A stretch of 64,000 nucleotides of DNA from a virus. Lineage: Duplodnaviria; Heunggongvirae; Uroviricota; Caudoviricetes. The stretch spans positions 1 to 64,000 of IMG/VR virus record IMGVR_UViG_3300035208_005635; one strand, given 5' to 3'. Positions 1-64,000 of this stretch are shown here, piece by piece. The notes below the pieces were generated by a model, which searched no databases, had not been told where the DNA came from, and saw only the letters and a list, made by a program, of their open reading frames with translations. Numbering within the stretch: the stretch's first letter is position 1; every line of letters begins with the position of its first letter. The position numbers and the translations under genes were made by a program.

Positions 1-29
1 ATAATAGAGGAATCATAGATAAGTTTAAA

Positions 30-2966
30 ATGGAAACAGGCAACCACCAGAGTGGCTCTAACTTGATGTTGTCAAAAGATAATAAAAGATTAAAGCATCA
101 AATAGGTGATGGTGTGGGTTATCACATACAAACCCTTGAATGGGATACTAATTTTCCTATCGGTGAGTATGTCTTTGTAGCAGGTGTAATCAGTGCAACA
201 GAGATAAAACTTTGTCAGAATGGAGCATTTAAGACGAGTGCTAAAACTATTAATCAAGTAAATTTTACTTGTAATGTTACTGTCGGAAATACTCATCATA
301 GTAATGGTTTCTTAGACGGAAAAATTGATGAGGCAAGAATTTACCCTTTTGCTTTAACAGAGGCACAACTGACAACTATCTATAATAATCAATCAGCACC
401 TAATACTTTTTACTCTTCTGTTTATGAATATCTCGGTGATACTGGACTTTCTTCCAAATCTAGAGTGCAAACCAACGGAGTTACAAAAACCGTCTCTTCT
501 AAATTAAACATTAGAGTCACGACAACAAGAACGGTCTCTTCAAAGGCAAGAGTAAAGGTTACTCAGACTAAAACTATTTCTAGTAAGTTTGATATTAAAA
601 AAACCTTCGACCAAACAATTTCTTCTAAGACTAGAATTTTAGTCGGTGGAGTGACAAAGGCTATTTCATCGAAGACAGATATTAAACTATTAGGAGTTTC
701 AAGAACAGTGTCTTCTAAATGTCGCATCCAAACTACAGAAACAAAGACAGTCTCTTCCAAGGCAAATATTGTTCCGTATATCGCTCCTGAATTAACCTTC
801 AAAGAGCACTCTCTTAGATATGCTTTGTATACTCCCGCAGGTGTTTATATTAAAGACTTAGAAAATATTATTTCTGACTTCTCTGTCACAAAAAATCTCA
901 ATGGAGGTTTAAACTCTATAGAGATTACTATTAAAGCTCCGATAGACGATTATGATGAATACGATTCTGTTAAAAATCCAACAGGGTCAATTAGATACGG
1001 AAATAGAGTCAAAGTCTTATTGAACGATACTTATAATACAGATAAGGTAATTTTCTGGGGTTATCTAACGGATATTAATCCTAACTTTTCTAGCGGACAA
1101 GAAAGAGTTTCTTTAACATTCTATAGTGCTTTGTCTAAATTATCTAATGACTACCTCAGGACTTATTCTGACCCCATCGACTTTTACTATGTTGAAACTG
1201 CTAAATCTACTTCAACAATAATAAAAGATATTCTCGATAACTATATAGATAATATTAGTAACTCAATGATTAGTTATTCTTGGGGGACTTCTATTAGTGA
1301 TTGCGGGAATGTTGTTACTTATACCTTTGATAGACTGAAGCATTTAGACTCTTTAAAGAAAATTCAGGAATATTTACCAGCAACTTGGTATTGGTATATT
1401 GACGCTCTCGGTGTTGTTTATGTAAAAGATAGTTCTTCTACCACTCAACATAAATTAACTTTAGGTAAAGATATTATTGAATTGTCTGTGAAGAAATCTT
1501 CGGCTGAAATTGTTAATTACTTCTTCTTATGGAATGGTCGTTCTACTGCGGATGCTTCTTATGTCTACGAAGATTATGCTGATGCTGGTTCTCAGGCTGA
1601 GTATGACAAAATGGTTTTGTTTCAAGACGATACTGAAGTTTTAGCTTCGACTGTTGCTGATATTCGAGGAACGGCTTTAATCACAAATAAAAAAGACCCG
1701 CAGGAACAATGGACTTTAACTTTAACTGATGATTATAATCTAGCCTCTCTAGAACCCGGACATAGAGTTTCTATCAGAAATATTAAATCCGACACCCAAT
1801 CAACAGTGAGTGATGATTTGGTTATTCAAAAAATAACTTATAAAATAGATAGAGCAGTAATTCAGGTCGGTGCTGTCGGTCACGATTTGACTAAATATAC
1901 TGCGGAAGAAGAAAATGCCGTTCAGCAGTCTATACTTCAAGCCCAAAGAGCCACAGAGCTTATTCAAAGCGGAACTACACCTATTACTAAGGCAAACATC
2001 TGGTATAACGGAAATCAGTTTATAGAAGATGATGTAGTTTATTCTCCTGTTATTGCTGGTGTAAACGGATACTTTAAAGAATCTATTAGACTAGGAGACA
2101 ACGGAGTGGGGGCAGTAATTCGTTCTTATGGAAAAGCGGCGTTTAATAATGGCGTGGCGGGGTTCTGGTTAGAAAAAACTTCAGGCAATACAGTCAAATT
2201 TGAATTATATAAAGATGCTAATAATTTCTTGAAAGTTGACTTAGGGGTGGGAACTTTCGCCTTTAGCGGTATAATTACTATCGTGGGCGGTTCAACAGGC
2301 ATCGCTAATTTATCAGACGCAGGAACCTTGGCTTTACTAGATTCTATCGGTGCGGGAAATTGCGATACTACTATTATTTCAGGTGGTAAAATTATTACTG
2401 GCTTGCTAACAGCAGATAGAATTCAAACTGGAACTTTAACAGTCGACCCAGGTCTAAAAGCAGACGGCATCGTTGTTAATTCGGGCGGTGATGTAATATT
2501 CAACTGCACAAGCTATTCGTCTTTCTCTGAAATTATATTTAATAAAACAGGCGTAGCAAATAAAGGCTGGGAGATTTACTTTGTAGCGACAGGCGGAGGA
2601 GGCTATCAAGCGGGAGACTTAAATATTTTGCCGATGTCGAGCAACGATAGTGATACTGTTAGAATTGGTATGGCGGCGGTTCCTTGTGATTTAGTTGTCC
2701 ACGGAGATGTCTATGCTGATAATATTGGAGGTAGTGTTGACTTAACTAATGTAGCCACAGATATTTCTCCTGATTCAGCTTTTACTAGAAATGTGGGAAC
2801 TGCGACTAAGCCTTTCCTGACGATGCAGGCAACTACTTATTATTTCAACAGAAACGGATACACTCAAAAGTATATTCAGATGTCTTCAGATGGAAGCGTA
2901 ATCGAGTGCAATCATACTTTCTACACCGCTAAAATGAAACTTCCTGTGGGAACTAACCTTTACTAG
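30..2966 (+). CDS. tail fibre / receptor-binding-like structural protein with LamG-like N-terminal domain and internal 12-aa tandem repeats
   Basis: 978 aa. N-terminus contains a LamG/ConA-like motif (FLDGKIDEARIYPFALTEAQL). Eight tandem 12-aa repeats (TVSSKxxIxx). Large G/T/N-rich C-terminal region. SD-like gagg before the ATG. Confidence 0.5.
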   Translation: METGNHQSGSNLMLSKDNKRLKHQIGDGVGYHIQTLEWDTNFPIGEYVFVAGVISATEIKLCQNGAFKTSAKTINQVNFTCNVTVGNTHHSNGFLDGKIDEARIYPFALTEAQLTTIYNNQSAPNTFYSSVYEYLGDTGLSSKSRVQTNGVTKTVSSKLNIRVTTTRTVSSKARVKVTQTKTISSKFDIKKTFDQTISSKTRILVGGVTKAISSKTDIKLLGVSRTVSSKCRIQTTETKTVSSKANIVPYIAPELTFKEHSLRYALYTPAGVYIKDLENIISDFSVTKNLNGGLNSIEITIKAPIDDYDEYDSVKNPTGSIRYGNRVKVLLNDTYNTDKVIFWGYLTDINPNFSSGQERVSLTFYSALSKLSNDYLRTYSDPIDFYYVETAKSTSTIIKDILDNYIDNISNSMISYSWGTSISDCGNVVTYTFDRLKHLDSLKKIQEYLPATWYWYIDALGVVYVKDSSSTTQHKLTLGKDIIELSVKKSSAEIVNYFFLWNGRSTADASYVYEDYADAGSQAEYDKMVLFQDDTEVLASTVADIRGTALITNKKDPQEQWTLTLTDDYNLASLEPGHRVSIRNIKSDTQSTVSDDLVIQKITYKIDRAVIQVGAVGHDLTKYTAEEENAVQQSILQAQRATELIQSGTTPITKANIWYNGNQFIEDDVVYSPVIAGVNGYFKESIRLGDNGVGAVIRSYGKAAFNNGVAGFWLEKTSGNTVKFELYKDANNFLKVDLGVGTFAFSGIITIVGGSTGIANLSDAGTLALLDSIGAGNCDTTIISGGKIITGLLTADRIQTGTLTVDPGLKADGIVVNSGGDVIFNCTSYSSFSEIIFNKTGVANKGWEIYFVATGGGGYQAGDLNILPMSSNDSDTVRIGMAAVPCDLVVHGDVYADNIGGSVDLTNVATDISPDSAFTRNVGTATKPFLTMQATTYYFNRNGYTQKYIQMSSDGSVIECNHTFYTAKMKLPVGTNLY
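450..780 (+). repeat. eight tandem 36-nt coding repeats (12-aa TVSSKxxIxx units) inside the tail-fibre gene
   Basis: VTKTVSSKLNIRVTTTRTVSSKARVKVTQTKTISSKFDIKKTFDQTISSKTRILVGGVTKAISSKTDIKLLGVSRTVSSKCRIQTTETKTVSSKANIV. Confidence 0.7.
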
Positions 2967-2968
2967 AT

Positions 2969-3856
2969 ATGTCATATATGAATCATCACGTCGCAAAAGG
3001 CGTTCAAAATAGAAATAATGGAAATAGAATGACTTGGTGGAAAAGTAATTTCAATATGCCGACTTTAAATATAGGTGACGGGACTGTCTGGCTAGAAGCC
3101 TATGGTCCTGTCGCCTATGATAGCCCTGACACTTCGTTTGATTTAACTGGTTTTTTCCCTGGGTGGGAAATAGTAGTTTTCTGCTGTATCTGGCATTGGG
3201 ATGGACCTGTCTCTGGAACTGCTTATTTATACTCGAGATGGTGTAATCCTGCGGGTTCTACTATTTTCAATTGTGCAAACGGATTAGGGTATGCTCTAAA
3301 TGTAGCCTCTGAATACTGGTCTGAATATTGGTATGGATGTAATATAGGATGTGCGGGCTGGGAGGTAACTTCTTCAGGAAATTATAGCGTGAGAAGTTAT
3401 TCAACTGGTGCGGGGGCAATGTCGGAACAATCGACAACGATTGCTTTTAGTAACGTTCCTAGCACTACTCAATTAGCCGCGAGTAGGGCAGGATATATTT
3501 GGGTAGAAGGAAATGACCTATGTTTTGTAAATGCAAATCAATGGAAACATACTATTGTTGGAACAGATAACGGGTATGTCGATACAGAAAAATCTGGTTT
3601 TATGTGGATTGATAATAGTAATTGGTTGCATTGGATAGGTCTAGATGGTCATAATTATCAAGTCCCTTGGAAAATTCAAGAATTTGCCTCTACTTGGTCT
3701 AATAGCTCAAATGATGCTACTGCCCCAGGGGCATCTTATAAAGGCTGTATTTGGGTGGATTCTGAATACGGCTGGACTCATTTAGGTTATATAGGATATG
3801 ACGGCCATAAATATATTGTCGGCTCTGGCCACGACCCTTATATCGCCCCCTATTAA
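2969..3856 (+). CDS. hypothetical W/Y/G-rich protein, possibly tail-fibre associated
   Basis: 295 aa ORF immediately after the fibre gene. Aromatic- and glycine-rich, suggesting a carbohydrate-binding role. Confidence 0.35.
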   Translation: MSYMNHHVAKGVQNRNNGNRMTWWKSNFNMPTLNIGDGTVWLEAYGPVAYDSPDTSFDLTGFFPGWEIVVFCCIWHWDGPVSGTAYLYSRWCNPAGSTIFNCANGLGYALNVASEYWSEYWYGCNIGCAGWEVTSSGNYSVRSYSTGAGAMSEQSTTIAFSNVPSTTQLAASRAGYIWVEGNDLCFVNANQWKHTIVGTDNGYVDTEKSGFMWIDNSNWLHWIGLDGHNYQVPWKIQEFASTWSNSSNDATAPGASYKGCIWVDSEYGWTHLGYIGYDGHKYIVGSGHDPYIAPY

Positions 3857-4112
3857 TTTTATGGATATTTTTAAAGACATAATACCAGTAAGAATTGTTC
3901 CTCCCCCAGGGAGACTCTTTTCTGAATTCTCAGGAGGTGCTTGTTCTAGTTGCGGGGAAATGGGATATGCGGTTACGGGCAGAAAATCAGATGGAAAAAT
4001 AGTAGAGGTTGTAGAGATTAATCACAAAACAAAAAAGAGAAGGGTAGCCTTTATAGATAAAGATTTTGAAAAATTTAAAAAAGTTAATAAACTAAACATA
4101 GACAATTTATGA
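3798..4112 (+). CDS. hypothetical protein (5' end overlaps the previous gene; true start may be the internal ATG near 3861)
   Basis: 104 aa ORF. Overlaps 59 nt with the upstream gene. Confidence 0.3.
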   Translation: MTAINILSALATTLISPPINFMDIFKDIIPVRIVPPPGRLFSEFSGGACSSCGEMGYAVTGRKSDGKIVEVVEINHKTKKRRVAFIDKDFEKFKKVNKLNIDNL

Positions 4113-4375
4113 GTCAAGAGAAAACACCGTTAGAGCTGATAGAGGAACAGCTCGAAGAAAAAAATGCGACATTGGAAAGTCTGCAAAAAAATCTGATGAA
4201 TGCGAGAAATTTCATTCAACAGAACGAACCCAAAGCTTACGCCTTGAGCGGGGCGATTGAAGAGTTGAATCTTTTAAAGGGGAGCTTAACTCCCAAACCA
4301 CAAAAAAGGGAGGTAGTAAATGCTCCAGAGGAGCCAAAAAAGGAGGAGGAAAAGCCAATACCTCAAAGCACTTAA
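4109..4375 (+). CDS. hypothetical coiled-coil protein
   Basis: 88 aa, charged and helical (LELIEEQLEEKNATLESLQKNL). Start codon overlaps the upstream stop (ATGA). Confidence 0.4.
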   Translation: MSQEKTPLELIEEQLEEKNATLESLQKNLMNARNFIQQNEPKAYALSGAIEELNLLKGSLTPKPQKREVVNAPEEPKKEEEKPIPQST

Positions 4376-4423
4376 ATGTTGTCGGTCTATAAAGACCGCT
4401 AAAACAATCGTTCTTTGTAAAAC

Positions 4424-4612
4424 TTGTCCATTAAGAAAGGATTGCGAATGATTATTCTTTCAGATGGAAAAGAAGAGTTCAACTTCTACGGGGAAACGTC
4501 TACTCTTGACTCCTGTTTACAACGAGGATTCAGAGTATGCCTTTATCACCAAAATCACGAAATGATTAGGACTTTAGACGGCTTATTCATCGTGAGGACT
4601 CAACCAAGTTAG
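4424..4612 (+). CDS. hypothetical protein
   Basis: 62 aa ORF with no recognisable motif. Confidence 0.3.
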   Translation: MSIKKGLRMIILSDGKEEFNFYGETSTLDSCLQRGFRVCLYHQNHEMIRTLDGLFIVRTQPS

Positions 4613-4689
4613 GAGAGTGGTCCATATCTATAAAGAAGGAGATGGTCTAAACACCTCCTTCTTGTCTCTTATTCTTTAAAACTTAAACT

Positions 4690-4842
4690 ATGGCAGAAGA
4701 AGCTAAAAAGCCTACTAGACAAGAATGTATAATTTATAGTCGTGTTGTCGGATGGTATACTCCAACGAAAAATTGGAATAAAGGAAAGAAAGAAGAATTC
4801 AAGGATAGACTATCTTTCAACATAAACGAAAAAACTTTATGA
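4690..4842 (+). CDS. small stand-alone glycyl-radical-domain-like protein (NrdD C-terminus / GrcA-like)
   Basis: 50 aa, MAEEAKKPTRQECIIYSRVVGWYTPTKNWNKGKKEEFKDR. The RVVGW(Y) segment fits the glycyl-radical fingerprint RVxG[YFW]. The following NWNKGKxEEFxDR resembles the C-terminal tail of anaerobic ribonucleotide reductase NrdD. Stop overlaps the amidase start (ATGA). Confidence 0.4.
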   Translation: MAEEAKKPTRQECIIYSRVVGWYTPTKNWNKGKKEEFKDRLSFNINEKTL

Positions 4843-5531
4843 ATATTATTAATAAATTATTTTCTATTGAGGAATTTAGAAAGTATGTAGAAGACAAAAA
4901 ATTCGGCCTTTTTAGTCCAAATAAAATTGTCTTGCATCATACGGCTGTTCCTGACTTAACTACTTGGCGTGGTCAAGAATCTATTTTGACTTTAAAAAAG
5001 TGTTATGAGAATAAAGGCTGGACTTCTGGTCCTCATTTATTTGTCGCCCCTGAAGGCATCTGGGTGTTTACTGACATAGATAAGCTAGGCACTCACGCAG
5101 GTTCGGGTAATACTAGAAGCATAGGAATAGAGACCGTGGGTAATTATGATAATGTTTTACCTACAGGCGAGGTTTGGAAAAACGCTAAGTTCGCCATTAT
5201 GATTCTAATGGCTAAGTTAAAGCTGACCCCCGAGAAGAATTTGTATTTCCATAGAGAATTTAGCAATACACATTGTCCCGGATTAAAAATAACTAAGCCT
5301 TGGGTTCTTCAGGAATTATCAAAAGTGGCTGTCATTTCCGATAAGTCTGTGATTAAGCCCGATACAAGCAACTCTATTTATTATTATAAAAATAATATTG
5401 CTTACCCAATACCTGATTGGGAAACATTTATGTTCTTTTGGAAGCCAGAAGACATAATTAAAATAACAGAAGATAATTTATCTAATTTAAAAGAAGGCAA
5501 AACATTGCCTTCCGTAAAAACATCTCTATGA
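4839..5531 (+). CDS. N-acetylmuramoyl-L-alanine amidase endolysin (Amidase_2 / PGRP, T7-lysozyme family)
   Basis: Motifs IVLHHTAVP ... GPHLFV ... THAGSGNTRSIGIET ... FHREFSNTHCPG are typical of zinc amidase_2. Confidence 0.8.
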   Translation: MNIINKLFSIEEFRKYVEDKKFGLFSPNKIVLHHTAVPDLTTWRGQESILTLKKCYENKGWTSGPHLFVAPEGIWVFTDIDKLGTHAGSGNTRSIGIETVGNYDNVLPTGEVWKNAKFAIMILMAKLKLTPEKNLYFHREFSNTHCPGLKITKPWVLQELSKVAVISDKSVIKPDTSNSIYYYKNNIAYPIPDWETFMFFWKPEDIIKITEDNLSNLKEGKTLPSVKTSL

Positions 5532-5731
5532 AATTACTAACAGCTCAAAATCAAGAGACTATCAAAGTCGCTGGCTTGTCCGCCTTTGCGACTGCCTTAG
5601 TATCTTTCGCGATTAATAAATTAATTGAGATAGAACTAAACTTCTGGTATCTACTAATATTATTAGTTTTGGGTATTAGTGTATTTGTCTATATCGATGT
5701 CAGAGGAGGAAAGCCAGATGGCGATGCTTAA
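5528..5731 (+). CDS. holin-like small membrane protein
   Basis: 67 aa with two predicted TM helices and a charged C-terminus. Start overlaps the amidase stop. Confidence 0.45.
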   Translation: MKLLTAQNQETIKVAGLSAFATALVSFAINKLIEIELNFWYLLILLVLGISVFVYIDVRGGKPDGDA

Positions 5732-5837
5732 TAGAAGTATTTGTGTAATTAGATGAGGTGCAAATAATAATGCCTTGTCTACACGAATTGAATATTGTCC
5801 AACCCTTAGACGCGGAGAAATCTGCGTCTTTGGTTTT

Positions 5838-6065
5838 TTATAAGACTTTTATAAAATTAAAAGTGTCTTGTTTATCATCGTAATTCCACTTTTTTATATC
5901 TTCTTCAAAATAAGCATTTCTCACTATAGCAACCCTGAGCAAATTGCCTTTTTCTGTTCCTACCACGGATAATCTATATGCCTGTGCTTCTTCCAAGGTT
6001 TCAAATATTTCCTCGTTGCTCTCTGAACTGCTTACTACAAAAAATACTCTAGTTTTTTTATCCAT
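5838..6065 (-). CDS. hypothetical protein
   Basis: 75 aa ORF, first gene of the minus-strand block. Confidence 0.35.
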   Translation of the reverse strand: MDKKTRVFFVVSSSESNEEIFETLEEAQAYRLSVVGTEKGNLLRVAIVRNAYFEEDIKKWNYDDKQDTFNFIKVL

Positions 6066-6075
6066 ATATTTAAAA

Positions 6076-6558
6076 TTAATTATATTTTTCTAATAATAAT
6101 TTTTGTTTTATCAGATGATGGGCTGTTGTTCCGATGGCTACCGCATCAGCTTCGTCTTCCCCTCTTACTTTCCCTGGGAATTCTAGTTTGACTAACTTCT
6201 GATAGTCCTGTTTTTTAGAACGAATACTGACTCCATAATAAGCTCTAGTCTGCTGGGGAGCTATGTCGATAATTTTAGCCTCCATATCAAAAGCAAGGGA
6301 TAATACTATACCCCTCGCCATCCCTAATTTTAAGCCTACTTGAGGATTAGGCCCTATAAAGGGTGTTTCTACTGCAAAGTAGTCAACGATACCAAACTTT
6401 AGGCAGACCCTCTCTAAAGCCCGTTTAAAGGCTCTCAGACGAGTATAGAAGGTGTCTGAGACTTTAAAGTCTAGCTGTTCTGAGTATTTTAGCTTGCCCA
6501 TCTGAAAAAAAGCAATTCCTGCCTTAGTAGAACCTGGGTCAACAGAGATTAAATTCAT
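6076..6558 (-). CDS. ruvC: RuvC-family Holliday junction resolvase
   Basis: N-terminal ISVDPGSTKAGIAFF (RuvC DPG motif). C-terminal EDEADAVAIG acidic catalytic motif. 160 aa. Confidence 0.75.
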   Translation of the reverse strand: MNLISVDPGSTKAGIAFFQMGKLKYSEQLDFKVSDTFYTRLRAFKRALERVCLKFGIVDYFAVETPFIGPNPQVGLKLGMARGIVLSLAFDMEAKIIDIAPQQTRAYYGVSIRSKKQDYQKLVKLEFPGKVRGEDEADAVAIGTTAHHLIKQKLLLEKYN

Positions 6559-6562
6559 AATA

Positions 6563-6868
6563 TTAATTAAACATAGACTCGATTAAAGCCGTTCCTAATT
6601 CTCTGACATATTCTGATAATTCTTTTTTTGCTTTACTTTCTGGCAAAGCGTTTATTAGATTAGCTAGTAAAGTCTGGTTATGGATATCGAATTGACCGAA
6701 GAAGAAATTAATATTTTCTGAACAATCAGTTCCAACGGATTCGTTTCTTTTTAGCTTGCCGTCTTTGAGAAATTCATCGTCTTCATACTTCAATCTCCAG
6801 ACAATCCAACAAAGTCTTTTTAAAACTTCTAGTGTATCTTGACTATAAACTTTTTCTGTGTCGCTCAT
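6563..6868 (-). CDS. hypothetical protein
   Basis: 101 aa ORF, tightly packed with ruvC. Confidence 0.4.
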   Translation of the reverse strand: MSDTEKVYSQDTLEVLKRLCWIVWRLKYEDDEFLKDGKLKRNESVGTDCSENINFFFGQFDIHNQTLLANLINALPESKAKKELSEYVRELGTALIESMFN

Positions 6869-6959
6869 ATTTTTAAAAATAAAAAATTATATATTAAAAA
6901 CCCAATAGTTATTACTCCAAAAATTGCCCAGACTATGCTTATAAACTTTATACCATTCA

Positions 6960-7244
6960 TTATTTTTGGTAATAGGTCGTAATGCTAATATCACAAGAAG
7001 AGACAAATTTGTTATCGTTCCAACTTGCGGTATAGGCATAATAACGACCACCCTTTTTTACACAATCTTCCGCAAGAGTTTTTTCAGGAACAACCTTTTC
7101 TACTTCTTCTGTTTTGACTACTTCAATAATCTTTATGATTGCTTTTTGCTTTTCATAGTGAACAGTAGCCGAATAAATTAAGCTAATTACACTTAATAAG
7201 GCAACGGCTAAGAAAAAAATAAAATCTAATTTAGGTCTTTGCAT
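6960..7244 (-). CDS. hypothetical secreted or membrane-anchored protein
   Basis: N-terminal TM/signal segment (FIFFLAVALLSVISLIYSA). Two Cys in the C-terminal part. Confidence 0.4.
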   Translation of the reverse strand: MQRPKLDFIFFLAVALLSVISLIYSATVHYEKQKAIIKIIEVVKTEEVEKVVPEKTLAEDCVKKGGRYYAYTASWNDNKFVSSCDISITTYYQK

Positions 7245-7245
7245 A

Positions 7246-7710
7246 TTAATTTCCTGAGCCCAAAAGAAGTTTAGGGTTCTCTTGGAATTTTTTATATAAA
7301 GTATCTCCTTGATTATTGACGATTACATAAGGTAAGAATATTTCTACTAGCTCTGCCTGTTTCAGACGATACATTGTCATTTGAATATCAACCCAATCAT
7401 ACATATTTTTCCACGCTACTCGCATAATATGGTCGATATCATCACAGCGGTAAACTCTGTCTTTTTGTAGAACTTCCTGAAATTTTTTCCAATTAACTGG
7501 TAATTTAAAAGAAAGCATTTTTTCTTCTAGAGAAATTTGAAAACTAAGAGATTCTATTCTTCCTGTTCCTTGCTCATAATTCATTAAGACCGCTTGAGCT
7601 CCGTTAGCTACTAAAAGTTCTTGGATTTTAGCTATGCTTAGGTTTACGGGTTGTCTGCTTGTATAATTTCTTATGCTTTTCGCCATATGTTTTATTATAG
7701 AATACTCCAA
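7246..7710 (-). CDS. hypothetical protein
   Basis: 154 aa ORF. Confidence 0.4.
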   Translation of the reverse strand: MEYSIIKHMAKSIRNYTSRQPVNLSIAKIQELLVANGAQAVLMNYEQGTGRIESLSFQISLEEKMLSFKLPVNWKKFQEVLQKDRVYRCDDIDHIMRVAWKNMYDWVDIQMTMYRLKQAELVEIFLPYVIVNNQGDTLYKKFQENPKLLLGSGN

Positions 7711-7749
7711 TCGTCTGCTCCTTTAATTTTTAAGACTCTTGGATTTGTT

Positions 7750-8169
7750 TCATCTTTTAGAGTTCCTCTTCTGTTTTTTGCTAGTTGTTTCAATCTCTTT
7801 GAGACTTTCACTCTCACCCAAGTTGTTTGGTCTTTTTTTCGTTTGTCTTTGTATGTTTTTCCCATATTGATTATAGTCTTTAAGGGATAATTTTTTAATA
7901 GTAGTGCATTTTTTCTCTATCAGCCAACATTGAATTCTGTCTTTTCCGTGCCATCGGTCATATACTAAATTGTGTAATGTATGGTCTTTAGGTTCTAACC
8001 TAGAAAAGAAAGAATAGTTATCTATGCCTACAGGAACAGCATATCGTCCCGTGTAAATGGCATTTAAACTGTCTAAATATCTTCCTTTAGTCTTTCCGCA
8101 ATCACAGGACTTACTGTTAGCGTGAAGATTTATCATTGACCGACATTTCTTACACCAAAGTAATTTCAT
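7750..8169 (-). CDS. hypothetical Cys-rich (zinc-binding?) protein
   Basis: CKKCRSM ... CDCG cysteine pairs. Basic C-terminus. Confidence 0.35.
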   Translation of the reverse strand: MKLLWCKKCRSMINLHANSKSCDCGKTKGRYLDSLNAIYTGRYAVPVGIDNYSFFSRLEPKDHTLHNLVYDRWHGKDRIQCWLIEKKCTTIKKLSLKDYNQYGKNIQRQTKKRPNNLGESESLKEIETTSKKQKRNSKR

Positions 8170-8357
8170 AAGGCGTGCTTTTTACACAGATAAACTTTTA
8201 CCCAGCTGGGTTTATTTTCTCCCGAAAGATAGCCATATAATTCATTCTCTCCGTGATATTGATAGGATTTAACTCCTACTTGACATTGACATTTTTTTCC
8301 GTCTGAGTCTAATGCTTGACAGAATTTCGCTTGTCTCCTTTTTATTCCTTGACACAT
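8166..8357 (-). CDS. hypothetical Cys-rich small protein
   Basis: 63 aa with 6 Cys. Confidence 0.3.
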   Translation of the reverse strand: MCQGIKRRQAKFCQALDSDGKKCQCQVGVKSYQYHGENELYGYLSGENKPSWVKVYLCKKHAL

Positions 8358-8360
8358 ATT

Positions 8361-8645
8361 TTAGTCGTTAAAATCTATAGTAACTTTCCAGCTTGTAGAA
8401 CTAATTAAATCAGAGAATTTTTTAGGTAAAGTAAAACAAAATTGAGAAGCCCAGATACCGATGTAGACATCTATATCCTTTCTTCTAATTTTATACTTTT
8501 GAGCCTGTTTTACGAAGTTTAAGAATATTTTATCAGTGTCTTTGATACAACCATCGGGCTCACTCTCTTTTAAATCAATAAACATCTTGCAAGCTCCTCT
8601 ATGGGGTCTGAGGTCTCTTAAACAAATTATTATAGTTTCTCCCAT
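8361..8645 (-). CDS. hypothetical protein
   Basis: 94 aa ORF. Confidence 0.35.
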   Translation of the reverse strand: MGETIIICLRDLRPHRGACKMFIDLKESEPDGCIKDTDKIFLNFVKQAQKYKIRRKDIDVYIGIWASQFCFTLPKKFSDLISSTSWKVTIDFND

Positions 8646-8646
8646 A

Positions 8647-8880
8647 TTATTTTCCCTGTCTATAAGAAGATATAGACAAATCAGTTAAATTCACTTTTTT
8701 GTCGTTATTCAAATCAGTAATATAAAATACTGTTTGACTTTTTGAGTTGACCACTTTCTTTACTCTTATGTTCTTAGAAAAACTAAGAGGAAAGAAAATA
8801 AAAGAGAACACTACTAAACCCGCAATTATTACTGTAATTACGGATTTTTTTAACTTGCTTTTTTCTTTTTTCATACACAT
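8647..8880 (-). CDS. hypothetical small membrane protein
   Basis: 77 aa, basic N-terminus followed by a TM helix. Lies directly downstream of conserved promoter P1. Confidence 0.4.
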   Translation of the reverse strand: MCMKKEKSKLKKSVITVIIAGLVVFSFIFFPLSFSKNIRVKKVVNSKSQTVFYITDLNNDKKVNLTDLSISSYRQGK

Positions 8881-8913
8881 TTTTAATTAATTTATAAACC
8901 TAACTATACTTAT

Positions 8914-8990
8914 ATTATATACCCTTTTTGTATTTTTGTCAATAGCCTTCTAGCCTAATATTTGCGGGTTTTTCTTAGTCTGTGGATAAC
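8914..8990 (-). promoter_or_regulatory. conserved sigma70-type promoter P1
   Basis: In gene orientation: GTTATCCACAGAC, then a 28-nt insert, then TTGACA-N17-TATAAT. The -35 hexamer maps to 8937-8942, the -10 to 8914-8919 and the upstream box to 8978-8990. Confidence 0.6.
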
Positions 8991-8992
8991 TT

Positions 8993-9274
8993 TTACCACT
9001 TATACCGGCCAATAAATTTAAAAGGATTTTTAGCAATTTCTATTAAAATTTTAATATTTTCGTGGCAATCCCGACAGAGAGCTATTAAATTATTAGGGTT
9101 ATTGTCCCCTCCGTGAGAACGGTATTTTATATGATGAGGGTCTATAGCACGCTTGCCGCAGTATTCACATCTCCCGTGACAACGCTCCCACACTATTCTT
9201 CTAACTTCTTTAGGGATTGGTGTTCCTGGTTGCATTGTTCTTTTTATTTTCTGAAATCGGTTTAACGAAATCAT
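8993..9274 (-). CDS. HNH endonuclease
   Basis: CEYCGKRAIDPHHIKYRSHGGDNNPNNLIALCRDCHENI matches the HNH motif. The start probably lies at an internal Met (around 9238) because the full ORF overlaps the upstream gene. Confidence 0.7.
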   Translation of the reverse strand: MISLNRFQKIKRTMQPGTPIPKEVRRIVWERCHGRCEYCGKRAIDPHHIKYRSHGGDNNPNNLIALCRDCHENIKILIEIAKNPFKFIGRYKW

Positions 9275-9596
9275 ATAAAGTAGTTTGATTATCGGGAGGC
9301 TTTTGCTGTTTGGCTTTCAGCTTAGGGTCTAATAGCGTCTTGCTAAAAACTGCGACTCTAACTAACGAATTATCTATTTTCTTGTAACTTTTATATTTAT
9401 TAGCAAAATTTATAATATCAGCACAAGAAATATTAAAAGATTTTCCTTCAATTATAATATTCAAAGAATCGTAGTTTTTTAAATGCTCTATGTTTACTCC
9501 TATTCCGTGAGCGTGATAACCGTCAGCAGTCCATTTGTAAAAACTTCCTGCTCCATAGAAACAACTTCTAATTCGAATTTTTCTGATTTCTGGCAT
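9210..9596 (-). CDS. hypothetical protein
   Basis: 128 aa ORF. Its 3' end overlaps the HNH ORF. Confidence 0.35.
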   Translation of the reverse strand: MPEIRKIRIRSCFYGAGSFYKWTADGYHAHGIGVNIEHLKNYDSLNIIIEGKSFNISCADIINFANKYKSYKKIDNSLVRVAVFSKTLLDPKLKAKQQKPPDNQTTLYDFVKPISENKKNNATRNTNP

Positions 9597-9691
9597 AATT
9601 AAGCTCTGCTTTGCTTCTGGCTCTTTGAAGATTCTTCCGGCTTTCTTCGTCTATCATATCCCAAAGAGTTAGAGGTCTAGGCGGTTGATAC

Positions 9692-10012
9692 TTAAATTTT
9701 TTCGTATTCCTCTCTTGAAATCTCTTGTCCATATTTTTTAGCTAATAAATCTTGGGCTTTTATTCCCTCGGTTATTATTTGTTTAGTCTCTACTAAGAAA
9801 TACCTACTTTCTCCGTCATACCCTATCACCTGAATCTTTTTATGGATACCAAACATTAAAATTAACTGATTGACTGTTTCTTGATTTTCAGGCAACTCCC
9901 AATTAGTAAGCAGAGGCTTTTCTGAGATTTCGTGCTGTGTCTCTTTGTCAATAATTTTTTGTTTACTCATATAATTTTTTCTGTGTATCGGCATCTGGGG
10001 AAATTCGAGCAT
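9692..10012 (-). CDS. hypothetical protein
   Basis: 106 aa ORF. Confidence 0.35.
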   Translation of the reverse strand: MLEFPQMPIHRKNYMSKQKIIDKETQHEISEKPLLTNWELPENQETVNQLILMFGIHKKIQVIGYDGESRYFLVETKQIITEGIKAQDLLAKKYGQEISREEYEKI

Positions 10013-10173
10013 CCAAACCAGAAACCGTCATTAAATTTGCTTTTTCTTTTTATCATTTCTGAATGACAGTAAGGACAAGTTTTTTCTTCTATTTTATTCT
10101 CTTCTGATTGGGCTTTTAGTCTTAGCATCAGTTCTCCAAATTTTCTTTCCTCTCCTTGTAAGTCTTCTATCAT
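9967..10173 (-). CDS. small protein with topoisomerase-type C4 zinc finger
   Basis: CPYCHSEMIKRK ... GCSNFPRCRYTE resembles the Topo I-type Zn-ribbon (zf-C4_Topoisom). Confidence 0.45.
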   Translation of the reverse strand: MIEDLQGEERKFGELMLRLKAQSEENKIEEKTCPYCHSEMIKRKSKFNDGFWFGCSNFPRCRYTEKII

Positions 10174-10184
10174 ATAAACATTTT

Positions 10185-10409
10185 CTAAATATTATGGGCT
10201 TTATTTTGTTCTTTTACTTTTTTACTCTTTAGAAACTTATTAAGTGCTGGTTTAAAGCCGCAATTTCCGCATATACGCTCCTCTACAACGCCTTCCTTAC
10301 CTTTCCATATAAAAGGACTAAAAGAGAATTTCCAATTAGTCTGCCCGCATTTAGGGCATTTTTTCGGATAATTAACCTTCTCTAAGAATTTTGTTTCAAA
10401 AGCAGGCAT
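10185..10409 (-). CDS. Zn-ribbon small protein
   Basis: CPKCGQTNW ... CGNCG cysteine pairs. Confidence 0.35.
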   Translation of the reverse strand: MPAFETKFLEKVNYPKKCPKCGQTNWKFSFSPFIWKGKEGVVEERICGNCGFKPALNKFLKSKKVKEQNKAHNI

Positions 10410-10413
10410 AATA

Positions 10414-11280
10414 TTAAGAAGTTATTTTTCTTAAGTGCTCGATAAAAGGAGTTAATCTAGTGCTACTGAATTTCTTGTATTCATCTTCAATATAAGGCAA
10501 AGCCTGAGATAGTATTGTTCTCTTTAAATCTTGCTTAGTAATAATCTCATTATCTACTATACGCTCGATTTCATTCTTTAAGTCTTCTCCGCTTTTCTTT
10601 AGAAGTTCCTCAGCATTTTCAGGATTATTATTTATTAACTCTACTGTATCTTTTAAAACTTCTCTGCTAGGAAAATCATTATTTAAAATCTTTTTCTTTA
10701 AAGCTTCTCTATATTTATTGTCTAGAACTTTATTTGCTTCTATTATATGTGTGTAGGAAATTTCTGAATTTTCTATGGCTTTAGTAATAATAGAAGTTTC
10801 ATCTGATAAGATTATAGACTCGCGGACAAGCCAAGGACTTTCGCCTACTTCGTTGGCTAATTCTTTTATGCCTTTAGAATGATAATCTGATTTGTGCTTT
10901 TCATCTCTTTTTTCTAACAATTCTTCCTTTTTATATTTTAGCATCTCTTTAAAAGCTCTGCCTTTTTCAATAACATTCAAATCTAAATGTTGGGCGTTCT
11001 CTACATATTGTCTTTGTAATTTTTGAAAAGGTGTCAGTCCTTTTGTAATAGTGCAGGGGATAGTTACTAATCCAGCCATCTTTGCCGCTCTCCATCTTCT
11101 TTCTCCGCAAATAATTACATTGTTTTCGTCTATCTCAATGGGATGAATAATTCCTTGTTGGACAATAGTATTTGCCAAGCTCTCTATGCCTTTTTTATCA
11201 AAAATATACCTAGGATTTTTTGGACAAGGTTTTACTTCTTCAATTTTTAGATGCTTTATCATATTTTTATTAGGAAACAA
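10414..11280 (-). CDS. ParB-like nuclease-domain protein
   Basis: IHPIEIDENNVIICGERRWRAAKMAG matches the ParB/Srx N-domain GxRRxxA box. Long helical C-terminal region. Confidence 0.6.
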   Translation of the reverse strand: MFPNKNMIKHLKIEEVKPCPKNPRYIFDKKGIESLANTIVQQGIIHPIEIDENNVIICGERRWRAAKMAGLVTIPCTITKGLTPFQKLQRQYVENAQHLDLNVIEKGRAFKEMLKYKKEELLEKRDEKHKSDYHSKGIKELANEVGESPWLVRESIILSDETSIITKAIENSEISYTHIIEANKVLDNKYREALKKKILNNDFPSREVLKDTVELINNNPENAEELLKKSGEDLKNEIERIVDNEIITKQDLKRTILSQALPYIEDEYKKFSSTRLTPFIEHLRKITS

Positions 11281-11429
11281 GAGTTAGTATCTCTGATACA
11301 AAACCTTCTACCCTATTTCCATTTACTAATCTTCCGTCTTTTGAAAGTCAAGCTGTTTCATATCCCGGGTCGAGTAAAATTCTTTGCAAAGATTCTCGTA
11401 AATCTTCTTCAAATTTTTTTACAGCTTTT

Positions 11430-12467
11430 TTATTTTTTAGTTTTATTGTCATATTTTTCTTTTATCCCCTTAAAGGTTTCTTTAATTGAGGATAATAAAT
11501 ATTTATAAACTTCTTTTTCTTCTTCATCCGAGGCATTTTTGTTCAGCAACTTAAGAAATATTTTTGCATCTAATTCTGGTATAACATTAAATATTTTTGA
11601 TTTTTCAAAAATATCTTTTCTTATTTTATCTTTCTCTTCATCAATAGGATAATCATCAAAATTAAGTAAATCTCTTTTCATTTTCTGAAGAAGCAAAGCT
11701 CTATCAAAGTCATACATTATCAGTCCTAAAGCAGAATATTCAGGAATTTTATCGTGCTCTATCATAAAATTAGAAGCATCAGCTAAAAATTCATTATATT
11801 CTTCTTGCAGGTCTGCCAATTTTCCTAAGTTATTGTCTTTTAAATGGTCTCCAACAGTTCTCTTGCATTTAAAACAATCTCCGCTACAAGGCAATGATTC
11901 TTCGGGTTGTTTAAAATACATTGTTTTCTTTTTGTCGGGACAATCTATTTTTTGAGCAAAGATTCTTCCTAATGGGAATAGTCTACATATTTCTGGCTTA
12001 TCTTTTTGAATACTGCAAATCTGTTTTACTTTTTTATCTGGACATTTATCTACTAATTCTGAAATTAAGGCAGATAGTTCTAGGGAGTTCTGCTCTATCT
12101 TCTCTTTTTTTATTCTTTCTTTCAGTTCCTCAAAAAATTCTGGGACTAAAAAGGGGCAGGCAGTAACGTCTTTGCTTATCTGAGTAAATTTTAAAAGACA
12201 AACAGGCATTTTACTAACATCTCCTTTATAAGTAATAGCAAGGCTTTTCATTATTTCCATTGTAGGAAGTTCTAAAGCCTTTCTAATTCTGAGGATGTCT
12301 AGGGGAGAAAGAATGATGTCTATATTATGGCAACAAATACCGCAGGAATCACAACTAAAATTAAATTCGTCTGTTGGTTGCAATCCCCCTCCTTTTTTGT
12401 CGATGTCTTTCATAATCTTTTCCATCATTTCTGTTCTCCCGTCTTTTTTGTTTAATTCTTCAGTCAT
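11430..12467 (-). CDS. YkgJ/UPF0153-like CxxCxxCC zinc/iron-chelating domain protein (paralog 1 of 3)
   Basis: FSCDSCGICCHN is a CxxCxxCC motif. Further Cys pairs downstream. Confidence 0.45.
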   Translation of the reverse strand: MTEELNKKDGRTEMMEKIMKDIDKKGGGLQPTDEFNFSCDSCGICCHNIDIILSPLDILRIRKALELPTMEIMKSLAITYKGDVSKMPVCLLKFTQISKDVTACPFLVPEFFEELKERIKKEKIEQNSLELSALISELVDKCPDKKVKQICSIQKDKPEICRLFPLGRIFAQKIDCPDKKKTMYFKQPEESLPCSGDCFKCKRTVGDHLKDNNLGKLADLQEEYNEFLADASNFMIEHDKIPEYSALGLIMYDFDRALLLQKMKRDLLNFDDYPIDEEKDKIRKDIFEKSKIFNVIPELDAKIFLKLLNKNASDEEEKEVYKYLLSSIKETFKGIKEKYDNKTKK

Positions 12468-12486
12468 TTTTTTTATAATTAATTTC

Positions 12487-14103
12487 TTATTGCATTTTTG
12501 GTTCGGGTATATCTTCTAGGCAAATTGTTGCCTCTACGGTTAAGAACATCTCTGCAATACTGCTGGCATTTTCTAGAGCACATCTAACAACTTTGGTTGG
12601 GTCGATAATACCCTCGTCTTTCATACTTACATAGCTTTCAGTTTCTGCATTATAGCCAAAGTCTTTATCATCACTATTTAAAATGTCGTTCATTATAACT
12701 TCTGATTTTAATCCGCCATTTTCGAGAATTTGCTTGAAAGGTTTTTCTACCGCATCAAAGACAATTTCTACACCTTTCTTTTCATTAGCGGTTAAAGTTG
12801 GGTCTTCTAAAAGTTTAGAATTTTGTCTTGCTCTTATTAAAGCAGTTCCTCCGCCAATAACAATTCCTTCCTCAAGAGCTGCTTGAGTTGCACTAATGGC
12901 GTCTTCTATTCTAAGTTCTAAATCACGCTGTTCAGTTTCACTATTAGCACCAACATTTATAATACCAACAACTCCTGAAAGTTTACCTAAACGGTCTCTT
13001 AGATTTTCTTTGTTGAAATCAGATTTTTCTTCGTCTAGGTCTTTTTGCAATTCTGCTATTCTCGATTCGATTAATTTTTTATCTCCCGCACCTTCTATAA
13101 TAGTAGTAAAGTCTTTTGTGGATTCTACTTTTCTTGCTCTTCCTAAATGAGATATTTCTATATTCTCTAGCTCTAGGCTTAAATCCTGAGTGATAACTGT
13201 TCCGCCAGTTAAAATTGCAACATCCTGCAAGAAAGACTTTTGCTTCTCTCCGTAGTAAGGAGCTTTGACAACTAGACTTCGATAGCTACCTTTAACATTA
13301 TTAACAATTAAAGAGGTAAGGGCATCTCCTTGCATATCACCGCAAAGAATAACAAGCTCTCTAGTCCCTGCGGTAGCTAACTTTTCTAAAATAGGAAGTA
13401 ATTTACCCATTTCAGAAATAGCTTTATCAGTGATTAAGATATAAGCTCCTTTTCCGTTATTATCAAATTCTCCTGTTTTCTTATCTCTGTCTGTAATCAT
13501 ATAAGGAGAAACAAATCCTTTGTCGAATCTGAAACCTTCAACCATTTCTACTTCTATGGTATTAGTGTTTCCTTTCTCAACATTTAAAATACCTGCCTTG
13601 CCTACTTTATTCATAGCTTCGGCAATTAACTTTCCTATATCGGCGTCTTTAGCTGAAATAGTGGCAACATTTTCCATTTGAGCAGTATCTTTTATCTCAA
13701 CAGAAATTTTCTTTAATTCGTCTACTAGACTTTTTACGCCTTTCTTAATACCTTTTTTAATACCGATGACACTCATACCTAATTCAGTATATTTCATTCC
13801 CTTAGAAATCATTTCTTGGGCTAGAACAACAGCAGTAGTTGTTCCGTCTCCTGCTTCATCATTTGTCTTAATAGAGGCGGATTTAATTAGTTTGGCACCC
13901 ATATTCTCAAATCTGTCTTTCAAGTCGATTGCTCTGGCAACAGTAACTCCGTCCTGATTAATGTCTGGTTCTCCCCATTCTTTTTCAATAACAACATTTC
14001 GACCCTTAGGACCGAGAGTGACTTTGACAATGTTGGCGAGGGTATCAACACCTCTCTTCATTGTTTCTCTTGAAAGTTTGTTTTGCTGAATTTGCTTTGG
14101 CAT
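12487..14103 (-). CDS. groL: chaperonin GroEL (Cpn60)
   Basis: 538 aa. [18 protein letters not shown]-binding signature and the characteristic equatorial/apical pattern. Ends ...PKMQ. Confidence 0.85.
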
Positions 14104-14107
14104 AGTT

Positions 14108-14503
14108 TTATTTTTTCTTAATTTTAAATTTATTATAAAAATTTTTCCAAAAAGTATCTATATTCTCTTTACCTATTTCAACTAATAATTCCCAACGCTT
14201 TTCGTCTGAAAGTTCTTGAAATCGTAAATGAAGAGAATCATTAAATAAAAAATTAGTTTTAGAACTAGAAAATAGTCTTAATCCAAATATAAATAAATCT
14301 AGACCTTCTAAAATATACCAGTTGCCGTTTTTAGTATACATTTTAGCTAGAGAGGGACAACTGCCTGCTTCTATAAGAGGAAGTAATTTTTCCCATTCGG
14401 GATTAGGGACTTCGGCAACAGCAAATGGTATTAGTCTATGCCAATATATTCTATAATAAGGCATCTTTCTAATTCTCTTTGATAATAATTTTAGTATTTT
14501 CAT
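14108..14503 (-). CDS. hypothetical protein
   Basis: 131 aa ORF. Confidence 0.35.
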   Translation of the reverse strand: MKILKLLSKRIRKMPYYRIYWHRLIPFAVAEVPNPEWEKLLPLIEAGSCPSLAKMYTKNGNWYILEGLDLFIFGLRLFSSSKTNFLFNDSLHLRFQELSDEKRWELLVEIGKENIDTFWKNFYNKFKIKKK

Positions 14504-14557
14504 ATAAAGTAATCTTATTCTAGCAGTCTAATTTTTAGACTGCTAAGTAAAATTATT

Positions 14558-15490
14558 TTAATATCCTTGAATGCCTCCTGCGGTATCAACCGGTATAGGA
14601 CCATACATATTATTAGGAACATAGGAACCATCCCATCTCTCAACTCTTTCTTTTTCAATTTCTAATTGAATTTTCTTTAATTCTATATCCCAATTTTTAG
14701 CAACCTCTTCATTATATTTTCTAATACCTTCACCGTCTAAGGCTTTGGCTTCAGCGTTTAGTTTAGCGGCTTCTTTTTCTCCTTCAGCCTTAGTAATTAA
14801 AGATTGCTTTTCGGCTTCAGCCTGCTTAACTAATTTTTGAGCTTCTTGTTCTGTAATTAATAGTTCTTGTTCTTTCCGCTTAACTTCTTGAGCTCTTTTC
14901 ATTGTTTCTTCAATTTGAGCTTCAAAAGCGTCAGACCAATTATAATTAGTTACTTTGACTTCTGTTATTTGAAGAGGATAATTACCAGTCGATAAATCGT
15001 TTCTAAACTTTTCAGCTATTTCAGACCTAATTTTTTCTTGGTTATCGGCAATATCATATATAGTATACTCACCTATCGTTTTCTTAGCACTTTCTTTTAA
15101 TGTTTGTAATACAATAGATTTTATTTTATCTTCGCCGGTATTTCTCCACATCTCTACTAGCCTGCTCTCATCATATTTATAAAATACTGATAATCCAACA
15201 CCGATAGTCTGATTATCTTTTGAAATTGCACCATCTTCGCCTACTTCAATAGTATAATCTACTTGAATAGGTCTAATAGTTATTTCTTTGATTTTCTGAA
15301 ATAGAGGGACTCTCCAATTCACACCTTCACCTTTTACTTCATCACTTAAAGCTCCCATTGTGAATACTAAACCTCTATTGCCTGAATCTACTATCTGAAA
15401 AGGCTTAAAAGTTAGAAATAGGATAATGGCTAAAAAAATAATAATAGCCCCTACGCCAATTTTAGCCTCTTTTGAGTAACCATCTAACAT
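14558..15490 (-). CDS. SPFH/band-7 (prohibitin/HflC-like) membrane protein
   Basis: N-terminal TM helix followed by an SPFH core (FQIVDSGNRGLVFTMGAL ... VNWRVPLFQKI ...) and a long Ala/Glu/Lys coiled coil. Confidence 0.65.
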   Translation of the reverse strand: MLDGYSKEAKIGVGAIIIFLAIILFLTFKPFQIVDSGNRGLVFTMGALSDEVKGEGVNWRVPLFQKIKEITIRPIQVDYTIEVGEDGAISKDNQTIGVGLSVFYKYDESRLVEMWRNTGEDKIKSIVLQTLKESAKKTIGEYTIYDIADNQEKIRSEIAEKFRNDLSTGNYPLQITEVKVTNYNWSDAFEAQIEETMKRAQEVKRKEQELLITEQEAQKLVKQAEAEKQSLITKAEGEKEAAKLNAEAKALDGEGIRKYNEEVAKNWDIELKKIQLEIEKERVERWDGSYVPNNMYGPIPVDTAGGIQGY

Positions 15491-15662
15491 AATTTTAGAT
15501 TAATTTAAGAATAAATATATTAAACCGCCTTTAAGTAATTTCCAGGGTGTCGTTTCTAGAGGGAGGACTCTTGTCGTCAGAGAAAGTATTGCATTTCTCC
15601 TCGCCCCCTTCATTTCAACGTTGGTTCATCGATTTTTTGCGACTCACCCCAGAAAAATTAAA

Positions 15663-15974
15663 TCAAAAAATTCCGACTATTTTGTCTAAGGATACTAAAA
15701 CAGTGTCTTTGTCTATTTCATAGCTCTCAGAGAATTTTATTTTAGCTCCTTCTTCTCCTTCTACTATTAATTCTTTCACTAAAACATTAGAAAAGTCTCC
15801 TAGCTTATCTTTCATCTCTTTTGTCATCCACCAATCTTTACTAATAACAACTCCTTCGTTCTTTTTTGAACCTCCTGATATTTCTATACCAGAAGAAGAA
15901 ACAGGTTTTTCTAATTTAACAATAATTGCATTTACAGGTCTAAACATAATTTTAATTTTCTGTCTGTTCATCAC
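15663..15974 (-). CDS. possible GroES-like co-chaperonin (Cpn10)
   Basis: 103 aa with a Cpn10-like pattern (IVKLEKPVSSSGIEISGG ... GVVISKD ... VLVSLDKIVGIF). Confidence 0.35.
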   Translation of the reverse strand: MMNRQKIKIMFRPVNAIIVKLEKPVSSSGIEISGGSKKNEGVVISKDWWMTKEMKDKLGDFSNVLVKELIVEGEEGAKIKFSESYEIDKDTVLVSLDKIVGIF

Positions 15975-16287
15975 CGTGAATTATTCTTTTTAATTCACGC
16001 TGTGACCAGATAAACTTTTTAATATTAACTTTTGGGTCTTCAGAAATAAATGTATTAAGTAGTTCTTCTAGCCCACCTTCATTTTTAAAAACGAAATTCT
16101 TTCTATTAGGATTAAGGTCGTCTGGATATTGTTCTGCTCTTAGGAGTTCTACCCCAAAACATAATAAAAAAGCCGACAGAACAAAATCTGCGGTTTTGAA
16201 TACGCCCTCGTCACTATTGAAAGTTCCTTTTAAATTAGGAATAAAAGGTTTTCGACTACTATTTGGTTTGTATTTTGTAATACTCAT
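15952..16287 (-). CDS. hypothetical protein
   Basis: 111 aa ORF downstream of conserved promoter P2. Confidence 0.4.
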   Translation of the reverse strand: MSITKYKPNSSRKPFIPNLKGTFNSDEGVFKTADFVLSAFLLCFGVELLRAEQYPDDLNPNRKNFVFKNEGGLEELLNTFISEDPKVNIKKFIWSQRELKRIIHGDEQTEN

Positions 16288-16341
16288 ATTTTGTTAATTT
16301 ATAGTAATTTTATCGAATATATCCTAATCATTTATATTTAT

Positions 16342-16389
16342 AGTATAGCGTATTTTTACTAAAAAGTCAATACCTAATCTGTGGATAAC
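16342..16389 (-). promoter_or_regulatory. conserved sigma70-type promoter P2
   Basis: In gene orientation: GTTATCCACAGATTAGGTA then TTGACT-N17-TATACT. The -35 hexamer maps to 16365-16370 and the -10 to 16342-16347. Confidence 0.65.
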
Positions 16390-16395
16390 TTTTTC

Positions 16396-16815
16396 TTAAA
16401 TAATTCCCTTTTCTATTAGTATTTCTGTAAGATTTATCAACGCTTCGTTAATAGTTTTACCACAAGCAGGGAGGTCAGGAATATCCATTCTTACGTATTC
16501 ATTTTTTTCAGGATAGCTATAATAAGCCATCCACATACAATCTGTAGAGTAAAGAGCGGGGGATACTATTAATGTAAATTCTCTAATCTCTCTGAATCCA
16601 GTAGGAAATTCTACTTCTACAATTAAACTCTTAGGCATTGGGCAAGGAGAAGTAATTTTATTTGAATTAGGACTAACAGACATTATCTTTAAAAATAACT
16701 TAGGCGTATTTCCTAAAGGACTATTGCCAAGAAATATTTTTACAGCTTTTTCTATATCTGATTTTTTATTCTTTAATTCTTCTATTTGATTTTTTACTTC
16801 GTTTAAATTACTCAT
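16396..16815 (-). CDS. hypothetical protein
   Basis: 139 aa ORF. Confidence 0.4.
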   Translation of the reverse strand: MSNLNEVKNQIEELKNKKSDIEKAVKIFLGNSPLGNTPKLFLKIMSVSPNSNKITSPCPMPKSLIVEVEFPTGFREIREFTLIVSPALYSTDCMWMAYYSYPEKNEYVRMDIPDLPACGKTINEALINLTEILIEKGII

Positions 16816-16818
16816 AGG

Positions 16819-16889
16819 TGCTTGGGGTTAGAATCGAACTAACTTCCGGCGAGTTTCAGTCGCCTGCTTTTCCATTAAGCTACCCAAGC
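16819..16889 (-). tRNA. tRNA-Phe (anticodon GAA)
   Basis: Hand-folded cloverleaf. Acceptor gcttggg/cccaagc. D-arm gctt..aagc. Anticodon stem ggcga/tcgcc with loop ctGAAac. T-arm gttag-ttcgatt-ctaac. Discriminator A. Confidence 0.85.
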
Positions 16890-17236
16890 TCTTTTAGAAA
16901 CGCTCTACCGTTGAGCTATTTCTCACCACCGAAGCTGGAGAATTATCGGAGTCTAACCGATGTCTTTTCTAATACGTCAGAGATAGTGGAATTGAACCAC
17001 TTTTTTACGGTTCCAAACCGTATATAATACCGTTATATCAATCCCTGGTAACGGTGTTCTTCCGTATCACCGCCTAAAAGAATAGATAGAAATTGTAATA
17101 TTAAAAGTATAATTAAAAATTTTTTCATATCCTCCTTGCTTATGTGGGAAGAGTGAGAGTCGCACTCCGCGGGGATTGAAACAATCACTTGGTCTACAGC
17201 CAAGTCTCGCCCTCTACGAGTCTACCTGCCCTTTTT

Positions 17237-17456
17237 ATTTTTCACATTTATTATAATCGTAATTAGGATTGTTTAATAATCTTTCTACACAATCTGTTAT
17301 ACTTTCTCCATCAGTGTGAGTTTTCCAGCAAAATTTTTTTACTGAATCAGCTTTGGTTTAATAGCATTCTGTGGAACATCCCGTAGTTAAAAAAGCTAAT
17401 CCTATTAAAGTTATTAGAAGGATAACTAAAATAATATTTTTCTTTTTTAAAGACAT
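17237..17456 (-). pseudogene. lipoprotein-like ORF interrupted by a single in-frame TAA
   Basis: MSLKKKNIILVILLITLIGLAFLTTGCSTECY-TAA-TKADSVKKFCWKTHTDGESITDCVERLLNNPNYDYNKCEK. Lipobox LTTGC. The downstream Cys-rich continuation has no Met. Could be two tiny ORFs, stop-codon readthrough or a nonsense-mutated gene. Confidence 0.3.
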
Positions 17457-17606
17457 CGGTTTACTCTCTTCGAAACTTCTTCGGATTGACATAATTAAAA
17501 AGTTTTTAAATAATTAAACATTTTATAGATACAATAAATCATTCCTATCCAAATCAGACATCCTAAAAATATAGCTATGTAGAATGAATTTATTAATTTT
17601 TTGGTT

Positions 17607-17900
17607 TTATTCATAAATTATTTTGCATCTAGTTAGACAGTCTTCTAGATTTTTAGTTATGTCTCTGGCACAATCTTTTCTACAATCATCAAGAGGTGTA
17701 GTGTTCTTTATTTTTTCTTTTATTAATTTTGTCTGTGCTTCTTTTTTTGTAATGTGTAATTTTTCACAAGCATTATTATCTCCTTTGCTACACTCTTCTA
17801 ATCTATAATCATTAAAAGCAGAAACAACTAAGAGAATTAATAATAGAATAACAATCCCTGATACCAATGTTTCTATCAATGTAAATCCTTTTGTATTCAT
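17607..17900 (-). CDS. prepilin-type N-terminal cleavage/methylation-domain protein (type IV pilin/pseudopilin-like)
   Basis: MNTKGFTLIETLVSGIVILLLILLVV carries the class III signal G|FTLIE. Cys-rich C-terminal domain. Confidence 0.6.
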   Translation of the reverse strand: MNTKGFTLIETLVSGIVILLLILLVVSAFNDYRLEECSKGDNNACEKLHITKKEAQTKLIKEKIKNTTPLDDCRKDCARDITKNLEDCLTRCKIIYE

Positions 17901-17918
17901 AAAGATTATAATTAATTT

Positions 17919-18248
17919 TTAATTATCTTCATCATAATAAATACTTGGCTTATGATTTTTATATCTAAAAACAGCAATAACTTTTTTTTCTTTTATTTTA
18001 TGTTCTTTATTAATAAATTTATTAAATTCTTTTAAAGCTTTCTTGCCTGCTGGACTGTTATCATAACACTTCTGATGAAAATGCTCATTATTGAGATTAC
18101 AAGGTATTATTCTTTCGTTTATTTCTTTACCGCAAATGTGGCAGATTGGTTTAGATGATACTTTAATAGAAAAGCATTTTTTAGCTTTTTTAATAATATT
18201 AAATCTATCTTTTGCACTTTTATATTTAGTATTTTTAATAAGAGTCAT
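17919..18248 (-). CDS. hypothetical zinc-finger protein
   Basis: CHICGKE ... CNLNNEHFHQKC. Confidence 0.35.
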   Translation of the reverse strand: MTLIKNTKYKSAKDRFNIIKKAKKCFSIKVSSKPICHICGKEINERIIPCNLNNEHFHQKCYDNSPAGKKALKEFNKFINKEHKIKEKKVIAVFRYKNHKPSIYYDEDN

Positions 18249-18433
18249 TTATTTAATAAATCTTTATTATTGTTATTATTCCAAGCTCTAAATTTTATTT
18301 CACGCATATTTTTATTTTAAGCCAAACATATATTTTATTCCGCAAAAAATAAATATTATTAAAGCAAGAACTTTTAAAATTGGTATAATGTGTTCCGTAT
18401 TTGTATTATATTATTAAGCTTTATTTGGCTTAT

Positions 18434-18652
18434 TTAATTTAATCTATTGCATTCATCAGAAATTCCTTTGTCATATATTCTTGCAATTTTATTTTTTAAC
18501 CATTCCTTAAATTTATCAAGATTTTCCCAACTTTTGAAAACACATTCAGGAGCGTTCTCCCCAAATTTTTCATCAAATTCTTTTATAATAAAGGTTTCAA
18601 ATTTCTTATATTCTTTTTCTTTAATCATTCTTTCTTTTGAAAATTTACCCAT
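18434..18652 (-). CDS. hypothetical protein
   Basis: 72 aa charged ORF. Confidence 0.3.
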   Translation of the reverse strand: MGKFSKERMIKEKEYKKFETFIIKEFDEKFGENAPECVFKSWENLDKFKEWLKNKIARIYDKGISDECNRLN

Positions 18653-18937
18653 ATATTTATTTGATTATTAGTCTAATGCTTTCTCCTAAAAATACTGCAA
18701 GAGGAGCAAAGAGAAAAAGTATCGAAAAAGCTAAATAAAACAAATCTCCATTCTTACGAAAACAAGCTAGATTATATCCGCAACATATTCCGCAAAACAT
18801 AATAAAAAATGGATGATACATAGTATTATTTAAAATAAAATGTTACATTATAAAAAAGGAAACCAAAATAAATATAAAATCCGTATTTATATCTAACTGT
18901 TATGCTTGGTGTAATTTCAATTCATCCTTTTTCTTTT

Positions 18938-19315
18938 TTAAATTGTATTCTCATAATTATTGTGTTTATTCCAGTCTTTTCTACCGGTTGAATTATTTAT
19001 ACGCTTAACTCTAATATTTACTTTTGCTAAATCTACCTCACAATCGTCAACGGCAATATCTACATTCTCATTCTTTTCTTTTATACAAATTTCGTCATAT
19101 TTTAAACCTAGTTTTTCTGCCCATCTTTTTGCGTAGTCTATTCCTCCTCCCGACCAGATTATCATATAATTTCCCTGAGATTGAAACCATTTATACAGGG
19201 CGATATTTTCATAGTTAGGAGTATCTACTTGTAGTCCTGTGGCTACTGCCGGAACTATTAAAGTATCGTCTACATCAAACGCAATAACAATTTTATTATT
19301 TACCATATTTTTCAA
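18938..19315 (-). CDS. small HAD-superfamily phosphatase-like protein
   Basis: IAFDVDDTL matches HAD motif I (DxDxT). Confidence 0.45.
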   Translation of the reverse strand: MKNMVNNKIVIAFDVDDTLIVPAVATGLQVDTPNYENIALYKWFQSQGNYMIIWSGGGIDYAKRWAEKLGLKYDEICIKEKNENVDIAVDDCEVDLAKVNIRVKRINNSTGRKDWNKHNNYENTI

Positions 19316-19517
19316 TTATTTTTTCATCAGCTATAGATTTCATACCTTCTAAATAGTTTCTTGTAATCTCTGACAATATTAGAGCGTGTAACCAAGAGAT
19401 ATAAACTTTACCTTTATTCTGAAAATTAGAACTAATTTTTATAGTTATATCGAGAGCCTCTTTTTTAAATTCTTCTAATGTTTTTGTTTTCATATTTTCA
19501 GCAGTATAAATCCTCAC
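19296..19517 (-). CDS. hypothetical protein
   Basis: 73 aa ORF. Confidence 0.3.
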   Translation of the reverse strand: MRIYTAENMKTKTLEEFKKEALDITIKISSNFQNKGKVYISWLHALILSEITRNYLEGMKSIADEKIIEKYGK

Positions 19518-19917
19518 TGAATAAAGTCTTTCCTCGGTATCCTTCAGGGTCGGCAGATTTTATCCCTGCTTCTTCTTGAAGTTTTCTTCCTTCTTCTCTA
19601 GATACATATCTTCCATAATTGGTTAAAAATCCTTGCTCATCCATCATATTCATATGCAACATTTCTTTTCTTGAATGATTAAAAGATACTTCTTCTGTAA
19701 TTGTTCGCATACAATCTCCGTGTCTATGTCCTCTGTATATTTTTCCATTATACTTTATCGCCGCACATAAACAAATCTCTGGCAAAAGACTTGCTTTGGC
19801 TATTTCAAGCATCTCAGCATATTTCTTTTCATACCATTCTATTGGTTGACAGTCTTTGACCGCTTGCTCACATTCAGAAATACACTTTTCAAATAATTCT
19901 AAAGGTTTGTTTAACAT
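19498..19917 (-). CDS. hypothetical protein
   Basis: 139 aa ORF. Confidence 0.35.
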   Translation of the reverse strand: MLNKPLELFEKCISECEQAVKDCQPIEWYEKKYAEMLEIAKASLLPEICLCAAIKYNGKIYRGHRHGDCMRTITEEVSFNHSRKEMLHMNMMDEQGFLTNYGRYVSREEGRKLQEEAGIKSADPEGYRGKTLFSEDLYC

Positions 19918-20079
19918 AAAATTATCTCATTGCAAAGAAGTTTTCCATTAAACATTTTTCGCAAATATTTGGATTGAATAAATCTTTTTTCTCAATAATT
20001 TTACCACACTGTTTACAAACAGGTTTTGTTTCAAATAATTCTAATTGTTTTTTATCTGATTTTTTCATTTCAAAAAAGG

Positions 20080-20607
20080 CTAACTTTTCTGCTGTGTTAA
20101 ATCTATCAACTTTGAGCCTTTAGGTAAAATATTTATTAACTTTCCCATACCTTCGAAAGTATCTTCATTTGAAAAATTACCTTCTTCTGAATGAATGCAG
20201 TGTAAGAAAGATTCTTTTTTACCTAAACCGAATATTCTGCAAATATATGGTCTAGCTTCGTATATTCCACAGCCCTCAGGAGTTAAGTATAAACATTTAG
20301 GCATTTCAGAAATAGATTTTTTTCTTAAAAGATATTCTTCATCCGCATTAAGGGAATTAGGAAGTATATATCCAAAGCCTTTTTGAGTTTCTTCTATTAA
20401 AGGAAAATTTAGCTTATTTTTTTCTATAAATCTATTTATTAATAATCTTTCGACTGGGGCACAACCAGTAACCGTGCAACATTCAAATTTACATTTACCG
20501 CTTTTACAAAGATTATGACAATCTACTTTTGCCTTTGGAATATTTTTATAGATTTCTTGAACTTCCTTTTCTATGTCTTGAATTGTCTTGATTTCTATTT
20601 TTGACAT
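20080..20607 (-). CDS. YkgJ/UPF0153-like CxxCxxCC domain protein (paralog 2 of 3)
   Basis: CHNLCKSGKCKFECC motif. Confidence 0.45.
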   Translation of the reverse strand: MSKIEIKTIQDIEKEVQEIYKNIPKAKVDCHNLCKSGKCKFECCTVTGCAPVERLLINRFIEKNKLNFPLIEETQKGFGYILPNSLNADEEYLLRKKSISEMPKCLYLTPEGCGIYEARPYICRIFGLGKKESFLHCIHSEEGNFSNEDTFEGMGKLINILPKGSKLIDLTQQKS

Positions 20608-21269
20608 TTTTGTAATAAATATGAATTAGCTAGTATCTGCATATCATTTAGCATTCTAGGTTTTAATGCGGGATTATATAAACCAACAGCTGGATGAAAC
20701 ATCGGGACAATAGAAACATTTTCAGTTGCTTTGGTTAGACTTTTTTTATTTTTAAACTCTTTACCTGCTAAAAATGAAATAGGTTTTATTTCATCTTCTA
20801 AGCCATAAAGAGAAAATATTGATATTAAGGCTATACCTCCTAGCGGGACAATAAACGGATGCGGGCAGAGGCAAGTAGCAGTAATTATTTCAGCGACTAA
20901 TAAATCTTGGCAGTTATCCATTTCTTCTAAATCAGGCTTTCTATTCATCGGCGGTCTGCACTTTATAGTATTTGTTATATAGTAATCTTCTTTTTTTAAT
21001 CCTGAAGCTTCTATTAAATTATTTAGGAGCTTTCCAGATAGTCCTACAAAAGGTCTTCCTGTTTTTTCTTCCTCTGCTCCCGGTGCTTCTCCTATGAATA
21101 AAATGTTTGCTGGTAATGTTCCTCTTCCTTTAACATATTTATTATTACATATAGAACATTTTTTACATCGGCTATTACCGCAAAAAGTTACCGAGTAGGC
21201 TAAGTCCATTAATTTTCTTGCTTCTACTTTTTTATCTAATATATTATGTTTATCATTTAGAAACGACAT
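20595..21269 (-). CDS. uracil-DNA glycosylase, family 4-like
   Basis: GEAPGAEEEKTGRPFVGLSGKLL (motif A). NTIKCRPPMNRKP. HPAVGLYNP (motif B). N-terminal Cys cluster consistent with the Fe-S centre of family 4. Confidence 0.7.
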   Translation of the reverse strand: MSFLNDKHNILDKKVEARKLMDLAYSVTFCGNSRCKKCSICNNKYVKGRGTLPANILFIGEAPGAEEEKTGRPFVGLSGKLLNNLIEASGLKKEDYYITNTIKCRPPMNRKPDLEEMDNCQDLLVAEIITATCLCPHPFIVPLGGIALISIFSLYGLEDEIKPISFLAGKEFKNKKSLTKATENVSIVPMFHPAVGLYNPALKPRMLNDMQILANSYLLQKCQK

Positions 21270-21622
21270 TGTTTTAATTTTCTTAGCTTTTTTAGCTGGC
21301 TTATTAAATTAATTATCTCATTTTTATCTAGTTGTCCTATATGTCCTGTGGAAGTATTCTTTGCCATCCAAATATACATTAAATTTCTTTCTCTATGCGA
21401 CCAAACTTCTGAGGCTATTTGATGAGCTAGAGTTCTAAGCTCTCTGACTTCTCTAGTTACTGGGAAACCTACTGGACTTCCGTCTGGATGAGCTTCTAAG
21501 AATATATCACACTCTAAGGGACATTTAAAAAAGTATCGTTTAAACTTTCCCCCGTAAATTAGCTTCATCCGATTTTTGCATATCGGACAAATCGGTTGAG
21601 GTAGTTTTTCTCTCATCTGCAT
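21257..21622 (-). CDS. hypothetical Zn-finger protein
   Basis: CPICKNRMK ... CPLECD. Confidence 0.35.
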   Translation of the reverse strand: MQMREKLPQPICPICKNRMKLIYGGKFKRYFFKCPLECDIFLEAHPDGSPVGFPVTREVRELRTLAHQIASEVWSHRERNLMYIWMAKNTSTGHIGQLDKNEIINLISQLKKLRKLKQCRF

Positions 21623-21830
21623 ATGGTTTTATTGCCTCATTAAGTTCCTTAAGTTCCTTGCTAAATTCTTCCTGAGTGATGTTTTCAGGATTAACTTGGT
21701 CGAATTTTTCATTCATTTTAGTAGCAATATCAACAGCCATTTTATTTTGTTCTTTATAATAATTAAGAACTAAGAAAGGAGCTTTAACTAGAGCGATTAA
21801 TACTCTAAAGATTTTTTTTATAAATTTCAT
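21540..21830 (-). CDS. hypothetical protein (overlaps its neighbours; may be shorter)
   Basis: 96 aa ORF. Confidence 0.25.
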   Translation of the reverse strand: MKFIKKIFRVLIALVKAPFLVLNYYKEQNKMAVDIATKMNEKFDQVNPENITQEEFSKELKELNEAIKPYADERKTTSTDLSDMQKSDEANLRGKV

Positions 21831-22665
21831 AATTGCAAGGGACAGGAATAGGAGAGGGTTGCTTAACTAAGTCTTTCATTCTCTCAAAAGCCTGTTCCAT
21901 TATTCTTCCTAAAGATTTGCTTTTGACTTCTTTCTTTTTCTTTTCTGGTTTATCGAAATCAAAAACATATTTTGTATAATTATCTAGAATAAAACAAATT
22001 TCCTGAAGAGCGAAGAAAACAAAATAAGACAGAGATAAAGATTCGGCTAAAGATTTAATAGGAAACCAAATCAAAATTAAGAGAAACCAAAATATAGAAG
22101 TCGTCACGCAATAAGAAAACATTGCTTTTGCTCTAATTCTTTTTAGAAGCTCAAACTCTAGCAGACATTTAATTTTTTCAAATTTATATATTTGAGGATT
22201 TTTTCTTCTAAGAAAAATCTCGTCATAATCAACCGCTTTCATAATCAATTTTAATAATTGGATAACTTCCGCAATAATAATAAAAGTAAAAATTAAATAA
22301 AAAAGTATTGTTACTATCAACGGTGATTTAGGTCCTTTGGTTAAAATAGAAACAGCAGGATAAAAAACAAAGACAAAAAGAATAAGACTGGCAATCATTA
22401 TCTTTTTGAAAGTTACTTGGACTTTATATTTGTTCTTAGTATATTTTGATTTCTTAACGAAATGCAAAATTACTCTTTCTGTTATTTTAAATAGAAACTT
22501 ATCTAGAGGTCTTAAAATTTTATTGTTGAAAGCGGTATTAGGAAGTCTGATTTCTTGAGGAAGTTCTTCCTCTCCTTTGAAATTATTAGCGTCTATTTCT
22601 ACAAATTCTACAAACTTTTCTTCTTCCTTATCTTCCTTGTTTTCTTTTTTAATTTCTTGAGTCAT
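21805..22665 (-). CDS. hypothetical polytopic membrane protein
   Basis: Acidic N-terminus followed by at least four hydrophobic helices. Lies downstream of conserved promoter P3. Confidence 0.45.
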   Translation of the reverse strand: MTQEIKKENKEDKEEEKFVEFVEIDANNFKGEEELPQEIRLPNTAFNNKILRPLDKFLFKITERVILHFVKKSKYTKNKYKVQVTFKKIMIASLILFVFVFYPAVSILTKGPKSPLIVTILFYLIFTFIIIAEVIQLLKLIMKAVDYDEIFLRRKNPQIYKFEKIKCLLEFELLKRIRAKAMFSYCVTTSIFWFLLILIWFPIKSLAESLSLSYFVFFALQEICFILDNYTKYVFDFDKPEKKKKEVKSKSLGRIMEQAFERMKDLVKQPSPIPVPCNYEIYKKNL

Positions 22666-22690
22666 ATTTTTGTCATTTAATTATATTAGT

Positions 22691-22738
22691 ATTATAGCGT
22701 ATTCTGCCTTTTTTGTCAATAGCTAATCTGTGGATAAC
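22691..22738 (-). promoter_or_regulatory. conserved sigma70-type promoter P3
   Basis: In gene orientation: GTTATCCACAGATTAGCTA then TTGACA-N17-TATAAT. The -35 hexamer maps to 22714-22719 and the -10 to 22691-22696. Confidence 0.65.
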
Positions 22739-22742
22739 TTTT

Positions 22743-25700
22743 TTAAACTCCTTGGGGTATATTCATTGGAGGCTTTGCTATTTTCGGGTCTTGAGCAGGG
22801 TCTTCTTCAGTATCTTTTGATTCTGTAGGTCCATAAAGAGATTCTTCAAACTTACAAGTATCTTCATTAACTATGAAAAATCTTTCTCCGCTTTTTCCGT
22901 GTCTATTTTTATCTATGTTTATTCTAGCCCATTTCTCTAGTTCGCGATTTGCCATTCTCTTTCTCCAGAGTAAAGCAACTATATCAGCATCTTGTTTTAT
23001 TGCTGAACTGTCTTTCAAGTCTTCCATAGTCGGCTTGTCATTATCGTTTCCTAATTTTTTAATATGACAAATTAAAACTACAGGAACCATTAGCTTTCTA
23101 GCAAGCAATTTGCAATATCTAACTATATCAGAAATTTCTATTGTTCTATTTCTACTGTCTCCCGAGGCAAAGAAATGCAAGTGGTCGATAAATATAATTC
23201 TGCAACCAAAGTCTTTAACTGCTTTTTCTGAAACAGAACCTAATAATTGCGTATTTATTTTTTCGTAGCCCGAATATAAATAAATAGGTTTGCTAGCGAT
23301 ACCTTTATAAACTTCTTCTAGCTTAGAAAATTCTCCTTTGGCGTCTTTTTTAATTAACTCTGATTGGCGAACGTTTCCTTGAAGCATCATAAATCTCTCA
23401 GCTATTTCTTCAGGAGTCTGTTCTAAACTAAAATACATTACTGGTATAGGGTCTGGATTATTTTTTTCGTCTTTGTGGTTGACAATATTCATAACCATAT
23501 TTTGCGTAAAGAAAGTGTTATGATTAATAATAAAATTTTCGAGAATATACAATTGGTCTTTATCAAGAGAAAATCCATAGTAGTCTCCGACAGGCCACTC
23601 CCAAATTCTAAATCTAGTAGTCAACCAATTTATGTCTGTGACTTCTTTTTTTACTATTTTTCTTTTTACCTTTAAAGGTATTCTTTTTACGTCTCCTGAA
23701 ATATAAACTCTATAACTTTGAAAGTTTCTTCCCAAGCAAGTGGTTGTTCTTTCTTTTAGAGTAGAGGCAAAGAACCCCAAAGACCGAGCCAAGAAAATAA
23801 CGTCTTCACAAAGCTGTTTATTCTTATTAGAAAAAGAGTATCCTACTTTTTCTTTATTACCGTCACTGTCTATTAAGCCTGCTAATAATTCTAGTCTATT
23901 TTTCTCAGAGTTTATCTTATAATTTTGTGGTATATGCTTATTCTCTATGAGATTTTCTTTCTTTAAGAGGCTTAACAAAGATAGGGCAGAACCGTATCCC
24001 TTCTTGCCTGTTTTATATATGTATTTTCCTTTGTGTGTTTTGTTCACACCTTCAAATTTCTTTTCTCTCGTTAAACAATAATACTTTGATTTATTGTTTG
24101 GTTGGTTTTTTGTAACCAGTTGAAGATTTAATCTATTTGCGTAATCTCTTAAATATTTTTCTATCTCAAAATCAGCAGAGGTAACACAAGGTCCTGAGCT
24201 TGTTCCATCACCTAACCATAACCCCAGAAAGTAAGGTTCAAGAGATACTTTTTTCTCTTTAAACTTTATTGATTTTGGGTGTTCAAGATAATAAACGTGT
24301 TTTCTCTTACTCGCAAGTTTTATCCAGTTATCTATTGTGATATCGATTGTATCTGGGTAGTGCGGATACTTTTTAGTATTTTTCTTAAGGTGTAGCAAAT
24401 GATTTCTGTTAACCACAAAATTCTCTGCACCTTTTTTAGGTTCAACTTTCCACATTTTTTCTCTGCCTCTTGCTAATTTTAAAACCGTCCTCGGAGTGCT
24501 GTCAGGACCCATTAACTTGTCTCCAATTTTTATGTCCTCTACTTTTTTTAAAGTTCCGTTATACATTAACACCTTTGTTCCCTTAGCGTGGCACTTTCCA
24601 ACGCCAGTGTCTCCAGAAATAACAATTAGATTTCCGTCTCGCATTCCACGCCATACATCGTCTAATAATTTCCAACCGGTAGACATTCCTCTGAGGACAT
24701 TTGGATTCTTCATTTCTTCCATTGCGGTTTTAGCAACTTCTTTTATTTTTTTTATATGCTCGCTTTCAACGGTTATTTTTTTAGCGGAGTTGTATAAATT
24801 ATTAAAATCGTCTACTGTTTTTTTCTTAACCGCAAAAAAGTCATTTAAGTCTTTTTGTCCAGGCTCTTTTGGTATTTCTATTATTCGACATCTGCTGGCT
24901 CCTAATTTTTCTATAGCGAGTAAATTTCCTTTTTGACCTGCCTCATCGTTGTCATAACAGTTATGAGAAATTACTTTTTGTTCTGTAATATAGCTATGGT
25001 CGTCTTTTACATCTATATTATAAGTTTCTTCATCTATTACCTGTTTAATAGATATTTTTCTTACTCTATTTAAAAGATAAAAATTTTCCCAGAATTTTTT
25101 CATCTGAACTTGACATTTTTTACTAGGAGATATCTCAGCAAGACTAACTGTATATCTTTTTTTCCAAGTTTTTTCTTTATACGACCAATCGTGTGTTGTA
25201 AATCCGTAACCACACTGTAGAGCAAGAATTTCAAAGAATTTAATAATAGACTCGTTTGTATTACTAAATTTAATGTATTTATATTTTTTATCTATTGTTC
25301 CGTCTGAATCTATTAGACCTTGCAATATCTCTTTCTTATTAAGGGAGCTACGAAATATATCATAAGAAACACTTTTCATTCTAGGCATCATTTTAGATGA
25401 GTCTCCTGCAACCTCTTGATAAAAATTCTTAAACCCATATAATCTAGAATCATACGAATATAAACATCCTATATTTCCTTTCTCTACTGTCGAATATTTT
25501 ATTTTATATTTGTCAAAGAATTTTTTTACTCTTTCCAAAATATGCTTTTTTGTTTTTGTGTTATATGCCAATTCAAATCTATACTTTCTTGAGTAATGTC
25601 CGTCTCCTAAAAACAAACCCAAAAGATAAGAGAAGTCTTTATCTTGAATCATCTTCGTGTTAGCAATATCTATAAATTCTTCCCCAAACTCAGAACCTTC

Positions 25701-28010
25701 TTTTAATCTCCCCCTTTCGTCTCTTTCTGAAATCTTTTGAGTTATTCTTCTTTCAAAAAAGCTAAAGGATACTCCTAACTCCGAACCAAATTTAGGAAAA
25801 AGTAAATAGTCTCCTTCTCGAATTTCTCCCGCTTTTTTCCAAATAGGCTCTTTCAGAAATTCTCTTCTATTTTTTATATACTTAATATTTTCTTTTTCAT
25901 AAACAAGAATAGGATGATTACTTGTAACCCAATTCTCAGTATTTTTAGTTTGACCGACAATAGAAAACTTTCTCATTTCTCCTGAATACACATTCTTCAT
26001 TACTTTATAAACCTCTTTTAAATTTCCTATGTGAGTCCAAACACTATCAGAGACCTTAATATCCTCAATATTTTTTAATCCTTGACGAGTATAAATCTTT
26101 GTTCCTTTCTCATAGCATAAATAAATACTATTCACTTTCTGCATAGCATCTGCCCACTCTTGTTTGAATGTCTGAGCTCCACAGGTTACGCTTACAACAT
26201 TCTCCCAACCTTCCTGATAAAGGCTCATTGCGTCTATTTCTCCTTCGGTAATAACTAATTTATTCGCTCCTTTGATTACATCTCCGTTAAACAAAACCAT
26301 TTTTCCTCCGTGGACATTCATCATTTTAGGAGCTTCTGGGTCGAGGGGATTTCCTCGGTATCTAATATTTACCACTTTGCTGTTTTCAAATATTGGAATA
26401 GAAATGCTGGTTCCCGTCCAACCTATTTTAAAATGCTCTAATGTTTCAGGTAATAGCTTTCTAGTAACTGTTAAATATTCATAAATTTGACCCGTTACTG
26501 AGTTCTTGTCGTCTTTCTTCTCAAGTAGAGTCTTGTGATACTCTTCAATCGAGGTCTGGTATCTCTTCATTTCTACCTCGCTAGGACCTTTATTCTCCTT
26601 CTCCTGAGGTTTTTCTAGCTCTTGCGGGGATTTTACTGTCTCAGATAAATTACGCGAATTAGAGCCATTAGAGGGCTCAATTTCAGGTTTTGTATAATCA
26701 TTATAAAATTTCGCTAATGTTATTATATTTCCAGATTTACCGCAATTATGAACAGCACAACCTGAGACATTATAAGTATGACTATCTTCTACGGTTAAGT
26801 CATAAACATCTACATTTTTAACTTCTGTAGTAACTATTTTCTTTAAAAATTTTATTCCTTTTACAGAATTTTCTGAACAATCCCAACGAATAGTCCAACA
26901 TTTTTTATGGTGAACTCCTTTTTTATCTATTTTTTCTTCCTCTGAATTTATAGAAGCAGTTCTTCCTAATCCCCACAAGGCAAAATATATCTGAATAGCT
27001 AATTTCTTTGATACTGTTTTGCTAGAATTTTGTTTTTTAAACCCGTCTCCTGCAAAATACCCTTCTAAGATGTTTGGTAAAATATTAGAAGATAGAAGAC
27101 AGTTGGGTATATGTTTATTTTCTGCCCCCCTCCCGCAATTCTTTTCAAACCATCTTTCTAAGTAAACTCCAAAAACTTGAAGACTCTCTCCATTAGGACT
27201 AATAGAGGATTGAAGAGAGTTGAATCCATATTTCGTAAATAGTTTTTTTACTCTGTCTATGTTCTTCTGCTCTTTTTTATGAAAGGCAAAAGTAATACAT
27301 CTAGAAGATTTAGCTCCGTCTGCAATATATAATCCTACGCACCACCAAAATTCTCCGTCATTAAACATTTCTTCTGTAATAACTTTCGGCACAGGTCCTT
27401 TGGCTGATAAAATATAACTAGAAGCATCGCCACAATAATTAGGATAAAATCTGCTTACTTCATAAATATCTCGCCTATCAATTATGGGCATCTCCAAACC
27501 ATATAAAGGTTTTATTTTATCTGCCTCCAGCCAAATAGATTGTTTTGCTAAAGATTTAAAATTTCTTTTTTGATTCTTTAACTTTTTACTTCTAGGATTA
27601 CAGGAAAAAACAGATAAGAGATGGTTGGGAGTGCAAGTTATGTCTAGTAAATCTATAGAAGAATTACAAGACAAAGTAGTAAGCTTTCCTGTATATTTTC
27701 TCGAGATAGTATTGAGAACCTCTTTGTATCTTCCTTCTTTTGTTAAGACAAAATCGCCCTTTTTTATGTCTCTAATTTCTTTTATTCCGTTGCTTGTTCT
27801 TACCAAAGAATTTCCTGTGAAACATTTATGACAAAAATATAAACCTTTAGTGCTAATATAAAAATGGGTCCAATCTTCTTTATTTTCTCTGCAAAAAGGG
27901 CATTTATTAGTAATAATCTGGTCGCCTTCTGCTCTAGTTTTTAGTCCTTTGCTTTGAAGATAGTTAGTTATCTCTGAGGCAGTGGGATTAATGAAGTTTA
28001 AAGGAGTCAT
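22743..28010 (-). CDS. DNA primase-helicase (CHC2 zinc finger + Toprim + DnaB/gp4-like helicase) interrupted by three inteins
   Basis: The extein totals about 650 aa. It has a CPFC..H..C zinc finger, a Toprim domain (VITEGEIDAMS ... YDNDEAGQ), a P-loop ISGDTGVGK|T and a later helicase region (IFIDHLHF, LICHIKK). Three Hint insertions begin at CFTGNSLV, CYEKGTKI and CHAKGTKV; each ends in HN followed by C, C or T. Confidence 0.8.
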   Translation of the reverse strand: MTPLNFINPTASEITNYLQSKGLKTRAEGDQIITNKCPFCRENKEDWTHFYISTKGLYFCHKCFTGNSLVRTSNGIKEIRDIKKGDFVLTKEGRYKEVLNTISRKYTGKLTTLSCNSSIDLLDITCTPNHLLSVFSCNPRSKKLKNQKRNFKSLAKQSIWLEADKIKPLYGLEMPIIDRRDIYEVSRFYPNYCGDASSYILSAKGPVPKVITEEMFNDGEFWWCVGLYIADGAKSSRCITFAFHKKEQKNIDRVKKLFTKYGFNSLQSSISPNGESLQVFGVYLERWFEKNCGRGAENKHIPNCLLSSNILPNILEGYFAGDGFKKQNSSKTVSKKLAIQIYFALWGLGRTASINSEEEKIDKKGVHHKKCWTIRWDCSENSVKGIKFLKKIVTTEVKNVDVYDLTVEDSHTYNVSGCAVHNCGKSGNIITLAKFYNDYTKPEIEPSNGSNSRNLSETVKSPQELEKPQEKENKGPSEVEMKRYQTSIEEYHKTLLEKKDDKNSVTGQIYEYLTVTRKLLPETLEHFKIGWTGTSISIPIFENSKVVNIRYRGNPLDPEAPKMMNVHGGKMVLFNGDVIKGANKLVITEGEIDAMSLYQEGWENVVSVTCGAQTFKQEWADAMQKVNSIYLCYEKGTKIYTRQGLKNIEDIKVSDSVWTHIGNLKEVYKVMKNVYSGEMRKFSIVGQTKNTENWVTSNHPILVYEKENIKYIKNRREFLKEPIWKKAGEIREGDYLLFPKFGSELGVSFSFFERRITQKISERDERGRLKEGSEFGEEFIDIANTKMIQDKDFSYLLGLFLGDGHYSRKYRFELAYNTKTKKHILERVKKFFDKYKIKYSTVEKGNIGCLYSYDSRLYGFKNFYQEVAGDSSKMMPRMKSVSYDIFRSSLNKKEILQGLIDSDGTIDKKYKYIKFSNTNESIIKFFEILALQCGYGFTTHDWSYKEKTWKKRYTVSLAEISPSKKCQVQMKKFWENFYLLNRVRKISIKQVIDEETYNIDVKDDHSYITEQKVISHNCYDNDEAGQKGNLLAIEKLGASRCRIIEIPKEPGQKDLNDFFAVKKKTVDDFNNLYNSAKKITVESEHIKKIKEVAKTAMEEMKNPNVLRGMSTGWKLLDDVWRGMRDGNLIVISGDTGVGKCHAKGTKVLMYNGTLKKVEDIKIGDKLMGPDSTPRTVLKLARGREKMWKVEPKKGAENFVVNRNHLLHLKKNTKKYPHYPDTIDITIDNWIKLASKRKHVYYLEHPKSIKFKEKKVSLEPYFLGLWLGDGTSSGPCVTSADFEIEKYLRDYANRLNLQLVTKNQPNNKSKYYCLTREKKFEGVNKTHKGKYIYKTGKKGYGSALSLLSLLKKENLIENKHIPQNYKINSEKNRLELLAGLIDSDGNKEKVGYSFSNKNKQLCEDVIFLARSLGFFASTLKERTTTCLGRNFQSYRVYISGDVKRIPLKVKRKIVKKEVTDINWLTTRFRIWEWPVGDYYGFSLDKDQLYILENFIINHNTFFTQNMVMNIVNHKDEKNNPDPIPVMYFSLEQTPEEIAERFMMLQGNVRQSELIKKDAKGEFSKLEEVYKGIASKPIYLYSGYEKINTQLLGSVSEKAVKDFGCRIIFIDHLHFFASGDSRNRTIEISDIVRYCKLLARKLMVPVVLICHIKKLGNDNDKPTMEDLKDSSAIKQDADIVALLWRKRMANRELEKWARINIDKNRHGKSGERFFIVNEDTCKFEESLYGPTESKDTEEDPAQDPKIAKPPMNIPQGV
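23517..24593 (-). mobile_element. intein 3 (359 aa, LAGLIDADG) inside the helicase Walker A motif
   Basis: The extein reads GDTGVGK-[intein]-TFFTQ. Begins at CHAKGTKV. Contains YFLGLWLGDG and LAGLIDSDG. Ends IINHN with a +1 Thr. Confidence 0.75.
24960..26117 (-). mobile_element. intein 2 (386 aa, LAGLIDADG) within the Toprim domain
   Basis: Begins at CYEKGTKIYT. Contains LLGLFLGDGH and LQGLIDSDGT. Ends ISHN with a +1 Cys (CYDNDEAGQ). Confidence 0.75.
26745..27824 (-). mobile_element. intein 1 (360 aa, LAGLIDADG homing endonuclease) within the primase zinc-finger region
   Basis: Begins at CFTGNSLV. Contains LYIADGAKS and GYFAGDGFK. Ends VHN with a +1 Cys. Confidence 0.75.
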
Positions 28011-28021
28011 AATTTATTATT

Positions 28022-29026
28022 TTAATTTATTAAAGTTGTGCCGGTTAAGACACCTTCAATGTATTTTATATAGCTTTCTTGGTCTTCTTTGCTTATTTTA
28101 GAATAAAAATAACCAAAACATTCGCCGAGTATCTTGTCGTTACTGAAAAACCAGACAGGAGGACGGCTGTGATTTTTGTCTTTGTGCCAAGAATCTCTGT
28201 AAAAGCCGATAATTGCTAAGCTAATATCTAAAGGGCTGAAACTTAACAAAGCTTTCTTTAAAGCAATATCCGCAGGGTTGCCTATTAAAATCTTTCCTGA
28301 AGTGGCGTTGACTGAAACGAACTTCCAGTAAATCTCAAATATTCTTTTTCTAATTTCTGAAGAAAACTCTCCCCACTGTTTTATATCTTCCTGAAGAGGT
28401 GATTTAGAAATCATTTCAGGAGATTTTTTGGGTGAATCGAGAGGGAGAGTCTCTCTCTCTCTTTTCTTATTATTATATATATTATTATTGTATGTGGTTT
28501 TCACATAGCTTGGTATGTGATTTTCACATAGGTCTTCTGTGATTTTCACATAGCCTATGTGATTTTCACATACGTCTTTATTTTTGACAAAATCACCTTT
28601 TTGTTTTAATTTTATTTTCCCTAAAATTACTGTATCATACCAAAGTTGGGTAGTCTTGATATATTTAGTTTCAGGGTCTCTTTCTATTAATCCTTTTCTT
28701 TGAAGATTTGACAGAATGTTAAAAATAGACCACTGTTTAAATCCTAGCATTTGACTAATTTTTTTCTTTGAAGCATAGCACCACCCAGGGACTCTACTGC
28801 CAGGATTATTAGAAAGATTATAAATACTGTCTGCTACGCAATATTCATTCAGAGATAAGTCTAGTTTCCTTCTTGCCTCGTGTAATATAAGGGAATAACT
28901 AAGAACTTCTTTTTCTACTTCTTTATTTTCTTTTGGCATAGAATCACAAGTAAGGTTAATAAAAATACAGTATTCGGTTGTCATTGCTATTGCCCCCCAC
29001 TTGCGGTGATTAGCAATAGATAACAA
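28022..29026 (-). CDS. replication initiator-like protein (lambda O-like) with winged-helix region and internal origin iterons
   Basis: 334 aa. HTH-like region (QMLGFKQWSIFNILSNLQRKGLIE). Four palindromic iterons inside the coding sequence encode a repeated ...CENHI... peptide. Confidence 0.5.
   Translation of the reverse strand: MLSIANHRKWGAIAMTTEYCIFINLTCDSMPKENKEVEKEVLSYSLILHEARRKLDLSLNEYCVADSIYNLSNNPGSRVPGWCYASKKKISQMLGFKQWSIFNILSNLQRKGLIERDPETKYIKTTQLWYDTVILGKIKLKQKGDFVKNKDVCENHIGYVKITEDLCENHIPSYVKTTYNNNIYNNKKRERETLPLDSPKKSPEMISKSPLQEDIKQWGEFSSEIRKRIFEIYWKFVSVNATSGKILIGNPADIALKKALLSFSPLDISLAIIGFYRDSWHKDKNHSRPPVWFFSNDKILGECFGYFYSKISKEDQESYIKYIEGVLTGTTLIN
28451..28575. repeat. candidate origin: (CT)6, an AT-rich tract and four palindromic iterons TATGTGAtttTCACATA at about 21-bp spacing
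   Basis: GTGATTTTCACATAG at 28517, 28539 and 28559, and GTGGTTTTCACATAG at 28494. tattattatatatattattattg at 28466-28489. ctctctctctct at 28451-28463. Confidence 0.6.
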
Positions 29027-29113
29027 CCAAATACTGTATTTTATGCAAGTGGGAGTAATCTAATTTTTAGACAATTTAAGTATAGCATATTTTAGGAATT
29101 TAATCAAATATTG

Positions 29114-29184
29114 AGGGAGGCCTAGGAATCGAACCTAGATAGCTTGCACCACAAGCAAGTGCTCTACCATTGAACTAACCACCC
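29114..29184 (-). tRNA. tRNA-His (anticodon GTG)
   Basis: Acceptor gggtggt/gcctccc with one U-U mismatch. D-arm gttc..gagc. Anticodon stem cttgc/gcaag with loop ttGTGgt. T-arm ctagg-ttcgatt-cctag. No encoded G-1. Confidence 0.75.
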
Positions 29185-29195
29185 GTTGCCAGCCT

Positions 29196-29218
29196 CTTCG
29201 AAAAAGGCCGGCTTTTTT
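29196..29218 (-). terminator. weak A-tract / GCCGGC / T-tract palindromic terminator-like element
   Basis: aaaaaggccggctttttt lies between the SSB-like gene and tRNA-His. Confidence 0.3.
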
Positions 29219-29224
29219 GAAATT

Positions 29225-30436
29225 TTAAAACGGAATATCGTCTATGTTGACTTCATCTTCTGACTCTGGTTCTATTTTCTCTGGCTTTTCTGGTTCTGCT
29301 TTTTTTTGCTCTTGCTGAACTACAAATTCTTGCTCTCCGCCGTCATTGTCTACAGCGATTACCTCTTCCTTAGGTCGAGCCGTTTCAGCTTCTTCGTCTA
29401 GATTAATTGTCGGGACGACTTCTGCTTCTTTTAAACCAGCGGCACTTTCAACAGAAACTATCGCATCACAGTCGGGGAATTTAGAACATCCGAAGAACGG
29501 TCCTTTAAAGCTGTCTTTCAAAATCATCGGAGCTCCGCATTTAGGACAAGTCGGATTTACAAACTCTTCAGGAAAGTGAATTTGATACTTAGCAATTATA
29601 CTCTCTTGATTATCTTTACCTTTTACTGTGGTTGTATCAGGTTCAGAACGGAAAGTTTCTCTTACTTCGTCAAAAGCTTTTAAGCTTTCGTCAAGCTTCT
29701 GTCTCATACGGATATAAGTCTTGACATCGTTTTCTTCCTGTCTATCAAAGATAAGCGGGAAATAAGTAACTGTTCCTGCTTTTTCTTTCTTAGTAGTGAC
29801 CTTAGTTTTATACGCAAACAGCGGGACACCATTAAGCTTTGGTTTATATTCCCAGAAACCGTCTCTGCCTGACTTAGACAGATACATTCTGTGGACGACA
29901 CTATTATATTCCACATAGAGAATTTCTGTGTGTTTTATAATACTGCCTGTGAAACCACGCTCGGCTAAAGCCGCATCAGCAAAATTTTCGTTGATGTAGG
30001 CTTTGAAATCTTTATAGCCTCCTTGGAAGATAACTTTTTTCTCTTCGTTATTCCATAATCTGACTTCTCCGTTGTAGTCATCTTGCTCGGCTGTTCCATA
30101 AAGCTCCATTCCATTTTGACCTTTATTGCTGTCAAAATAACCATACTTCCACCTAGACCTTAAAATCGTCACTGTGATTTCTTTTCCTAGGTTAGTAATC
30201 TTTTTGACATACTCTCCTTTTTCATTTGGCTCTTTTGTAACCAGAATGAAACTTCCTCTATCGCCATTATCTTCGTCATAGTTGACTCTGATTTCTGGGA
30301 TAGCCATTTTTACTCCTTGCCCTTCCCCAGCATAGAGTTTGAAAAGCATTTTTTCATCCTCGCTAAGGGTGTCTAATTTCCCTGCAATCTGCAGAGCAAC
30401 AGCCACATCCTTTTTTTCTTCTTGTGTTTCAGGCAT
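29225..30436 (-). CDS. SSB-like protein with topoisomerase-type zinc finger and acidic DDIPF C-terminal tail
   Basis: Ends ...EDEVNIDDIPF, matching the canonical SSB C-terminal tip DDDIPF. CPKCGAPMILKD ... GCSKFPDCDAIV is a topoisomerase-type Zn-ribbon. Highly acidic linker. Confidence 0.45.
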   Translation of the reverse strand: MPETQEEKKDVAVALQIAGKLDTLSEDEKMLFKLYAGEGQGVKMAIPEIRVNYDEDNGDRGSFILVTKEPNEKGEYVKKITNLGKEITVTILRSRWKYGYFDSNKGQNGMELYGTAEQDDYNGEVRLWNNEEKKVIFQGGYKDFKAYINENFADAALAERGFTGSIIKHTEILYVEYNSVVHRMYLSKSGRDGFWEYKPKLNGVPLFAYKTKVTTKKEKAGTVTYFPLIFDRQEENDVKTYIRMRQKLDESLKAFDEVRETFRSEPDTTTVKGKDNQESIIAKYQIHFPEEFVNPTCPKCGAPMILKDSFKGPFFGCSKFPDCDAIVSVESAAGLKEAEVVPTINLDEEAETARPKEEVIAVDNDGGEQEFVVQQEQKKAEPEKPEKIEPESEDEVNIDDIPF

Positions 30437-30465
30437 AATTTAATATTATGTTAATTATTAAACTT

Positions 30466-31152
30466 TTAAGGCATCAAGCTATTAGCATTATCTCCATACT
30501 TAGCTTGCCATTTTTCAGGATTCATATATCTAACTCTTTCTTTCAAGGTGACTATTAAATTGTCTACAGAGGTTACATAAAAATTTAATAGTTCTGCCTT
30601 GCGTAATTTTTCTCCTTCTATTTTTGACCAAGTATAAGCTCGGTAACTAGCTTCGTCTTTTAGATTATCCTCGGTGTAGCTTTTCTTGACTGCTAGATTG
30701 ATAGCTTTTTTTCCTTTTTCTTTTACTTCTTCTTTTAGAGCATCTACTAAAATCTTTGCTTCTATTTTTTCTAGTTCTTCGCGAAGTCTGTCTTTTCTAA
30801 AATTTACTTTGAAACCTACTTCATTAAACTTTTTCCAAATAGTTGAATAAAAAGCTCTAGCCTTATTATCAACTAATTGTTCTCCTAGATATGGTCTTAA
30901 TCCGTTCAAGACTCCGATGTAATACATCAGTTGGTCGGCAGTTAAGCATAAATATCCTGAATCCGTTATAATTTTATCAGGAGATAAAACAGGATTCTGA
31001 GCGTCATTGATAGTGTCAATTCCTAGATAAGAAGTGATTGTCTTATAGTCTTTAATCGCTCTTCTTTGATTAGGTGTCAATTCTGTTTTTACTGTTTCAA
31101 AAGCTTCGTCTAGTTTTTGTTCAGCTTCGTGAACTAAGTTTGGTTGTGTCAT
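30466..31152 (-). CDS. hypothetical protein
   Basis: 228 aa helical ORF. Confidence 0.4.
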   Translation of the reverse strand: MTQPNLVHEAEQKLDEAFETVKTELTPNQRRAIKDYKTITSYLGIDTINDAQNPVLSPDKIITDSGYLCLTADQLMYYIGVLNGLRPYLGEQLVDNKARAFYSTIWKKFNEVGFKVNFRKDRLREELEKIEAKILVDALKEEVKEKGKKAINLAVKKSYTEDNLKDEASYRAYTWSKIEGEKLRKAELLNFYVTSVDNLIVTLKERVRYMNPEKWQAKYGDNANSLMP

Positions 31153-31397
31153 AATTGTCCTTGAGCATAGCTCTTTTTTAGATAAGCAACGATGTCTGAA
31201 TAATGGGCTCTAAAGGCAGTTCCGACCTTGATAGCAGGAATTTTATTATCTCTCATTAACTCTCTTATAGTTACGTGAGAGGCTCCTGCTAACCAACCGC
31301 CAGTTTCAATTTCAACAGGCGTTAGATATATTCTGCCAGTTTTTTTGACAAATATTTCTAATGACTGTTTTGTTTTTTCAAATCCTTGATTACTCAT
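31149..31397 (-). CDS. small HTH DNA-binding protein (excisionase/AlpA-like)
   Basis: ASHVTIRELMRDNKIPAIKVGTAFR is a helix-turn-helix pattern. Confidence 0.4.
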   Translation of the reverse strand: MSNQGFEKTKQSLEIFVKKTGRIYLTPVEIETGGWLAGASHVTIRELMRDNKIPAIKVGTAFRAHYSDIVAYLKKSYAQGQL

Positions 31398-32242
31398 ATT
31401 TTTTCAAGATTATCCTTTTTGATTTCCACTATCTTTGCTAGTCTCTCCGCAAAAACTTTGGCATCAGGTAAATTATTATCCGCTTCGCAGGCATCTCGAA
31501 AGTCGCACCAAGAACAAACCATTCCATTGTCTACCGGGTGGAATATTTTTTGTTCTATACCTCTGTTTATACTCTCAAGAGTATTGAGTAAGCGACTAAT
31601 TTTTTCGTCTGTAATTTCTGCTTTTAGAATTTGAATTTTAGGTTCCTTAGTTTTAACTACTACGTCTAGCTGAACTCCTTTTTCTTTTCTGCCAAATTTT
31701 GTTCTAAATCCCAAAGCATAAGCCGCTAACTGAGTATTTTTTTCAATGTCTTCTTCTGAGTAGCTAGAGCCCGAAGTTTTTGTATCGTGAATAATATCGT
31801 TCTCGTCTATAACATCTAAATACATTAAAAACTCTTGTCCAAAAATATCTAAGGTGACTCCTATTTCTACATAGGCAGGTTGAAGTTTTGTCATTACCTC
31901 ATCATAAAGTTTTTTAAGGCAACGCTTAGCTGAAGCGATAATATCTTCTCCTGATTCTCTTTTGCCGTATTTTAATTTAAAGAAATTAGGATTGTCTGCA
32001 TTGTCTTTAAATTTTTGAATTAAATACTCAACCATAAAATCTTCTACCTCTTGATACGGTCTGTCTACTCGGCTTTCTATCTTTTGCCGATAATTAAATT
32101 CTTGGGCCTTATGAATAGCCGACCCAAATACTAGACCTGTTGATTCTCCCATAGATTCTTTTTTGTCCACATAAGAATAATTATATTTTCTCGGACAAGA
32201 TGAGTAAGTAAACATTTGAGAAACGCTTCTGTGATTAGTCAT
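31394..32242 (-). CDS. PD-(D/E)xK nuclease, Cas4/RecB-like with Cys cluster
   Basis: N-terminal Cys (YSSCPRKY). DVIDENDIIHDTKT fits the D...D/ExK motif. C-terminal CSWCDFRDAC. Confidence 0.5.
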   Translation of the reverse strand: MTNHRSVSQMFTYSSCPRKYNYSYVDKKESMGESTGLVFGSAIHKAQEFNYRQKIESRVDRPYQEVEDFMVEYLIQKFKDNADNPNFFKLKYGKRESGEDIIASAKRCLKKLYDEVMTKLQPAYVEIGVTLDIFGQEFLMYLDVIDENDIIHDTKTSGSSYSEEDIEKNTQLAAYALGFRTKFGRKEKGVQLDVVVKTKEPKIQILKAEITDEKISRLLNTLESINRGIEQKIFHPVDNGMVCSWCDFRDACEADNNLPDAKVFAERLAKIVEIKKDNLEKI

Positions 32243-32250
32243 AAATTTTT

Positions 32251-33987
32251 TTACCCCTTCATATTATAATATTTTCCAACTTTACTGTCAGATAAAGATT
32301 CATAATATGTAGAAAGGTTTTTTAATTGTTCGTGTTCCATTCCAATAACAAACGAATGAAGTATTATTTTTTTCTTTTCTAAAAATTCTTTTGTCAAACT
32401 TACATTATCTCCTCCGTCTGTGATGACAAGAATGTCCGCTCTGTCATATAAATCACTCTTGTCGCTAGGGTCTTGCTTAAATAATTTAGGGTTGTTAATG
32501 TCGTTTATTGCTTGGTGAATTGCTCCGTCTATGCTTGTTCCTCCCCCAGAATGACGATATTCCATTAGGAATTTAACTTCTTTTTTTGCTTCTTCCTCGT
32601 TGGTTACTTTTTTTAAATCGTGAGGTTGGTCGTCAAAGAATCTATAAAAATAGATACTTTTTTCTGTTAAGGCTTTTTTGACATAGGCTAAGGCTATACC
32701 ACAGGCTACTGTTTGATTTCTTCCGTCCATCGAGCCTGAGCAGTCAATCAATAAATAAATAATCTGCTTTTTCTTTCTGCGACTTTCAAACTGTTTCATT
32801 TTCAAGTCCTTGTCAAAAAGCATTTTGTCAAATAGCTCGTCTGGGTATCCAAACTGGTAAGGGAGAATATTCGGCAAGTCGTTTACCGACCTAATGTTTT
32901 GTATCTTCCAGTCTTTTTCAGGATAGTCTACGGGCGAACGCTGTTCTTCTCGGCAGTATTGTTCTGTTGCCCCTATTTTTCTAGCAATGTCTAAAATTCT
33001 ATAAGTTTCATCATCAACTTTTTGAGCTATCTTTTCGATATTTTTAGCCAGCCCTTCGATAGTCTTTAAAGAATTATGACCTGTTCCTGCTTGTCGTTCT
33101 ATTATTCCTCGAAACAATTCATCATCAAAAATATTATTCTCTAGAGCTTTTTCTATATCGGGTATTTTCTGATTAAATTTATCCATATCAATAGGCAAGT
33201 CCGGCGGGTTATCACTCATCTCTGTTTCTGGGGAGGTATCCATTTCTTCTTCTCCTTCTCCTTGAGGTTTGTTGTTATCTCCTTGACCTTGAGAAGAATC
33301 GCTTTTGCTATTTTTTCCTTGACTGCCACCTCCTTTTTGTTGACCTTGGGATTGAGAATTTTCTTCTTGCTCTTGTTTATCTTGTCCTTTGCTTTCTTGA
33401 TTTTGTTCCTCTGAATTTTCTTGTTCTTCTTCTCCCCCTTTACCTTTTCCTTTACCTTTTCCCTCACCTTCTCCTTCTCCTTCGCCCTCACCTTCGCCTT
33501 CTTTTTGCTCTTTGTCATCTTGACCTTGTTGACCTTCTCCTTTCTCTGATTGCTCTTGCTGTTCTTGTTTTTCACCCTGTTGACCTTTTCCTTTCTGTTT
33601 CTTCGGGTCAGGAGGTTTAGGACTAAACATATCAAGAATTATTCTGAGAGCTTCTTCAGGGTTATTTATGCCCTGTAATTGTTGAAATAATCTAGTGTGG
33701 CCGAACTCTCTGAGAAATTTTCTTACGGCATCATAATGATAATAGACTTTATAGTAATCTCTTAATCTTTTTTTAATATATCCATCAGCGACTTCGTCAT
33801 CTATCTCCATAGGTGTTTTTAGGATTTTGCTAGGATTAAGAGTTTCAAATAAAGCGAATAAATCTTTTGAGAAGTCCAAAGAAACTTTTTCTTTTGTTTC
33901 GGGGTTTATAGCTTCGACTTTTTCATCGGTTATTACTTCAACGGTTTCTGCTTGAGGCAAGGTTAATTGTTTATTAGTTACTCTCAT
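32251..33987 (-). CDS. von Willebrand factor A (vWA) domain protein with long low-complexity E/Q/G/K linker
   Basis: C-terminal MIDAS motif YLLIDCSGSMDG. Central region rich in GEGEGEGE/KGKGKGKG/QEQQEQ. Confidence 0.6.
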   Translation of the reverse strand: MRVTNKQLTLPQAETVEVITDEKVEAINPETKEKVSLDFSKDLFALFETLNPSKILKTPMEIDDEVADGYIKKRLRDYYKVYYHYDAVRKFLREFGHTRLFQQLQGINNPEEALRIILDMFSPKPPDPKKQKGKGQQGEKQEQQEQSEKGEGQQGQDDKEQKEGEGEGEGEGEGEGKGKGKGKGGEEEQENSEEQNQESKGQDKQEQEENSQSQGQQKGGGSQGKNSKSDSSQGQGDNNKPQGEGEEEMDTSPETEMSDNPPDLPIDMDKFNQKIPDIEKALENNIFDDELFRGIIERQAGTGHNSLKTIEGLAKNIEKIAQKVDDETYRILDIARKIGATEQYCREEQRSPVDYPEKDWKIQNIRSVNDLPNILPYQFGYPDELFDKMLFDKDLKMKQFESRRKKKQIIYLLIDCSGSMDGRNQTVACGIALAYVKKALTEKSIYFYRFFDDQPHDLKKVTNEEEAKKEVKFLMEYRHSGGGTSIDGAIHQAINDINNPKLFKQDPSDKSDLYDRADILVITDGGDNVSLTKEFLEKKKIILHSFVIGMEHEQLKNLSTYYESLSDSKVGKYYNMKG

Positions 33988-34009
33988 ATTTATAAACGAA
34001 ATTTAAGAA

Positions 34010-35236
34010 TTATTTGTCGACTTCATACATTAACTTTTGCTTGGTTTCGTCAATGGTTGTTTTTAATTTTTCCATAAAATCTTTTTTCCTCTTTTCAACA
34101 TTGTCATTAACTGTTGTTAATTGCCCTAATTTCTTTTGAGCCGAAGCCAAAGCTTTCAATCTTTCTATGAACTCGCTAGCTTGAAGAGTGACGTTTTTAA
34201 ATTCGTCTATCTTTAACTCTGCTTCTACTTTTGCGATTTCAGCTAATTGATTCTTTTCATCTTCAAGACCCTCTACACATCTCTTATAGACTTTATTAAA
34301 AGTCTCTTCATCATCTTCGTCATTCATCGTGCAAAGACCATATCTAACTTCAAATAAATCTGTAAATACTGCTTGCTTTCTTCCGTCTAATATGACAGCC
34401 GCTTTTACAATATCTAAAAGCTTATTAGAAGTTCTGGAAGAAATATACTTTTTGCGTTTAACATTTATTTCTTTGTCATATTCTGTAATCAACTCGTCAT
34501 AAACTTCTAAAACCTCATCAGAAATTATTACCTCATCAGAGTAAACTTTGTCTGTGAAGTCTTTCAACTGTTTCAAATCCAAAATAGGCTTAATCGGATA
34601 AGATGCTAATTTACCGCCTGCTTTGGCAAGATGCTGTGAATACATTTTAAGTTTATTGCTCTTGCTTTTTAGAGGTTTGACAATAGACTTAAATAAAAAT
34701 CTATCCAAAATAGGAATAGTTTTTTCATTTATAGATTGATAATTAGCAGTCGCTACCGCTGTGTGCAACATAGCGTCTTCCTGCTGTCTGCCTTCTATAA
34801 ATTTTCTTTCATTTAAAATGCCTAATAAAGTTCTTAAGACATCTTCTCTGCCGTCAAAGATTTCATCTATAAAAGCGAAGTCCGCTTCTAAGATTGAGCC
34901 TGTGATATCTCTCATTAGAAATCCTTTATCTTTCCAAGTAGGAATATCATAAGCACCAAATAAATGTTCTGATAAAGTAGCTTCAGACATTTGAATAGAA
35001 AATAATTTAGCATTTTGAACTAAATTAAAAGCGTGTTTAGCAAGCATCGATTTTCCTGTTCCTGCATCTCCCTGAAGAAAAACGTGCTCACCGATAAGCA
35101 TCGCATACATTAACTGCTTCAACTCCTTGTCTCTTTCTAAAAGAAACAAATTCTTAGAACTAAATCCTTTTTCCAAATCTTGTGTTCGGCTAGGTTTAGT
35201 CTGAGTTTGATTTTGATTTTCCATTTTTTTGGTCAT
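34010..35236 (-). CDS. MoxR-like AAA+ ATPase
   Basis: Walker A GDAGTGKSML. Walker B FAFIDEIF. Long helical C-terminal domain. Adjacent to the vWA protein. Lies downstream of conserved promoter P4. Confidence 0.65.
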   Translation of the reverse strand: MTKKMENQNQTQTKPSRTQDLEKGFSSKNLFLLERDKELKQLMYAMLIGEHVFLQGDAGTGKSMLAKHAFNLVQNAKLFSIQMSEATLSEHLFGAYDIPTWKDKGFLMRDITGSILEADFAFIDEIFDGREDVLRTLLGILNERKFIEGRQQEDAMLHTAVATANYQSINEKTIPILDRFLFKSIVKPLKSKSNKLKMYSQHLAKAGGKLASYPIKPILDLKQLKDFTDKVYSDEVIISDEVLEVYDELITEYDKEINVKRKKYISSRTSNKLLDIVKAAVILDGRKQAVFTDLFEVRYGLCTMNDEDDEETFNKVYKRCVEGLEDEKNQLAEIAKVEAELKIDEFKNVTLQASEFIERLKALASAQKKLGQLTTVNDNVEKRKKDFMEKLKTTIDETKQKLMYEVDK

Positions 35237-35277
35237 TTATTTATTTTTAATGAATTATATTTTAATAACTTATATAG

Positions 35278-35324
35278 ATTATAGCATATCTAGGAAAAAA
35301 GTCAATAGCTAATCTGTGGATAAC
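35278..35324 (-). promoter_or_regulatory. conserved sigma70-type promoter P4
   Basis: In gene orientation: GTTATCCACAGATTAGCTA then TTGACT-N16-TATAAT. The -35 hexamer maps to 35300-35305 and the -10 to 35278-35283. Confidence 0.65.
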
Positions 35325-35336
35325 TTCTTGAATTTT

Positions 35337-35609
35337 TTACATAATAGGCTCATAACCTTTGGCTATTTTTTCGTTTATTAAGGTAGCTTTTCTAATAGAA
35401 GCCTGTCCCATACTTGGGAAAGACTCAATCATAGCCTGTCCGTTAGTTCCTATCATACCCCAACGTCTCGTCAAAGAATAAGTGCGTTCATAAGAGAGAT
35501 GGCTAGGAGCGTCAACTCCTTTTATTTCCACAGCCCAAAATTTATTATGACCGTTGGTTTTATTCTCAAAATAAAAATAGTCTGTGATGTCTTTTGTTCT
35601 TTCGTCCAT
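35337..35609 (-). CDS. hypothetical protein
   Basis: 90 aa ORF. Confidence 0.35.
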   Translation of the reverse strand: MDERTKDITDYFYFENKTNGHNKFWAVEIKGVDAPSHLSYERTYSLTRRWGMIGTNGQAMIESFPSMGQASIRKATLINEKIAKGYEPIM

Positions 35610-35613
35610 AAAA

Positions 35614-36453
35614 TTATTTAGGCGTAAAAGCCTGTAAGCTAGTAATTAATTCTTGTAATAATTTAATTGTTTCTTTAACTTTGTCTTCTGTTTTTGTAAT
35701 ATCAATTCCATCTCTTTTTGCTCTTTGAGAAACAACAAAATCCATAATAGTGGTAACCATTTTTTCTACTGTAAATCCTTTTAGGATAATATCTAATTGG
35801 TCACTGGAAGTTTCTTTATGTTCTTCCCAAACTATAACTCCGTATCGATTATTATTTTTCATAACCTGCCGAACCTTTTCTACTGTTTTATCAGAAGCAC
35901 TTTCTGGGAGTTTTCCGTCATTGCCTTCTTTTATAAAGCTAGGTGCTTTTTTAACTCCTTGTTCCATTAAGGCATTCAATCTAAGTCTTGAACCTAATAA
36001 AATGCTTGCCTTTGTTTTTTCATAATCTATCGGCATTCCGATACTATCTTGAAGGGCTTCTAAAAATTTAGGTATATGATTAGAAAAATCTTCTTCTAAT
36101 CTGTCTAAAGCAAACCTGCTTATTAAAGGATGCCCCCAATAAGCTGAACGGAAATCACCTTCTACCATTTCAGAGGAAAAGGTTTTTAATCCTTCTATCA
36201 TACAAACAACTCCGCCAAAAGATTTTTTGCGATATAGAATTTTATCTTTGTCTACGTCTCGAACAATGACTTCATAATTCTTTTTTGGTTTTCCGTCTTC
36301 TATAATAGGGTTGTCTGCTCCTTCTATGACATCTATATTATCGCTTGCTCCCGAACCCCCGCAATCAGGACATTTTTCTTCTTTTATTTTTCCATTGCCT
36401 TTACAAGTAGGACATTTTTCCAACTTAGGCAATTCTATTTTAAATCCTTCCAT
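35614..36453 (-). CDS. hypothetical protein with N-terminal DnaJ-like CxxCxGxG zinc ribbon
   Basis: CPTCKGNGKI ... CPDCGGSG. Confidence 0.4.
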   Translation of the reverse strand: MEGFKIELPKLEKCPTCKGNGKIKEEKCPDCGGSGASDNIDVIEGADNPIIEDGKPKKNYEVIVRDVDKDKILYRKKSFGGVVCMIEGLKTFSSEMVEGDFRSAYWGHPLISRFALDRLEEDFSNHIPKFLEALQDSIGMPIDYEKTKASILLGSRLRLNALMEQGVKKAPSFIKEGNDGKLPESASDKTVEKVRQVMKNNNRYGVIVWEEHKETSSDQLDIILKGFTVEKMVTTIMDFVVSQRAKRDGIDITKTEDKVKETIKLLQELITSLQAFTPK

Positions 36454-36473
36454 AAAATTAAAAAAATTAAAAA

Positions 36474-36683
36474 TTAAAGCATTAGTGTTCTAGACTCTCC
36501 TGTGGTGCACGGTCCGCACATCTCTTCATCATAAAAATCAGGATTATAAATTCTACTATTACATACAGAACAGACAGGAAAACTTTTTTCATCTACCAAA
36601 TCTTCCCATTCAGTTATGTCGACTTCACACCAATGGGGAGGATTTTGTTTATTATATTTATATTTTTTTGTTGGCTTTGCCAT
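36474..36683 (-). CDS. small zinc-binding protein
   Basis: CEVD ... CSVCNSR ... CGPC. Confidence 0.3.
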   Translation of the reverse strand: MAKPTKKYKYNKQNPPHWCEVDITEWEDLVDEKSFPVCSVCNSRIYNPDFYDEEMCGPCTTGESRTLML

Positions 36684-36953
36684 AAGATTTATTTTATATT
36701 TTTTAATTTATAAAGAGTTTCTATTTTATCTACTAGCTTTTTTCCTGCTAGTTTATAAGACTTTTTAATATCGTCTATAGTCTTATTTTTCTTTCTGCCT
36801 AGAAAAGAATTAATAGTTTCTTTAACAAGAGCATTACCATAATCAGTAACATATCTATTCAGAGCTTTTCTTCTTATGTCTTTAATTGATACTTTCTTCT
36901 TGGCTTTACTTAGTTTAACTTTGTCTACTTCCCAAATTTTTTCTTTTTTCGTA

Positions 36954-37463
36954 TTAAGTATTATTTAAAATTTTTAAAACTTCTTGACCTATACTATGCA
37001 AATCTATGCCTCTTTTTTTCCAGAGATTTGCATAGTATAATTTTCCACCTAGTTTTATGAATTGATTATCAACTATGTCGCATTCAAAAACTCCTTCTTT
37101 TTTCATTATGGGTTTAAATCTTTTACATTGGTCTGGTCTTGAATCTCTAGGTAAAATACAACCAAATTCTTCTAAATAAATACATTTCCCTCCCCAACTA
37201 GCATCAAAAATTTTAGACTTTTTTGTTTCTATCTCTACTAAAAATTTAGGGGCGATAGCTACAGGTCTAAGAAAATAAACAGGTGTGTCGCCTTCCCACC
37301 AGTCTATCGACCATTTTTTTGACAATAAGGCTTTCTTTACGGATTCTTGAATAGTCTCTGCTGGAAATAATTTGGCTATGTCGTCTGGTATGGCACACCC
37401 AGGCATTCTCTTACAGCAAGCTCCTCCGCATTTTCGGCAAATCTCTTCATCATAATAGAACAT
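36954..37463 (-). CDS. YkgJ/UPF0153-like CxxCxxCC domain protein (paralog 3 of 3)
   Basis: CRKCGGACCKRMPG motif. Confidence 0.45.
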   Translation of the reverse strand: MFYYDEEICRKCGGACCKRMPGCAIPDDIAKLFPAETIQESVKKALLSKKWSIDWWEGDTPVYFLRPVAIAPKFLVEIETKKSKIFDASWGGKCIYLEEFGCILPRDSRPDQCKRFKPIMKKEGVFECDIVDNQFIKLGGKLYYANLWKKRGIDLHSIGQEVLKILNNT

Positions 37464-37466
37464 AAA

Positions 37467-38057
37467 TTATTTCTTAGTAGTTTCGTCTACTAAATATTTT
37501 TTTAAGAAGACAATATACTTTTGGTAGTTGCCGTAATACAAAGATATCAATGATTCAAAAAGTTCAAGCCATTCTTGACCATTATTCTTATTCCAGAATC
37601 CAGGCATATACCATTTAGGTTCTCCTTTTTCATCAAAGAATTCAAAATAGTCTTTTTTTCCTCCGTTAATTAGGGTTTTAAAGATACCCCTCATTATACT
37701 ACTAGCCTTGTCGACACTGCAGACACTTCCTTCTTTATCTATTATGAATTTAGTGAGATTGTTTTCTATAAAGTTATAATTCATAATTAAAAAAGAGGCT
37801 TTTCGGTAACTATCTTCTTCCGTGTTCGTTGTAATAGCGAAAACAGAAGCATCTAGAGCATTTTTTAGAGGGTAGATAAATTCAAAAAAGAATTCGTCAA
37901 GAGACCCTTCTTCTTTTGTTATAATCTCGTGAATCTTTTTCTTAACCTCAGGGTTATTTTCCCAACCCATTTTCTCAAAGGCTCCAAACAAACCGTCTAG
38001 GGTATTCTTTATAGTCTTATCAGAGATTTTCTCCTCACTAATTTTTTTGTCTGTCAT
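37467..38057 (-). CDS. hypothetical protein
   Basis: 196 aa ORF. Confidence 0.4.
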   Translation of the reverse strand: MTDKKISEEKISDKTIKNTLDGLFGAFEKMGWENNPEVKKKIHEIITKEEGSLDEFFFEFIYPLKNALDASVFAITTNTEEDSYRKASFLIMNYNFIENNLTKFIIDKEGSVCSVDKASSIMRGIFKTLINGGKKDYFEFFDEKGEPKWYMPGFWNKNNGQEWLELFESLISLYYGNYQKYIVFLKKYLVDETTKK

Positions 38058-38092
38058 AATTAAATATATTTAGTAAATAAAATTTTTCTATT

Positions 38093-38356
38093 TTAAAAAA
38101 TTGATAATAAGTATTTTACGAATTTTACAGCGTCTATTAACTTTACCGGAGAACGTCCTTTAGAGGCTACGCAAGTAGAACATTCTTGACTTATTATATC
38201 TACTTTTGTGTTATTACTTCCATATAGTCTTCCACATCCAGGACAAGATACTTCTTCTCTGGGTATTCCAAATATTTTTCTTAGAGAAGAAACTGTTTCT
38301 TTTTTATTTTTCTTTTTCAAATAAGAAGAGACTGTTTCCTTTTTATGTTTCGTCAT
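38093..38356 (-). CDS. Zn-ribbon small protein with duplicated N-terminal KKETVSS peptide
   Basis: CPGCGRLYGS ... CSTC. Confidence 0.3.
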   Translation of the reverse strand: MTKHKKETVSSYLKKKNKKETVSSLRKIFGIPREEVSCPGCGRLYGSNNTKVDIISQECSTCVASKGRSPVKLIDAVKFVKYLLSIF

Positions 38357-38370
38357 ACTGTTTAAATGAA

Positions 38371-38709
38371 TTAAATATCTTTTCCTTTTTTGATTCTAAT
38401 ATACTCAATATTGTCGTCTTCTCCAAGAATATTTGCTACTAATGTTCCTTTATACTTTCTACAAAGGTCTGCTAATTCTTCTATTTCACCACAGCATCTT
38501 TCTTCATAGTAATAATTTTCTTCTTTAAATTCTATATTTCCTGCATTGTCTGCCCCCGAGTTCTGAGAAGAAATTTTCATTACTTCATCATCACCTAAAA
38601 ATATAAAAGGATATTCCCATCCTGTTATAACATCACTCTTAAAAGGAAAATCTTTCTGTGGGATAACTAACTCTAACTTTTTTATTACACTTTTTTCGGC
38701 GTTTATCAT
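38371..38709 (-). CDS. hypothetical protein
   Basis: 112 aa ORF. Confidence 0.35.
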   Translation of the reverse strand: MINAEKSVIKKLELVIPQKDFPFKSDVITGWEYPFIFLGDDEVMKISSQNSGADNAGNIEFKEENYYYEERCCGEIEELADLCRKYKGTLVANILGEDDNIEYIRIKKGKDI

Positions 38710-39126
38710 ATTTTTTTAAACTTAAAAATAATTAGTTAATGCTTCTAGTATTGCTTCTCCTAAGGTTACTGCTTCTTTCTTATTCTTCGGTGCATCATCC
38801 ATACACATTATGTCCCCAATGGTGTCGCTTACAAAATCTTTTATTATTTGTGGTGTCATAACTTTTTATATTTTAACGAATTAAGATGTTCTAAATACAT
38901 ATTTTTGCAAATCGCAAAGTTTATAGGTCCTCTCCTACGCCGTCAAAAGAGTCATCATCTATATCGCGTTCTAAAGGCTCGTCTAGGTTGATTCCACAGA
39001 ATATCCTAGGTTTTGGTGCTGGCGGTTTTATTTCTGGCATATTAGGCTTGTGATGCTAGCCATTTTAGAACGATAAAGGCTATCGTTATGAAAAAGGCTA
39101 GGCATTTAATAAATTCTTTTAACATA

Positions 39127-39573
39127 TTAAGGTTTTTTTAGTAAGTTAGGGCGATTAGTGATTGCTTTGATTATCTCGTCTTCAAGAACGGTTTTTTCTT
39201 GTTGCATCTCTTTTATCTCTTTTTCTTTTTCACCAACACGATAGTTTATACTTGAAATTCTTTCTTTTGAATTTTCTATAAACTTTTTGTCCTCTTCTGC
39301 TTGCTCTTTTTCTACTTCCTTTTCCGCTTTATCTTTATCTCCCGACAAAAAGAATCTTTTTTGTTCTAAGTCATCCTCATCTACGCTATGTTGCCAATGC
39401 TGATTGCCTTTCAGAGGTCTGGCTTTATAGGAAATTTCTTCCTTGGTTTTTGTTTTAGTAAAAATAACTTCTTCTATTTCATATTCAACTATTCGGTATT
39501 TGGTGTGATACTTATGTCGATAATTTTCAACACTTAATAATTTGTCTCCTACTTTTTGTTCTTGAATTTTCAT
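39127..39573 (-). CDS. hypothetical coiled-coil protein
   Basis: 148 aa. KE-rich C-terminal half. Confidence 0.4.
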   Translation of the reverse strand: MKIQEQKVGDKLLSVENYRHKYHTKYRIVEYEIEEVIFTKTKTKEEISYKARPLKGNQHWQHSVDEDDLEQKRFFLSGDKDKAEKEVEKEQAEEDKKFIENSKERISSINYRVGEKEKEIKEMQQEKTVLEDEIIKAITNRPNLLKKP

Positions 39574-39578
39574 AAAAA

Positions 39579-39926
39579 TTATTTTTTTAATGAATTTTTT
39601 ATAATAAAAAATCCTTTCTTATATTGACTTCTCCAAAAATCATAATCAAAGATTTTATATTTTTCTAAGGAATACATCGGTATTGGTCTAACATTAGAAT
39701 ATGAACTAAAAACATCATACATACCAAAAGGTATAAAAGTTATTTTAGTTATTCCTTTTATAACTTTTTCTCCCTCTTCAAGAGGGATTACTACGCCCAG
39801 TAGTGTTTCTTTCGTTCCTTTCTTATCGTTATCTCTTACTAATTTAAGAGCTTCTTTATACGATATTTTTTTTAATCCTTTTGTCTTTATCATAAGTATG
39901 AAATAAATAAATAAATTCCTGACCAT
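39579..39926 (-). CDS. hypothetical protein
   Basis: 115 aa ORF. Confidence 0.35.
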   Translation of the reverse strand: MVRNLFIYFILMIKTKGLKKISYKEALKLVRDNDKKGTKETLLGVVIPLEEGEKVIKGITKITFIPFGMYDVFSSYSNVRPIPMYSLEKYKIFDYDFWRSQYKKGFFIIKNSLKK

Positions 39927-39950
39927 AAATAAATTATGGGCAGAGTTTTT

Positions 39951-40223
39951 TTATTTAATAAATTTTGAATCGCATACTAAAACATCGCCAACTATAATCC
40001 AATTAGACTTATAGGCTTCTTGATAGATTTTAGTAGCTTCTATGTTTATGTCTAACTTTAAAGGATGTCCATCATCATTTACTACCATTACTCTATACTC
40101 CGGTAATCTTACTATTTGTATATAGCCCCTGACAGCTGTCTGAAGCTCGCCTAGAGAGTATTCTCTTCCTCTTGGATTATACTCTTCAGAAGAGCCGTCA
40201 GTTTTTAGAATAAAGTTTTTCAT
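39951..40223 (-). CDS. hypothetical protein
   Basis: 90 aa ORF. Confidence 0.35.
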   Translation of the reverse strand: MKNFILKTDGSSEEYNPRGREYSLGELQTAVRGYIQIVRLPEYRVMVVNDDGHPLKLDINIEATKIYQEAYKSNWIIVGDVLVCDSKFIK

Positions 40224-40629
40224 AGTCTAATTTTTTAGTAAATAATTCGTCTAGTTCAGGATACTTTTTAGAAAAGTCTGGGTCATAGATATAATCTGAA
40301 AAATAATCAGCTACCATTTCGTTTATGATTTTATCCTGTGTATTATAATTCTTGCTATATGTCTTTAATGGCATATATCTGCGGATAACATTCTTTACTT
40401 CATCATCCTTTAAGAATAAAAAATGTCCTTCTTCGTGTCCTAATGTGTGATTCATCTCTTTTTCAGAGCGTCCTAATTGAAGGACTATGGTTTTACTATA
40501 TCGACAACCAACGACAGTGCTAACTTTGTCTACTCTACTCTCTTGTTCGATACCGCAGGTTTTTTGAGCATTATCAGAAAAGATAATATTCAATCCAAAA
40601 TATGCGGATATAAGATAGGTTATAGGCAT
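40198..40629 (-). CDS. hypothetical HExxH zinc-metallopeptidase-like protein
   Basis: MNHTLGHEEGHFLF contains HExxH. Confidence 0.35.
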   Translation of the reverse strand: MPITYLISAYFGLNIIFSDNAQKTCGIEQESRVDKVSTVVGCRYSKTIVLQLGRSEKEMNHTLGHEEGHFLFLKDDEVKNVIRRYMPLKTYSKNYNTQDKIINEMVADYFSDYIYDPDFSKKYPELDELFTKKLDYEKLYSKN

Positions 40630-40630
40630 A

Positions 40631-40873
40631 TTATTTTAAGGTTACTTTATGGTATTTTCCATCAATACCAAATTCTTTGGTTACGTGAAAAATGTAGTCT
40701 ATGTCTTCTTCCTCCATTTCAATGTCATATGCCATTTTCCAATACTTGATAAATTCCTTATTAGAACCTGTCAATCCATAATATAATTCGGCGTCTTTTT
40801 CATTATCGCCATTATAGTAATAGGCGATAAATAGTTTTAATTTTTTAGCCTTTTTAGCTTTTTTAATAGTCAT
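40631..40873 (-). CDS. hypothetical protein
   Basis: 80 aa ORF. Confidence 0.3.
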   Translation of the reverse strand: MTIKKAKKAKKLKLFIAYYYNGDNEKDAELYYGLTGSNKEFIKYWKMAYDIEMEEEDIDYIFHVTKEFGIDGKYHKVTLK

Positions 40874-40934
40874 ATTTTTTGGTCTCTTGTTATCAAAAAA
40901 TTTAGACTTTTTTGATAATTAAGAATTAAATAAA

Positions 40935-41729
40935 TTAGTCTTTTTCTGAAAATAATGCGTGAGTTGAGTCTAAGGCTATATAGTAATAACCATTACCACA
41001 ACCTTTATACTCTTCCGAATACCAAGCTCGGTTTGCTTCTGCTTTGTATTCAAATCTAGTGTCGTAACTTGTTCTGCCGTAGCAGGAATAATCTTTTTTA
41101 TTCTTTATGGCATTTGCTATATTATTCAACTCAAAGTCATTGTCGTCTTTCCAGCTTTTAATTTTCATTTTCTTGACTTCGGGCAGTATATTATATGTCC
41201 ATAAAATAGAAGTGTTTATGCCTTCTCCTCGGAGCAGTTTAGGCTCTATTAAGGCAATTGCTTTCGTTCTTTTCTCTTGTATCTCTTTCCAATTTTCTCC
41301 ATTAGACGGGGTATTATACACTTCGTAGGCTAATTTTAATTTATCTAGTCCGATGTCGAATGCTAATTTTATTTCTTCTTGAACTTCCGGCCATAGTCCG
41401 CTAGACACTAAGCGGTTAAGAACTTTTTCCCAAGCCTTCTTCCATTTCTGTTCTTCATTTCTTTTAGGGATTTCTTTTTCTTTTATAGCAATCAATCTGT
41501 CTTTATCTTCTTGAATACCCGCCCTAAGAAAATAAGTTTCCCAATAGTTTCCTTTTGCTTTTTTTCCTTTTGCTAGAATAAAAAGTTTTCCTTGTTCGCT
41601 ATAATTAGGAATGATTCTTCTTTTTTCTCCTGCCCAGAAAATTATAACTTGCTTTTCTGTTTTTAATCTTTCTAGGATTATTTCTTTAGCCTCATTAAGC
41701 GTAAATAGTCCACTTGTTTTGGTCTCCAT
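40935..41729 (-). CDS. hypothetical protein (METK start)
   Basis: 264 aa. Begins ATGGAGACCAAA. Confidence 0.45.
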   Translation of the reverse strand: METKTSGLFTLNEAKEIILERLKTEKQVIIFWAGEKRRIIPNYSEQGKLFILAKGKKAKGNYWETYFLRAGIQEDKDRLIAIKEKEIPKRNEEQKWKKAWEKVLNRLVSSGLWPEVQEEIKLAFDIGLDKLKLAYEVYNTPSNGENWKEIQEKRTKAIALIEPKLLRGEGINTSILWTYNILPEVKKMKIKSWKDDNDFELNNIANAIKNKKDYSCYGRTSYDTRFEYKAEANRAWYSEEYKGCGNGYYYIALDSTHALFSEKD

Positions 41730-41793
41730 AAAATTATTTTTAAATAAATAAATAAACTAAGAGGCGGAAATAAATTCTGCCTCCAGTGTTTAG

Positions 41794-42234
41794 TTATTTT
41801 TTAGCTTCTACTTCTTCTACTTGAGAGCGATGAAAGAGATGATAGACTTTAGGATACATATAATCTATGTCATCCTCGTCTGTTTTATTTTCTTTATTAT
41901 CTCTTTTGACTGCCATCCAAGTTATGCCGTAGATTTTACTCTTTTCTCCTTTTTTGACTTTGAAGCCATTTTGTCTCCAGCCCTGAAAGGTTTTAGAATC
42001 TACATAAGGCAATCCTTCAAGCTTCAGGGCTTTCATTTGCTTATAAACAAAATAAAATCCGTTGTAGCTTGTGCCCTTTTCTCCTGCCTCGCGAAATAAG
42101 GCTTCCGCCTCCATATCGTTTTCAGCTAAGAGCTTCGACTTTTGCCACTCTTCTCTAAGAGCAACGAAATATTCGTGTTTTTCTTCTTTGGAAAACTTTT
42201 TCTTTTCCATAAATTTTGGTCTCCTCACCACCAA
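41794..42234 (-). CDS. hypothetical protein
   Basis: 146 aa ORF. Confidence 0.4.
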   Translation of the reverse strand: MVVRRPKFMEKKKFSKEEKHEYFVALREEWQKSKLLAENDMEAEALFREAGEKGTSYNGFYFVYKQMKALKLEGLPYVDSKTFQGWRQNGFKVKKGEKSKIYGITWMAVKRDNKENKTDEDDIDYMYPKVYHLFHRSQVEEVEAKK

Positions 42235-42319
42235 GACTTTTGTAAAAGTCTTTATGGATTAAGGGTTAATTATAAACAAACCGCGGCCTCTAAGGAATAC
42301 TTAGGAGCCGTTCGTCTAT

Positions 42320-42535
42320 TTATTCTTTGTCTTTTTCTGCTATGAATACTAAACCCGTCTCTGGATATTTTACTCCTACTATTTTATACTTTTCCTCTGT
42401 TATCTGAATTCTCAATTTTACTGCCCACCCTCTAATGTCTTCTGCTCTTGTAAAATCCCCTAAGGATTCCATTAAAATTATCTGTTTCATCAGAATATTA
42501 TAATAGATAACAAGAGCTTGAACTTTTTTGTCCAT
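42320..42535 (-). CDS. hypothetical protein
   Basis: 71 aa ORF. Confidence 0.3.
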   Translation of the reverse strand: MDKKVQALVIYYNILMKQIILMESLGDFTRAEDIRGWAVKLRIQITEEKYKIVGVKYPETGLVFIAEKDKE

Positions 42536-42552
42536 AACTTTTTTTTGATTAT

Positions 42553-42990
42553 TTATTTATATTCTATTAAATCGTAAATACAACCTTTTTCTTCATCCAT
42601 TACCATCTCGATTTTATAGCCTAACTTTAATAGCTCGGTTTCAAGTCTTTCACGCTCTTCTTCTATGTCTGCTTCTCTGTCTCTTAATTGCCCTAATGTC
42701 ATATCTTGAACAACCATCTCCGCTTCTTCCGCTTCTATGTCATCAGGAATATCGTCATTGATTTTGAAAGGGTCATTGCTCGCATCTGCGATTGCTTCAC
42801 CTATTTTCTCATAGGCTATTTGATTACTTTTCCACTGGGTAAATAGTGTTTTAGTAATCTTTTCTTTCTCCTCTTCGATGTATTTTTGTCCTAGCTTTTC
42901 ATCTGTCGGGCTTAGAACAACAACGCCATTCTTCCAAACTTCCCAATAACCGAATTGTTCGGTCTTTTTTAATTCAAATTTGGTCTCCAT
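42553..42990 (-). CDS. hypothetical acidic protein (METK start)
   Basis: 145 aa. Begins ATGGAGACCAAA. Confidence 0.45.
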   Translation of the reverse strand: METKFELKKTEQFGYWEVWKNGVVVLSPTDEKLGQKYIEEEKEKITKTLFTQWKSNQIAYEKIGEAIADASNDPFKINDDIPDDIEAEEAEMVVQDMTLGQLRDREADIEEERERLETELLKLGYKIEMVMDEEKGCIYDLIEYK

Positions 42991-43060
42991 AAATTTTTTT
43001 ATATTTAATAAATAAAATAATAAGCTGAAAAAGAATATCTTTCAGCTTACTGTTTATTTT

Positions 43061-43396
43061 TTAAAAATGACTTATGATTCCCGAGAAGGCTTTTTCTGCT
43101 TTTTCTATTGTTGAAAAAGTCGCTCCAAAGTATTCATTTTCCCAACCTTGTTCGCATTCAGCGATACAAAGCATACCAGCGTCAACTCCAATGACTTGTC
43201 CTTTATAAGTCATTGAACCGTCTCCGTTAGGGGTGCCGTCTATCTTATGAAAGATTATTGCCTTATTATCGCTTCTACGAGCAGAAATTAAAGGCATCGC
43301 TTGCCCCTCAAAATTACAACCTAATTCGCAAATGGCGTGATACTGCCTGCTATTCATTATATAGCAAGGGTCAGTGATAATGAATTTTTTGGTCTC
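43061..43396 (-). CDS. hypothetical protein (start placed at the internal METKKF Met, not the 43456 ORF start)
   Basis: The ORF track gives 43061..43456. The conserved ATGGAGACCAAA start at 43396 is more likely the true initiation codon. Confidence 0.4.
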   Translation of the reverse strand, partial: ETKKFIITDPCYIMNSRQYHAICELGCNFEGQAMPLISARRSDNKAIIFHKIDGTPNGDGSMTYKGQVIGVDAGMLCIAECEQGWENEYFGATFSTIEKAEKAFSGIISHF

Positions 43397-43592
43397 CATA
43401 AAATTATTTTTTTCTTTGCTCTTAAATTGAGCAATAAAGGAAAGAGAAAGGGTCAACCTTTCTCCTCTACTTTATGGCTAAATTGTCCTCGGTAGAATTT
43501 TAGGTAAACTCTAAACCCGCAACAGGGGCAGATAAACCAATTGATAAAGTCTATCAACTGTTTATACCCCTCGCCTTTACATTTAGGGCATA

Positions 43593-43988
43593 TCATATTA
43601 GATTTTTTTCCTTAAATGAATAAAAAGCTTCTTTGGTAAATATGACGTGGTCTAATACTTCTATGCCTAAAATTTCTCCCGCCTTTACCAATCTTTCTGT
43701 AACCTTTCTGTCATCTTCAGAAGGTTCTATTTCTCCTGAGGGGTGATTATGGGCAATGATAATTGAATTAGTGTGATTGACTATCGCTGTTCTAAATGTT
43801 TCTCTTGGGTGAACTAAGCTGGCATTTAAAGTCCCAACGCTTACTATTTCAGAAACAATAATTTCATTTCTGGCATTTAGCAAGTGAACTAAAAAATGTT
43901 CTTTGAATTCACTCAATAGCATACCTCTTAAAATCTCCACCGCTTGCTTTGCGGAATTGACTTCAACTTTTTCTTTTTTGGTCTCCAT
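43593..43988 (-). CDS. radC: RadC-like JAB/MPN domain protein (METK start)
   Basis: IIIAHNHPSGEIEPSEDDRKVT contains the JAMM motif HNHPSG...D. Confidence 0.7.
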   Translation of the reverse strand: METKKEKVEVNSAKQAVEILRGMLLSEFKEHFLVHLLNARNEIIVSEIVSVGTLNASLVHPRETFRTAIVNHTNSIIIAHNHPSGEIEPSEDDRKVTERLVKAGEILGIEVLDHVIFTKEAFYSFKEKNLI

Positions 43989-44058
43989 AATGTTTTTAGA
44001 TTAAAAAATTATCGTCAGAAGCCTGTCAGATACTTTATGGGTATTTGACAGAATCTAA

Positions 44059-44448
44059 TTATAATTTTACCTGATAGCTTTCACCGCTTATTTTGTCGGT
44101 TACAGCTATTGCACTATAGCCCTCTGCTTGGGCATATTCTGCGAATTGAGCATAGCTACCGACTTCTTCCTCATTAGCCTCGTTTACAAATTGTCTTTCG
44201 TCTATAGGGCAATTAGGGACATCAGAGGATAGACGCTTAATTCTAAAAACTTTTCCAACGCTCTCTAGCTCTTCTATGTCTTCTTCCTCTTCTTCAATGC
44301 CTCTAAGCTCTAAAAAGTCCTTAATCGCACTCGATAGCTTCAAAGCGGATAAATTATGGTCGGTCGCTATCATTTTTATACTTTCCTCAAAAGTTCCCTT
44401 GCTTATTAACTCAGCAAGGTTTTTGACTGTGTAGTTTTTGGTCTCCAT
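44059..44448 (-). CDS. hypothetical acidic protein (METK start)
   Basis: 129 aa. Begins ATGGAGACCAAA. Confidence 0.4.
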   Translation of the reverse strand: METKNYTVKNLAELISKGTFEESIKMIATDHNLSALKLSSAIKDFLELRGIEEEEEDIEELESVGKVFRIKRLSSDVPNCPIDERQFVNEANEEEVGSYAQFAEYAQAEGYSAIAVTDKISGESYQVKL

Positions 44449-44498
44449 ATTATTTTTAGAAAAAATTAAAAACTTATTGAGATTTTAATTTTTCTTTA

Positions 44499-45068
44499 TT
44501 ATTTCCATAACTTGTAAAAGCTATGGTTTCCTATTTTAATAGTAAAATACTCGTCTTTGCACCAACTCAAATCCGTTGAATGTTCTATGCGGAGATAATG
44601 GTCTGCCTTTCCTGTTATGTCAACGGGGATTTCGTCAATCATTGTTTCTATACTTTTTAAAACTTCTTTTTGGCTATTATTTATATCAATTTTTCCTCTG
44701 AGAAAATCTCTCGCTCTTGCGTATAAATAATTACCATCGGAAAAAGCTGTGAACTGATTTTCAGCCGATATAATTTCATAAATATTAGTATTATATTTAT
44801 CCGCTCGGTTGAATATGACATTTATTACCGCCTGCCGTCCTCGCTCGCCTTCTCCTAATGTTTCAGCAAATACTACTGCTATAACTTTAATTTTTTTGTC
44901 ATAGCTAATATTAGTTCTATAATCTTTGTCAAAATTGCGAATTAGCACTCCTTTATTTATCGGCAATCTCGGAGGAAAAAATGTTTCTTCCGTCATTGCT
45001 CCATAAACAGGAAAGCTAATTATTATCATTATAAAACTAAAAAGTATCACTTTGATAGATGTTTTCAT
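44499..45068 (-). CDS. secreted cell-wall hydrolase, SleB-like (Hydrolase_2)
   Basis: Signal peptide. VIAVVFAETLGEGERGRQAVINVIFNRA resembles the SleB-family motif. Confidence 0.5.
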   Translation of the reverse strand: MKTSIKVILFSFIMIIISFPVYGAMTEETFFPPRLPINKGVLIRNFDKDYRTNISYDKKIKVIAVVFAETLGEGERGRQAVINVIFNRADKYNTNIYEIISAENQFTAFSDGNYLYARARDFLRGKIDINNSQKEVLKSIETMIDEIPVDITGKADHYLRIEHSTDLSWCKDEYFTIKIGNHSFYKLWK

Positions 45069-45981
45069 ATTATTTTGAGGTAATTTGACGATGAAGAGAA
45101 GTTAATCTAACATATTCAGGATTCTCTTTATTGTCTTTACCGTTAATAATAAGAATATCAATTTTTTTGTTGAGAGTTCTCAACGCTTCTGTCTTGTTCA
45201 TATTTTTTTTATTTTTATTTTTATGGGATTATATTCCCAAAATTATAAAGCCAATCACCTCGCTTCAAATCATCTATCTAAAATTTGATAGATTATTGAA
45301 TGCCTTATGGTTTAGCGATAATTGGCTTTACTATTTGCGTATATAATTTAGCCGCTTTTGCCTATAATATAGGCTTCAAGCAGATAAAAAACAAAACAAA
45401 AGTTAAAAACTGATTAGACAGCTTTTAACTTTAATTTGATTTCTATTTATGGTCAACTCTATTTATCCATCCGGCAAATTAAGTTTTTAAATAATCAAAC
45501 GGGGAAAGTCAAAAAATTAAATTCTTAACTTCCCGCCGTTTGCTTATTTATAATTAAAAATAGTCTAATTATTAGCCCGCAAGTGTAATTTACGAAGTGG
45601 TTTTATTTGGGAAAATAAATTTCTCAAATGTCTCTTTTAAGGCCAGCCTCAAATAAATGAGGTAAAGATTTATATTAGCTTAGTAGCTTCAAAATCTCTT
45701 AAAGCTTCGTTTCTCCGTTTTTGAGTGGGGCACTTCTTTTCCCTCACCTCAAATACAATCCTTTCACCTTCAACTTGCTTAACTAATAACTATTTTTTTT
45801 AATGTTTTTAAATATCAATCAATAATGTTTTAAGTTGTCCATTTTTTAACTCTTCTTAATTAAACAACTTTAATAACTTATAATCTAATTATAGCTTATT
45901 TTTCATTTAATGTCAACCCTAAGCGGGGGCGAAATAGGCTATTTTTTAGCTTAATATTAGCGGTTATTTAAGAGGTTAAAA

Positions 45982-45994
45982 GTTATCCACAGTC
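45982..45994 (+). promoter_or_regulatory. isolated DnaA-box-like element GTTATCCACAGTC (copy A)
   Basis: Truncated copy of the promoter upstream element. Lies in the non-coding strand-switch region. Confidence 0.4.
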
Positions 45995-46046
45995 TTTCGC
46001 TTAAAACGGCATAAATAAAAATAAAAAAATAATATTAAAAAACGGA

Positions 46047-46060
46047 ATTATCCACAGTCT
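46047..46060 (+). promoter_or_regulatory. isolated DnaA-box-like element ATTATCCACAGTCT (copy B)
   Basis: Second truncated copy, 65 bp downstream of copy A. Confidence 0.4.
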
Positions 46061-47020
46061 AATAATAAACCAATCAAAAATTTTAGCCTTTTCTGTCGCT
46101 TAACTCTACACAATTAAAAAACTGATTGGCGGCGTAAACTACACAAAAAGCAAAATCAAAAAAACGGAAATCAAAAACAACTAAAAGCTAATAAATATAA
46201 ATACTATTTCGCAGTTTTCTAACACCCGCCCGCATAACAAAAAATTGACAGAAAATAAAATAAGTAGCGATAAAAAGACAAATAAAACGGCAAGCGGGCT
46301 ATTTGAGAAGAGAGAAAAAAGTGGTGAGATTTTTAATTATTGTCAATTAAATATCTAAAAAACAAGATAAGCAAAAAACAAAATGAGAGCTAAAACATAA
46401 TGAGTAAAAAAAGAATATAATATAATAAACATAAACATTTCCGCAATAATAGAATTCTCAGAGAAATTGAAAGCATATAGAGAGATAAAAGTAAAAGAGC
46501 ATAAGAGAATGAGGGGGCGGATATTAGATGTAAAAAAACTGATTGATGTTAAATAAGCAAATAATAGGCAGATAAATGCCGATAAATATTAAACGATTGG
46601 CTAACATTCGCTTACGCATAGCATAGACAGATAGACATATAATAGGCAGGTAGACGAGCATTAGGCTAAGACAGGCTATTCTCGTAGCTTTGATATTAGC
46701 CTATAATACAGCCAAAAAGAACACTGCTAATAATAGCCACTAATAGCTAATATTAAACAATAGCCATTCTATTGCCTTTAACCGACCCACTAGAATGGCG
46801 TAGAATAAATAAATAACAATAAGTCCGCATAAGAGATATCTTTCAGAGATTCCCTCGTTGATAGCTAATATAAGGCATATATACCCCCCTATAAATATCT
46901 AAAGGGTTAATTTATAACAATATCAATGATAGCCTTTCAATTTCTCTAGAATTTTTAATAACCCGATTAGTTTTTTAATTTTAATAAAAAGCATATAATA
47001 TATGGCTAATATCAGATAAA

Positions 47021-47068
47021 GTTATCCACAGATTAGGTATTGACTTTTTTTGTAATTTTTGCTATGCT
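47021..47068 (+). promoter_or_regulatory. conserved sigma70-type promoter P5 (plus strand)
   Basis: GTTATCCACAGATTAGGTA then TTGACT-N17-TATGCT. The -35 hexamer is at 47040-47045 and the -10 at 47063-47068. AT-alternating repeats follow before the ATG at 47145. Confidence 0.6.
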
Positions 47069-47144
47069 GTATATAGATATATAAATATATACATTTTTTA
47101 TTTAATTTATTACCGTATATAAATATATAGATATATAAAGATAT

Positions 47145-47465
47145 ATGGCTACTACAAAGATATTATTTTCTATAGAGCAGAAGAAAAAAGACTTATTTAA
47201 ACTAAAGGCTGTTTCGGAGAGAAAGACCATTACCGAGGTGCTAGTTAAATTTGTCGATAGCTATATCGGCAAAGGTTCTCCTGAAAATAATAAACAATTT
47301 GAATTTAGCGAAAAATCTGAGGAATTTCAAAAAGGATTAATTCCTCCTAAAGAAGAAGTTAGTGTTATTTCAGAAAAGGCTGAAAATTCTGCGGAGGTTA
47401 AGACAATCCCTAGAGCTAATCATTCTAATAAAAAGCCTTATCCTACTTTTTTTAAGAAAGTTTAA
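47145..47465 (+). CDS. possible ribbon-helix-helix (CopG/Arc-like) DNA-binding protein
   Basis: The N-terminal KILFSIEQKKKDLFKLKAVSERKTITEVLVKFVDSYI pattern is RHH-like. First gene of the plus-strand block. Confidence 0.35.
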   Translation: MATTKILFSIEQKKKDLFKLKAVSERKTITEVLVKFVDSYIGKGSPENNKQFEFSEKSEEFQKGLIPPKEEVSVISEKAENSAEVKTIPRANHSNKKPYPTFFKKV

Positions 47466-47857
47466 TATTTAAAAATATGCCAACAAAAATAGAAGAAATA
47501 GAAAAATTAAGAGAGGCGGTTATTAAAAAGCATTTTCCTCATTTGAATAATCCGGTTTTCTGTAATTATGTTCCGGTCGGGGGGGTGTCTTGTAATAGCC
47601 TCATACGAAGATTTACAGAGGCAAGAAGCACATATTGATAATAAAGTCTTATATTATGTTAAATTAGGCATCAAAGCCGAGGATTTAGCTAATAAAAAAT
47701 AATTTAATTATTATGAACATCAAAAAAATTATTAGTGAACACAAACGTCTTAAGAAAAGCCAGCCTGTAAAATACGGGTTTAAGCGGGTAGAAGCCATTG
47801 TTGAGGAAAACGGCTTTTTATCGACAAGACATATAGACATTAAAGCAAATTGAGATT

Positions 47858-48112
47858 ATGAGAGAAAAAATAGTATTACATTTAAATAAAGGGCATTTAA
47901 AGATAATTCGCAATAATGCTGAAGTGTTTTTGCCTATAGAAGCCGTTAAATTAATCTCTGATATGCTAGAAGCTTCAGGAATGACAAATCAAGAGATTAA
48001 AAAGAGTGTTTGGAAAGAGACTGAATATGATATTGGCTTTTCTTTGGTCCGAGCCGATATAGATAGCCCTGTAAGATGGTTCAGTAAAAAAATTATTATT
48101 AAGCCTTTATAA
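47858..48112 (+). CDS. hypothetical protein
   Basis: 84 aa ORF. Confidence 0.35.
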   Translation: MREKIVLHLNKGHLKIIRNNAEVFLPIEAVKLISDMLEASGMTNQEIKKSVWKETEYDIGFSLVRADIDSPVRWFSKKIIIKPL

Positions 48113-48278
48113 ATATGTTTAATTTTAAAAAAAGGCTAGACAAAGTAGAAATGCCTGTTGCTTTGTCGATTAGTTGGAAGACTACTAGTAAAGTCGATAA
48201 CGCTTATTTGGCAAAAATGCAGAAAGCTATTAAAATGTCTATAGAAGAAGACGGTAGTAAAGTAATATCTATAAAAAG

Positions 48279-48349
48279 GGTTTAGTAGCCAAGTGGAAAG
48301 GCAGGGGTCTGCAAAACCCCGAACATAGGTTCGATTCCTGTCTAGGCCT
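48279..48349 (+). tRNA. tRNA-Cys (anticodon GCA)
   Basis: Acceptor ggtttag/ctaggcc with two G-U pairs. Anticodon stem ggggt/acccc with loop ctGCAaa. T-arm atagg-ttcgatt-cctgt. Confidence 0.75.
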
Positions 48350-48359
48350 CAAAATATTT

Positions 48360-48791
48360 ATGAACCACAAATTTAAAAAAGCTAGAAAAGTAACGGAAAA
48401 AGAAAAAATATATTGCGGAGGAAAACCAGAAGCAATTATTCCAGAAAAACCCAAAGTTTCTGCAGGGATAAAAAAATATGAATGTAAAAGAGGAAAAGGA
48501 AAGCATATTTTTGAAATTGTTCCTAAAAATCAGAAAAAGCATAAATACGATAGTTGGATAGAATATAAATGTAAGTTTTGCGGTAAAGAAGAATACCGAA
48601 TAATATCAATGGGTTATAAAAAAACTTCTAATGGATATTATACAAAAAAAGAACCTAAAAAATGTCCTATTTGTGGAAAGGAAGTCATACCTGATTTAGA
48701 AAGTTTAGATAAAAAAGGATTGTGGGATGAGCATACTTTTAAATATAACTGTAATTGTCATAATAAAGATTTAAGAGTTTCGATAGGTTAG
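48360..48791 (+). CDS. hypothetical Cys-rich zinc-ribbon protein
   Basis: CKFCGKEEY ... CPICGKE ... CNCHNK. Confidence 0.4.
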   Translation: MNHKFKKARKVTEKEKIYCGGKPEAIIPEKPKVSAGIKKYECKRGKGKHIFEIVPKNQKKHKYDSWIEYKCKFCGKEEYRIISMGYKKTSNGYYTKKEPKKCPICGKEVIPDLESLDKKGLWDEHTFKYNCNCHNKDLRVSIG

Positions 48792-48865
48792 CCAATATAG
48801 CTCAACTGGCTAGAGCAATTCTCTTGTAAAGAAAAGGTTAGAGGTTCGAACCCTCTTATTGGCTC
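48792..48865 (+). tRNA. tRNA-Thr (anticodon TGT)
   Basis: Acceptor gccaata/tattggc. D-arm gctc..gagc. Anticodon loop ctTGTaa. T-arm agagg-ttcgaac-cctct. Confidence 0.8.
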
Positions 48866-48872
48866 TAAAAAG

Positions 48873-48943
48873 TAGGGATAGTTCAGTGGCAGAATACTCG
48901 CCTCCAAAGCGAAAGACAAGAGTTCGATTCTCTAGCCCTATGC
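48873..48943 (+). tRNA. tRNA-Trp (anticodon CCA)
   Basis: Acceptor gtaggga/gccctat. D-arm gttc..gaat. Anticodon stem ctcgc/gcgaa with loop ctCCAaa. T-arm aagag-ttcgatt-ctcta. Confidence 0.7.
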
Positions 48944-48971
48944 AAATTAATTTAATAATGAAATAAAAAAA

Positions 48972-49271
48972 ATGATAATTAATAAAAAGTATTTCACAAA
49001 AAGAGAATTAAAAAATTCTGAAGAGGCAATTATTCTAGCGAGAAAAATAATGGCTGGCGAGTCTGAGAATAGCACCTTAAAATATGACGCCTTAAGAAAG
49101 AAAATAAGAGAAATGGACTTAGATAAAGAGAGCAATCATTATATTTATTTAGTTGGTGAAAGAGTGTCTGATTTAATCATAGCTACGCATTGTCCTATTA
49201 ATGGAAATTTCGCTTTCAGGAAATGCACACAAGAAGAGTGGTTAGATTATTATCATAAATATGTAATGTAA
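48972..49271 (+). CDS. hypothetical protein
   Basis: 99 aa ORF. Confidence 0.4.
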   Translation: MIINKKYFTKRELKNSEEAIILARKIMAGESENSTLKYDALRKKIREMDLDKESNHYIYLVGERVSDLIIATHCPINGNFAFRKCTQEEWLDYYHKYVM

Positions 49272-49272
49272 T

Positions 49273-49344
49273 CGCGGGGTAGAGAAATTGGCATCTCGTC
49301 GGTCTCATAATCCGAAGGAGCGGGTTCGAATCCCGCCTCCGCAA
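49273..49344 (+). tRNA. initiator tRNA-fMet (anticodon CAT)
   Basis: CGCGGGGTAGAG...GTCGGTCTCATAATCCGAAGG...GGGTTCGAATCCCGCCTCCGCAA. C1xA72 mismatch. Near-identical in layout to the bacterial initiator tRNA. Confidence 0.9.
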
Positions 49345-49591
49345 CAAGGTATTTGCTTTTTGCAAATAGCACTTTGTCCGTTTCTTATTTGTTATCGTAA
49401 GAACAAATAAGTTAAGGAAGACAATTAATTCGTGGCAACCGAAGGGGATAATCAGGGCTTAAAAGCCTAGTAGCCCGTTGATTGAGGATTACGAGCCAAA
49501 TATATCAACGTATGACTAATAAATAATCTTTTTATTAGTTGCGAGACCTCTGCTGGAATAGGCTATGCCGCCGAAGTGCTATTCGCTAAAA

Positions 49592-49664
49592 GCGAATGTA
49601 ATATAACGGTTTAGTATGACAGTTTTCCAAACTGTTCGCGTGGGTTCGACTCCCACTATTCGCA
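49592..49664 (+). tRNA. tRNA-Gly (anticodon TCC)
   Basis: Acceptor gcgaatg/tattcgc. Anticodon stem acagt/actgt with loop ttTCCaa. T-arm gtggg-ttcgact-cccac. Confidence 0.8.
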
Positions 49665-49669
49665 CAAGA

Positions 49670-49753
49670 GCTACTGTGGTGGAATTGGCAGACACGCAAC
49701 ACTTAAAATGTTGTGGGGGAAACCCCATAGAGGTTCAACTCCTCTCAGTAGCA
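49670..49753 (+). tRNA. tRNA-Leu (anticodon TAA), type II with long variable arm
   Basis: Acceptor gctactg/cagtagc. Anticodon stem caaca/tgttg with loop ctTAAaa. Variable arm gggggaaacccca. T-arm agagg-ttcaact-cctct. Confidence 0.85.
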
Positions 49754-49758
49754 CAGAA

Positions 49759-49839
49759 GCTCCTGTAGAGAAACTGGTAAACTCGCCTGCCTTAGAAGCA
49801 GGAGCGAAAGCAGTCTGGGTTCGAATCCCAGCAGGAGCA
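49759..49839 (+). tRNA. tRNA-Leu (anticodon TAG), type II
   Basis: Acceptor gctcctg/caggagc. Anticodon stem cctgc/gcagg with loop ctTAGaa. T-arm ctggg-ttcgaat-cccag. Confidence 0.85.
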
Positions 49840-49844
49840 CGTAT

Positions 49845-49915
49845 TGGCTTGTAGCTCAACGGTAGAGCACTGAACTGATACTTCATAGACCTTGGTTCGA
49901 CTCCAAGTAAGCCTA
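49845..49915 (+). tRNA. tRNA-Ile (anticodon GAT)
   Basis: TA-GCTCAACGGTAGAGC D-arm. Anticodon loop ctGATac. T-arm cttgg-ttcgact-ccaag. The exact acceptor boundaries are uncertain (U1-U72 mismatch in my fold). Confidence 0.6.
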
Positions 49916-49971
49916 CTGAGATTAATATATAAAAATAAAGTGACTGACTGTTTCCTCTTGACAAGGAGGAA

Positions 49972-50361
49972 GTGAGAAGTATCCCACTTATTTCTTCTCT
50001 TGCCGAGAGGAAAGAGTTAAAAATTATGTTAAATGCCGAACAAGAAAAAAAGAAAAGAGAAATGCTAAATAAGATTGATGATATGGTTAGGAAGGGGCAA
50101 GTAGTTACTATTCAGGATGAATTTCCTGAAGATGCAGTTATTACTTGTATGGCTATTGAGGACGATGATTATGAAAAAATAAATGAATGGTGGGCTTTAG
50201 AAGCAAACAAGTCCTATCCGAGAGAAGTTTTCTGTGATGAGTGTAAAAGACAAGTAATGATGTCTAATTCGATGTGGTCAGCCTATCAGAAATCAGAAAA
50301 GAAACCAAAGGTAGTTTGCGGAAAATGTATCTTAAAAGTTATCCGCAGGGAAGGGTCTTGA
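49972..50361 (+). CDS. hypothetical zinc-ribbon protein (start possibly at the Met near 50027)
   Basis: CDECKRQ ... CGKC. Confidence 0.4.
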   Translation: MRSIPLISSLAERKELKIMLNAEQEKKKREMLNKIDDMVRKGQVVTIQDEFPEDAVITCMAIEDDDYEKINEWWALEANKSYPREVFCDECKRQVMMSNSMWSAYQKSEKKPKVVCGKCILKVIRREGS

Positions 50362-50415
50362 CTTTCCGTTTTTTATCTGCTATAATTATAATTAGAAAGT
50401 TTAAAATTATTTTAT

Positions 50416-50820
50416 TTGTATTATATGTATGAATTGAAACTAAAACATAAATTTTCGGCGGCTCATCATTTAGAAAATTATGATGGTGCTTGTGCTAATG
50501 TTCACGGTCATACTTGGTCTGTTCTTATATCTATAAAGACAAATACTTTGGTTAACGATATGGTTGTTGACTTTAAGGAGCTTAAGGCTTTAATAGATGA
50601 GAGATATGACCATAAAGATATAAATAAACAAGTTGTTTTTAATCCTACTGCTGAGCATATTTCGGGAGATATTTATAGTTTAATAAAAGATTATCTCAGA
50701 CCAAAGAACGGAGAGGAAGAAGTTCCGTATACAATTAAGGTAACTGTTTGGGAGGCAGACAATGCTAGTATTACTTATACCGGTGTTGACGCTATTAGTG
50801 AACGCCGGATTACAAATTAG
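50416..50820 (+). CDS. queD: 6-carboxy-5,6,7,8-tetrahydropterin synthase QueD
   Basis: 134 aa T-fold protein with the CANVHGHTW (Cx3HGH) zinc/catalytic motif typical of QueD/PTPS. Confidence 0.75.
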   Translation: MYYMYELKLKHKFSAAHHLENYDGACANVHGHTWSVLISIKTNTLVNDMVVDFKELKALIDERYDHKDINKQVVFNPTAEHISGDIYSLIKDYLRPKNGEEEVPYTIKVTVWEADNASITYTGVDAISERRITN

Positions 50821-50842
50821 AGTCCATTTAAGGACTCTTTTT
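50820..50842 (+). terminator. rho-independent terminator after queD
   Basis: gagtcc-attta-ggactc hairpin followed by ttttt. Confidence 0.6.
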
Positions 50843-50854
50843 ATATATAAAAAA

Positions 50855-50953
50855 ATGTCAACAAAAAAAAATTGCAAAGAGCAAAAAAGTAGTAGCGAAA
50901 AAAGCAGTTAAGAAAACTGCAAAAAAGCCTGCTACAAAAAAGAAGGCTAAGTA
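50855..50953 (+). CDS. tiny lysine-rich basic ORF (histone H1-like KKAVKKTAKKPATKKKAK)
   Basis: 32 aa, MSTKKNCKEQKVVAKKAVKKTAKKPATKKKAK. No SD. Below the ORF-track size cut-off. Confidence 0.2.
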
Positions 50954-51144
50954 AAGAGCAAGGAGGCGTTTATTCGCCTCTCTGGGAGTGGGTCATTATC
51001 CTCTATTTGCCAATTAGAAATTTAATTTCAGTTGGTCATAAGAGTAGGGCGTAAGAAGACCTCTCATAGCTACTCATTTTTATCTAATGACTTACGCCCA
51101 GAGATGCTAGAATATAGCTTGTCAAAGTCAAATGTCATAAGTCT

Positions 51145-51603
51145 ATGTTTAGTCCAAATTCTCCAACAGAGAAAAGTCAGCGTCCTACCCTTAGCAGTCC
51201 TTTGGGTAAAATATATTCAAAGGTTATTAGTATGAGAGAGGAGGAGAGAACCTATTTAAAAGGAAGAATTCTCACTCTAATAGATGGGGTTATCTCCGAT
51301 GTTATTCAGAGAAAAGCAGTAAAAGACCTAGTTAACACTATCTTTCGTGATAAAATATTCTTTTTTCAGGAATTAGGCCCTTTACTAGAAGGTTTTAAGA
51401 ATAAATATAGTCTTCATCATTTAGAGAAAAATGTTGCTAAATACTCAAAAGTATCAGATATTTCTGAAGAAGCAGGGTTTAAATTTCCTGCGGAAGAAAT
51501 AGGAGTATATCCTCACGAAGATTATTTTATTGACTGCTTATCTGTATTAAGCAGTGATTCAAGCAGTGATGGGGAAGAAAGTAAAGTAGAAGAAACAAAG
51601 TAA
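51145..51603 (+). CDS. hypothetical acidic protein (start possibly at the Met near 51232)
   Basis: 152 aa. Ser/Asp/Glu-rich C-terminus. Confidence 0.35.
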   Translation: MFSPNSPTEKSQRPTLSSPLGKIYSKVISMREEERTYLKGRILTLIDGVISDVIQRKAVKDLVNTIFRDKIFFFQELGPLLEGFKNKYSLHHLEKNVAKYSKVSDISEEAGFKFPAEEIGVYPHEDYFIDCLSVLSSDSSSDGEESKVEETK

Positions 51604-51754
51604 TTTAATAATTTAATTTATTTTGACTTTGACAAAGTGTATTTTAGATTTAAGGATTAAACCTGCGAAAGCAGTGTGCCGTTTCTTCCTACAAAAGGGG
51701 CTCACCTCCCTTCCTTTGTGGGTTTAGTTCTTAAAGTATTTAACCAAAATTTTT

Positions 51755-52486
51755 ATGCTAAAAGTTCACGAAGTCTTTAAGTCATTCCAGGGGGAGGGCG
51801 TGGACATTGGAATGCCGATGGTTTTTGTTAGGTTTGTTGGTTGTAATCTTGCTTGCAAATGGTGTGATACTTTATACGCTAGTCGTCCTAATTCTGAATA
51901 TAGAGAATATTTTGCTTTGCCTTTAATAGAAGAGATAGAGAAATTTGAAAATACTAGAGGAGTTACTTTAACAGGCGGGGAGCCGATGGTTCAGGATACC
52001 TTAGAACTAGACACGCTAATTTATGAATTAAAGGGAAAAGGACATTTTATAAATATAGAAACTAATGGAATTTTTCTTCCTGTTTTAACTAACGATAAGT
52101 TAGTAGATAGATTTAGTATTTCTCCTAAATTAAGCTCTTCAAAAAATAAAAATAGTCCTAATTTAGATACTTTATCTAAATACTTAAACGATTATCCTCA
52201 TAAGATATTCTTTAAATTTGTTATAAGTAATGAAGAAGAGCTTTTAGAGATGTTTGCTGTTTTGGAAAGCTTAAAACAAAAAGATATTAATATTTTGAAT
52301 ATACCTATAGTAGTTCAGCCTAACATAGACCCAAAAAAGGCAGAAAATTTTGTTGCTCAACAAGATGCTTTTAAAGACATATTAAAAGAAATATTATTTA
52401 AACACGCTTACTTATCTAGACAATATAATATTCGAGTTATTCCTCAATTCCATAAATATCTATGGGCAAACAAAAAAGGAGTTTAA
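51755..52486 (+). CDS. queE: 7-carboxy-7-deazaguanine synthase QueE (radical SAM)
   Basis: N-terminus LKVHEVFKSFQGEG (QueE signature). CNLACKWCDT radical-SAM CxxxCxxC. 243 aa. Confidence 0.8.
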   Translation: MLKVHEVFKSFQGEGVDIGMPMVFVRFVGCNLACKWCDTLYASRPNSEYREYFALPLIEEIEKFENTRGVTLTGGEPMVQDTLELDTLIYELKGKGHFINIETNGIFLPVLTNDKLVDRFSISPKLSSSKNKNSPNLDTLSKYLNDYPHKIFFKFVISNEEELLEMFAVLESLKQKDINILNIPIVVQPNIDPKKAENFVAQQDAFKDILKEILFKHAYLSRQYNIRVIPQFHKYLWANKKGV

Positions 52487-52599
52487 AAAGCATTCTATTA
52501 AATACAATAGCAAGAATTACTATATTTTCTTTGATTGCGATTATTTTCTATTTAATTACTAGCTATTTGAAGTTAAGGAGTTTCTTCTAATTATTATTT

Positions 52600-52812
52600 A
52601 TGACCTATGAAGAGTTTACTAAGAAAATTATTATTCTGCACACAACTAAGAAGGCATTTAACGGGGGGAGTTCTGTTCAGTCGCATATAATATTTAATAA
52701 AAAATTATTTTCTAAGAGTATTAGAAAATTTGTAAGTAAAACAGAATTAGAAATAGCCAAAAATTCTGCCATCGAAGACGCTTACCAAAAATATATTAAA
52801 GAGAAAAAATAA
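52600..52812 (+). CDS. hypothetical protein
   Basis: 70 aa ORF. Confidence 0.3.
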   Translation: MTYEEFTKKIIILHTTKKAFNGGSSVQSHIIFNKKLFSKSIRKFVSKTELEIAKNSAIEDAYQKYIKEKK

Positions 52813-52816
52813 AATT

Positions 52817-54520
52817 ATGTGGTTAAAGACTAAAGAAGAATTTGAAAAATCAGATTTTCCATTACTAATGGCGTTGGATACTGAAACTACAAGTTTAAAC
52901 CCTAGAGAAGCAGAAATGGAAGGAATAGGTTGGGGGGACGGAAAAAAGCAATATTATGTCGACTGGGCTTCCTGTGATTTTAAAGAGGACTTTAAAAAGA
53001 AATTATCCGAAGTCTTTAAAACTAATACCGTTATTTTCCACAATGCTAAGTTTGATATAAAAATTTTAAAGAGTGTTCTTAATATAGATTATCCAGAAAA
53101 AATTCACGATACGATGATAATGAGTTATTTATTGAATGAGAATAGAGGACACGGTTTGAAAGATTTGACTAAAACACTACTAAGAAGAAAGGTAGTCGAA
53201 TACGATGATGTAGCCAAAACTCCAAATTTATTCCAGACAGAGGAAATGATAAAAGACGATATGGCGAATTATTGTTGTGCTGATGTAAAAAATACTTTTG
53301 ATTTATATACTAAGTTTTCTCCGCTTATTCGGGAAGAAGAAATTTCTCTTTGCTATGAGAAGATAGAAATTCCGCTGATAAAAGTTTTAGCGGATATGGA
53401 GTTAAGAGGAGTAAAAATAAACTTAGAGTTATTACAGAATTTAGAAAATAAGGCAGAGGCAATTTTATTAGAAAAAGAATCTCTAATAAAAGAATTAGTA
53501 GGAAGTCAGAGTATGAACGTTCGTTCCAGTAAGCAATTAAGAGATTTAATCTTTGATAAACTCGGAGTTAAGCCGGTTATTTTTACACCTGGAGGAGAGC
53601 CTTCCACAGATAATGAATCTCTTAAATTATTAGCCAAGTCCAACAGTGCTGTTAAAGCCATTCTTGATTTCAGAGAATTTGATAAATTAAATGGGACTTA
53701 TTTAATAGGTTTAAAGGAAAAAGCAGAGAAAGGAATTTTATATACAGATTTTTTACAGCATAGAACTAGGTCAGGAAGATTAGCTAGTGCCAATCCTAAT
53801 TTACAGAATATTCCGGCTAGAAGCGATGAATTTAATATTAGAGATGCCTTTATACCTAGACCAGGGTATAAATTAATAGTTGCTGATTATAGTCAAATAG
53901 AATTACGTATAGTTGCTCATTATTCGCAAGAAGATTCAATGATGAAAACATTTAGAGAGGGCGGAGATATTCATCAATTAACCGCTGATATGGTTGGTTG
54001 CACTAGAAAGCACGCTAAGGCTATTAACTTCGGTTTAATTTATGGCCTAAGTGCAATGAGTTTAGCGAAAGACCTAGAGGTTTCTCAAGAGCAGGCAGAG
54101 ACATATATGAATACTTTTTTTTCTAAGTATTCTAAATTGAAACAGTATATAAATTCAGTCCAGACTCGAGGATTATTCGATGGCTATATAACCACCCTTT
54201 CAGGAAGACGCAGAAGATTTAAAGTTTATAGAGGAATGGATAGAGGGGATTTAGAATCTACAAAGAGAAAATTAATTAATACAAGAATACAAGGTGGGGC
54301 GGCAGACTTAATGAAAATAGCAATGGTGAGGATGAGCAAGGCTTTGAGAAAGTATGATGCCTATATGTTGATGCAGATTCACGATGAAATTGTAGTAGAA
54401 GCGAAAGAATCACAAATCGCGGAAATTAGTCAGGTTATAAAAGATTCGATGGAAAAAGCTGTTAGTTTCTCAATACCTATTCCAGTAGAATTAACTGTTG
54501 CAGACTGCTGGAAAAAATAA
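52817..54520 (+). CDS. polA: family-A DNA polymerase (Pol I-like) with 3'-5' proofreading exonuclease and no 5'-3' exonuclease domain
   Basis: Exo I LMALDTETT. Exo II FHNAKFDIKIL. Exo III YCCADV. Pol motif A VADYSQIELR. Motif B RKHAKAINFGLIYG. Motif C LMQIHDEIVVE. Confidence 0.85.
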   Translation: MWLKTKEEFEKSDFPLLMALDTETTSLNPREAEMEGIGWGDGKKQYYVDWASCDFKEDFKKKLSEVFKTNTVIFHNAKFDIKILKSVLNIDYPEKIHDTMIMSYLLNENRGHGLKDLTKTLLRRKVVEYDDVAKTPNLFQTEEMIKDDMANYCCADVKNTFDLYTKFSPLIREEEISLCYEKIEIPLIKVLADMELRGVKINLELLQNLENKAEAILLEKESLIKELVGSQSMNVRSSKQLRDLIFDKLGVKPVIFTPGGEPSTDNESLKLLAKSNSAVKAILDFREFDKLNGTYLIGLKEKAEKGILYTDFLQHRTRSGRLASANPNLQNIPARSDEFNIRDAFIPRPGYKLIVADYSQIELRIVAHYSQEDSMMKTFREGGDIHQLTADMVGCTRKHAKAINFGLIYGLSAMSLAKDLEVSQEQAETYMNTFFSKYSKLKQYINSVQTRGLFDGYITTLSGRRRRFKVYRGMDRGDLESTKRKLINTRIQGGAADLMKIAMVRMSKALRKYDAYMLMQIHDEIVVEAKESQIAEISQVIKDSMEKAVSFSIPIPVELTVADCWKK

Positions 54521-54544
54521 TTTAATTTTTAACTATAAAAATTT

Positions 54545-54847
54545 ATGTTTGAAGACAGAAAAGACGAAGATAAACAACCTTCCTGTGAAGTAGAACTAAA
54601 AGGTTCTATTGATAGAGAAATTAATAGACTAGAGAAGAATGTAAATTTTCTTTTGTCTAAAATTAACTTGCTAGAAAAAAGAGTAAAACCCGTAATAGCT
54701 AACAATCGAGAAAATTCTCAAAATGAGCAAAAAGAGGATGAAGAAACTCCAAATACCGAATTAGGAAAGACCATAAGAGAGATAAATCTAATTGTTGAAA
54801 ATTCTTTTGAGTTATTGTTGGATGTTATTAATGGTATTGAATTATAA
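54545..54847 (+). CDS. hypothetical coiled-coil protein
   Basis: 100 aa ORF. Confidence 0.35.
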   Translation: MFEDRKDEDKQPSCEVELKGSIDREINRLEKNVNFLLSKINLLEKRVKPVIANNRENSQNEQKEDEETPNTELGKTIREINLIVENSFELLLDVINGIEL

Positions 54848-54909
54848 CGAATAAAAAAAGTAGACATCTAAAAAGAATTGCTATTTCTCCCAGTTCTATT
54901 CTTCATTTA

Positions 54910-55104
54910 ATGCGGGGAGGAACTTTTCACATTACTCATAACGAAGTTTTACCGAAAGACATAAGGATAGTTAATGTGTATTTTTCTCCTGAAACTGATT
55001 GTTTTATCTTAGTTCTAGAAAGTGCAGAATTTCCGGTAATTTCTGAGGGAGAAATAATCCCTTTAATAGCAGACAATATAATAATTCAACAAGAACCTTA
55101 TTAA
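54910..55104 (+). CDS. hypothetical protein
   Basis: 64 aa ORF. Confidence 0.3.
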   Translation: MRGGTFHITHNEVLPKDIRIVNVYFSPETDCFILVLESAEFPVISEGEIIPLIADNIIIQQEPY

Positions 55105-55105
55105 T

Positions 55106-56896
55106 ATGATAAATATTACCCAAGAGCAATTAGAAAAAGATTCTTTGGAATTAGCAAAGAAAATTAAAAAATTTGGAACTAAGTTTGGATATGTAATAGG
55201 TATTTCAAGAGGGGGAATTATCCCAGCTCAAATAATTGCTAAAGAATTAGAAATTCCTTTCAAAAGTTCTGAGGAAATTAAATTCTTTGATTTTTCAAAG
55301 ATGCCCATTTCTTACCCTGGTGCTAGATTGCTTATTGTTGACGATTTAATTGATTCAGGGAAAACTCTGAAAGAGTTAGCTTTTAACCTTTCTTCTTTTA
55401 CGGTCAGAACGGCTGTTTTGTATAAGAAGAAAAATAAAAATCAAGCTATTTGTCCTAATTATTTTTTAAAGGAAGTTCCTAATCAATGGGTGTGTCTTCC
55501 TCACGAAGAAGGTTATGGAGTAGAAGACCATATTACTAGAATATTAGAATTTGTTGGAGAAGACCCAACAAGAGAAGGGTTAAAAGATACCCCTAGACGG
55601 GTCGCTAAGATGTATACTGAGATATTTAGAGGATACGACCCTACTCAGAAACCTAAGATAACTACTTTTCTTAACGGAAAGGATGGTATTACTTATAGTC
55701 AGATGATTATAGACGAAGGAACTTTTTATTCGCATTGCTTAACAGGAGATACGCAAATAAAAACTGTCAGAGGTATTTTCAGAATAAAGGATTTAGTAGG
55801 AAGAACAGAAGATGTCTTTTGTTATGATGAGAAGAATAAGAGATTTACAATTGCAAAAGCAAAAGACATAAGAATGACCTCTAAAAAAGCAGAGATTCTT
55901 AAGCTCACCACTGACTATGGGGCAATTTATGCAACAAGCGAGCATAAATTTTTGACCTACAACAGAGGTTGGGTAATGTTAAAAGACCTAAAACCAAAAG
56001 ATAGCTTAGTTGCTTTAAACTCTAGACTCTCAGGAAGTTACCTTACAACACAAGTATCTGATTCAAGAGATGGTTGGAGGAAAGAACATAATTTTATCTA
56101 TGAGGAGATGTCAGGAGAAAAATTAAAAAGTAAGGAGTTAGTTCATCATATTGATGGTGATAAAAGAAATAATATCTATGAGAATTTACAGAAGATGATA
56201 AATAAAGACCACACAGGGCTACACGCCAGAAAATATATGGCCTCCCTTTCTTCTGAACAAAAGTCAGAAATAGGCAAAAAAGCAAATTGGGGTTTTATTA
56301 GTTTAAGAGAAAAAGAGCCAGAGAAGTATAAATTAGTTAAAGAAAAAGCTAGAAATTCTTTAAAAAAGATGTATTCTAGCGAGAGGGGAATAGCTTTAAA
56401 GGAAAAGAAAAGTCGCGATACAAAAATTTGGTGGAAAAACAGAAAAGAAAAGAAGATGAAAAATCACCGAGTTGTAAAAGTTGAGTTTTCAGGATTTGAG
56501 CCTGTTTATAATATGGAAGTAGAGAAGTATCATAATTTTGTGGCTAATAGCCTCGTAGTCCATAATTGTGAGCATCATATGGTTCCATTCTTCGGAAAAT
56601 ACTATTTTGCGTATATACCAAATAAGACAATTATTGGTTTAAGTAAAGTTGCTCGAATAGTTGATTATTATTCTGCTAGATTGCAGGTTCAAGAAAGACT
56701 TGTCAGACAAATTGTAGATGAGATTGAGAAGTCCTGTAAGCCTCGTGGTATAGCATTGGTTATGAAGGCGGAGCATTTATGCAAAACAATGCGAGGTGTT
56801 AAAAAACAAGGTGTTATGACTGCTAGCGAGCTAAGAGGCTCTTTTGTTAAAGATTCTAAAGTTAGACAAGAATTTTTATCACTAATAAAAATATGA
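55106..56896 (+). CDS. folE: phosphoribosyltransferase-domain / GTP cyclohydrolase I (FolE) fusion, interrupted by an HNH intein
   Basis: Residues 1-135 form a type-I PRTase (VIGISRGGIIPA ... LLIVDDLIDSGKTL). Residues 140-210 plus the C-terminal 109 aa form FolE (EDPTREGLKDTPRRVAKMY ... FYSHC / CEHHMVPFFGKYYFAYIPN...). The intein sits exactly between YSH and CEHH. Confidence 0.75.
   Translation: MINITQEQLEKDSLELAKKIKKFGTKFGYVIGISRGGIIPAQIIAKELEIPFKSSEEIKFFDFSKMPISYPGARLLIVDDLIDSGKTLKELAFNLSSFTVRTAVLYKKKNKNQAICPNYFLKEVPNQWVCLPHEEGYGVEDHITRILEFVGEDPTREGLKDTPRRVAKMYTEIFRGYDPTQKPKITTFLNGKDGITYSQMIIDEGTFYSHCLTGDTQIKTVRGIFRIKDLVGRTEDVFCYDEKNKRFTIAKAKDIRMTSKKAEILKLTTDYGAIYATSEHKFLTYNRGWVMLKDLKPKDSLVALNSRLSGSYLTTQVSDSRDGWRKEHNFIYEEMSGEKLKSKELVHHIDGDKRNNIYENLQKMINKDHTGLHARKYMASLSSEQKSEIGKKANWGFISLREKEPEKYKLVKEKARNSLKKMYSSERGIALKEKKSRDTKIWWKNRKEKKMKNHRVVKVEFSGFEPVYNMEVEKYHNFVANSLVVHNCEHHMVPFFGKYYFAYIPNKTIIGLSKVARIVDYYSARLQVQERLVRQIVDEIEKSCKPRGIALVMKAEHLCKTMRGVKKQGVMTASELRGSFVKDSKVRQEFLSLIKI
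55736..56566 (+). mobile_element. intein (277 aa) with HNH homing endonuclease in FolE
   Basis: Begins CLTGDTQIKT. HNH region ELVHHIDGDKRNNIYENLQKMINKDHTGLH. Ends VVHN with a +1 Cys that is the catalytic CEHH cysteine. Confidence 0.75.
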
Positions 56897-57225
56897 CATC
56901 AATAATTGTAAAATCTAATTTTGTTGGTTTTCATTGTTGGCTTCGAGCACCAGATGAAGTTTCTTTTCTCAGAGAATATCACAGACATATTTTTTATGTA
57001 GAGTTAAAGATAGAGGTAAAGTCTTCAGATAGAGAATTAGAGTTTTTTACTGTTCAGAATAAATTAAAGGAAAGGATTGACACTGATTACAGAAATCAGT
57101 ATTTTCACAAGAGCTGTGAAATGATTGCTGAAGAATTGCGAAATAACTTTTTAGGTCTTTACCCGTCAAGAAATATCTCAGTTTTAGTTTCAGAGGATGG
57201 TGAGAACAGTGCCTTATGTGAATAA
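56893..57225 (+). CDS. hypothetical 110-aa protein in the deazaguanine island
   Basis: The size fits T-fold enzymes. No confident motif. Confidence 0.3.
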   Translation: MTSIIVKSNFVGFHCWLRAPDEVSFLREYHRHIFYVELKIEVKSSDRELEFFTVQNKLKERIDTDYRNQYFHKSCEMIAEELRNNFLGLYPSRNISVLVSEDGENSALCE

Positions 57226-57237
57226 TTTATATATTAT

Positions 57238-58590
57238 TTGTTCTTTACAAAGGAGAAGAGTATGAAAAAAGTAATACTTGATTTTGCTACAACAGAGGTG
57301 GTAAGAGGTAGTTTTGGATACGATTCTTACCTACTTTATTCCGCCTTAAAATCAAGAGGAGAAGAAGTTTCCCTAATAGAAGATGTTAGCCCTATGCAAA
57401 TTCACAAAGGTATAGGGGAAGAAAGTGACGAATGGATTATCCATTACTGGAGCTATCCGCAAAAGACCTTTATCGATTGGGCAATGAAAAAGCTTCGCGG
57501 TAAAAAAAGTTTCATCGGTTATAAGCCTTTAATTCGTAGGGATAATCTTCCCTTGTTAAAAGAATACGATAATAAGGCTATTTACGAAGGAATGAAGTAT
57601 TTGCCGGAAATACTGAAGGAGTTTAAGTATGGTCTTATGTCAGATTGCGACGAGCATATAAAGGGAAGTAAAATGGAAAAGGTAATGCCGTTGTTTCTCA
57701 GTTATGGATGCCCGAATGTTTGTGCCTTTTGTCCTATACCAGCAAATAGGAGAGATTCGACTCCGAGGAGAGTAGAACTAGATTTTGACGATTGTTCCAG
57801 AACTCTCCTATCTATGCGGGAAAAAGGTTACAATAGTATTCATTTTTGCGACGAGGATTTCTTTATGAATACAGATAGAGCAGAAACGATTATTTCCTTT
57901 CTGTCTAGTCTAGGCGGATTCAAATACATTGCCTTGGCTTCTGTTAGCTCTTTCTATAAAATTGTTGAAAGAGTAGGTATTCAAAAAATTCTCGATTCTG
58001 GATTACAGGTAGTAGAGCTTGGTTTAGAAACCAAAGACCTCGCTCTTCGCAAAAAAATGAAAAAAACAGGTTCAGAAGAACAGTTGCAGTATCTTTTAAA
58101 CATAAAGGAGTTAAAGGATAAAATATTTTTTCTTTCTGTAAGTCTGTTTCCAGGAGAAACTCTGGAAAGTGTTGAAAAGACCGGTGCTTTCTTAAAGCAA
58201 TACGGTCCTACAATAACTTCTCTTACTAGCAGAGTAAAGGCTAATTCTTCTGTCGGAGGTTTAGGTCAATTCTTTCAGCATTATACTGGATGTATTGACG
58301 AGGAAACATTAGCAAAGCAGGGAAAATTTTATGAAAAAATCTTTCCGACAAGATTAGAGCCGAGCTTTGCCCCATATAGCCTTTTGAAGCAAAAACCAAA
58401 ATGGAAGTATAATCAAGAAATTGCTTTGAATGAATTATTTTGGTGGAGGGATGTTTATAATCTCGACCCAATGAAACTCTTCTATACCAGGATAGACGGT
58501 TCTAAAACTGTCGACGAGATAGTGGGAAATAATACAGATATTTTGAAGCATATTTTACTTCTTGCTCGTCTCGGAAAGTTGGAAAGTTAA
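57238..58590 (+). CDS. radical SAM enzyme with N-terminal B12-binding-like domain (class B type)
   Basis: LFLSYGCPNVCAFCPI is CxxxCxxC. N-terminal Rossmann-like region (KKVILDFATTEVVRGSFGYDSYLLYSALK...). The start may be the Met at 57262. Confidence 0.6.
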   Translation: MFFTKEKSMKKVILDFATTEVVRGSFGYDSYLLYSALKSRGEEVSLIEDVSPMQIHKGIGEESDEWIIHYWSYPQKTFIDWAMKKLRGKKSFIGYKPLIRRDNLPLLKEYDNKAIYEGMKYLPEILKEFKYGLMSDCDEHIKGSKMEKVMPLFLSYGCPNVCAFCPIPANRRDSTPRRVELDFDDCSRTLLSMREKGYNSIHFCDEDFFMNTDRAETIISFLSSLGGFKYIALASVSSFYKIVERVGIQKILDSGLQVVELGLETKDLALRKKMKKTGSEEQLQYLLNIKELKDKIFFLSVSLFPGETLESVEKTGAFLKQYGPTITSLTSRVKANSSVGGLGQFFQHYTGCIDEETLAKQGKFYEKIFPTRLEPSFAPYSLLKQKPKWKYNQEIALNELFWWRDVYNLDPMKLFYTRIDGSKTVDEIVGNNTDILKHILLLARLGKLES

Positions 58591-58646
58591 GTGTTTAAAA
58601 ATATTCCTGAGGGTAGAAATCTATCCTCAGGAATCCTTACAACTGT

Positions 58647-59666
58647 ATGAGAATAATTAATATACCAATTGAACCTTTAGATAAACGCTATACAGAACAA
58701 TGGTATCGTTGGTTTCCTGAGGCTTTTGAAAAAAACAACATAAAATTCATTACTATAGACGGAGAAAAATTAACAGATAAAATAGAACACGGAAATGTTT
58801 TAGATGTCTATGGGACTCACTACTATAAGTTTTCTCAGTTACAGACTCTAATGAAAATGCTTAGAGAGGGAAAAATCAAAGACACAGATGTTCTATTATT
58901 TCACGATTTGTGGTTTCCTGGAATTGAGGCTTTGCAATATATCCGAGATATGGAAGGTAAGAAGTTTCAGATTTGCGGAATATTACACGCGGGAACTTGG
59001 GATAAAAATGATTTCACTTTTAGAAACGGAATGCGTCCTTGGGCAATGATGATAGAAAGAGGATGGTTAAGATTCTTTGATAAAGTGCTCTTAGGCTCTG
59101 AATATCACAAAGAGTTAATTGCTAGAGATTTTCCCGAGGCTGAAGATAGGTTATTTGTTACTGGACTGCCTTTTGATTATCGAGAAGTAGATTTTTGTAA
59201 AAAAGGCGGGAGAGAGAAGGAAAAAATAGTTGTTTTTAATCACCGCCTCGACCCAGAGAAGCAACCCGAGTTATTTGACAAATTAGAGAGAGAGCTAAAG
59301 GCACAGTTCCCTGATTGGAAGTTCATTAAAACAATAGAATGCACTAAGAATAAAAAAGAGTATTATTCTTTATTAGCGAGAAGTAGTGTCTGTGTCAGCC
59401 TCGCTCTTCAGGAAACATTTGGATATTCTACTCTTGAATCGTTAGCAAATCATTGCTTCACAGTTGTCCCGAAAAGATTAAGTTACGAAACAATGCCAAT
59501 ATACAAAGGTTGTTACTACGAGAATTACTCTGAAATGAAAGATTTAGTAAGAAAGTTTATGAAGGAATCACAGGATTGGATGCCTTATTACGAAAATCAA
59601 TTAAAAGAGTTTTTACCTGATAATATAGTTAAAAACATTAAAAATATTTTAGAAAAGAAAAACTAG
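58647..59666 (+). CDS. GT-B glycosyltransferase (GT1/GT4-like)
   Basis: C-terminal region KIVVFNHRLDPEKQPELF ... ETFGYSTLESL resembles the GT4 nucleotide-sugar binding motif. Confidence 0.5.
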   Translation: MRIINIPIEPLDKRYTEQWYRWFPEAFEKNNIKFITIDGEKLTDKIEHGNVLDVYGTHYYKFSQLQTLMKMLREGKIKDTDVLLFHDLWFPGIEALQYIRDMEGKKFQICGILHAGTWDKNDFTFRNGMRPWAMMIERGWLRFFDKVLLGSEYHKELIARDFPEAEDRLFVTGLPFDYREVDFCKKGGREKEKIVVFNHRLDPEKQPELFDKLERELKAQFPDWKFIKTIECTKNKKEYYSLLARSSVCVSLALQETFGYSTLESLANHCFTVVPKRLSYETMPIYKGCYYENYSEMKDLVRKFMKESQDWMPYYENQLKEFLPDNIVKNIKNILEKKN

Positions 59667-59689
59667 ACAAAAATCTCTTATAAAGATTC

Positions 59690-60583
59690 TTGCCTTACAG
59701 GTATTTTATGAATATATATTTAGCCGCAATGGAGCAGAAAGATAGTTTTGCTATTATTAAATCAGGAATTGTTCATAACGCTTTTCTTAGTTATTATTAT
59801 ATCTTTAGAAAAAAAAATTCTTATGATAGTAATCGAGAGATGTTTAGAAATAACATAAAAAGAATTATTATCGATTGCGGAGCTCATTCTTTCTTTGCAA
59901 ATATGAATAGTAATCTTTCCGCTTCGGTTAAAAAAAATAAGTATAAAGAAAAACAGTCCTTAGAAGAATATTTTAATCATTATATTAAATGGGTAGAAAA
60001 AAATTACGATTACTTTGACTATTTCATAGAGTTGGATGTTGGAGAAATTGTAGGGCAAGAAAAAGTTTTAGAGTGGCGTAATATTATTAAGGCTAAGGGT
60101 TTATATAAAAAATGTATTACAGTAATGCACCCTAGAGTTATGTCTTGGGAGGATTACTTAAAATTATTAGATGATTCAGAAAGTAAGTATATTGCTATAG
60201 AAAGCGATAGAAAATATAGAAAAAGACTTCCTTATAATAAATATTTAAAAGTCGCTTACGAAAAAGGAATAAGAGTTCACGGGTTTGCAATGACTAAAAC
60301 AGATGCTCTTGGAGTATATCCTTTTACCTCAGTTGATAGTTCTTCTTGGAAGGCAGGAGCACAATACGGGACAGGTAAAGCTCTTACTAAAAAGGGATTT
60401 GTAAATGTAAAATTTAAGGATAAAAAGAAATGTATGTCTTTGCCTAATACAATAGGGATTCATAGTGCCAATAAAGAAGAAAATAGAACAAGTCGTTATA
60501 TATTGGCAATTAAAGCTTATCAAAAAATGGCTTCTCATTTTACAGATTTGTGGAAAAAAAGAGGCATAACTTGGAAAGACTAA
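59690..60583 (+). CDS. candidate DpdA-like 7-deazaguanine DNA transglycosylase (TGT-like); speculative
   Basis: About 297 aa. RIIIDCGAHSFF is loosely DSGGFQ-like. Context: que genes upstream and a ParB-like (DpdB-like) gene immediately downstream. Confidence 0.3.
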   Translation: MPYRYFMNIYLAAMEQKDSFAIIKSGIVHNAFLSYYYIFRKKNSYDSNREMFRNNIKRIIIDCGAHSFFANMNSNLSASVKKNKYKEKQSLEEYFNHYIKWVEKNYDYFDYFIELDVGEIVGQEKVLEWRNIIKAKGLYKKCITVMHPRVMSWEDYLKLLDDSESKYIAIESDRKYRKRLPYNKYLKVAYEKGIRVHGFAMTKTDALGVYPFTSVDSSSWKAGAQYGTGKALTKKGFVNVKFKDKKKCMSLPNTIGIHSANKEENRTSRYILAIKAYQKMASHFTDLWKKRGITWKD

Positions 60584-61272
60584 TTAATAAAATATTTATG
60601 GAAAACAAAGTTAATACAAAAATAATTAAAATTTCTGAATTAAAACCTAATCCTTGGAATCCTAAGTTAAAGCCGGAAGACGACTTAGATGTTCAACAGC
60701 AATTTGATGAGGTTGTAAGGTCTGTAAAAAATTATGGTTTAGTCGAGCCTATAATGGTTAGAAGTGGAAACGAAAAAGGTGTTTTTGGTTATTATCAGAT
60801 TATTAATGGCTATCATAGATTTATGGCTTGTTCTCAATTAGGTTTTAAAGAAGTTGTTATTAATGATTTAGGAATTGTTAGTGATATTACTGCCAAAAAA
60901 TTAACTATTGTCACGGAAGAAGTAAAAATTCCTATAGACCAAGTTAAGTTAGGGCAATTAATTAAAGAAATGGCGACTACCGAAGATTTGGATAAATTAG
61001 CCGAAGGGTTGCCCTATAGTAAAGATTTACTAGAAAGTAAATTGCAACTATTAGATTTTGATTGGGAAGATATGGAACACGGTAAAGATAAACCAGACTC
61101 TACACCTAGCGATTCTCTTGATGCAGAAAATGACCATACTTTGATTCTTAGATTTTCTAGTGAAACAGATAAACTATTAGTAGAGGCTATGTTTGAAACA
61201 ATAACAAACGAACAAAAAGCCAAGAGTATTTCAGAGGGATTAGTTAATTTTGCAAAGACTTATGGAAAATAA
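60550..61272 (+). CDS. ParB-like nuclease-domain protein (DpdB-like)
   Basis: KISELKPNPWNPKL and GYHRFMAC fit ParB N-domain boxes. Acidic C-terminus. Confidence 0.55.
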   Translation: MEKKRHNLERLINKIFMENKVNTKIIKISELKPNPWNPKLKPEDDLDVQQQFDEVVRSVKNYGLVEPIMVRSGNEKGVFGYYQIINGYHRFMACSQLGFKEVVINDLGIVSDITAKKLTIVTEEVKIPIDQVKLGQLIKEMATTEDLDKLAEGLPYSKDLLESKLQLLDFDWEDMEHGKDKPDSTPSDSLDAENDHTLILRFSSETDKLLVEAMFETITNEQKAKSISEGLVNFAKTYGK

Positions 61273-61939
61273 AGTTGAGAGTGTTGAATTAAAAACTGTA
61301 TCTCCGAGAATTATAAACTGGGAAGATTTAAAAGTGAAATTTTTTCTTAGCCCTATTCGAGGAGCTAGGAAATATCTAAGAACTGAGAAGGTATTTTCAG
61401 ACGATGAATTAGCTTCTGGTTATATTAACGGTAAAATACTTAATTGGGAAATAGAGAAGAAAGAATGGGAACAGCAAGCATTAGAAGTAACAATGCACAA
61501 TTTGCGAGAAACCAAGGCTATTCAGATGAAAAATTTTCTTATAGAAGAAGAAAAAATAGTTTCCCAGTTAATGAATATGACAAAGATTGCTATGAACAAT
61601 CTTGTAGTCAAAACAAAAATAAAAGACCCTAATAATCCAGGAAAGACAATAGACGCTGTAAAAGTTACAGATACAAAAGGTTTCAAGCAAATTACTGATT
61701 CTACTATTAATATTCTAAAATATAGTCGTGATAGATTGGGTATTCCTTTTGAGAAGGAAGAAGAAGGATTAGGAAATGCTGTTACTTTCAACTTTGATTT
61801 AATTAATTTAGATGAGTTTGAACCAGACGAAGTATTCAAATTTTTTAAAGATAAAACTAATGAACGACAGAATAGTCCAAAACAAATTGAGACAAATGAT
61901 ACAGATGGAATTTCAGAATCTTCTGAATCATCGAAGTAG
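61250..61939 (+). CDS. hypothetical protein, candidate small terminase subunit by position
   Basis: 229 aa ORF immediately upstream of, and overlapping, the TerL ORF. Confidence 0.3.
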   Translation: MQRLMENKVESVELKTVSPRIINWEDLKVKFFLSPIRGARKYLRTEKVFSDDELASGYINGKILNWEIEKKEWEQQALEVTMHNLRETKAIQMKNFLIEEEKIVSQLMNMTKIAMNNLVVKTKIKDPNNPGKTIDAVKVTDTKGFKQITDSTINILKYSRDRLGIPFEKEEEGLGNAVTFNFDLINLDEFEPDEVFKFFKDKTNERQNSPKQIETNDTDGISESSESSK

Positions 61940-63512
61940 CTGTTTAAATAATTTGTCTGAAGTATATGAAGAATATCCTGTCGATATAGAGGAATTTTTA
62001 ACCAATCCGTTATATTGTCCGGCGGCAAAACAAGTTAGACCAGAAATAAGAAAGATGCTAATAGAATTTTTTATAAATGATGCTTATACAGAGGGTTTAG
62101 TGATTGCTGGTATTGGAAGTGGAAAATCGTTCTTTACAAGTAAAGCGATAGAATATATCACTTATAAACTATTATGCCTAAAGAATCCTCAAAAGTTCTT
62201 TAATCTTGCAGACGATAGCGGAATCTATGTTGTTAATGTTTCTACTAATAAAGAACAAGCCAAAAAGATTGTTTTTGGAGAAATAAAAAATAGAATCGAC
62301 CAAAATCCTTGGTTTAGACATTTTCATAAACCTAGTGATGAAATAAAATCAGAATTACGCTTTGATAAAAATATTTCTGTTTTTCCTTTAGGCTCAAACG
62401 AAGCCGCTCCGCTTGGTTATAATATTTTTGCTGGTATTATTGACGAAGCCTCATTTCACGTTAGAACTAAAAATAAGGATTATGCAGAAGCCAGTTATAA
62501 TCAAATGTCAAAGCGTATTAAAAGTCGTTTTATCAGTAACGGAAAAACTTTTATTATTACCTCTCCTAGATTTGTTTACGATTTCGCTGAAAAAAAGTTT
62601 GAAGAAGATAAAAATCCAGCTTTATATAAAAAAAGACTAGCAACTTGGGAGGCTATTCCGCCAGAACAGTTTAGTGGTAAAAAGTTCGACTTAGGAGAGT
62701 TTTTTCCAGAAAGCAAAGGTAAAATGGTTCCTATTGAATATAAAATAGATTTTCAAAAAAATCCAGATTTGGCTATGAGAGATTTAGGTGCTGTTCCTAG
62801 CTTAGCCGTCCAAGGATTTTTCAGAGACGGTCAAGTCGTTGTTCGTAATGCTAATAAGAAGAGATTAGACCCAGTAACTATAGATAACAAGCTAGCAGGT
62901 TGGTTTAAATGCACAGATAACGAGCCTAGATATATTCATATTGACCTTGGTTTAGGTCGAGAAAATGGAGATGTAGCCGGTTTTGCAATGGGTAAGTTTG
63001 ATGGATGGTCTGACGTAAAAAATGAAGGGACAGGTAAAGTGGAAAGAAGACCGAAGATTTATATCGACTTAATGAAAACTTTTCAAGCGGCTCCTGGAAG
63101 AGAAATTCAATTTAGTGAAGTTAGAGACTTTATATATGCTTTAAAAAATAGAGGATTCAACATTCGAAGAATAAGTGCAGACTCTTGGCAGAGTAAAGAT
63201 ACTCTACAGATTTTACATAATGCAGGTTATCAGACTATGACATTATCTGTAGATAAAAATATAGAGGCTTATAATTTTCTTAAAGAGTCTGTTTTAGAGA
63301 GAAGATTAGACTATTATTTACATCCTGTTTTTGTAAAAGAATGCCGTTATTTAGAATTAATTGAAGGGAAAAAAGTAGACCATCCTATGGGTCTTACTAA
63401 AGATTTGTCTGATGCGGTTGCCGGTGTTTGTTGGCACTGCACTAAGACAGTCGGAGGATTTGGTGTTATAATTGTAGGAGGAGGTGTTACTTCGTTAGAT
63501 AATAAAAGATAG
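61812..63512 (+). CDS. terminase large subunit (ATPase + nuclease); true start probably at an internal Met near 61905
   Basis: Walker A VIAGIGSGKSFFTSKA. Walker B IIDEASFH. C-terminal nuclease-like region. Confidence 0.75.
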   Translation: MSLNQTKYSNFLKIKLMNDRIVQNKLRQMIQMEFQNLLNHRSSCLNNLSEVYEEYPVDIEEFLTNPLYCPAAKQVRPEIRKMLIEFFINDAYTEGLVIAGIGSGKSFFTSKAIEYITYKLLCLKNPQKFFNLADDSGIYVVNVSTNKEQAKKIVFGEIKNRIDQNPWFRHFHKPSDEIKSELRFDKNISVFPLGSNEAAPLGYNIFAGIIDEASFHVRTKNKDYAEASYNQMSKRIKSRFISNGKTFIITSPRFVYDFAEKKFEEDKNPALYKKRLATWEAIPPEQFSGKKFDLGEFFPESKGKMVPIEYKIDFQKNPDLAMRDLGAVPSLAVQGFFRDGQVVVRNANKKRLDPVTIDNKLAGWFKCTDNEPRYIHIDLGLGRENGDVAGFAMGKFDGWSDVKNEGTGKVERRPKIYIDLMKTFQAAPGREIQFSEVRDFIYALKNRGFNIRRISADSWQSKDTLQILHNAGYQTMTLSVDKNIEAYNFLKESVLERRLDYYLHPVFVKECRYLELIEGKKVDHPMGLTKDLSDAVAGVCWHCTKTVGGFGVIIVGGGVTSLDNKR

Positions 63513-63616
63513 ATTTTCTGAAGCGGGTGGAAAATTAAGGGATTTGACTTTGTGAGGAGGTCTTTTCCTTCTAATTTTCCCCCACTTCAGAAAATCTAAT
63601 TAACTATAAAATTTTA

Positions 63617-64000
63617 TGGCAGAGAAACAATCGTTTCTAGCAAAACAGTTGGGTAAATTCTTTCAAAAAAGTATTAACCAATTAACAGAGGAAAGAGTTA
63701 ATGAGGAAAAGAAAAGATGGGCGGAGGAAACCGCTGAGAAAATAGTTTTTAGGAGTAATTATTCAATAGGTAGAGAAAGAGAATATACAACAAACTCTGG
63801 CAAAAAAATAAAAGCTTCTGAGACAGATTCTAGAAAGAAGTGGTCTTTATTATATGATATTTTTGCTGAAGCTCCTGGCTCTCCTCAGTGTGCTGATAGA
63901 ATTAGGTCTGCGGTTACAGGGGCGGGATATATTCTTCAACCTGTTCCTAACGGGAATAAGAATAAAGAACAATTAAGAAAGTTGATTGCGTTCTATGATG
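63617..64000 (+). CDS. portal-like protein, N-terminal fragment (runs off the window)
   Basis: An ORF starts right after TerL (MAEKQSFLAKQLGKFF...). Assigned by position only. Confidence 0.35.

Follow-up and report, generated by a model that had tools for sequence, protein, structure and literature searches.

A phage gene was identified that encodes, in a single reading frame, an XGPRT-like phosphoribosyltransferase (PRT) domain, GTP cyclohydrolase I (FolE), and a mobile class-1 HNH intein. The gene was found in a 64,000-nucleotide stretch of DNA (hereafter the window), where it sits in a DpdL-type cluster for 7-deazaguanine modification of DNA. Modification of DNA with 7-deazaguanines is a well-studied way for phages to counter restriction, and the published pathway schemes include no phosphoribosyltransferase. 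As found here, phage 7-deazaguanine clusters frequently carry a minimised XGPRT-like PRT as a conserved accessory. The fusion has apparently gone unnoticed until now, as databases call such proteins just "GTP cyclohydrolase I" and the PRT domain has been invisible behind that label.

Architecture of the PRT-FolE gene

The gene spans positions 55106..56896 of the + strand (as do all features below) in one unbroken ORF, with a precursor of 596 aa and a predicted ligated product of 319 aa. Its stop codon shares the letters ATGA (56893..56896) with the start codon of the next gene. Four Pfam families matched the 596-aa ORF, all above their gathering cut-offs: Pribosyltran (aa 9-113, E 3.6e-12, 46.3 bits where 26.3 are required), GTP_cyclohydroI, whose match is split into two stretches (E 5.4e-58), Intein_splicing (PF14890; aa 226-487, E 4.4e-20), and HNH_3 (aa 328-363, E 1.7e-6, 28.0 bits where 24.8 are required).

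The N-terminal part is an XGPRT-like minimal type I PRT domain (aa 1-138; 55106..55519). It includes the PPi loop GISRGG (aa 32-37; 55199..55216), the PRPP loop LLIVDDLIDSGKTL (aa 75-88; 55328..55369), and the residues Lys108 (within 55418..55432) and Trp128 (within 55481..55510). It is followed by the FolE N-extein (aa 139-210; 55520..55735), which ends in FYSH and was delimited from Pfam, the curated family match, and an alignment to the structure 1wm9. The class-1 intein of 277 aa (aa 211-487; 55736..56566) was delimited from PF14890 and an alignment of FolE inteins. Within it were found block A with Cys1 (CLTGDTQI; 55736..55759), block B with the T-x-x-H motif (TSEHKFLT; 55934..55957), blocks F/G (VYNMEVEKYHNFVANSLVVHN; 56504..56566), and an HNH homing-endonuclease core (HHIDGDKRNNIYENLQKMINKDHTGLH; 56144..56224) matched by HNH_3 and several PHROG HNH families. 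The FolE C-extein (aa 488-596; 56567..56893) starts with CEHH (56567..56578), which holds the zinc ligands Cys and His and the catalytic His, and continues through QVQERL (56684..56701) to AEHLCKTMRG (56768..56797), which holds the second zinc-ligand Cys. The latter motif is free of inteins in the window, while a second intein occupies it in a relative, L009.

This anatomy, namely a PRT fingerprint, a fusion to FolE, and an HNH intein whose +1 residue is the Cys of CEHH, had been proposed in a sequence-only reading, which proved right in every detail. The two loop motifs it quoted were found at aa 32-37 and aa 75-88, and the intein lies between FYSH and CEHH as it had stated: the N-extein ends in FYSH, the intein runs CLTGDTQ...VVHN, and CEHH contributes its Cys as the +1 residue.

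All splicing residues are present in the precursor (C211, T277-x-x-H280, H486-N487, and C488), and splicing would give a PRT-FolE enzyme of 319 aa. The FolE domain was evaluated on this 319-aa protein, with the intein removed in silico. The spliced protein scored above the FolE equivalog cut-off (TIGR00063, 205.2 bits against 181.6), its matches to GTP cyclohydrolase I structures in the PDB reached an E-value of 8e-43, and the alignment to FolE structures that the earlier reading had suggested was gap-free over the junction to the Thermus GTP cyclohydrolase I 1wm9 ("...FYSMCEHHLLPFFGK"). The intein-free fusions likewise have a contiguous FYS(H/x)CEHH. Residues C211, E212, H213, H214, H280, and C282 of the spliced numbering were invariant in an alignment of 59 sequences; the zinc ligands among them are presumed by analogy with C110, H113, and C181 of E. 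coli FolE. Because the intein splits the zinc-binding and catalytic CEHH motif, FolE would be expected to be active only after splicing, and the unspliced precursor should lack FolE activity.

Distribution of the fusion

Among 103 database matches to the N-terminal region, 80 showed the same order of PRT followed by FolE with the same junction, in proteins of 270-300 aa whose start codons align with the ATG at 55106. The same junction was counted in 37 distinct loci, and the fusions amounted to about 80 metagenomic protein clusters from several data sources, so that the architecture recurs in many uncultured phages. One relative, L009, has the same architecture and shares 64% identity with the window in the PRT domain.

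Homologues of the PRT domain were also found as standalone proteins of 112-170 aa, with 3169 representatives at E <= 1e-10. In isolated phages these adjoin FolE or QueE, and such an adjacency was seen in many clusters besides the fused ones. In Flavobacterium phage immuto_2-6A and Brevundimonas phage StAshley, for example, PRT and FolE are neighbouring genes, and in the latter QueC, QueD, and QueE lie about 7 kb from the PRT/FolE pair. A PRT of the window's family is encoded by both immuto_2-6A and Cellulophaga phage phiST, two phages reported to be fully substituted (PMC10516641). The 10.8-kb cluster of the window had no match among 50,697 GenBank phages by megablast and thus no close isolate there, and the best match of its PolA was only about 33% identical.

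The phosphoribosyltransferase domain

The best curated family match of the PRT domain was xanthine PRT, at 60.4 bits against the NCBIfam XPRT equivalog cut-off of 138. The domain fell below the equivalog cut-offs of all curated PRTase families, though above the Pfam gathering score; it is a member of the PRT superfamily and not a curated XPRT equivalog. An AF2 model of the spliced protein was confident (pLDDT 93.6, pTM 0.83) and displayed the alpha/beta core of the PRT fold. By the model, the nearest structural kin of the domain were the 6-oxopurine PRTases, and the nearest solved structure was 4z1o.

The comparison with three such enzymes, E. coli Gpt (XGPRT, 1a95/1nul), S. solfataricus HGXPRT (4z1o), and P. 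horikoshii 1vdm, revealed a shared R-G-G PPi loop, a shared DDxxD(S/T)GxT PRPP loop, a Lys at the O6 position, a stacking Trp, and a C-terminal W-x-x-x-P-x-E motif. The PRT domain differs from them in its low identity (about 25-31%), its shortened hood and flexible loop, its fusion to FolE, and its scores below the equivalog cut-offs. Among the 80 fusions, the equivalents of E. coli XGPRT R37, G38, G39, D88, D89, D92, T93 (as Ser), G94, T96, K115, W134, and D140 (as Glu) were near-invariant. In the PRPP loop, D79, D80, D83, G85, and T87 were invariant in the alignment of 59 sequences; in the PPi loop, G37 was invariant and R35 was found in 64 of the 80 fusions. The earlier reading had proposed an alignment against HGPRT/XGPRT and named a lack of PRPP-binding residues as a refutation; on alignment they were present. 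The residues D83, K108, and W128, invariant or nearly so in the 80 fusions, align with D92, K115, and W134 of E. coli XGPRT, and we take their roles from XGPRT and HGPRT structures to be the contact with N7, the position at O6, and the aromatic stack, respectively. Among PRTases, only those for 6-oxopurines have an Asp of the D92 type, the residue that touches N7, and position 7 is a carbon in 7-deazaguanines.

The spacing between the PPi and PRPP loops was 41 residues in the window, with a median of 26 in the fusions, in comparison with 48-52 in characterised enzymes. The shortened flexible-loop and hood region was modeled with low to medium confidence (pLDDT about 68-87). Since the hairpin and the flexible loop between the two loops are shortened, the catalytic competence of the domain is not assured. 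The PRT domain also diverges faster than its partner: between the window and L009, identity was 64% in the PRT and about 90% in FolE.

No alignment column was found to separate the PRTs of QueC-type clusters from those of DpdL-type clusters, and the pocket residues were identical in both types. Pockets specific for preQ0, preQ1, or DG were excluded on this ground. A pocket that stays the same across cluster types favours a substrate shared by every cluster; CDG is one such shared compound, so that the argument accommodates a CDG-directed activity as well.

The gene neighbourhood

The cluster comprises QueD, QueE, PRT-FolE, DpdL, a radical SAM protein of 450 aa, a GT-B glycosyltransferase, DpdA, and a ParB-like protein, with a family-A DNA polymerase encoded between QueE and the PRT-FolE gene. 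QueD (6-carboxytetrahydropterin synthase; 50416..50820) was identified by Pfam PTPS (5.7e-26) and scored 80.5 bits against TIGR03367, just below the cut-off of 89.25. QueE (the radical SAM CDG synthase; 51755..52486) matched Pfam Radical_SAM and Fer4_12, and the QueE models of NCBIfam were its best matches there, below their cut-offs. The ORF that overlaps the end of PRT-FolE (56893..57225) was assigned to DpdL, the proposed CDG decarboxylase: it matched the DpdL genes of phiST and ACP17 by tblastn, and its LREYHRHIF fits LxxxHRHxF, the DpdL signature as defined in PMC10516641. A DpdA-like DNA guanine transglycosylase (59690..60583; phrog_887 queuine tRNA-ribosyltransferase, 4.7e-28) is encoded 2.8 kb downstream of PRT-FolE in the same gene string, with tblastn matches to DpdA/TGT genes of Fusobacterium, Bacillus BCD7, and Streptomyces phages. 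It is paired with a ParB-like protein (60550..61272; Pfam ParB_N), and this pair recurs in many loci. QueC was not found in the window by a purpose-built HMM, while the window is perhaps not the whole genome; neither a nucleotide kinase, a reductase, nor a dGTPase was found near the cluster in the window.

The HMMs of FolE, PRT, and QueF were applied at the level of domains, since fused ORFs and the homology of T-fold proteins contaminate whole-ORF HMMs. DpdA was present in 19 of the 20 fused loci with at least 4 kb on both sides. The fusion was also found in QueC-type clusters, including one with both QueC and QueF (L001).

The content of the window's cluster predicts a pathway from GTP to CDG and on to 7-deazaguanine or a derivative, a product that DpdA would swap into DNA for guanine. 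It corresponds to the known Dpd systems (PMC6884629, PMC10516641), especially to the DpdL type of phiST, where FolE, QueD, QueE, DpdL, and DpdA occur without QueC and, as here, the genes are grouped with replication genes. The differences are an N-terminal PRT and an intein in FolE, neither of which is mentioned in PMC6884629 or PMC10516641, a DpdA that resembles the phrog_887 type and not the DpdA3 of phiST, and the additional 450-aa radical SAM protein and GT-B glycosyltransferase.

Possible roles of the PRT domain

The most likely role of the PRT domain, with about an even chance of being the correct one, is the salvage of guanine: the conversion of guanine and PRPP to GMP would feed the GTP supply of FolE and clear the guanine released by DpdA. 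Hypoxanthine or xanthine may be accepted as well. The co-occurrence of DpdA places a base-exchange route, with free deazaguanine in and guanine out, beside the fusion. Guanine from this exchange and from the breakdown of host DNA could thus be recycled towards GTP, the FolE substrate, with the two steps from GMP to GTP supplied by the GMP and NDP kinases of the host. The PRT would at the same time remove free guanine, a competitor of the deazaguanine base at DpdA. The linkage of the PRT to FolE, the consumer of GTP, is consistent with such a role, which is further favoured by the structural kinship with 6-oxopurine PRTases, the Asp of the D92 type, the pocket shared by both cluster types, and the presence of a PRT in both phages reported to be fully substituted. 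As GMP is not a substrate of FolE, the fusion would provide co-expression and a fixed stoichiometry instead of substrate channelling. Against the need for salvage, hosts normally carry their own Gpt or Hpt. The shortened loop region, the score far below the XPRT equivalog cut-off, and the faster divergence of the PRT than of FolE also speak against this role.

Part of this had been anticipated. The sequence-only reading coupled a salvage step to deazapurine synthesis, which is in line with the fusion to FolE in about 80 clusters and with the standalone genes that adjoin FolE or QueE in isolated phages. As an example, it further envisaged incorporation by a polymerase instead of transglycosylation; this part is not supported for the present locus, given the DpdA gene 2.8 kb downstream and in nearly all well-flanked fused loci. 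The fusion thus accompanies the base-exchange enzyme and does not stand in for it. If guanine salvage is true, it closes a cycle from guanine through GTP and deazaguanine to DNA, and would suggest how phages afford and drive base exchange at high levels.

It is possible, if unlikely, that the PRT instead uses PRPP to place ribose-5-phosphate on CDG or a different 7-deazaguanine base. DpdL might then decarboxylate the nucleotide, which would be phosphorylated, reduced, and incorporated by the phage DNA polymerase, while DpdA would act in addition or in reserve. The model for this is TubE of Streptomyces tubercidicus, shown to be a CDG-specific PRTase of tubercidin biosynthesis that is followed by a decarboxylase (PMC6112128). 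TubE and ToyH, of the tubercidin and toyocamycin pathways, are encoded with FolE, QueD, and QueE as in the window, and the TubE cluster specifically matches its gene content in having a decarboxylase and no QueC (PMC6112128). The nearest solved structure is 4z1o for TubE/ToyH and the window PRT alike, and the likeness is otherwise one of gene content. The TubE/ToyH clusters, however, have no transglycosylase, include a GMP reductase, a UbiD decarboxylase, and Nudix/HAD tailoring enzymes, and make secreted nucleoside antibiotics. DpdA is present in the window, and no GMP reductase, UbiD or PurA/B, or Nudix/HAD tailoring families were found in the neighbouring ORFs scanned.

Several observations in phages also point towards a nucleotide-level route. 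The family-A DNA polymerase lies between QueE and PRT-FolE, and in the phiST cluster FolE is separated from DpdA3 by genes for a MazG-like pyrophosphatase and a P-loop protein. In addition, dDG was not reconstituted from DpdL and DpdA in E. coli, and other enzymes were suggested to be needed (Hutinet et al., PMC10516641). The complete genome of Synechococcus phage BUCT-ZZ01 encodes FolE, QueD, QueE, PRT, and DpdL but no DpdA detectable by HMM, an absence that weighs little as the same HMM misses the DpdA3 of phiST; it also had no match in StAshley. These observations are opposed by the DpdA gene in the window's own gene string and by its counterparts in 19 of the 20 well-flanked fused loci, since DpdA needs the free base that such a PRT would consume. 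The fusion moreover occurs in QueC-type clusters such as L001, with QueC and QueF, where diverting CDG would be counter-productive, and the PRT has FolE as its partner instead of QueE, QueC, or DpdL. The invariant N7-contacting Asp would be expected to repel the carboxylate of CDG, the kinase, reductase, and dGTPase that might accompany this route are missing near the window cluster, and PMC10516641 concludes that every known 7-deazaguanine modification of phage DNA is made after replication.

In its fullest form, a phage counterpart of TubE with DpdL acting on the nucleotide, this route would yield a 7-deaza-(d)GTP pool written into DNA at replication, with DpdA topping up or repairing; we regard this form as distinctly unlikely. 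If true, it would explain the failed reconstitution from DpdL and DpdA and overturn the current understanding of 7-deazaguanine modifications in phages as post-replicative without exception. An action of the PRT on a deazaguanine base would in any case reveal a nucleotide-level route to modified DNA.

The minimised PRT fold could also be non-catalytic, binding GMP, GTP, PRPP, or (p)ppGpp and regulating or stabilising FolE in the manner of PyrR, PurR, and other PRT-like regulators. In type I PRTases a flexible-loop hairpin covers the active site, and most fusions lack the greater part of it; nor does the domain reach the equivalog cut-off of any curated PRTase family. Yet the catalytic and PRPP/Mg-binding residues are under strong purifying selection in the 80 fusions, with a conserved set that includes both acidic residues, the Asp92 equivalent, the S/T-G-x-T phosphate loop, R-G-G, Lys, and Trp. 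The standalone homologues are also very numerous (the 3169 above) and occur in nucleotide-metabolism modules, for example beside RNR in phiST. An enzyme fits these observations better, and a sensing role is improbable.

The notion that two genes were joined by a frameshift in sequencing or assembly, which the earlier reading had named as a possible refutation, or that the insertion is a decayed intein-like element, is rejected as having next to no probability, as the ORF is single and uninterrupted, the identical junction recurs in independent protein clusters and distinct loci, every canonical splicing residue is intact with the exteins restored exactly, and the same intein occurs in two further PRT-FolE proteins, L009 (of the same architecture) and P0121.

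A FolE-specific intein family

Judged from its motifs, the intein is of class 1 with a predicted HNH homing endonuclease, and it belongs to a small FolE-specific family. The databases included eight other FolE proteins with an intein at the CEHH site, in addition to the PRT-FolE fusions L009 and P0121. Cys1, the block B Thr and His, the VHN, and the +1 Cys were invariant in the window intein and seven other same-site FolE inteins, and the HNH positions H-H..N..N-L..H..H were conserved in eight FolE inteins. Between the window and L009, identity was 91% in the intein and 89-92% in the FolE exteins; this agreement gives no sign of a recent, independent invasion by the intein.

Inteins of phage RNR, terminase, helicase, and PhoH (e.g., PMC3322345) are similarly of class 1 with a nested homing endonuclease, and they too interrupt a conserved catalytic motif and have Cys as the +1 residue. 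The FolE intein differs from these in its host protein, in a +1 Cys that is a zinc ligand, and in the second site of a relative. No published FolE intein was found in the literature, and with these inteins FolE joins the catalogue of intein host proteins as a new entry, with two insertion sites that are likewise new and that each fall on a zinc-ligand cysteine. The second of these sites was observed in L009, at the other zinc-ligand Cys, and two inteins with a zinc ligand as the +1 Cys could tie the maturation of FolE to the zinc or redox state.

Architecture of the PRT-FolE gene

The gene at 55106..56896 on the plus strand consists of one open frame encoding 596 amino acids, in which four Pfam domains each exceeded the gathering threshold: Pribosyltran (residues 9-113, E 3.6e-12), GTP_cyclohydroI split into two segments (E 5.4e-58), Intein_splicing (residues 226-487, E 4.4e-20), and HNH_3 (residues 328-363). 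The intein spans residues 211-487 (55736..56566), starting with CLTGDTQ and ending with VVHN, while the N-extein ends in FYSH and the +1 residue is the cysteine of CEHH. In-silico removal of the intein yielded a 319-amino-acid protein that exceeded the curated equivalog threshold for GTP cyclohydrolase I (FolE; TIGR00063, 205.2 versus 181.6 bits) and aligned to the Thermus enzyme 1wm9 with no gap across the splice junction. The Pfam search, the in-silico splicing, and 1wm9 bear out in every detail the anatomy proposed by the sequence-only reading, namely a phosphoribosyltransferase (PRT) fingerprint, a fusion to FolE, and an HNH intein with the CEHH cysteine at +1, and the motifs quoted there were all located in the open frame.

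Recurrence of the fusion and the PRT family

When 5.8 billion proteins were searched with the N-terminal 170 amino acids, 80 of the 103 matches were proteins of 270-300 amino acids with an identical PRT-then-FolE order and junction, annotated at source only as 'GTP cyclohydrolase I'. The possibility of an artefact, in which a frameshift joins two genes, is contradicted by the single open frame and by this recurring junction, and the fusion is real and recurrent. Three fused proteins were traced to contigs, all of them phage, where they adjoined QueD and QueE plus either QueC or DpdL; further loci were obtained from IMG/VR (60) and from a one-genome-per-species scan (nine). The best-scoring fused representative, P0114 (316 amino acids), carries TCAHH instead of CEHH, with extra sequence inserted between the two domains, and may be a FolE variant with a changed catalytic motif.

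Searching with a profile of the PRT domain gave, at E <= 1e-10, 3169 representatives of clusters at 50% identity; the majority are standalone proteins of 112-170 amino acids. In isolated phages, standalone PRTs neighbour deazaguanine genes. The PRT directly precedes FolE in Flavobacterium phage immuto_2-6A and directly follows it in Brevundimonas phage StAshley, where QueC, QueD, and QueE are about 7 kb away. In Synechococcus phage BUCT-ZZ01 it lies between QueE and QueD/FolE. This complete cyanophage genome (ON615601.1, fetched loci L078-L081) encodes FolE, QueD, QueE, the PRT, DpdL, and two GT-B proteins at 65689..72623, and the order QueE-PRT-FolE...DpdL-GT-QueD is common to many IMG/VR loci. 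A structure search added CGPG_00045 of Cellulophaga phage phiST (NC_020842.1, 28218..28646), a PRT of the same family with all motifs kept, about 1.3 kb from the ribonucleotide reductase gene in the same region. Elsewhere in phiST, a MazG-like NTP pyrophosphatase and a P-loop (kinase-like) protein are encoded between FolE, DpdL, and DpdA3 (47175..47762 and 46381..46860), and these nucleotide-level enzymes thus occur in a phage reported to have G fully replaced.

The PRT is an unrecognised, widespread accessory domain of a known phage DNA-modification pathway. No published description of a FolE intein or of a PRT in phage Dpd clusters was found, within an incomplete coverage of the literature.

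Gene neighbourhood

Eight tRNAs are followed by QueD (50416..50820), QueE (51755..52486), a family-A DNA polymerase, two small ORFs, and PRT-FolE. Downstream are a 110-amino-acid ORF that overlaps the PRT-FolE stop codon (56893..57225), a 450-amino-acid radical SAM protein (57238..58590), a GT-B glycosyltransferase of GT4/GT-B-like type (58647..59666), a DpdA-like transglycosylase (59690..60583), a ParB-N-domain gene overlapping the latter (60550..61272), and the terminase. The window contains eleven tRNA genes (48279..49916, 16817..17047, and 29113..29184), eight of which cluster just upstream of QueD. No close cultured relative of the phage was found.

The 110-amino-acid ORF contains LREYHRHIF, which fits the LxxxHRHxF signature of DpdL, the proposed CDG decarboxylase (Hutinet et al. 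2023, PMC10516641), and it matched the phiST and ACP17 DpdL genes by tblastn. Given this ORF, and with no QueC detected in the window, the cluster is of the DpdL type, as in phiST, and its predicted product is 7-deazaguanine or a derivative. The radical SAM protein, weakly similar to B12-dependent PhpK-type methyltransferases, could further modify the deazaguanine; its only homologue was in L009, a relative locus (IMGVR_UViG_3300037067_013626), with no match among GenBank phages.

DpdL nearly always occurred with a homologue of the GT-B glycosyltransferase. The pair was found in 15 fetched loci, and also in the isolated phages ACP17, the PA5oct group, Xanthomonas X1/BUDD, Burkholderia BCSR5, Sinorhizobium Phosso, and Synechococcus BUCT-ZZ01, but not in phiST. 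The glycosyltransferase is possibly a DpdL partner not yet described, and may be relevant to why dDG reportedly could not be reconstituted from DpdL and DpdA. The pairing of DpdA with a ParB-like gene also recurred in many fetched loci.

Predicted function of the PRT domain

The domain was aligned to E. coli XGPRT, the sequence of which was confirmed against 1a95. Equivalents of R37, G38, G39, D88, D89, D92, T93, G94, T96, K115, W134, and D140 were invariant or nearly so among the 80 fusions, and the PRPP-binding residues are retained in the window protein. A shortened hairpin and flexible loop separate the PPi and PRPP loops, the spacing being 41 residues in the window and a median of 26 among fusions, versus 48-52 in characterised enzymes. 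The domain is a pared-down 6-oxopurine-PRT-like fold in which the catalytic constellation is intact and the lid is reduced. The invariant Asp is equivalent to the residue through which HGPRT and XGPRT contact purine N7, one that is not known from adenine, orotate, and uracil PRTases.

Guanine salvage, the conversion of guanine to GMP, is the function that we favor, at about an even chance. It is suggested by the linkage of the PRT to FolE and not to the enzymes making the deaza base, by the pocket residues, which are the same in QueC-type and DpdL-type clusters, by the correspondence of the invariant Asp to the N7-contacting residue, and by the co-occurrence of DpdA, which is encoded in the window as well as by 19 of the 20 fused loci flanked on each side by at least 4 kb. 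Among well-flanked fused loci, QueC (13 loci) and DpdL (six loci) were mutually exclusive partners. DpdA swaps DNA guanine for the free deazaguanine base and releases guanine, with one GTP spent at FolE per deazaguanine. A guanine PRTase would send the freed guanine back to the GTP pool, host kinases being needed from GMP to GTP, and would also clear a competitor of the DpdA reaction. The sequence-only reading, which suggested that a phosphoribosyl step is coupled to deazapurine synthesis, for example in place of transglycosylation, finds partial support; the link is real, the domain function itself being predicted, while the replacement is contradicted by the gene context, in which DpdA is present.

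A TubE-like activity on CDG is a less likely alternative. In tubercidin biosynthesis, TubE phosphoribosylates CDG, not 7-deazaguanine, ahead of a decarboxylase and in a cluster without QueC, and the structural homologue used was a S. solfataricus PRTase listed as 4Z10_A, evidently 4z1o (Liu et al. 2018, PMC6112128). This is a real parallel with the window cluster, and such an activity would fit the failure of DpdL and DpdA to reconstitute dDG (Hutinet et al. 2023, PMC10516641), the nucleotide-type genes inside the phiST deazaguanine cluster, and BUCT-ZZ01, where no DpdA was found by HMM, by phmmer with phiST and immuto DpdA queries, or by Pfam on neighbouring ORFs, with search sensitivity unproven. 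However, DpdA is otherwise constantly present, the fusion also occurs in QueC/QueF clusters, the Asp is conserved, and no kinase, reductase, or dGTPase genes lie near the cluster. A non-catalytic ligand sensor, as the truncated lid and a structural neighbour bound to ppGpp might suggest, is improbable given the strict conservation of every catalytic residue and the abundance of standalone homologues.

Inteins in FolE

FolE adds a new protein to the hosts of inteins. The window intein retains every canonical class-1 residue, and because it splits the zinc-binding and catalytic CEHH motif, the precursor should lack FolE activity before splicing, as is typical of inteins. Eight other FolE proteins, without the PRT domain, bear a homologous HNH intein at the identical site. 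Seven of them were aligned with the window intein, to which their identities run from 66% down to 29%; C1, Thr and His of block B, VHN, the Cys at +1, and the residues of the HNH motif were invariant throughout.

Two other PRT-FolE fusions carry the HNH intein at the same site, the database protein P0121 (571 amino acids) and L009. The latter, a close relative of the window phage, matches it in the downstream gene set (DpdL, GT, radical SAM, DpdA, and ParB), with identities of 64% for the PRT, 89-92% for FolE, and 91% for the intein. Its gene (925 amino acids) also contains a second intein of 329 amino acids and LAGLIDADG type (9701..10687 of that record), which follows AEHL, runs from Cys to SGN, and precedes CKTMRG, so that the second zinc-ligand Cys of FolE occupies its +1 position. 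The window has no insertion at the corresponding point (about 56777..56782, Leu-Cys of AEHLCKTMRG). The insertion points of the two L009 inteins therefore make both zinc-ligand cysteines +1 nucleophiles in one protein.
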